Shown piece after piece: positions 1 through 21,280 of a DNA stretch of 21,280 bases. Under the pieces are notes generated by a model that was not told the origin of the DNA, did not search any database, and saw only the letters and a list, made by a program, of their open reading frames with translations. Position 1 is the stretch's first letter. Every line of letters starts with the position of its first letter. Source of the stretch: Macrostomum lignano. Its lineage: Eukaryota. The DNA lies in NCBI GenBank assembly GCA_002269645.1, contig NIVC01005207.1, positions 1 to 21,280 on the forward strand, read 5' to 3'. The position numbers and the translations under genes were made by a program.

Positions 1-487
1 ACCGCAGAGGCACCGGCACTGGACTCGCCTGGAAGCTGAGGACATGCTCCGTATGGCGGACCAGTCCTCAAACTGGCCGTGACGCCGCGTCCATCGCTAC
101 CCAGCCCGACAGACACCGAAATAGCCAGTACGATGAATTCTGGGAAGAAGAAGCCGGCAATTGACGCGCTCTCAACGACAGCCAACCGCGCCAGGAGTCC
201 ATGCCATTAGCGTTGAACTAGTGCGCAACGCTCTGATCCGCCGCTTGACGCGCCTGAGACTCTGGGGCTCGACTCACCGACGCTGGAGCGGTCCTGTCTG
301 GCCACTCTGTTCCGGTGGAACAAGCGCCGTTTGGAGCACCGCGTCGGACAATTCAAACGGAAACTTTGGCGCGGCTGCAGCCAATTGGGCGGCCTATTTT
401 GTTGTGGCCTCCGCGGCGCGGTCAATTCTTGGCAAGTTGGCCTAATCCTACCAACTGAGTCGGGAAAGTTGCTTACAGTCGCTTTAG

Positions 488-554
488 TCGATCGACTTAA
501 ATGGCTGCTGCGAGGACGGGAGTTTCGAATTCGAACCGCTTCTAGATCAGTTTG
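488..554 (+). CDS. Possible host exon (SIDLNGCCEDGSFEFEPLLDQF)
   Basis: CTTTAG acceptor ending at 487, open frame, GTAAGT donor at 555; ends in phase 1, compatible with exon 1561-1677. No homology recognised. Confidence 0.3.
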
Positions 555-610
555 GTAAGTTTCCAAGATTGCTTTTCGGTGTTGGTCTAGATTCAGCTAG
601 AACCAGGCTA

Positions 611-1459
611 AAGACACTCAATGAATTAAGCCATGACCTGGCCATAGACACTCAATGAATTAAGCTAGGCCATAGACACTCAATGAATTAAGCTATGACC
701 TGGCCATAGACACTCAATGAATTAAGCTATGACTGGTCATAGACACTTAATGCATTCAGTTATGGCCTGGTCATAGATACTCAATGCATTCAGCTATGAC
801 CTGGCCATAGACACTCAATGAATTCAGCTATGGCCTGACCATAGACAATGCATTCAGTTATGGCCTGGTCATAGATACTCAATGCATTCAGCTATGGTCT
901 GGCCATAGACACTCAATGCATTCAGCTATGATCCGGCCATAGACACCTCAAGGAATTAAGCTATGATGTGGCCATAGACACTCAATGCATTCAGCTATGA
1001 TCCGGCCATAGACACCTCAAGGAATTAAGCTATGATGTGGCCATAGACACTCAATACATTCAGCTATGATCCGGCCATAGACACCTCAAGGAATTAAGCT
1101 ATGATCTGGCCATAGACACTCAATGAATTCAGCTATGGCCTGACCATAGACAATGCATTCAGTTATGGCCTGGTCATAGATACTCAATGCATTCAGCTAT
1201 GGTCTGGCCATAGACACTCAATGCATTCAGCTATGATCCGGCCATAGACACCTCAAGGAATTAAGCTATGATGTGGCCATAGACACTCAATGCATTCAGC
1301 TATGATCCGGCCATAGACACCTCAAGGAATTAAGCTATGATGTGGCCATAGACACTCAATGCATTCAGCTATGATCCGGCCATAGACACCTCAAGGAATT
1401 AAGCTATGATCTGGCCATAGACACTCAATGCATTCAGCTAAGGGCCTGGCCATAGACAG
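611..1459. repeat. Host minisatellite, 31-33-bp unit (GGCCATAGACACTCAATGCATTCAGCTATGAT..)
   Basis: Tandem copies directly visible, with alternating 32/33-bp variants and a 305-bp higher-order duplication. Confidence 0.95.
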
Positions 1460-1560
1460 TAAATTTCTGTAAGTAGCTCAGTAATGGTAGGATTTCGAAA
1501 TTATTTGGTAAAAAATTACTAGCTTAAAAAATTAAGCTTCTAAAATCGCTTTCACTGCAG

Positions 1561-1677
1561 AGAACTTGGCAAAGCAAATAGGCGAAATGTGCAATCAATT
1601 GTTGAGCACCATACAAGAGGCTAAGCGTGATGTCATTCGCGACATCATTTTACTCATGGGAGAGCATACTGAGAATG
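1561..1677 (+). CDS. Probable host internal exon (NLAKQIGEMCNQLLSTIQEAKRDVIRDIILLMGEHTEN)
   Basis: TTCACTGCAG acceptor ending 1560, GTAAGC donor at 1678, 117 bp, open, phase 1-1. Confidence 0.45.
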
Positions 1678-2340
1678 GTAAGCTAAATGTTTGCTTTTAA
1701 TATAGAGTTCATTAGGCAGTCTAGCTTAGACAAAGTTAAATAATAACTAAAAAACCGGTCAGCATCAATACAGGTAGCTTTTCAGTTCCATTGAAACTAC
1801 CTTTTTAAAATACCAGAAAAAGATGCAAAGCATAGAGAGCCGCAAGACAGCCTATACGTTACTACAGTGCTTTTCCAAGCTCAATGGAAAAACCTATTCA
1901 ACTACGAAAGAGGGAGGTTGGCTGAGTTTAGCTGGGTGAATGAGCTAGAAAATCCTATTGAGCTCAAAGCTTCATAGTAAAAAATGAATTGCAACAGCTC
2001 TTATATATTGAGCCATCGTTTCAGTCAACCCAGAGTAGGCAGTCGTTCACGTGGACGACACGTTTTCATTGTCTTCTCTGGCCTCTCAGCCCCTCTCTCT
2101 CCCTTTGTGACTGCCCTGTGGACGAAAGCCCGAGCATAGATATAGTATTTTAATGCTGGGGCCGCTGCCCCGAAAATGCAGAATCTCGAACCAGCTAGGT
2201 ACACTTGTAGGCCATAACAATGCTTTTCTACCATTGTAAAAGCGGCGTGCCTGACCTAGTTATGAAATGAGCTTGTTTTGAGACATATTTAGAAAAGATG
2301 GCAGTTTTTATGCAGAAATCAGTGCGAGATTTATTGGGGC

Positions 2341-2569
2341 TTGTGGGCTGCATCTCTTCCTCAGTTCCTTCAGTGTGGACTGCGGCTCTCCCTCAGTTCC
2401 TTCAGTGTGGACTGCATCTCTCCCTCAGTTCCTTCAGTGTGGGCTGCGGCTCTCCCTCAGTTCCTTCAGTGTGGACTGCGGCTCTCCCTCAGTTCCTTCA
2501 GTGTGGACTGCGGCTTTCCCTCAGTTCCTTCAGTGTGGACTGCAGCTCTCCCTCAGTTCCTTCAGTGTG
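2341..2569. repeat. Host 32-bp minisatellite (CTCAGTTCCTTCAGTGTGGACTGCGGCTCTCC), left flank of the Polinton
   Basis: About 7 near-identical tandem units ending exactly at the element terminus. Confidence 0.95.
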
Positions 2570-2890
2570 AGTAGTATATACGATACAAAATACCCAGCAA
2601 ACCATTCTCACCATTGCAAACAATTTAACCCTTTATCAGTGTGAAATGGCCTGTTTCCCTTCATTTTCGCTCGTCTTCACTTCGCTCAACTCGCTTCGCT
2701 CATCCTCGCTTCATTTCGGTCAAACAGGCCATTTCACACTTACAACGACTAATTCTTTTTGAATGGTGAGAACACGCTCTCGTCGCTCGCTTTGGTTTGC
2801 TGGGTATTTTGTATCGTCAACGCTTCCAACTCTCTCCAACACACACAAACTTTCTAGAACCCGTCGCACGCGCCGCAGGCGCGAAGGGTC
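2570..2890 (+). repeat. Left terminal inverted repeat
   Basis: Reverse complement of 19616-19935; by manual comparison 3 substitutions and 1 indel. Confidence 0.97.
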
Positions 2891-2907
2891 TTTTTCTGTT
2901 ATAAAAA

Positions 2908-3222
2908 ATGAACCGAGTTTACACCTTTTCTGTTAGTGATACTTTTGAGACTGTTGCTAAAAATGCAGAGATAATAAAACAACATATTTTGAATGGAATA
3001 ATTGATGAAGTTTATTTAAAATATGACGACAAGCACGACCTAAAACTTTATCCATTAGAGCTAGATGAGATGTATGATTTAGAACAAGAGGGTGAGTTAA
3101 TATTTCAACTTGGAGATTATTTAAATTCGGATGATTGGGAGGTTAGATCAACAGATTCCGAATCAACAAATAGTTCATATGAAACCAGTGATTCAGAGAA
3201 TGAAAGTGAAATTTTTATGTGA
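2908..3222 (+). CDS. Hypothetical acidic protein, 104 aa
   Basis: Intact ORF, TAAAAAATG start context shared with the other element genes, first gene inside the left TIR. Confidence 0.7.
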   Translation: MNRVYTFSVSDTFETVAKNAEIIKQHILNGIIDEVYLKYDDKHDLKLYPLELDEMYDLEQEGELIFQLGDYLNSDDWEVRSTDSESTNSSYETSDSENESEIFM

Positions 3223-3325
3223 AAAAAATATTTAAAAAATGAATTATTATTCTATAACAGAAACGACTTTATTATGAAAAATATATATAAAAAAATGAAG
3301 GTAAATCGAACCCATTTCGCGTGCT

Positions 3326-3514
3326 TTGCACGATTACTCCTACATCGGAAATGTGCCGATTAATGAACTTAATGAAAATTTAAGTTTGATAACAGTTGAA
3401 CAAATGTCAATAATAATATTAGTAACAATAATAGTAATAATATTGTTTTTGTTTGTTATAAAAAATTTACTACCTGTTGTCTTAAGTAACTGTTCGAACT
3501 TAGTTTGCAGATAA
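3326..3514 (+). CDS. Small single-pass membrane protein (true start uncertain)
   Basis: Hydrophobic stretch SIIILVTIIVIILFLFVI; converges on the integrase stop. Confidence 0.4.
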   Translation: MHDYSYIGNVPINELNENLSLITVEQMSIIILVTIIVIILFLFVIKNLLPVVLSNCSNLVCR

Positions 3515-4396
3515 TATCTGATTCTCATAAAAAGAACCCAATATTTCTTCACCATCCTTATCAGCAATTATATAGGTTGTAGGATTGTATTTAAAACTTT
3601 ACTGATGGTAAATTTCTCACTTATCTTCCAATATCCTTTTCTTCCTTTTTCAAACTTATCTTTCCATTTATAGATATAAACAGAATCACCAACCTTAAAA
3701 CCTTTAGTTTTCTTTTTTTCAAATCTCCAAAAGTAACCTTAACATTTTCAGGTTGTTATAAGCTTGTTGAGGAGTCATCTTTATAGCTGAATGATATGAA
3801 TTGTTATAATCTTTCACTACGTCTGGTAATATTTTTACCCATTTTTGGTTACCATTAAGACTAAACTGAAACCATAATTTCTTACCTAAAGTTCGATTAA
3901 ATCTTTCTATTAATGCGTTTTTACTCTCTCCATAAATAGAATAAATTTTATTAATATACTCCCCATTCGCGTCTTTTTTCCTTTCTTGTCCTTTTTCAAA
4001 ATGATACAATTTATACATGTGAGGATTGTAAAATTCTTTTCCTTCGTCAACACACAACCGTTCGCTTTTTTCTCCAAGCTTCTAAAAGCACAGCAACCAC
4101 CTCTCCCTTTTTGGATTTTAAAGGAACAGCCCACGCGTATCGAGTAAAACCATCTAATATGGTTAAGATATATTTATATCCTTATCGTTTGGCATCGACA
4201 TTAAATCAGCATACCAAATTTCATTCTTTTTGAAGTTCATGATTTTTCTATAAAATTTAGGTTTTCGATATTCTTTATGAAGAATCTTTGCCTCATCAGA
4301 ACTTAACCCACCGCCACTTAACAACAAACACTCAACACAATTATTTCCATGTTGATTATAATTAATTCCCAAACCAAATTTAACTTTAGACTGCAA
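3500..4396 (-). CDS. Retroviral-like (rve, DDE) integrase, frameshifted; C-terminal part of the PLA2-integrase fusion
   Basis: Motifs ILHKEYRK..IWYADL, YILTILDGFTRYAWAVPLKSK, LCVDEGKEFYN, IERFNRTL, YNNSYHSAIKMTP, FKVGDSV, TYIIADKDGEEILGSFYE; D, D, E present; several single-base frameshifts. Confidence 0.93.
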
Positions 4397-4640
4397 ATCT
4401 TTTTAACCATCCACCTAGTTAATCTTTGCCCTACCGATAATCCCTGCAAGTTATCTAATCCTTGAATCATTTTTTGATCGGCTTCATGTTTTAATCTTAA
4501 TGCTTCCTCGGGTGTGTTCTTATCAGCATCTCTGTATGCTAAGTCATGATAGTATGCTAACCAATCAATTCCATTTATGGAATTGAATCGGCTTTTGGAG
4601 TGTCATCAGGATTTAATCTCAAATCTAAGCGAGTGCCGGG
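4370..4640 (-). CDS. Exon 2 of PLA2-like (parvovirus VP1-type, PLA2X) domain
   Basis: PGTRLDLRL..INGIDWLAYYHDLAY..KHEADQKM..KILQSKVKFGLG with HD dyad and downstream D; two 1-nt deletions; runs into the integrase frame without a stop. Confidence 0.85.
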
Positions 4641-4973
4641 TAGTTTACCCTCAATCTTTCGAATGAGGCTGGAGCACACCTTAAGCGGCGATAATTACCG
4701 CCCATCTCCGTCTGCTCTCTGAACCTTCTCCTTATATTTAAAATACTTAGGAGCTTGGCTGCGCATTGCCACCGTGTCTTCAAGCTTTTTACCATCGAAC
4801 CATAGGTTCGCGGACGAAGTCCGATTGGGAAGAGGAGTTACCTCTGTTCCTTCAAAAGATTTCTCAATTGAAGTGGTACTTGAAGCTGTATGACGGGTTT
4901 CACGCAATTTGGAGACATCGCCACAAATAGTGACTAGCAAGGACATTGCCTTCCTCACTCAGGCCACGGGTTA
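4641..4973 (-). ncRNA. Group I self-splicing intron, IC1-like, 333 nt, no internal HEG
   Basis: P AAAUUGCGUGAA (4910-4899), Q AAUGCGCAGC (4767-4758), R GUUCAGAGAGCAGA (4724-4711), S AAGGUGUGCUCC (4682-4671); P7 GAGCA/UGCUC; P3 UGUCUCC/GGAGAUG; P1 CAGGU/GCCUG with U.G at the splice site; P5b and P9 GAAA tetraloops; removal restores NFTG|PGT. Confidence 0.92.
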
Positions 4974-5098
4974 ACCTGTGAAGTTCATTGATGGTAGGTG
5001 TAGTTCCCCTGTATATTTACCAGTAGTAAAGATTGGTGGTAAGCTTGTTAATCCTTTTTGTAAGTCTAAAAACCTCCTTCAAATACTATTTGGGTCAT
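4974..5098 (-). CDS. Exon 1 of PLA2-integrase gene (MTQIVFEGGF/LDLQKGLTSLPPIFTTGKYTGELHLPSMNFTG)
   Basis: TAAAAATG start; ELHLPSMNFTG matches the ELHLP..N(Y/F)xGPGT pattern of Polinton PLA2 domains; one T missing in a T-run. Confidence 0.8.
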
Positions 5099-5648
5099 TT
5101 TTAATAGCCTTAAAAATACATGAAAGCACCAATTGTTTTGCAAATTCTTCAATGGTTGGTTGCTTAACTTTTTTATAGTTATTATCTACGCTAGTTAAGT
5201 ATCTTTTATTTCTCCAATTTTCAGACTTTTTAATCTGATCATCGTCTTTGTAACTAAATGAAGAAGCGGGAATGAAATGATCAATATCTAACTTTCCAGT
5301 ATAATTTTTTGGAACATAATAATTTCTTGTGAAATTTAACCAATCAAAAAAGAATTCTTTTGTGCAACCAAGATAGGAGATATAATGTTTGTCATGAAAA
5401 GTTCTCAATGCCCAAGTTATTTTAGCTCTAATTAGACTAATATTTTTGAAATTTTCATCAGTGCGATATTTATTTTTTGCATATTTATTACATTTATCTT
5501 TATTGTTTATTCTCCACATAGTACATTTAACTTTCTCACAAGATCGACAAAGATTTTTAAATTTTTTTGTGTCATTTCTCCAACAAAAAAATTCTTTAGT
5601 CATCGGTTTCTCAATTTTACACGTAGTACAAATTTTTGTTTCATCCAT
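5079..5648 (-). CDS. Free-standing HNH endonuclease with N-terminal CxxC-CxxC zinc ribbon (giant-virus type), 189 aa
   Basis: CTTC..CRSC, YLGCTKE, LDIDHFIPASSF..NWRNKRYL..DNNYKK; intact ORF. Confidence 0.82.
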   Translation of the reverse strand: MDETKICTTCKIEKPMTKEFFCWRNDTKKFKNLCRSCEKVKCTMWRINNKDKCNKYAKNKYRTDENFKNISLIRAKITWALRTFHDKHYISYLGCTKEFFFDWLNFTRNYYVPKNYTGKLDIDHFIPASSFSYKDDDQIKKSENWRNKRYLTSVDNNYKKVKQPTIEEFAKQLVLSCIFKAIKNDPNSI

Positions 5649-5675
5649 TTTATAAAAAATAAATTTAACAATTAA

Positions 5676-6356
5676 TTAAACACCAGTATGTCCAGCAGCT
5701 TTCGCGCAGCTAAAACAAGTTTTCGCGGAGTTTTAAATCCTTCACCAACAGCCGGTTTGTTATTTATAGAATTAACAATCCTTTATACAAGCTGGTATTT
5801 TTAACAGCTCCTACTCCTAACTCATCATAAAAAATTCTAGCACTTACTAATTCATCCTAGTATAAAATCAGGGTTAAACTTTACCCTAGGGTTAGTAATA
5901 ATTCTATATGCTCCGCCCAATTCTCTATATAGTTCATTTCGATTTTATCAACGTTACCAATTCGATAATTATTACCTAAATCTGTCGCAGCAATACTACG
6001 TGGCGCATCTCTTGGAAATTGTTTAACTTCTTCACCCCTTTCTGCAGCCCTAATCTCTGCACGTCTAATCTCTGCAATTCTCAATTGAGCTTGATCAACA
6101 TCATAAGCAGGCGGCTCATCCAAAATTTCATCCTCTTTTGGCTCAGTATTTTTAGCAATTTTTTCCAGAAGGTCTTTATCTGTTTTTTCTAGTTCACTAA
6201 TTTTCCCGTAATAGGATTAACAAAAGGAGCAGCAAATCTTTCACCAGCTAATTGTATTCCTAACTTTCTTTTTTGTAAATTTCTAACAAAATCAGAATAT
6301 CTTTGCTTCTCTTTATAAATCGCTAACTCTCCATCAACGTCCATAAATTGACTCAT
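5676..6356 (-). CDS. Uncharacterised Polinton protein, frameshifted
   Basis: TAAAAAATG at 6356; joined fragments including ORF 5881-6123; ends LVLAARK/AAGHTGV, resembling the L-x-x-x-x-AGNT motif I recall from Polinton accessory proteins. Confidence 0.55.
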
Positions 6357-6389
6357 TTTTTAACATAAAAAACTTTTTTAACTTAAAAA

Positions 6390-7859
6390 ATGGCTGAAAC
6401 AAAAACTATGTGGAGTGATAAATTTCATTTCAAAAAGCACCGACAGTATATTAATGAGGTCAGAGCAAGAGATTTAAATTATACCCTACCAACAAGTGAT
6501 AATTCAAATAACTTTACTACTGGAACGGTAACTTTTGACATCGGCGCAACCAACACTATATTGGATATGAAAAATGCATTTTTCCGTGTTAGATGGTTGT
6601 ATACTAGAAATGATGGAACTGCTCTTGCAGCCGGAGATATCGCAGATCGATCCGGAATAATAATAGAAAATGATTGGTTTTATAAATGTTTTTCCCAAGC
6701 TCAACTAACTGTTAATGGTGCTGAGGTTGAGACATCATCAAACCCCGCAGAGATTAATGGAGTTTTGAAACATTTAAATTATACTTATTTATCAAAACAA
6801 GTTGGTGATAATGTTGGGTGGATGCCGGATAAAGGTAACGGTCAAGCAGTAGTTTTCCCTAATGTACAAAACGCAGCTGGTGCAGATACTGCAGCGCTAA
6901 TTGTTTACCTTAATACAAACATAGTTCCAGTTGTAACCACTATGACTAATACAAAAGATATTAATACTGGTTTTATAGATCGTCAGAATAAATTCCCAGT
7001 CGCGGTTTTAACCACAGCAACAGCATATGAGCAGACTTTTCAATCTTCCACTATTTGGGTTCTTCTCACCAAATCGGGTATGGAAAGGATTAAAATTTGG
7101 GATACAGTTGCAAATATCTGGTGGATATCAGCCTAGGATACTTTATGGAACCTCAATTTCAACCGATATAGCAGTTCGTATAGATTCAATTCAATTAGTC
7201 GTACCAACTATTGAGGTAACAGCCCCACTTTTAAAACACATCGATAATCAGTTAACGCATGATCAGGAAATATTTTATTTGAATCGTCGACATTTTATGC
7301 GAACCATTAATAACAATCAGGATTCATTCCAGTGGCAAATACTGACATCAAAACGTCGGGTGAGATATATTTTTGTTTGGTTTAAGATAACAAATAGAAG
7401 GAGTAAAAGAGCAAATGGGGATTTATATTGGCTTCAATCCGGTGCCATAGCAGAACAAGCAGCCACCGCAACAGACAATGCGGCTGCAGCTATTAACGAG
7501 TTTAATGTTCAGAATATCCGCCTGCAGGTTGATGATCAATATTATCCGGTTAAAGATCCTCTTAATCTAAATATTGCAAATAATGATGTTAATGATTTTA
7601 TAAAATATTATCAAGATTATGCCAAAAATGAAGCATATGCCGTCCCTCAGTACACACCACAGAGTTTCTAAACATTCATCCAGTGGTTGTTTATGATCTA
7701 ACGGCACAGAAAGAAAACGTAGCCAATATTGGACTTAATTATATGTTAGAGATTAATAAAACCGGTAATCAGGCACTTGACGCCCACGTATTGTTTCTAG
7801 AGGAATATATGTCAATTGCTAAAGCTGATGGCACGATTGTTCGGGACGCACCATTGTAA
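6390..7859 (+). CDS. Major capsid protein (double jelly-roll), 2 frameshifts
   Basis: ORFs 6390-7136 and 7027-7671 plus tail LNIHPVVVYDLTAQK..DAPL*; motifs FSQAQLTVNGAEVE, NLPLFGFF, IRLQVDDQYYP; position next to ATPase and penton. Confidence 0.85.
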
Positions 7860-7910
7860 AATGAGTGCAGGTCTCCGACCGTCGCGCCTATTTAAATTAT
7901 TTCTTTAAAA

Positions 7911-8672
7911 ATGGTAAAGGCAAAACACGATAAGATATTTCCAAATGATCCTTTTCTTTGTTTAGTAATCGGAGGATCAGGTAAAGGAAAAACACACTTT
8001 GTTTACGATTTATTAACAACAGATGGAATGTTAGACTATAATAATTTAATAATTTATACTAATAAACCTAGAATAAAATATTATGAATTTCTTAAACATG
8101 GATTAAAAAACAAATTAAAAAAAGATGTCTTGTTTAGAATGTTAAGAGCATATGAGCAATATGAGGATGATGACGAACCGCGATTTACACTCGATGACAT
8201 TGAGGATTTATGTAAAACAATGGCACAACAGCCAGAAAACATCACCGAACGAGCCCCAACTGTTAGAGTATCAACCCGATTAGCCTATGATCAAATTCCA
8301 AAACATGATAAAACACTAATTATTTTTGATGATTGTATTAATGACGGTGATCAAGAATTGCAAAAGGAAATTTTTGTTAGTGGTAGAGGAGATGGAATTG
8401 GAGCTTTTTATCTAACACAGTCCTTTAGAGAATTAGAATCGATTATAAAAAAGAATGCTAGCTGTTGTGTAATGTTTGATTTAGATAACTATGATCTACA
8501 AAATATTCACGCTAGATTTAATCCCGGGTTGGATGCAAAACCATTTAAAAGTATGTGTAAAAAAATTTGGGATGATAGCCAATACAAACATATTTATATC
8601 AATCCGAGGTTAGAAAGGAAAAATCGAATCTTAAAAGATCTTATAAAAGAAGACGATGAGGAAGAAGAATAA
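7911..8672 (+). CDS. A32/FtsK-like DNA packaging ATPase, 253 aa
   Basis: Walker A GGSGKGKT, Walker B LIIFDD, SGR..YLTQS; intact. Confidence 0.93.
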   Translation: MVKAKHDKIFPNDPFLCLVIGGSGKGKTHFVYDLLTTDGMLDYNNLIIYTNKPRIKYYEFLKHGLKNKLKKDVLFRMLRAYEQYEDDDEPRFTLDDIEDLCKTMAQQPENITERAPTVRVSTRLAYDQIPKHDKTLIIFDDCINDGDQELQKEIFVSGRGDGIGAFYLTQSFRELESIIKKNASCCVMFDLDNYDLQNIHARFNPGLDAKPFKSMCKKIWDDSQYKHIYINPRLERKNRILKDLIKEDDEEEE

Positions 8673-8686
8673 TTCCCACTATAAAA

Positions 8687-9471
8687 ATGGCTACAAATTT
8701 AGATACTATAAAACAATTGGTAGATCGAACTAATTCAAAATTTAGTACAACATTACAGTTTATAATGACAACCAGCGAGCAACGGATTCAATTGCGCGAT
8801 CCATTACAACTTGATCAAAGCCTAAGTTATCAAATTGGTTTGATATTATTTTCGGTTTTTAACATGCCTCAATTAATTAATGCAACAAATAATCAATTTA
8901 GATATTCTAAAGATTCCGGAGCCAATTGGACAACATTTAGCGTTAACCCAGGAGCGTATAGCTATACTGATTTGAATGCTTATATAGAAGGAGAATTAAC
9001 ATCTAACGGCGATTGGGTAGCAGGCGCGATTGTTATAGGGGTTGATTTACCATCTGGCAGATTCACACTATCACTAGGATCCGGATATCAGGTTGATTTC
9101 ACAATTGCAAATTCACTCAGAACCATACTTGGATTTAATTCCCGAATAGTTACCACATCAAGCACCGGAGATACAGTGGGAAATATTGAGGGTGGAGTTA
9201 ATACAATTAATATAACAACCGACATATCAAACGGTGGTTATATAACAGATAATAATGGAGTTTTGGTTCAACGTGGAATTATTTATTCAATCCCATTTCT
9301 TGCTGTTCCAATTGGAGAGAAAATGATTGTTCACCTCAAACCCCAATATATTACCCATTAAATCAATATAATGTTCAATCAATTTATATTAGGATTGTAG
9401 ATGAAAGCGATAGATTAATAAGTTTTGGTGGGCAGTCAATAACAATAATTTTACGTATAAAACAGGTTTAG
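8687..9471 (+). CDS. Minor capsid protein (penton, single jelly-roll), 1 frameshift
   Basis: INATNNQFRY, PGAYSYTDLN, SLRTILGF, INITTDI; shifted tail YIRIVDESDRLISFGGQSITIILRIKQV*. Confidence 0.85.
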
Positions 9472-9472
9472 C

Positions 9473-9500
9473 CGAACCAAAGGTTCGAGGACTTTGTCCG
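9473..9500. repeat. 28-bp double mini-hairpin CGAACC-AAA-GGTTCG-A-GGAC-TTT-GTCC-G
   Basis: Two perfect stems with triloops; second copy at 4796-4823 differs only in loops and linker. Confidence 0.85.
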
Positions 9501-9515
9501 TTTCCTATAGTAAAA

Positions 9516-9695
9516 ATGGGTAATAATAATAATAATTTACTAAAAAAACAATCAGAAAAAGTTAAAAAAGCTGAAGATAATTACGAACTAGAACTAGCAA
9601 AATTAAGGCAGTTACAAGCTGATAAAATAAGAAAGGAATTGTTAAAACCCACACCTACGAAACTAACTAAAACCAAGAGTTTTTCAGGAACATAA
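9516..9695 (+). CDS. Small basic protein, 59 aa (MGNNNNNLLKKQ..SFSGT), not in the ORF track
   Basis: TAAAAATG start, open frame filling the gap between penton and protease. Confidence 0.6.
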   Translation: MGNNNNNLLKKQSEKVKKAEDNYELELAKLRQLQADKIRKELLKPTPTKLTKTKSFSGT

Positions 9696-9696
9696 A

Positions 9697-10109
9697 ATGA
9701 CCATGACGTGGGATGATTTTAAACAAAGATATGGAACAGACACAACAAGCAATATCGAATTAACAAATTGGGCGCGGCAGTTAAAAATAAAACCATTTAG
9801 ATGTGTTATGCGAGATGAGATAAAAGACTTACCAAATATGGATGTTTCATTGTTAATATTGAAACAACAAAAGAAAATGGTGTTCATTGGTCAGCAGTTT
9901 ATTCAAAACTAAAACTTGTTTATTTTTTTGATTCATACGCGCTTCCTCCGTTACAGGAAATAAAAGACAAATTTAATCATACTAAAAATCGTTTATGTGG
10001 AGATCATCACGAACAGTTTCAAACCTTTGATAAAAGTTATTGCGGGCAAGCGGCGTTGTATTTTTTATATCGACTTTCGAATGAAGCTCGTGTAAACCCA
10101 AGTATTTAA
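9697..10109 (+). CDS. Adenain/Ulp1-like cysteine maturation protease, 1 frameshift
   Basis: TSNIEL, GVHWSAV (His), YFFDSY (Asp), QTFDKSYCGQ (Gln, Cys); may extend to 10133. Confidence 0.9.
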
Positions 10110-10143
10110 GATATTTTAGACTCTATAAAATAGACAGTAAAAA

Positions 10144-12184
10144 ATGTTATTTTCTGGAACACCCTCATGGAACGGAACATCAAGTACTGGTGGTGGTACT
10201 TCTGGTGGAATAAGTGTTACATTCGGAGATAACCGATATATTAATGAAGATGAAGGTTATAAAAAAAGTGAAGTTGATACTAAACTAAATTTAAAAAGAA
10301 ATGTTGCAGATTCCTATACCAAAACTCAAATAGATAATTCCCTAAATTTAAAACGGAACGTAGCCGATTCATATACAAAAACAGAGGTTGACAATGGGTT
10401 AAATTTAAAAAGAGATATAACTGATTCTTATTCTCGAACTCAAATAGATGATTCATTAAATTTAAAACGCAATACGGCCGATTCTTATACCAAAACTGAA
10501 GTTGATAATTCCCTAAATTTAAAAAGAGATATAACTGATTCCTATACCAAAACTGAAGTTGATAATTCCCTAAATTTAAAAAGAGATATAACTGATTCCT
10601 ATACCAAAACTGAAGTTGATAATTCCCTAAATTTAAAAAGAGATATAACTGATTCTTATAGCAAAACTGAAGTTGATAATTCCTTAAATTTAAAAAGAGA
10701 TATAACTGATTCCTATACCAAAACGGAGGTTGATAATTTAGTTGGAGGTGGAGCCTTAAAGCAGGATCGATTCCAAACGGTTGAAACTGGTCACATACCT
10801 ACCATGGCAGATTGGAGTGGAAATGGTTTTGCAATAACCGCAAGCACTGCATTTAATACAACTGATTTTGCAAGTTGGAAAGCGTTTGATGGTAATGATT
10901 CAACAGATTGGGCAACAAATAATACTCAAACCGATTATTGGATTCAAGTCCAATGCCCTTCCGCAATAATGTGTTATAAAATTGATTTACGTGGTAGGCC
11001 ATCACCTTCAACCGAGCACCCAGCATCATGGCGATTTGAGGGAAGTAATGACAATACAAGTTGGGACGTATTAATACCTGCGGATAGTTCTGTAGCAATA
11101 AATAACTCAACTCAAACAATTAATGTCACACAAAATTTTGATAAAACATATTCATATTTCAGATTGTTCTGTCTTACATCAACCTCGGGTTCAACCAACC
11201 CGGGTCTGTCAACCTTCCAGATTTATAGACAGACGTTTACAATTCTTGATTTAAATTTGGGAGTGGTTAATCAATCAATTGATATGGGAGGTAATACAAT
11301 TACTAATATCTCTACTATAAACAATAACAGTTCTGTTGTTACTAAAGGTTATGTTGATACGCGAGTAACACAAACGGCGGATGGCCGAATGTCTTTTAAC
11401 GATAAAATAAAATTGGATGGAATACCTGCAATCGATGCCGCTTTGTACGAGCCTGTAATTTGCAATTGGACTGGATATCAAAACCCAACCACAGCCGGTG
11501 ATATTTTTCCAACTGGAAGTTTTGTTGGAGATGCTTATATATTGATTATCAAAATGGAGCTAGAATTACTGATGAAGCAAGTGGTCAGTCTGGAGCGTTG
11601 CAATTTAATTTCACCCATTTTCGTAATATCTCCGCCTCCTTCTATTTCCGAGTTGCTAATGCTACAGGAGATGGTGCTGATGCGGTTTGGTTTTATGCAT
11701 ATTGTCACGAACGTCCAACAAGTGAATTTGGATCCGGGTTAACAACCCGCGCCGGCTTGATTGTGTTTGCGAGTGAATGGCGATAGAGTTGGGGTTGTTT
11801 GGAGTAATATAAAATCAGACGGTGCAACAGTTCGTAATGATGTTCTTAATGACGCAGATCAAACTATAACTATGCAATATTGATAACGGCGATTGGCATC
11901 TTTTTGAAATTAATATTTTAAATCAAAGAGTTTGGTATCAAATAAGCACATACAATGTATCAGCTAATACATATACGCTAATTGGGCAAAACTTTTTTAC
12001 ATATGATAGTGGAACTTGGGGAGATTTAGATAAAACGGGAACTCTTATGGGTTTTGGTGCTCGAACTGGAGGAGCAGATGCCGCACATTTTATTCGTGGT
12101 GCAGCCGTTTGTGGTAGCACATCAGCAGGATATGATTTTGCTGCGACCGCATATTTGGAACGGCCACAAACCGAAATAACTTAA
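10144..12184 (+). CDS. Fibre/receptor-binding protein: 19-aa repeat shaft, F5/8C (discoidin)-like domain, L-type lectin-like domain; about 3 frameshifts
   Basis: YTKTEVDNSLNLKRDITDS repeats; WKAFDGND..WIQVQC..WRFEGSNDNTSW; IDMGGNTITNI..VVTKGYVD; QSGA..SFYFRV..GADAVWF, DNGDWH, MGFGARTGGADAAHFI. Confidence 0.75.
10258..10737 (+). repeat. Coding 57-bp tandem repeat, about 8.5 copies
   Basis: Eight LNLKR units in frame. Confidence 0.95.
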
Positions 12185-12228
12185 ATCAGCTAATGCTGCG
12201 ATATATAACATAAATATTTATATATAAA

Positions 12229-12554
12229 ATGGCTTTTAGTAGAACCCATCGATGCGGCAAAATAATGTTATTATTCCTATTCCTAAACAAGAATCAAATA
12301 TAAAAACATTCAAATCTCATACCAAATTTTTATTTAGTACTGTAAATGTTCAGGATAATAAGAAGCTTCAAGAATTAATTAAGTTATTAAAAAATCATAT
12401 TATACTTCAAGAGTTTTGGAAAATAGGATTTAAATGGGAGAAAAAAGAAAGAATCACTCCAATACAATACCTATTGAGCTCGGGACAAATACCCAAAGAG
12501 CGTGGGGAAATCATTTTGGTGCTATTAAAAATAGACGAGAATGTCGGTATCTGA
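12229..12554 (+). CDS. Hypothetical protein, about 100 aa
   Basis: ORF 12252-12554; probable true start TATAAAATG at 12229 via one frameshift. Confidence 0.5.
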
Positions 12555-13105
12555 AGCAGATAAATGGGAACGCGACCGGTTCAACCAACGTAAAGGTCAG
12601 ATGTTAAGTAATGTTGATCGTATTAACTATGATTATGATTTATATACTAAAAAAGTAAGAAGAGTTTCAAACCATATAAGAAATATGGATTTTTTCAATA
12701 TTGGATTTGGAAGCTTATCAATGTTATGTGTAATCGTTTTAGGTATTTTACAATCTATTCCAACTCTTAATTTATCTCAATTATTTTTAGGTATTTCAAT
12801 TGGCTCAATATCAGGTTTTGAATGATCAGAAACTTATCAATACTTTTAGCAATTAAATTATATCTTAAAAAACGAAAGGAAAAATATAAATCATTAAGAG
12901 ATGTTGCAAAACAATATAAAAACAGTTATATTTATATGTGCAAAAAATATTGGATGATGGAGAGATAACGATTCATGAATTATCAACCGCGGTTGAATTA
13001 TATGAAAAATATTTAAAAGATAGAAATAGAATTTTAGATGTTGAAACTTTTACCGATATGGAATTAAGGAATTGCGTTTGGACAAACCCAAAGCTCCTCC
13101 GATAG
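12541..13105 (+). CDS. Conserved Polinton two-helix membrane protein (resembles the family called GasderminX in adintoviruses), 1 frameshift
   Basis: Hydrophobic hairpin followed by basic stretch and KKILDDGEITIHE..YEKY; possible shifted extension to 13161. Confidence 0.55.
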
Positions 13106-13153
13106 AAACTATAGAATACAAACCGAAACTATGCTATGGGACAAAGCCCGAGG

Positions 13154-13666
13154 TCAGGTAGTGCGGTAGAACTTAATGTTGTTTAATTTTTCTAATGCAT
13201 ATGTTATATATTCTTCCCAAAGTGGTAACTCTCTTCTGATCCTAGGTTTAAATTTTTTATCAATACATAAAAATTCCAATGACTTTTTCAGTAACATTTC
13301 GTTAGGTATGTTACCTATCCTTATAAACTTTGTATTCTCTCGAATAAGAAAATTAAAATAATATCCAACTAAAATTAAAATCCTTTCGGAGTCTTTCGAA
13401 CTTAATCCCTTTCCTTTATTTAAATGGAAAAAGTTATTATATAAATAAACATTATTTCCGGGAATTAAAATTGGATGAGAAATGTCCATTGTAAGATTTC
13501 TTAAAATTGTATTTTTAAAATAGTAATATGAGTTTTCAATCTTTTTTGTTTTTTCAAATTGATATATTTTAGAACATGAATAGCACATATGATATATATC
13601 TCCGTTTGCTGTTTGAGCTCTGTGCATAGTCACGTTACATTTATTACATTCGTAAATGTCTTTCAT
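13154..13666 (-). CDS. Zinc-ribbon protein, candidate VLTF3-like late transcription factor, 170 aa
   Basis: CNKC..CYSC N-terminus; C-terminus LLKKSLEFL..LWEEYI..KFYRTT* loosely recalls VLTF3 endings. Intact ORF; function tentative. Confidence 0.45.
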   Translation of the reverse strand: MKDIYECNKCNVTMHRAQTANGDIYHMCYSCSKIYQFEKTKKIENSYYYFKNTILRNLTMDISHPILIPGNNVYLYNNFFHLNKGKGLSSKDSERILILVGYYFNFLIRENTKFIRIGNIPNEMLLKKSLEFLCIDKKFKPRIRRELPLWEEYITYALEKLNNIKFYRTT

Positions 13667-13693
13667 TTTTTTTGTTATTTTTTTAGATTAAAA

Positions 13694-14026
13694 ATGGAGA
13701 GCTGGTTCAAAACCGATTCTAATGTGATTAATTATCTCACACCCAATATGTTGGAGAATAAAGAATATAATATTATATGTTTGAGACAGGTTAAATTTAT
13801 TGGGCTTCAATCAATATTTTTACAATTAGATGGGCAAAAAATTTTATGTCTAAGCGGAGATGATGTTAAAAATTTTCCTGTTTTAGTTATTAATAAACCA
13901 AAAGCGTTTGTTATGAAATACAGTCTGGAGAGTGGGTTGCAATTTAAACTAAAACAACCAAAAAATAAAAAGAGTGACAGGACTGTAAAATTGGCTTCGG
14001 TTTGGGAGGATGACGACGAAGACTAA
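13694..14026 (+). CDS. Hypothetical protein, 110 aa, acidic C-terminal tail
   Basis: TAAAAATG at 13694 (within track ORF 13589-14026); ends WEDDDED. Confidence 0.65.
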   Translation: MESWFKTDSNVINYLTPNMLENKEYNIICLRQVKFIGLQSIFLQLDGQKILCLSGDDVKNFPVLVINKPKAFVMKYSLESGLQFKLKQPKNKKSDRTVKLASVWEDDDED

Positions 14027-14112
14027 ATTTTTTTATAAGAAAATGGAGACAATAAAAATCCTTATCACTAAAGAGCGCGAACTTAATGATATTAATAAAA
14101 AATTTAAATAAA

Positions 14113-14259
14113 ATGTTTTATAGTGTTTATGGGGACGATATGTTTCCCATCCGATATGAGATAGATAAAAGAAAACGTTTTATTAAATCTGCAATTGTTT
14201 ATGCTGAAACAGTAATTGAAATTGAAATAGATAGGTTGGTTAGACGAATAAAAACTTAG
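14113..14259 (+). CDS. Small hypothetical ORF, 48 aa
   Basis: TAAAATG start, open frame; may join a short upstream ORF at 14043. Confidence 0.3.
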   Translation: MFYSVYGDDMFPIRYEIDKRKRFIKSAIVYAETVIEIEIDRLVRRIKT

Positions 14260-14362
14260 GAAAAAAGTAAAGAATGTTTAAGTTACCCCCGACTGTGAGG
14301 ACAATTGGTGCTCAATAAAATATGAAATTGAAATGGATATTATGCTTAAACAATTACATGCT

Positions 14363-17300
14363 TTAGTTTTTTTCAAGTGCTAATTCATCAATATCGAACT
14401 CAAAACAATTATAGTCAACGTCAAATAGTAAACTGTTATAATATTCAATTGAATGTTCATGCTGTGGTTTGTCATCAAAATAGTTTTTAAAGAATGGTTT
14501 CATAACTCCGTTTTTATCCGGTTTTTCTCTTTTAAATGTGTTTATCGTAGAGGTATATGTTTTTGATATTGTTGATCCGCTTTGAGGAATTGTTATACCA
14601 CCTTCAAATGATCGTTTCCACGGAGCATTATTATTTACTTTTATTGACTGTCCATCATATAAAGTTTTAAACGATGCAAAATTAATCTTATCGTTTGCAC
14701 ATCCTTTAAATGTTTTTTTCTCTTCCATAATAAAATCGTCTTTCAATAAAAGACAATATTTAATTTTAGGAGCGATAAAATATCCGAATATAATTCCACC
14801 CTCTCCATAATCATTTTTTCCTTGACTTATTATTTCCAACGTGCCCGTTTTTATTTAATGTGTCCCAATGTTTTTTATGTATATATAACGAATCTGTATC
14901 GCCGTAATAAATTTCTGGAGTCTTTGAGCCCTCTATAGAGGTAATAAAATTATTCATGATCCTTCTTGAATGAGCTAAGATAAATATTCCTAATTGTGCT
15001 GGACAAAGGCTTGTTATAGGACTTTCCTCTTCCTCATCTACATATTCTTGCGTGTCTTTATTTTTTTCAACATAATATAAATCGTCACATATTTTCTCAT
15101 ATGATTTGATTGTGTCATCGTATTCGGTTTTTAATGTTTGCAAATTCCAGAGATGTGTTGTGAAAGTAATGTCTCTTTGAACTGTTTTGCCATATAATGA
15201 ATTTAATAGTGTTTTTACCAATTCAGAACCTGCCTCGTTATTTTCTTTTTTAAATACTTTTCTCATTTCAAAAAGATTTGTAATATAATTCTGAAACGGA
15301 GAGAAATCGTAATTTTTTTCATATACAATTCCACTATATATCTTTAATATTTTTCCACCCATTCTTACAATTTCTTGTATATCTACGGAACATAAGGTGT
15401 CAATTACTTTTCCGTTTCTAAACCTATTTAATGTTTTTGTTTCGTTTGCTTTTGTTTCCGGATTATAAAATTTCTCTTTATCTTTCGATGGGAGATGTTG
15501 AAGAAAAACGGTGTTAGGATTCTCATACATAATCTTTAAAACCGCTGTTTTTGGTCGAAAGGTTTGTGAATTAAATTGTGCCAAGAAATCTTTTTCCTCG
15601 CTTATATCAAAAACTCTTGCTGTTTCTGCTCTTGGATATTCACTATCCTTATCAGACATGGCAGATGGGTACAACGAAACTCCATCAAAATTCATTAAAC
15701 AATCTGATACGGTACCCAATTGGTTTTTTAGTTTAATTGCGATTTTCTTTTTTTCTTCCATATCGCTTTTGAGATAAGTTGATATAACCTCGCATGGGTC
15801 GCTTGTTGGTATTTTTAAATGGTCTTTTACAACGTCTACATTGTTTGAAAACAGTCGCTTTCATATTTATTTATTAGTGCAAATACTCTACCTCCTTTGA
15901 CTGCGTCCCGCATAAACCTTCTTATATAAGGATTGGTATGAGAGTGAACTGAAAATTCTTTTCTTAATAGTGTTTGGTATTTTGCTTTTTCAAGTTTGCT
16001 TAAGTCAAAATAATCCTCTATTTTCAACGGAGATATTATTTCTTCAACTTTTTTAATGTAATTAGTTTTTTCTTCTGTCTTTAGATATTGTTTCATTTTG
16101 TCTTCAACTCTAACAAAATCTTTAAACCAACATTTTAATGTTAAACTTGAACAGGTAAGAGTATCGAACATTGTCATTCCTCCAATTTCATATGCTATTT
16201 CATTATACTTATGAATACAGGCGCATAAAGAAATAAGATCAAATTGTAAATATTCATACCATTCGTCCATGCGCTCTAGATAGTCGTGTCGTAATGTCGT
16301 GAACCATTGAGGTCTTTCGCAAATCCTCTCTAATTGTCATTGATGAGCAAAACTTTTTTAAACTCATTGAAGCGTGTTGATATGAACAAAGCATCGTAAT
16401 GGTTTGTTTCGAATCCTTATGATTCTTCTTCTTATCTTTGTTTATAAATGCACTAACCTCTTTTGACGCGTAATCGTTTACAAAAGTTATTGATAATATT
16501 CCTCTTGGGGTTTTGAGAATTTTAATTGGTTTTATATTACAAAATAGTGGTATGTATGAATCGAAGCGGGATGAGTTATGCGCGATCAAAACAATCTTTT
16601 TTGACCTAACTGTACCAAGGTATTTAAACATTTTTCTAACACAGTCCATTTTATCTCCATCTGTTTGAAAATCACAACCGCGATCTGATATCAAGATCTT
16701 AGTTAGTTTCTTTATTGTCTCTGGGGTTTCATTACACTTATTAGAAAAGTCGTTATAGTTTAAAAGACCAACCGCATACGGACATGCTTGTTGATTATAA
16801 TTTAAATATGTTTCAAAATCAAATATATATACGTTTGATTTATTGGGATTTGTGGGTGTGTTGAACATTTTTAGCTCCTTAACATTTTCGAGCGTTGGGT
16901 TTTTATATACAACTTTATAATTGTCTTTTATCCGTTCGAGGGCGATTCCTCGTTGTTTATTTGATATAAGACAATAATGCCAATGTGGTAATCGGGTGTG
17001 TGAAATAATTTATTAATAACCAATCGTGGTGAATCCCTCTTTGAGACTTTGGTTCAATGCCACGATTTTTGGTGTTGTACAGCCCTATACTAAGATTAAA
17101 ATGTTCGTTGAATCTTCCAATTCTTGAATTTGTCATTAAACCTCTTTGGTTCTTGAGTCGTACAACCAAGCACCATATTCGTCTTTGGTGGGGCTTTATC
17201 ACCATAAATAAACTGAACACACTTATAGAAACAATTTCCATCACTAGGTATGTAACAGTACTCATCTTTATACTCTGCAATTTCACACATGACATTTGTT

Positions 17301-17943
17301 CCCATACCCTGCTTTGACCTTTCGTGTTTAAGTGTAATTTCGTTTGGTGTCATTTTAAGTCTTCCAGAAAACACACTTAAATTCATGTCGTAATTTTCTA
17401 CCAAATGCTTAAACCAAGCTTGAAATTGACTTATATTATAAAATGTTGCTAAGTATTGATTAATCTCTTCACGATCATCTCCGGTTTTATTATAAAAATA
17501 TTGTACCCTCGCATTAGTAATTTCAACAGCATATCCGTTTGAAAGCTGGGTTTCAATAAAATCTAGACATTCTGCATTGGTTCAAATCGATAAACCCTAA
17601 TAAACTCATCTAATGGTTTTTCATCCGATTTATTCCGAGGTTTCCGACGTGTGGGTTTCTTTTGGTTTTTTTCTAATTCTGCTATTCTTTTTTCATATTC
17701 AGCCTTTTCTATTAATCGCTTCATTTCATATTCTGCCCTTATATTATTTGCTAATGCATTTATTTGTTGGTCTTGTATTTCTCTTTCTCTCTGCCTTTCT
17801 CTCTGTCTTTCTCTTGCTCTTTGGCGGCGTTGTTGTCTTTGGCGCTGTTCAATTTGTTCAATCTGTCTTTGTAATCGATTGAACTGTTGGCGCTCATTTG
17901 CAAGAAGTTGTCGAATCTGATCTGGGGTCAATCTTTGTTCCAT
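14363..17943 (-). CDS. polB: Protein-primed family B DNA polymerase with long N-terminal region; multiple frameshifts
   Basis: Exo YIFDFETY, IAHNSSRFDSY, YLQFDLISL; VKGGRV; NFDGVSLYPSAM; KTLLNSLYGK; YYGDTDSLY; FIAPKIKYC in correct order. Confidence 0.96.
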
Positions 17944-18027
17944 TTTATAGAATATAATTTATATAATGTTTGAATTATTGATTTTTTAATTTTGCGTTTT
18001 TGGTGTCCAGACCCTACCCCCAGGAGC

Positions 18028-18771
18028 CTATTCGAGATCTGCTTTTGGTAATAGCAATCCATTGCCCATAACGTTTGAATTTAAGAAAATTCCTGAACCT
18101 GCTTTTGGTCTCATTTCGAGATATAATCCGCTTCCATCATGTTTTCAATGATGTTAAAATCTTTTCCTAATTTAGTAAAAATCTTCTGAACTGCTGGTCT
18201 AAAATTGGATCCAATATTGTCAAAAAATCCTTTAGCTTTCTCACCCGTTTTTTCTAAAGTTTGACCAAATTCATGTAGTTTATCTGCGACAACTCCACTT
18301 CCTTGGGTTGTTCCTTGTAAAAGTAAACCATTGCCATGATTTGATCCTTTTAGTATTAACCCTTTTCCAGCTGATAACCTAGCTTCTGCATTTCTTTTTT
18401 GCTCAGCTGTTGCTGAACTACTATTAATTGTATCGATAAGTTTTTGTTTAAATTGTGCGTCCTGCGTTATTTGCTGTCTTTGAAATTCTGCATCTCGCTT
18501 TTTCGGCTTTTTCGTCCGCTGCTTTTTTGTCATTTACTGCTTTTGCAATTCCGCTCAGCAACTCCTCCAGCTGCTCCAATTCCTGCAAAAATTATTGGGA
18601 GCAAAGCTGCAAGGGGTAAGATTCCCCCCTGTTTCGCTCTTAACTCTCCTAGCTGTTTTACATTATCATGAATTCTTTTTCCGGCTAAACCGACTGCTCC
18701 AGCTGCGCCAAGCCTAAAAGAAGCGGTAGAATGGGTAGTAATCCACCGTCCTTTTTAGTGTGAGTCTCCAT
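18028..18771 (-). CDS. Core/membrane-lytic precursor protein with GG and GxG putative protease sites, frameshifted
   Basis: KKDGG|LLPILPLLL.., KQGG|ILPLAALLPIIFAGIGAAGGVA..GIAKAVNDKKAA, then GKGLIL, GNGLLL, GSG repeats typical of Polinton core proteins. Confidence 0.7.
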
Positions 18772-18779
18772 TAAAAATT

Positions 18780-19016
18780 TCACATCGAGTCTGTCAACCT
18801 ATAATTTCTGCCGCGATTCTTAAAGGATATTGGCCTTCCTTCTTGTGCATATTTTGCTGCGAGTTTAAATGTATCGATGTCGTAGTCAAACTTTTTACCT
18901 AATCGATCCAATCTTTTTAACATTGTGTGGGTTTGCTTATTATCATCAAGATCTAAAGTATCTACAATTTCTCCTATAAAATATAACCGGTTTTCATCAT
19001 CATTAACTGAGCCCAT
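18780..19016 (-). CDS. Hypothetical protein, 78 aa
   Basis: TATAAAAATG start, intact, co-oriented and tightly packed with neighbours. Confidence 0.6.
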   Translation of the reverse strand: MGSVNDDENRLYFIGEIVDTLDLDDNKQTHTMLKRLDRLGKKFDYDIDTFKLAAKYAQEGRPISFKNRGRNYRLTDSM

Positions 19017-19100
19017 TTTTATATTGTTAAAATTTCTTTAATCCTTTTCCACCTTTAATAGTATTTAACATTTTATTAAAATCCTGAATATCTTTATTAC

Positions 19101-19435
19101 TTATTGGTGCGCTTTTCGTGGGGTTTCTGTTGGTTGTGCGGCTTGGGTTGCTTCCTGTGCTAATTTCAAATCTTTTATTGCTTTTATCTGTGAGAGGGTA
19201 TCGTTAAATTCTCTCAATTTCTTTAGTTCTTCTGCCGCTCTAGCTGCTTCAATTCCTCCTTTTACAGCATTTGTTATAGAACCTGCTGCGGAGCCAGCTT
19301 GCCCTATAAGCCCCATATTGTCTTTAACAAAATTTGCTGCTGTTCCAACCACATCAAAAAGCCCTCACCTCGGTATTCAACTGGGTCTCCTACCTGCAAT
19401 TCATTCAGATTTTGCATATGTGTAACGTGTGTCAT
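19101..19435 (-). CDS. Putative core protein (GEG|FFDVVG amphipathic helix), 1 frameshift
   Basis: ATG at 19435, MTHVTHMQNLNELQVGDPVEYRGEGF joins ORF 19101-19352. Confidence 0.6.
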
Positions 19436-19473
19436 TTTTTGTTCTATTTTTAGTAACAGAAAAAGATTGTCTG

Positions 19474-19570
19474 CATTCCATTTAGACCAGATTTTAGACC
19501 AAATTTTGAAAACGAAAACCAAAACGATAGTCTAGTTTTGTTTGGTCTAAAATCTGGTCTAAATGGAATG
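19474..19570. repeat. Perfect 30-bp inverted repeat with 37-bp spacer
   Basis: CATTCCATTTAGACCAGATTTTAGACCAAA (19474-19503) versus 19541-19570. Confidence 0.93.
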
Positions 19571-19615
19571 TTGGGTGGGTAGGTGAACTGACTATAAATA
19601 GCTTCTATTCTTTCC

Positions 19616-19935
19616 GACCCTTAGCGCTGCGGCGCGTGCGACGGGTTCTAGAAAGTTTGTGTGTGTTGGAGAGAGTTGGAAGCGTTGACGATACAAAATA
19701 CCCAGCAAACCAAAGCGAACGACGAGAGCGTGTTCTCACCATTCAAAAAGAATTAATCGTTGTAAGTGTGAAATGGCCTGTTTGACCGAAATGAAGCGAG
19801 GATGAGCGAAGCGAGTTGAGCGAAGTGAAGACGAGCGAAAATGAAGGGAAACAGGCCATTTCACACTGATAAAGGGTTAAATTGTTTGCAATGGTGAGAA
19901 TGGTTTGCTGGGTATTTTGTATCGTATATACTACT
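19616..19935 (-). repeat. Right terminal inverted repeat
   Basis: Ends ATCGTATATACTACT; reverse complement of 2570-2890. Confidence 0.97.
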
Positions 19936-19945
19936 AGTACTGTAA

Positions 19946-20209
19946 CTGGACTGCAGCTCTCTCAATCTGCGGCTTCCTCTCCTAGACCTAGTGGACAGCT
20001 GCAGCTCTCTAGTCTCAGTTCAACTTCAGTTGACTGCCAATGTTGCTCAGTCACTCAGTTCCTTCATGTTTTTGGACTGCGGCTCTCTCAATGTTAGCTC
20101 TAGTGTGGGCTGCAGCTCTCCCTCAGTTCCTTCAGTGTGGACTGCAGCTCTCCCTCAGTTACTTCAGTGTGGACTGCAGCTCTCCCTCAGTTACTTCAGT
20201 GTGGACTGC
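19946..20209. repeat. Same 32-bp host minisatellite, right flank
   Basis: Degenerate units next to the element, near-consensus units at about 20105-20209. Confidence 0.85.
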
Positions 20210-20227
20210 TTCGTGCCACAATTTCAG

Positions 20228-20532
20228 AACTTCGTGCCGGACTACAGCAAGCAGACAGCAGTCATCAACAGCAGCAGCAGCAGCACCGACAGCATCTGTC
20301 AGCGATGCTCCAGGAGGTGTTGAGCCGACTCGACGCCGGTGCTGAGCAGCTGGCATCGGCCAGGCCCGAGCACCGAGCCCTGCTGCTGGCGTCTCTCGTC
20401 GCCGAACCGGATTCCACGGCCTCCTCAGCCGCCACCGTCGCTGCTCCGACAGAAGTCGCCGCCGCTGCCGCCGGCTGTCATCAGGAGGACGAAGATGACG
20501 CAGTCAGAGTGCCTGTTCTGTTTGGACTTTAG
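20228..20532 (+). CDS. Probable terminal exon of a host gene (ELRAGLQQADSSHQQQQQQ..PVLFGL*)
   Basis: GC-rich open frame, ATTTCAG acceptor ending 20227, phase 1; no family recognised. Confidence 0.5.
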
Positions 20533-20722
20533 CTGGTTTTATTAATAGTAGCTATATAAACATTACAAAACGGTCAATCAAATATCCGATACATGTTGCT
20601 TTAGCTAGTTTGCTTTTCTTTGCTTTTCTTTGCTTTTGAAGCAGGCTTCCATTTCTATTGGTCAAAGACGTACGCAGGGTTTTCCGTCTGGTTTGGGTCT
20701 TGGGCTGACGCTGTGAGAGTTT

Positions 20723-21027
20723 GGCACTCCTGCCGCAGAAAGTGGCGCCCTTAGCGCAGAAAGTAGCACCCTTAGCGCAGAAAGTGGCACCCTTAGCGCA
20801 GAAAGTGGCACCCCTGGCACAGAAAATAGCGCCACATTGGCACAAAAATAGCACCATTGGCACAGAAGGTGGCACCCCTAGCACAGAAAGTGGCACCCCT
20901 AGCACAGAAAGTGGCACCCCTAGCACAGAAAATGGCACCCCTAGCACAGAAAGTGGCACCCCTAGCACAGAAGGTGGCACCCCTAGCACAGAAAGTGGCA
21001 CCCCTAGCACAGAAAATGGCACCCCTA
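20723..21027. repeat. Host 21-bp minisatellite (GGCACCCCTAGCACAGAAAGT)
   Basis: About 14 tandem units visible. Confidence 0.95.
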
Positions 21028-21280
21028 ACTTTTAACGTCAGATAGCCTTCTCCGTACGCCGCTGACACTAACCTGCTTATCTTTGCTTACAATTCATTTT
21101 TTTGCCAAAAGTAAGGACTGTCTACTTGCTACTCAAATAGGAATTAACTAATAATTGCGAATAATCTGCAGCATAAAGTTTGATTGCACTTATACAGAAA
21201 AAAACGAAAACCTGTGCACACTTTTACCGTAAAATGACATTTTAGCTTTTTTCTTTAAAAATCAGCAAATACACTGGCTG

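Follow-up and report, generated by a model that had tools for sequence, protein, structure and literature searches.

Positions 1 to 21,280 of contig NIVC01005207.1 of the flatworm Macrostomum lignano (assembly GCA_002269645.1), hereafter the window, contain a Polinton in which one protein gene is interrupted, and a reading made from the sequence alone had taken the interrupting stretch for a group I intron carried by the element into a nuclear genome. The questions raised by this locus are whether the insertion is such an intron, whether the DNA around it belongs to an animal nucleus, and by which means such an intron could be removed from the RNA and spread among the element copies. The answer that we consider probable is that a mobile intron of group I resides in the gene for PLA2-integrase of flatworm nuclear Polintons; it would be spliced, copies ending in A included, and would home by means of a nuclease.

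A group I intron at a single site of a PLA2-integrase gene

The host gene of the intron, missed by the sequence-only reading, is a PLA2-integrase fusion: a natural intron-less allele reads as an ORF of 452 aa in which both PF08398 (parvovirus-type PLA2) and PF00665 (rve) are found over their cut-offs. A protein search for this fusion returned only three close relatives, and none was confirmed among viral contigs. The intron splits the gene between a Gly and a Pro codon, and the 333 nt at 4641-4973 (minus strand) that had been read as an insertion between ...MNFTG and PGTRL... are indeed one, whose exact ends are set by the intron-less alleles. As proposed with that reading, intron-bearing and intron-less Polinton copies were surveyed; both forms were found, and the 24 intron-less alleles fix the intron site and reveal the intron as a precise insertion in an otherwise open gene. 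The first pattern for the unbroken motif gave 23 matches, all of them PLA2 frames, and could not match family A (see below); a second pattern, which covered this family, gave six matches, of which one is a PLA2 frame of family A (L106) and five are an unrelated repeat. A third PLA2-integrase family (L061, L064, L067, L070) was seen only without intron.

In the genome as a whole (764 Mb, 5269 contigs), 212 candidate intron places were found, of which 40 were scored, and exact 3'-end patterns bring the number of intron copies to 116 or more, distributed over two Polinton families (87 in family A, which includes the window, and 29 in family B); these counts include redundant haplotypes, host genes also occurring two to four times. 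The gene and its intron are arranged in the window as follows:

4974..5098, minus strand: exon 1 of PLA2-integrase (42 codons in other copies, frameshift near 5067 here), ending in GGT, the U of which pairs with the guide G
4641..4973, minus strand: group I intron of 333 nt, family A, nuclease-less, last base A at 4641 (RF00028, intron-less alleles, helix table)
4703..4917, minus strand: P3 (4917-4911 with 4709-4703) and P4 (4906-4901 with 4765-4760) (helix table, covariation)
4672..4717, minus strand: P7 (4717-4713 with 4676-4672); relative to family B, the G-binding pair is retained and both bases of three pairs next to it are altered (helix table, covariation)
3500..4640, minus strand: exon 2, with the remaining PLA2 domain and the rve integrase (382 codons in other copies; lower end approximate; PF08398 and PF00665 on the intron-less allele)

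In the window copy, both exons are interrupted by frameshifts (near 5067, near 4578 and at several more places further down), which the earlier reading had also missed and which reflect either decay or assembly error; exon 2 is open in 18 of the 30 closest copies, and in one more with a slightly longer frame. Exon 1 ends in GGT in all 58 parsed intron copies and in GGC in all 24 intron-less alleles. The U required for the U.G pair is therefore fixed wherever the intron is present, and the idea that the intron-less alleles are retro-copied spliced cDNA was rejected, since they carry GGC and not GGT. In family A, the first codon of the intron is a stop, so that no fusion protein can be made from unspliced RNA, and introns of this kind conceal PLA2-integrase genes from ORF-based annotation.

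The assignment to group I, already made from the letters alone, is borne out both by the RF00028 covariance model and by the compensatory changes described below. The Infernal scan against Rfam that had been suggested (cmscan, whole window) gave a match to the full RF00028 model at 4650-4983 on the minus strand, with 59.7 bits for a gathering score of 50 (E 4.3e-13); the other nine of the ten matches in the window are miRNA models, far under their cut-offs. Two close copies, L010 and L012, are absent from the RF00028 list at the cut-off. The helices named from sequence, namely P1 (which has U.G at the 5' splice site), P3, P4 (UGCGUG/UGCGCA) and P7 (GAGCA/UGCUC), are all present in the helix table, with P3 complete (7 of 7 pairs) and with P9.0 in addition, and the P2, P2.1, GAAA-capped P5b-type hairpin, P8 and P9 proposed at the same time are seen in the minimum free energy fold, whose z is -2.44 (one of 100 shuffles was equally good). 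The U.G pair of P1 at the 5' splice site is found in 58 of 58 parsed copies, and the G-binding G-C pair of P7 with its bulged base in 56 of 58, the window among them; L056, with an unparsable 5' end, was excluded from the helix and slot tables. By inspection, the P, Q, R and S sequences, P2, P2.1 and a P5abc with GAAA loop would fit the IC1 type, several of these features being shared by IE introns.

The P3/P4/P7 core comprises 19 pairs, which are paired at 98.1% across 11 distinct homologues (five of family A, five of family B, and L088), with four unpaired cells out of 209; pairing falls to 38-56% when the partners are slid. Two-sided changes are found at 7 of the 19 pairs, and covariation amounts to 0.39, to be compared with at most 0.11 for slid partners and with 0.18 in shuffles (0 of 500 as high, a control that is inflated by the relatedness of the sequences). 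Most of these two-sided changes are single events separating the two families, between which both bases of three adjacent P7 pairs are exchanged, the G-binding pair remaining the same. The latter is the equivalent of Tetrahymena G264-C311 in the numbering found in the available text of PMC10020454. Family A has a G at the equivalent of A306, together with a flipped 266-309 pair; as these three bases are described in the same text as one triple in Tetrahymena, their joint change may represent a three-way compensation. Besides, 8 of 23 copies of family A show two double changes in a peripheral hairpin, and in four G-ending copies P9.0 is mismatched. It had been noticed from sequence that P4 and P7 deviate from consensus and nevertheless pair, as expected from selection, and the compensatory changes in the P3/P4/P7 core agree with this view.

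In the light of this covariation, which needs selection on the ribozyme fold, it seems exceedingly improbable that the host spliceosome removes the insertion and that the ribozyme is a relic. A GT does lie two bases ahead of the 5' site and could serve as a donor; by inspection, however, its use with the nearest AG would lead to a stop or to a shifted frame.

Polintons integrated in flatworm nuclear DNA

The Polinton context proposed from sequence is confirmed by the protein-primed DNA polymerase B, the rve integrase, the packaging ATPase and terminal inverted repeats of 316 nt (98% identical). The window holds one such element, at 2570-19935, set in satellite DNA, with the following features:

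2570..2878, no strand: left terminal inverted repeat, with AGTAGT end
6390..7671, plus strand: probable major capsid gene in two frames, inferred from position and size
7911..8672, plus strand: A32-type packaging ATPase (PF04665 over cut-off)
14363..17386, minus strand: protein-primed DNA polymerase B, broken by frameshifts into several pieces (two of which match PF03175 over cut-off)
19627..19935, no strand: right terminal inverted repeat

The candidate capsid, penton and maturation protease genes have no match in Pfam or NCBIfam. As minor observations, the flanks of the element (2308-2570 and 19935-20241) consist of a 32-bp satellite, each terminal repeat contains nested hairpins, and a perfect 30-bp inverted repeat lies at 19474-19570. 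An ORF at 10144-11742 is fibre-like, with 19-aa repeats and an F5/8 type C (discoidin) domain, and a weak OTU-like peptidase match (PF10275, E 0.003) is seen at 17099-17386 (minus strand), at the start of the polymerase region.

Regarding the host, which the sequence-only reading had proposed to identify from the flanks, 17 element ends were found in the genome. Both ends are visible on two contigs, and a 6-bp target duplication is present at both; one of the two, C2140, carries the intron. No target duplication was found for the element of the window. Among the 86 exon matches to Wnt (PF00110), some lie on three intron-bearing contigs (C952, C67 and C506). On C952, three Wnt exons begin 24 kb from an intron copy, and one of them shares 99% identity with a UniRef entry that bears the label Macrostomum lignano, all further matches being at most 50% identical. 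Troponin, a bilaterian marker, was also found in the genome. The multi-exon Wnt on intron contigs, troponin and the target duplications together place the elements in animal, that is flatworm, nuclear DNA. Searches for mir-124 and mir-2, run to rank the host, gave no match and are uninformative, and a COX1 search for the mitochondrial code gave a single weak, broken match.

These data bear on the view that the element comes from a protist, fungal or algal contaminant or symbiont rather than from the animal. The window contig consists of nothing other than the element and its satellite flanks, look-alike introns occur in giant-virus genes, and such introns are known from Polinton-like viruses of protists, as reported in part of PMC12220804. 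Nevertheless, the 116 or more copies of the intron are spread over a similar number of contigs, several of which reach hundreds of kb, three intron-bearing contigs carry the multi-exon Wnt, and target duplications are seen. In addition, at least half of the region's words are present in 20 runs of the 24 listed, from seven studies of one organism, one of which may be the source. A contaminant origin is thereby already largely refuted and can be regarded as scarcely credible.

The terminal A, selection and probable splicing

The last base of the intron, at 4641, is an A and not a G, which had escaped the sequence-only reading. To our knowledge, a terminal G is near-universal in group I introns, with published exceptions. 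The 3' end is placed at 4641 on account of P9.0 and of the G-ending sister copies, and homology with these sisters is the reason why the A-ending intron is classed as a group I variant. In family A, 67 of the 87 copies, including that of the window, end in A and 20 in G, and all 29 copies of family B end in G. The G-binding pair is the same in A-ending and G-ending copies, so that no compensating change is visible.

One alternative would be that A-ending introns are spliced at an in-frame G located 9 or 15 nt before position 333, the calcium loop of the PLA2 thereby gaining three or five residues. Two such Gs are available, and the Rfam alignment stops at the one 9 nt upstream; yet the model also ends 9 nt early in the G-ending family B, both Gs lie in the P9 stem, and P9.0 assigns the terminal position to the A. 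Moreover, an insert in the conserved G-P-G-T loop would probably be harmful to the PLA2. The use of an upstream site therefore appears very improbable.

Exon 1 and the part of the PLA2 in exon 2 ahead of the first ATG of that exon (codons 1-60) serve only once the RNA has been spliced, and pN/pS in these parts therefore counts for splicing. In 15 A-ending copies with full exon 2, this ratio is 0.14 in exon 1 (6 distinct sequences), 0.07 in exon 2 codons 1-60 (8 distinct) and 0.13 in the integrase; the pairs of L012, L016, L027 and L029, which had shortened frames (frame-shifted in L012, L016 and L029), were kept out. Selection on this gene also indicates that the Polintons were recently active. 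A-ending copies occur on several exon haplotypes, including the most divergent one, L027 (dS about 0.7), and are scattered over an exon tree that is mosaic and partly unresolved. Because the copies are mosaic, recombination with G-ending copies weakens the selection argument, and the purifying signal may partly have arisen on G-ending backgrounds. In 15 copies with the 333-nt intron and full exon 2, the intron distance is 1.6%, compared with 12% at synonymous exon sites, a small divergence that fits recent homing as well as selection.

In this context, the most serious alternative is that only G-ending introns splice, the A-ending ones of family A being dead, and that the PLA2-integrase is supplied in trans or from an internal ATG of exon 2, with the dead intron still homing. 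The terminal G is gone with the G-binding pair unchanged, exon 2 offers an ATG after about 60 codons, haplotypes are mosaic, and possible helpers abound, namely the G-ending copies (20 of 87 in family A, 29 of 29 in family B) and the 24 intron-less alleles; all 11 copies with a free-standing Eco47II-like gene, moreover, end in A. Against it stand the purifying selection on exon 1 and on the first 60 codons of exon 2 in A-ending copies, the retention of the A on haplotypes as divergent as that of L027, and the existence of a precedent: the hexacoral intron ND5-717, which like that of the window is without terminal G, ligates its exons exactly, if inefficiently, as reported in the available part of PMC6545197. 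On balance, splicing-dead A-ending introns seem unlikely. Given splicing in the family as such, it appears fairly probable that the A-ending form is spliced exactly.

We infer that the Polinton intron is spliced. According to this preferred reading, the PLA2-integrase gene would be transcribed and the RNA would fold, a free guanosine bound at P7 would attack the U.G site, and the exons would be joined into a single PLA2-integrase frame. Family A, its A-ending majority included, would splice well enough, if perhaps slowly or with proteins assisting, to keep the fusion protein under selection. None of the public runs listed for the region is recorded as RNA. In contigs of four of the 24 runs (X1, X5, X17 and X20, whose RNA status is a guess), no joint was seen over 4200-5700; as rare forms drop out, this is no evidence either way.

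Nucleases, proposed homing and related introns

Family B introns are 836-895 nt long and contain an ORF of about 250 aa, which begins in P2, fills the P2.1 loop and runs across the ribozyme core. This ORF matches RE_Eco47II (PF09553 over cut-off), and restriction enzymes were also matched in Atlas. Its AlphaFold model has a pLDDT of 80-97 over residues 1-180, and the best PDB fold is EcoO109I (E 3.5e-5, TM 0.44, a modest value in a range of 0.44-0.48). All 27 parsed family B introns carry the Eco47II-like nuclease inside and none upstream. In family A, the corresponding place is a slot before exon 1, occupied among the 30 closest loci by an Eco47II-like gene in 11 (65-67% identical) and by an HNH-like one in 19, the window being among the latter:

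5079..5648, minus strand: free-standing HNH-like endonuclease ORF of 189 aa, overlapping the start of exon 1 (PHROG endonuclease VII E 0.001, HNH E 0.003)
4695..4946, minus strand: remnant frame of 83 aa, comprising the start and the ribozyme-overlapping tail of the family B Eco47II-like ORF, nuclease domain lost

For the HNH-like ORF, Atlas gave leads only. The slot genes, be they HNH-like or Eco47II-like, share their first and last codons (window 5079-5648, L001-L030), and the HNH-like ones differ markedly from one another in their N-termini (55-100% identity). An Eco47II-like gene in the slot goes together with an A-ending intron in all 11 cases. At 4793-4822 (minus strand), the window has a 30-nt, two-hairpin insert in the P5abc region, which members of either family may have or lack (333- and 303-nt forms) and which is always in frame with the old ORF.

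Eco47II recognizes GGNCC and EcoO109I RGGNCCY. The insertion site is GGN|CC, and the intron thus splits exactly a site of the Eco47II/EcoO109I type; this coincidence is a lead as to the specificity of the intron ORF, a putative homing nuclease. The intron would spread by homing or gene conversion among co-resident element copies, in family B through the Eco47II/EcoO109I-like nuclease within it, and in family A through collaborative homing with the free-standing Eco47II-like or HNH-like gene directly upstream. The window intron would then be a derivative whose internal nuclease was lost once a free-standing one served. A bolder proposal, which we put forward tentatively and with doubt slightly prevailing, is that a group I ribozyme acts on a protein-coding mRNA in a bilaterian nucleus, that its A-ending majority ligates exactly, that the intron homes via a nuclease derived from GGNCC-cutting enzymes and switching between intron-borne and free-standing states, and that Polintons are its working habitat. 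If true, all stages of the homing cycle would stand side by side in one genome, which is that of a laboratory animal.

Outside the flatworm, ten metagenomic homologues of the family B ORF, most with the ribozyme-derived tail, and 328 wider relatives were found. In L088, an unrelated metagenome contig, a PLA2-integrase gene is interrupted at this site by the same intron with its ORF. The nuclease could be aligned to one locus each in viral and metagenome contigs, and the phage records searched gave just four short weak matches. In IMG/VR, a pattern search gave 13 matches (L089-L101), of which L091, L093, L096 and L100 are not introns by inspection and three loci passed RF00028; the look-alike introns are located in genes of giant viruses for RNA polymerase, capsid protein and ubiquitin. 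They share P5abc-region sequence with the flatworm intron (76-88% over 50-70 nt) and differ from it in their host genes, none being in a PLA2-integrase gene, and in their nucleases, GIY-YIG- or HNH-like by inspection. Judging from these likenesses, giant-virus introns would probably be the source pool of the flatworm intron.

Among published systems, the closest are the Polinton-like viruses of Rhodomonas lacustris (cluster C3), Paulinella micropora and Desmodesmus armatus (PMC12220804, 2025, available text), integrated elements of the Polinton type that likewise carry RF00028 introns (309-376 bp) within a protein gene. In that text, these introns are restricted to a few protist groups and occupy a short gene located upstream of that for the capsid, no nuclease being identified, whereas the flatworm intron has a bilaterian host, a PLA2-integrase gene, an Eco47II-like nuclease and a terminal A. 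According to the accessible part of PMC3679873, nuclear group I introns are confined to microbial eukaryotes, and there to rRNA genes; the present one would share with them an IC1-like core and, in some copies, has like them a nuclease ORF in a peripheral loop, and it differs by its protein gene and its animal chromosomes. As for animals, the 2025 database, in the sections available of PMC11835236, lists group I introns from placozoans, corals and sponges only, mostly mitochondrial IB4, and the available text of PMC2198948 and PMC7194472 agrees with this range; as described in these three sources, the known animal introns are mitochondrial and non-bilaterian, with LAGLIDADG genes. With regard to the nuclease, I-Ssp6803I and I-Bth0305I (PD-(D/E)XK) are likewise restriction-fold enzymes carried by group I introns, although from other nuclease families than the Eco47II-like one, Eco47II itself being listed solely as a bacterial type II restriction enzyme in the part available of PMC3424549. 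Collaborative homing in phages, cited in the accessible text of PMC11296320, resembles family A by its nuclease-less intron beside a free-standing nuclease gene; the present case, known from sequence, differs in that a single animal genome contains one nuclease family in two settings, intron-borne and free-standing. Finally, the PLA2X of Adintoviruses and Polintons is also a parvovirus-type PLA2 in animal Polintons; in the flatworm, the PLA2 is fused to the integrase, and the available text of PMC8502044 mentions no group I intron.

The open-access literature searched (Creative Commons articles in PMC, and bioRxiv full text) yielded no group I intron from the nuclear genome or from a Polinton of an animal, nor one that carries an Eco47II-like ORF. 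The parts available of PMC10748475, PMC11296320, PMC8502044, PMC3424549 and 10.64898/2026.10.13.758929 touch on HNH domains, on collaborative homing, on PLA2X or on Eco47II, and no such intron appears there. The novelty suspected from sequence consequently does not extend to a Polinton intron as such, given the protist viruses of PMC12220804, and stands, within that literature, for the animal nuclear host. The new features are that the host is a bilaterian animal, that a nuclease accompanies the intron and that the last base is an A. The presence of many copies of a group I intron under selection in a protein gene of flatworm chromosomes breaks the rule of rDNA and non-bilaterian mitochondria given in the available text of PMC3679873 and PMC11835236, and Polintons come into view as vectors bringing ribozymes and homing nucleases into animal germ lines. 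Splicing of an unengineered mRNA by a group I intron in an animal nucleus now becomes testable, and so do the completion of step 2 by a natural A-ending ribozyme and the turning of a restriction-enzyme family into homing nucleases.

Two further observations concern giant-virus contigs. At L087:6010-7300, a distant Eco47II-like gene adjoins a probable C5 DNA methyltransferase, like a restriction-modification pair, which is a possible origin of the intron nuclease. L098 has several group I introns in a capsid gene region, two of them over the Rfam cut-off, together with an HNH-like ORF.
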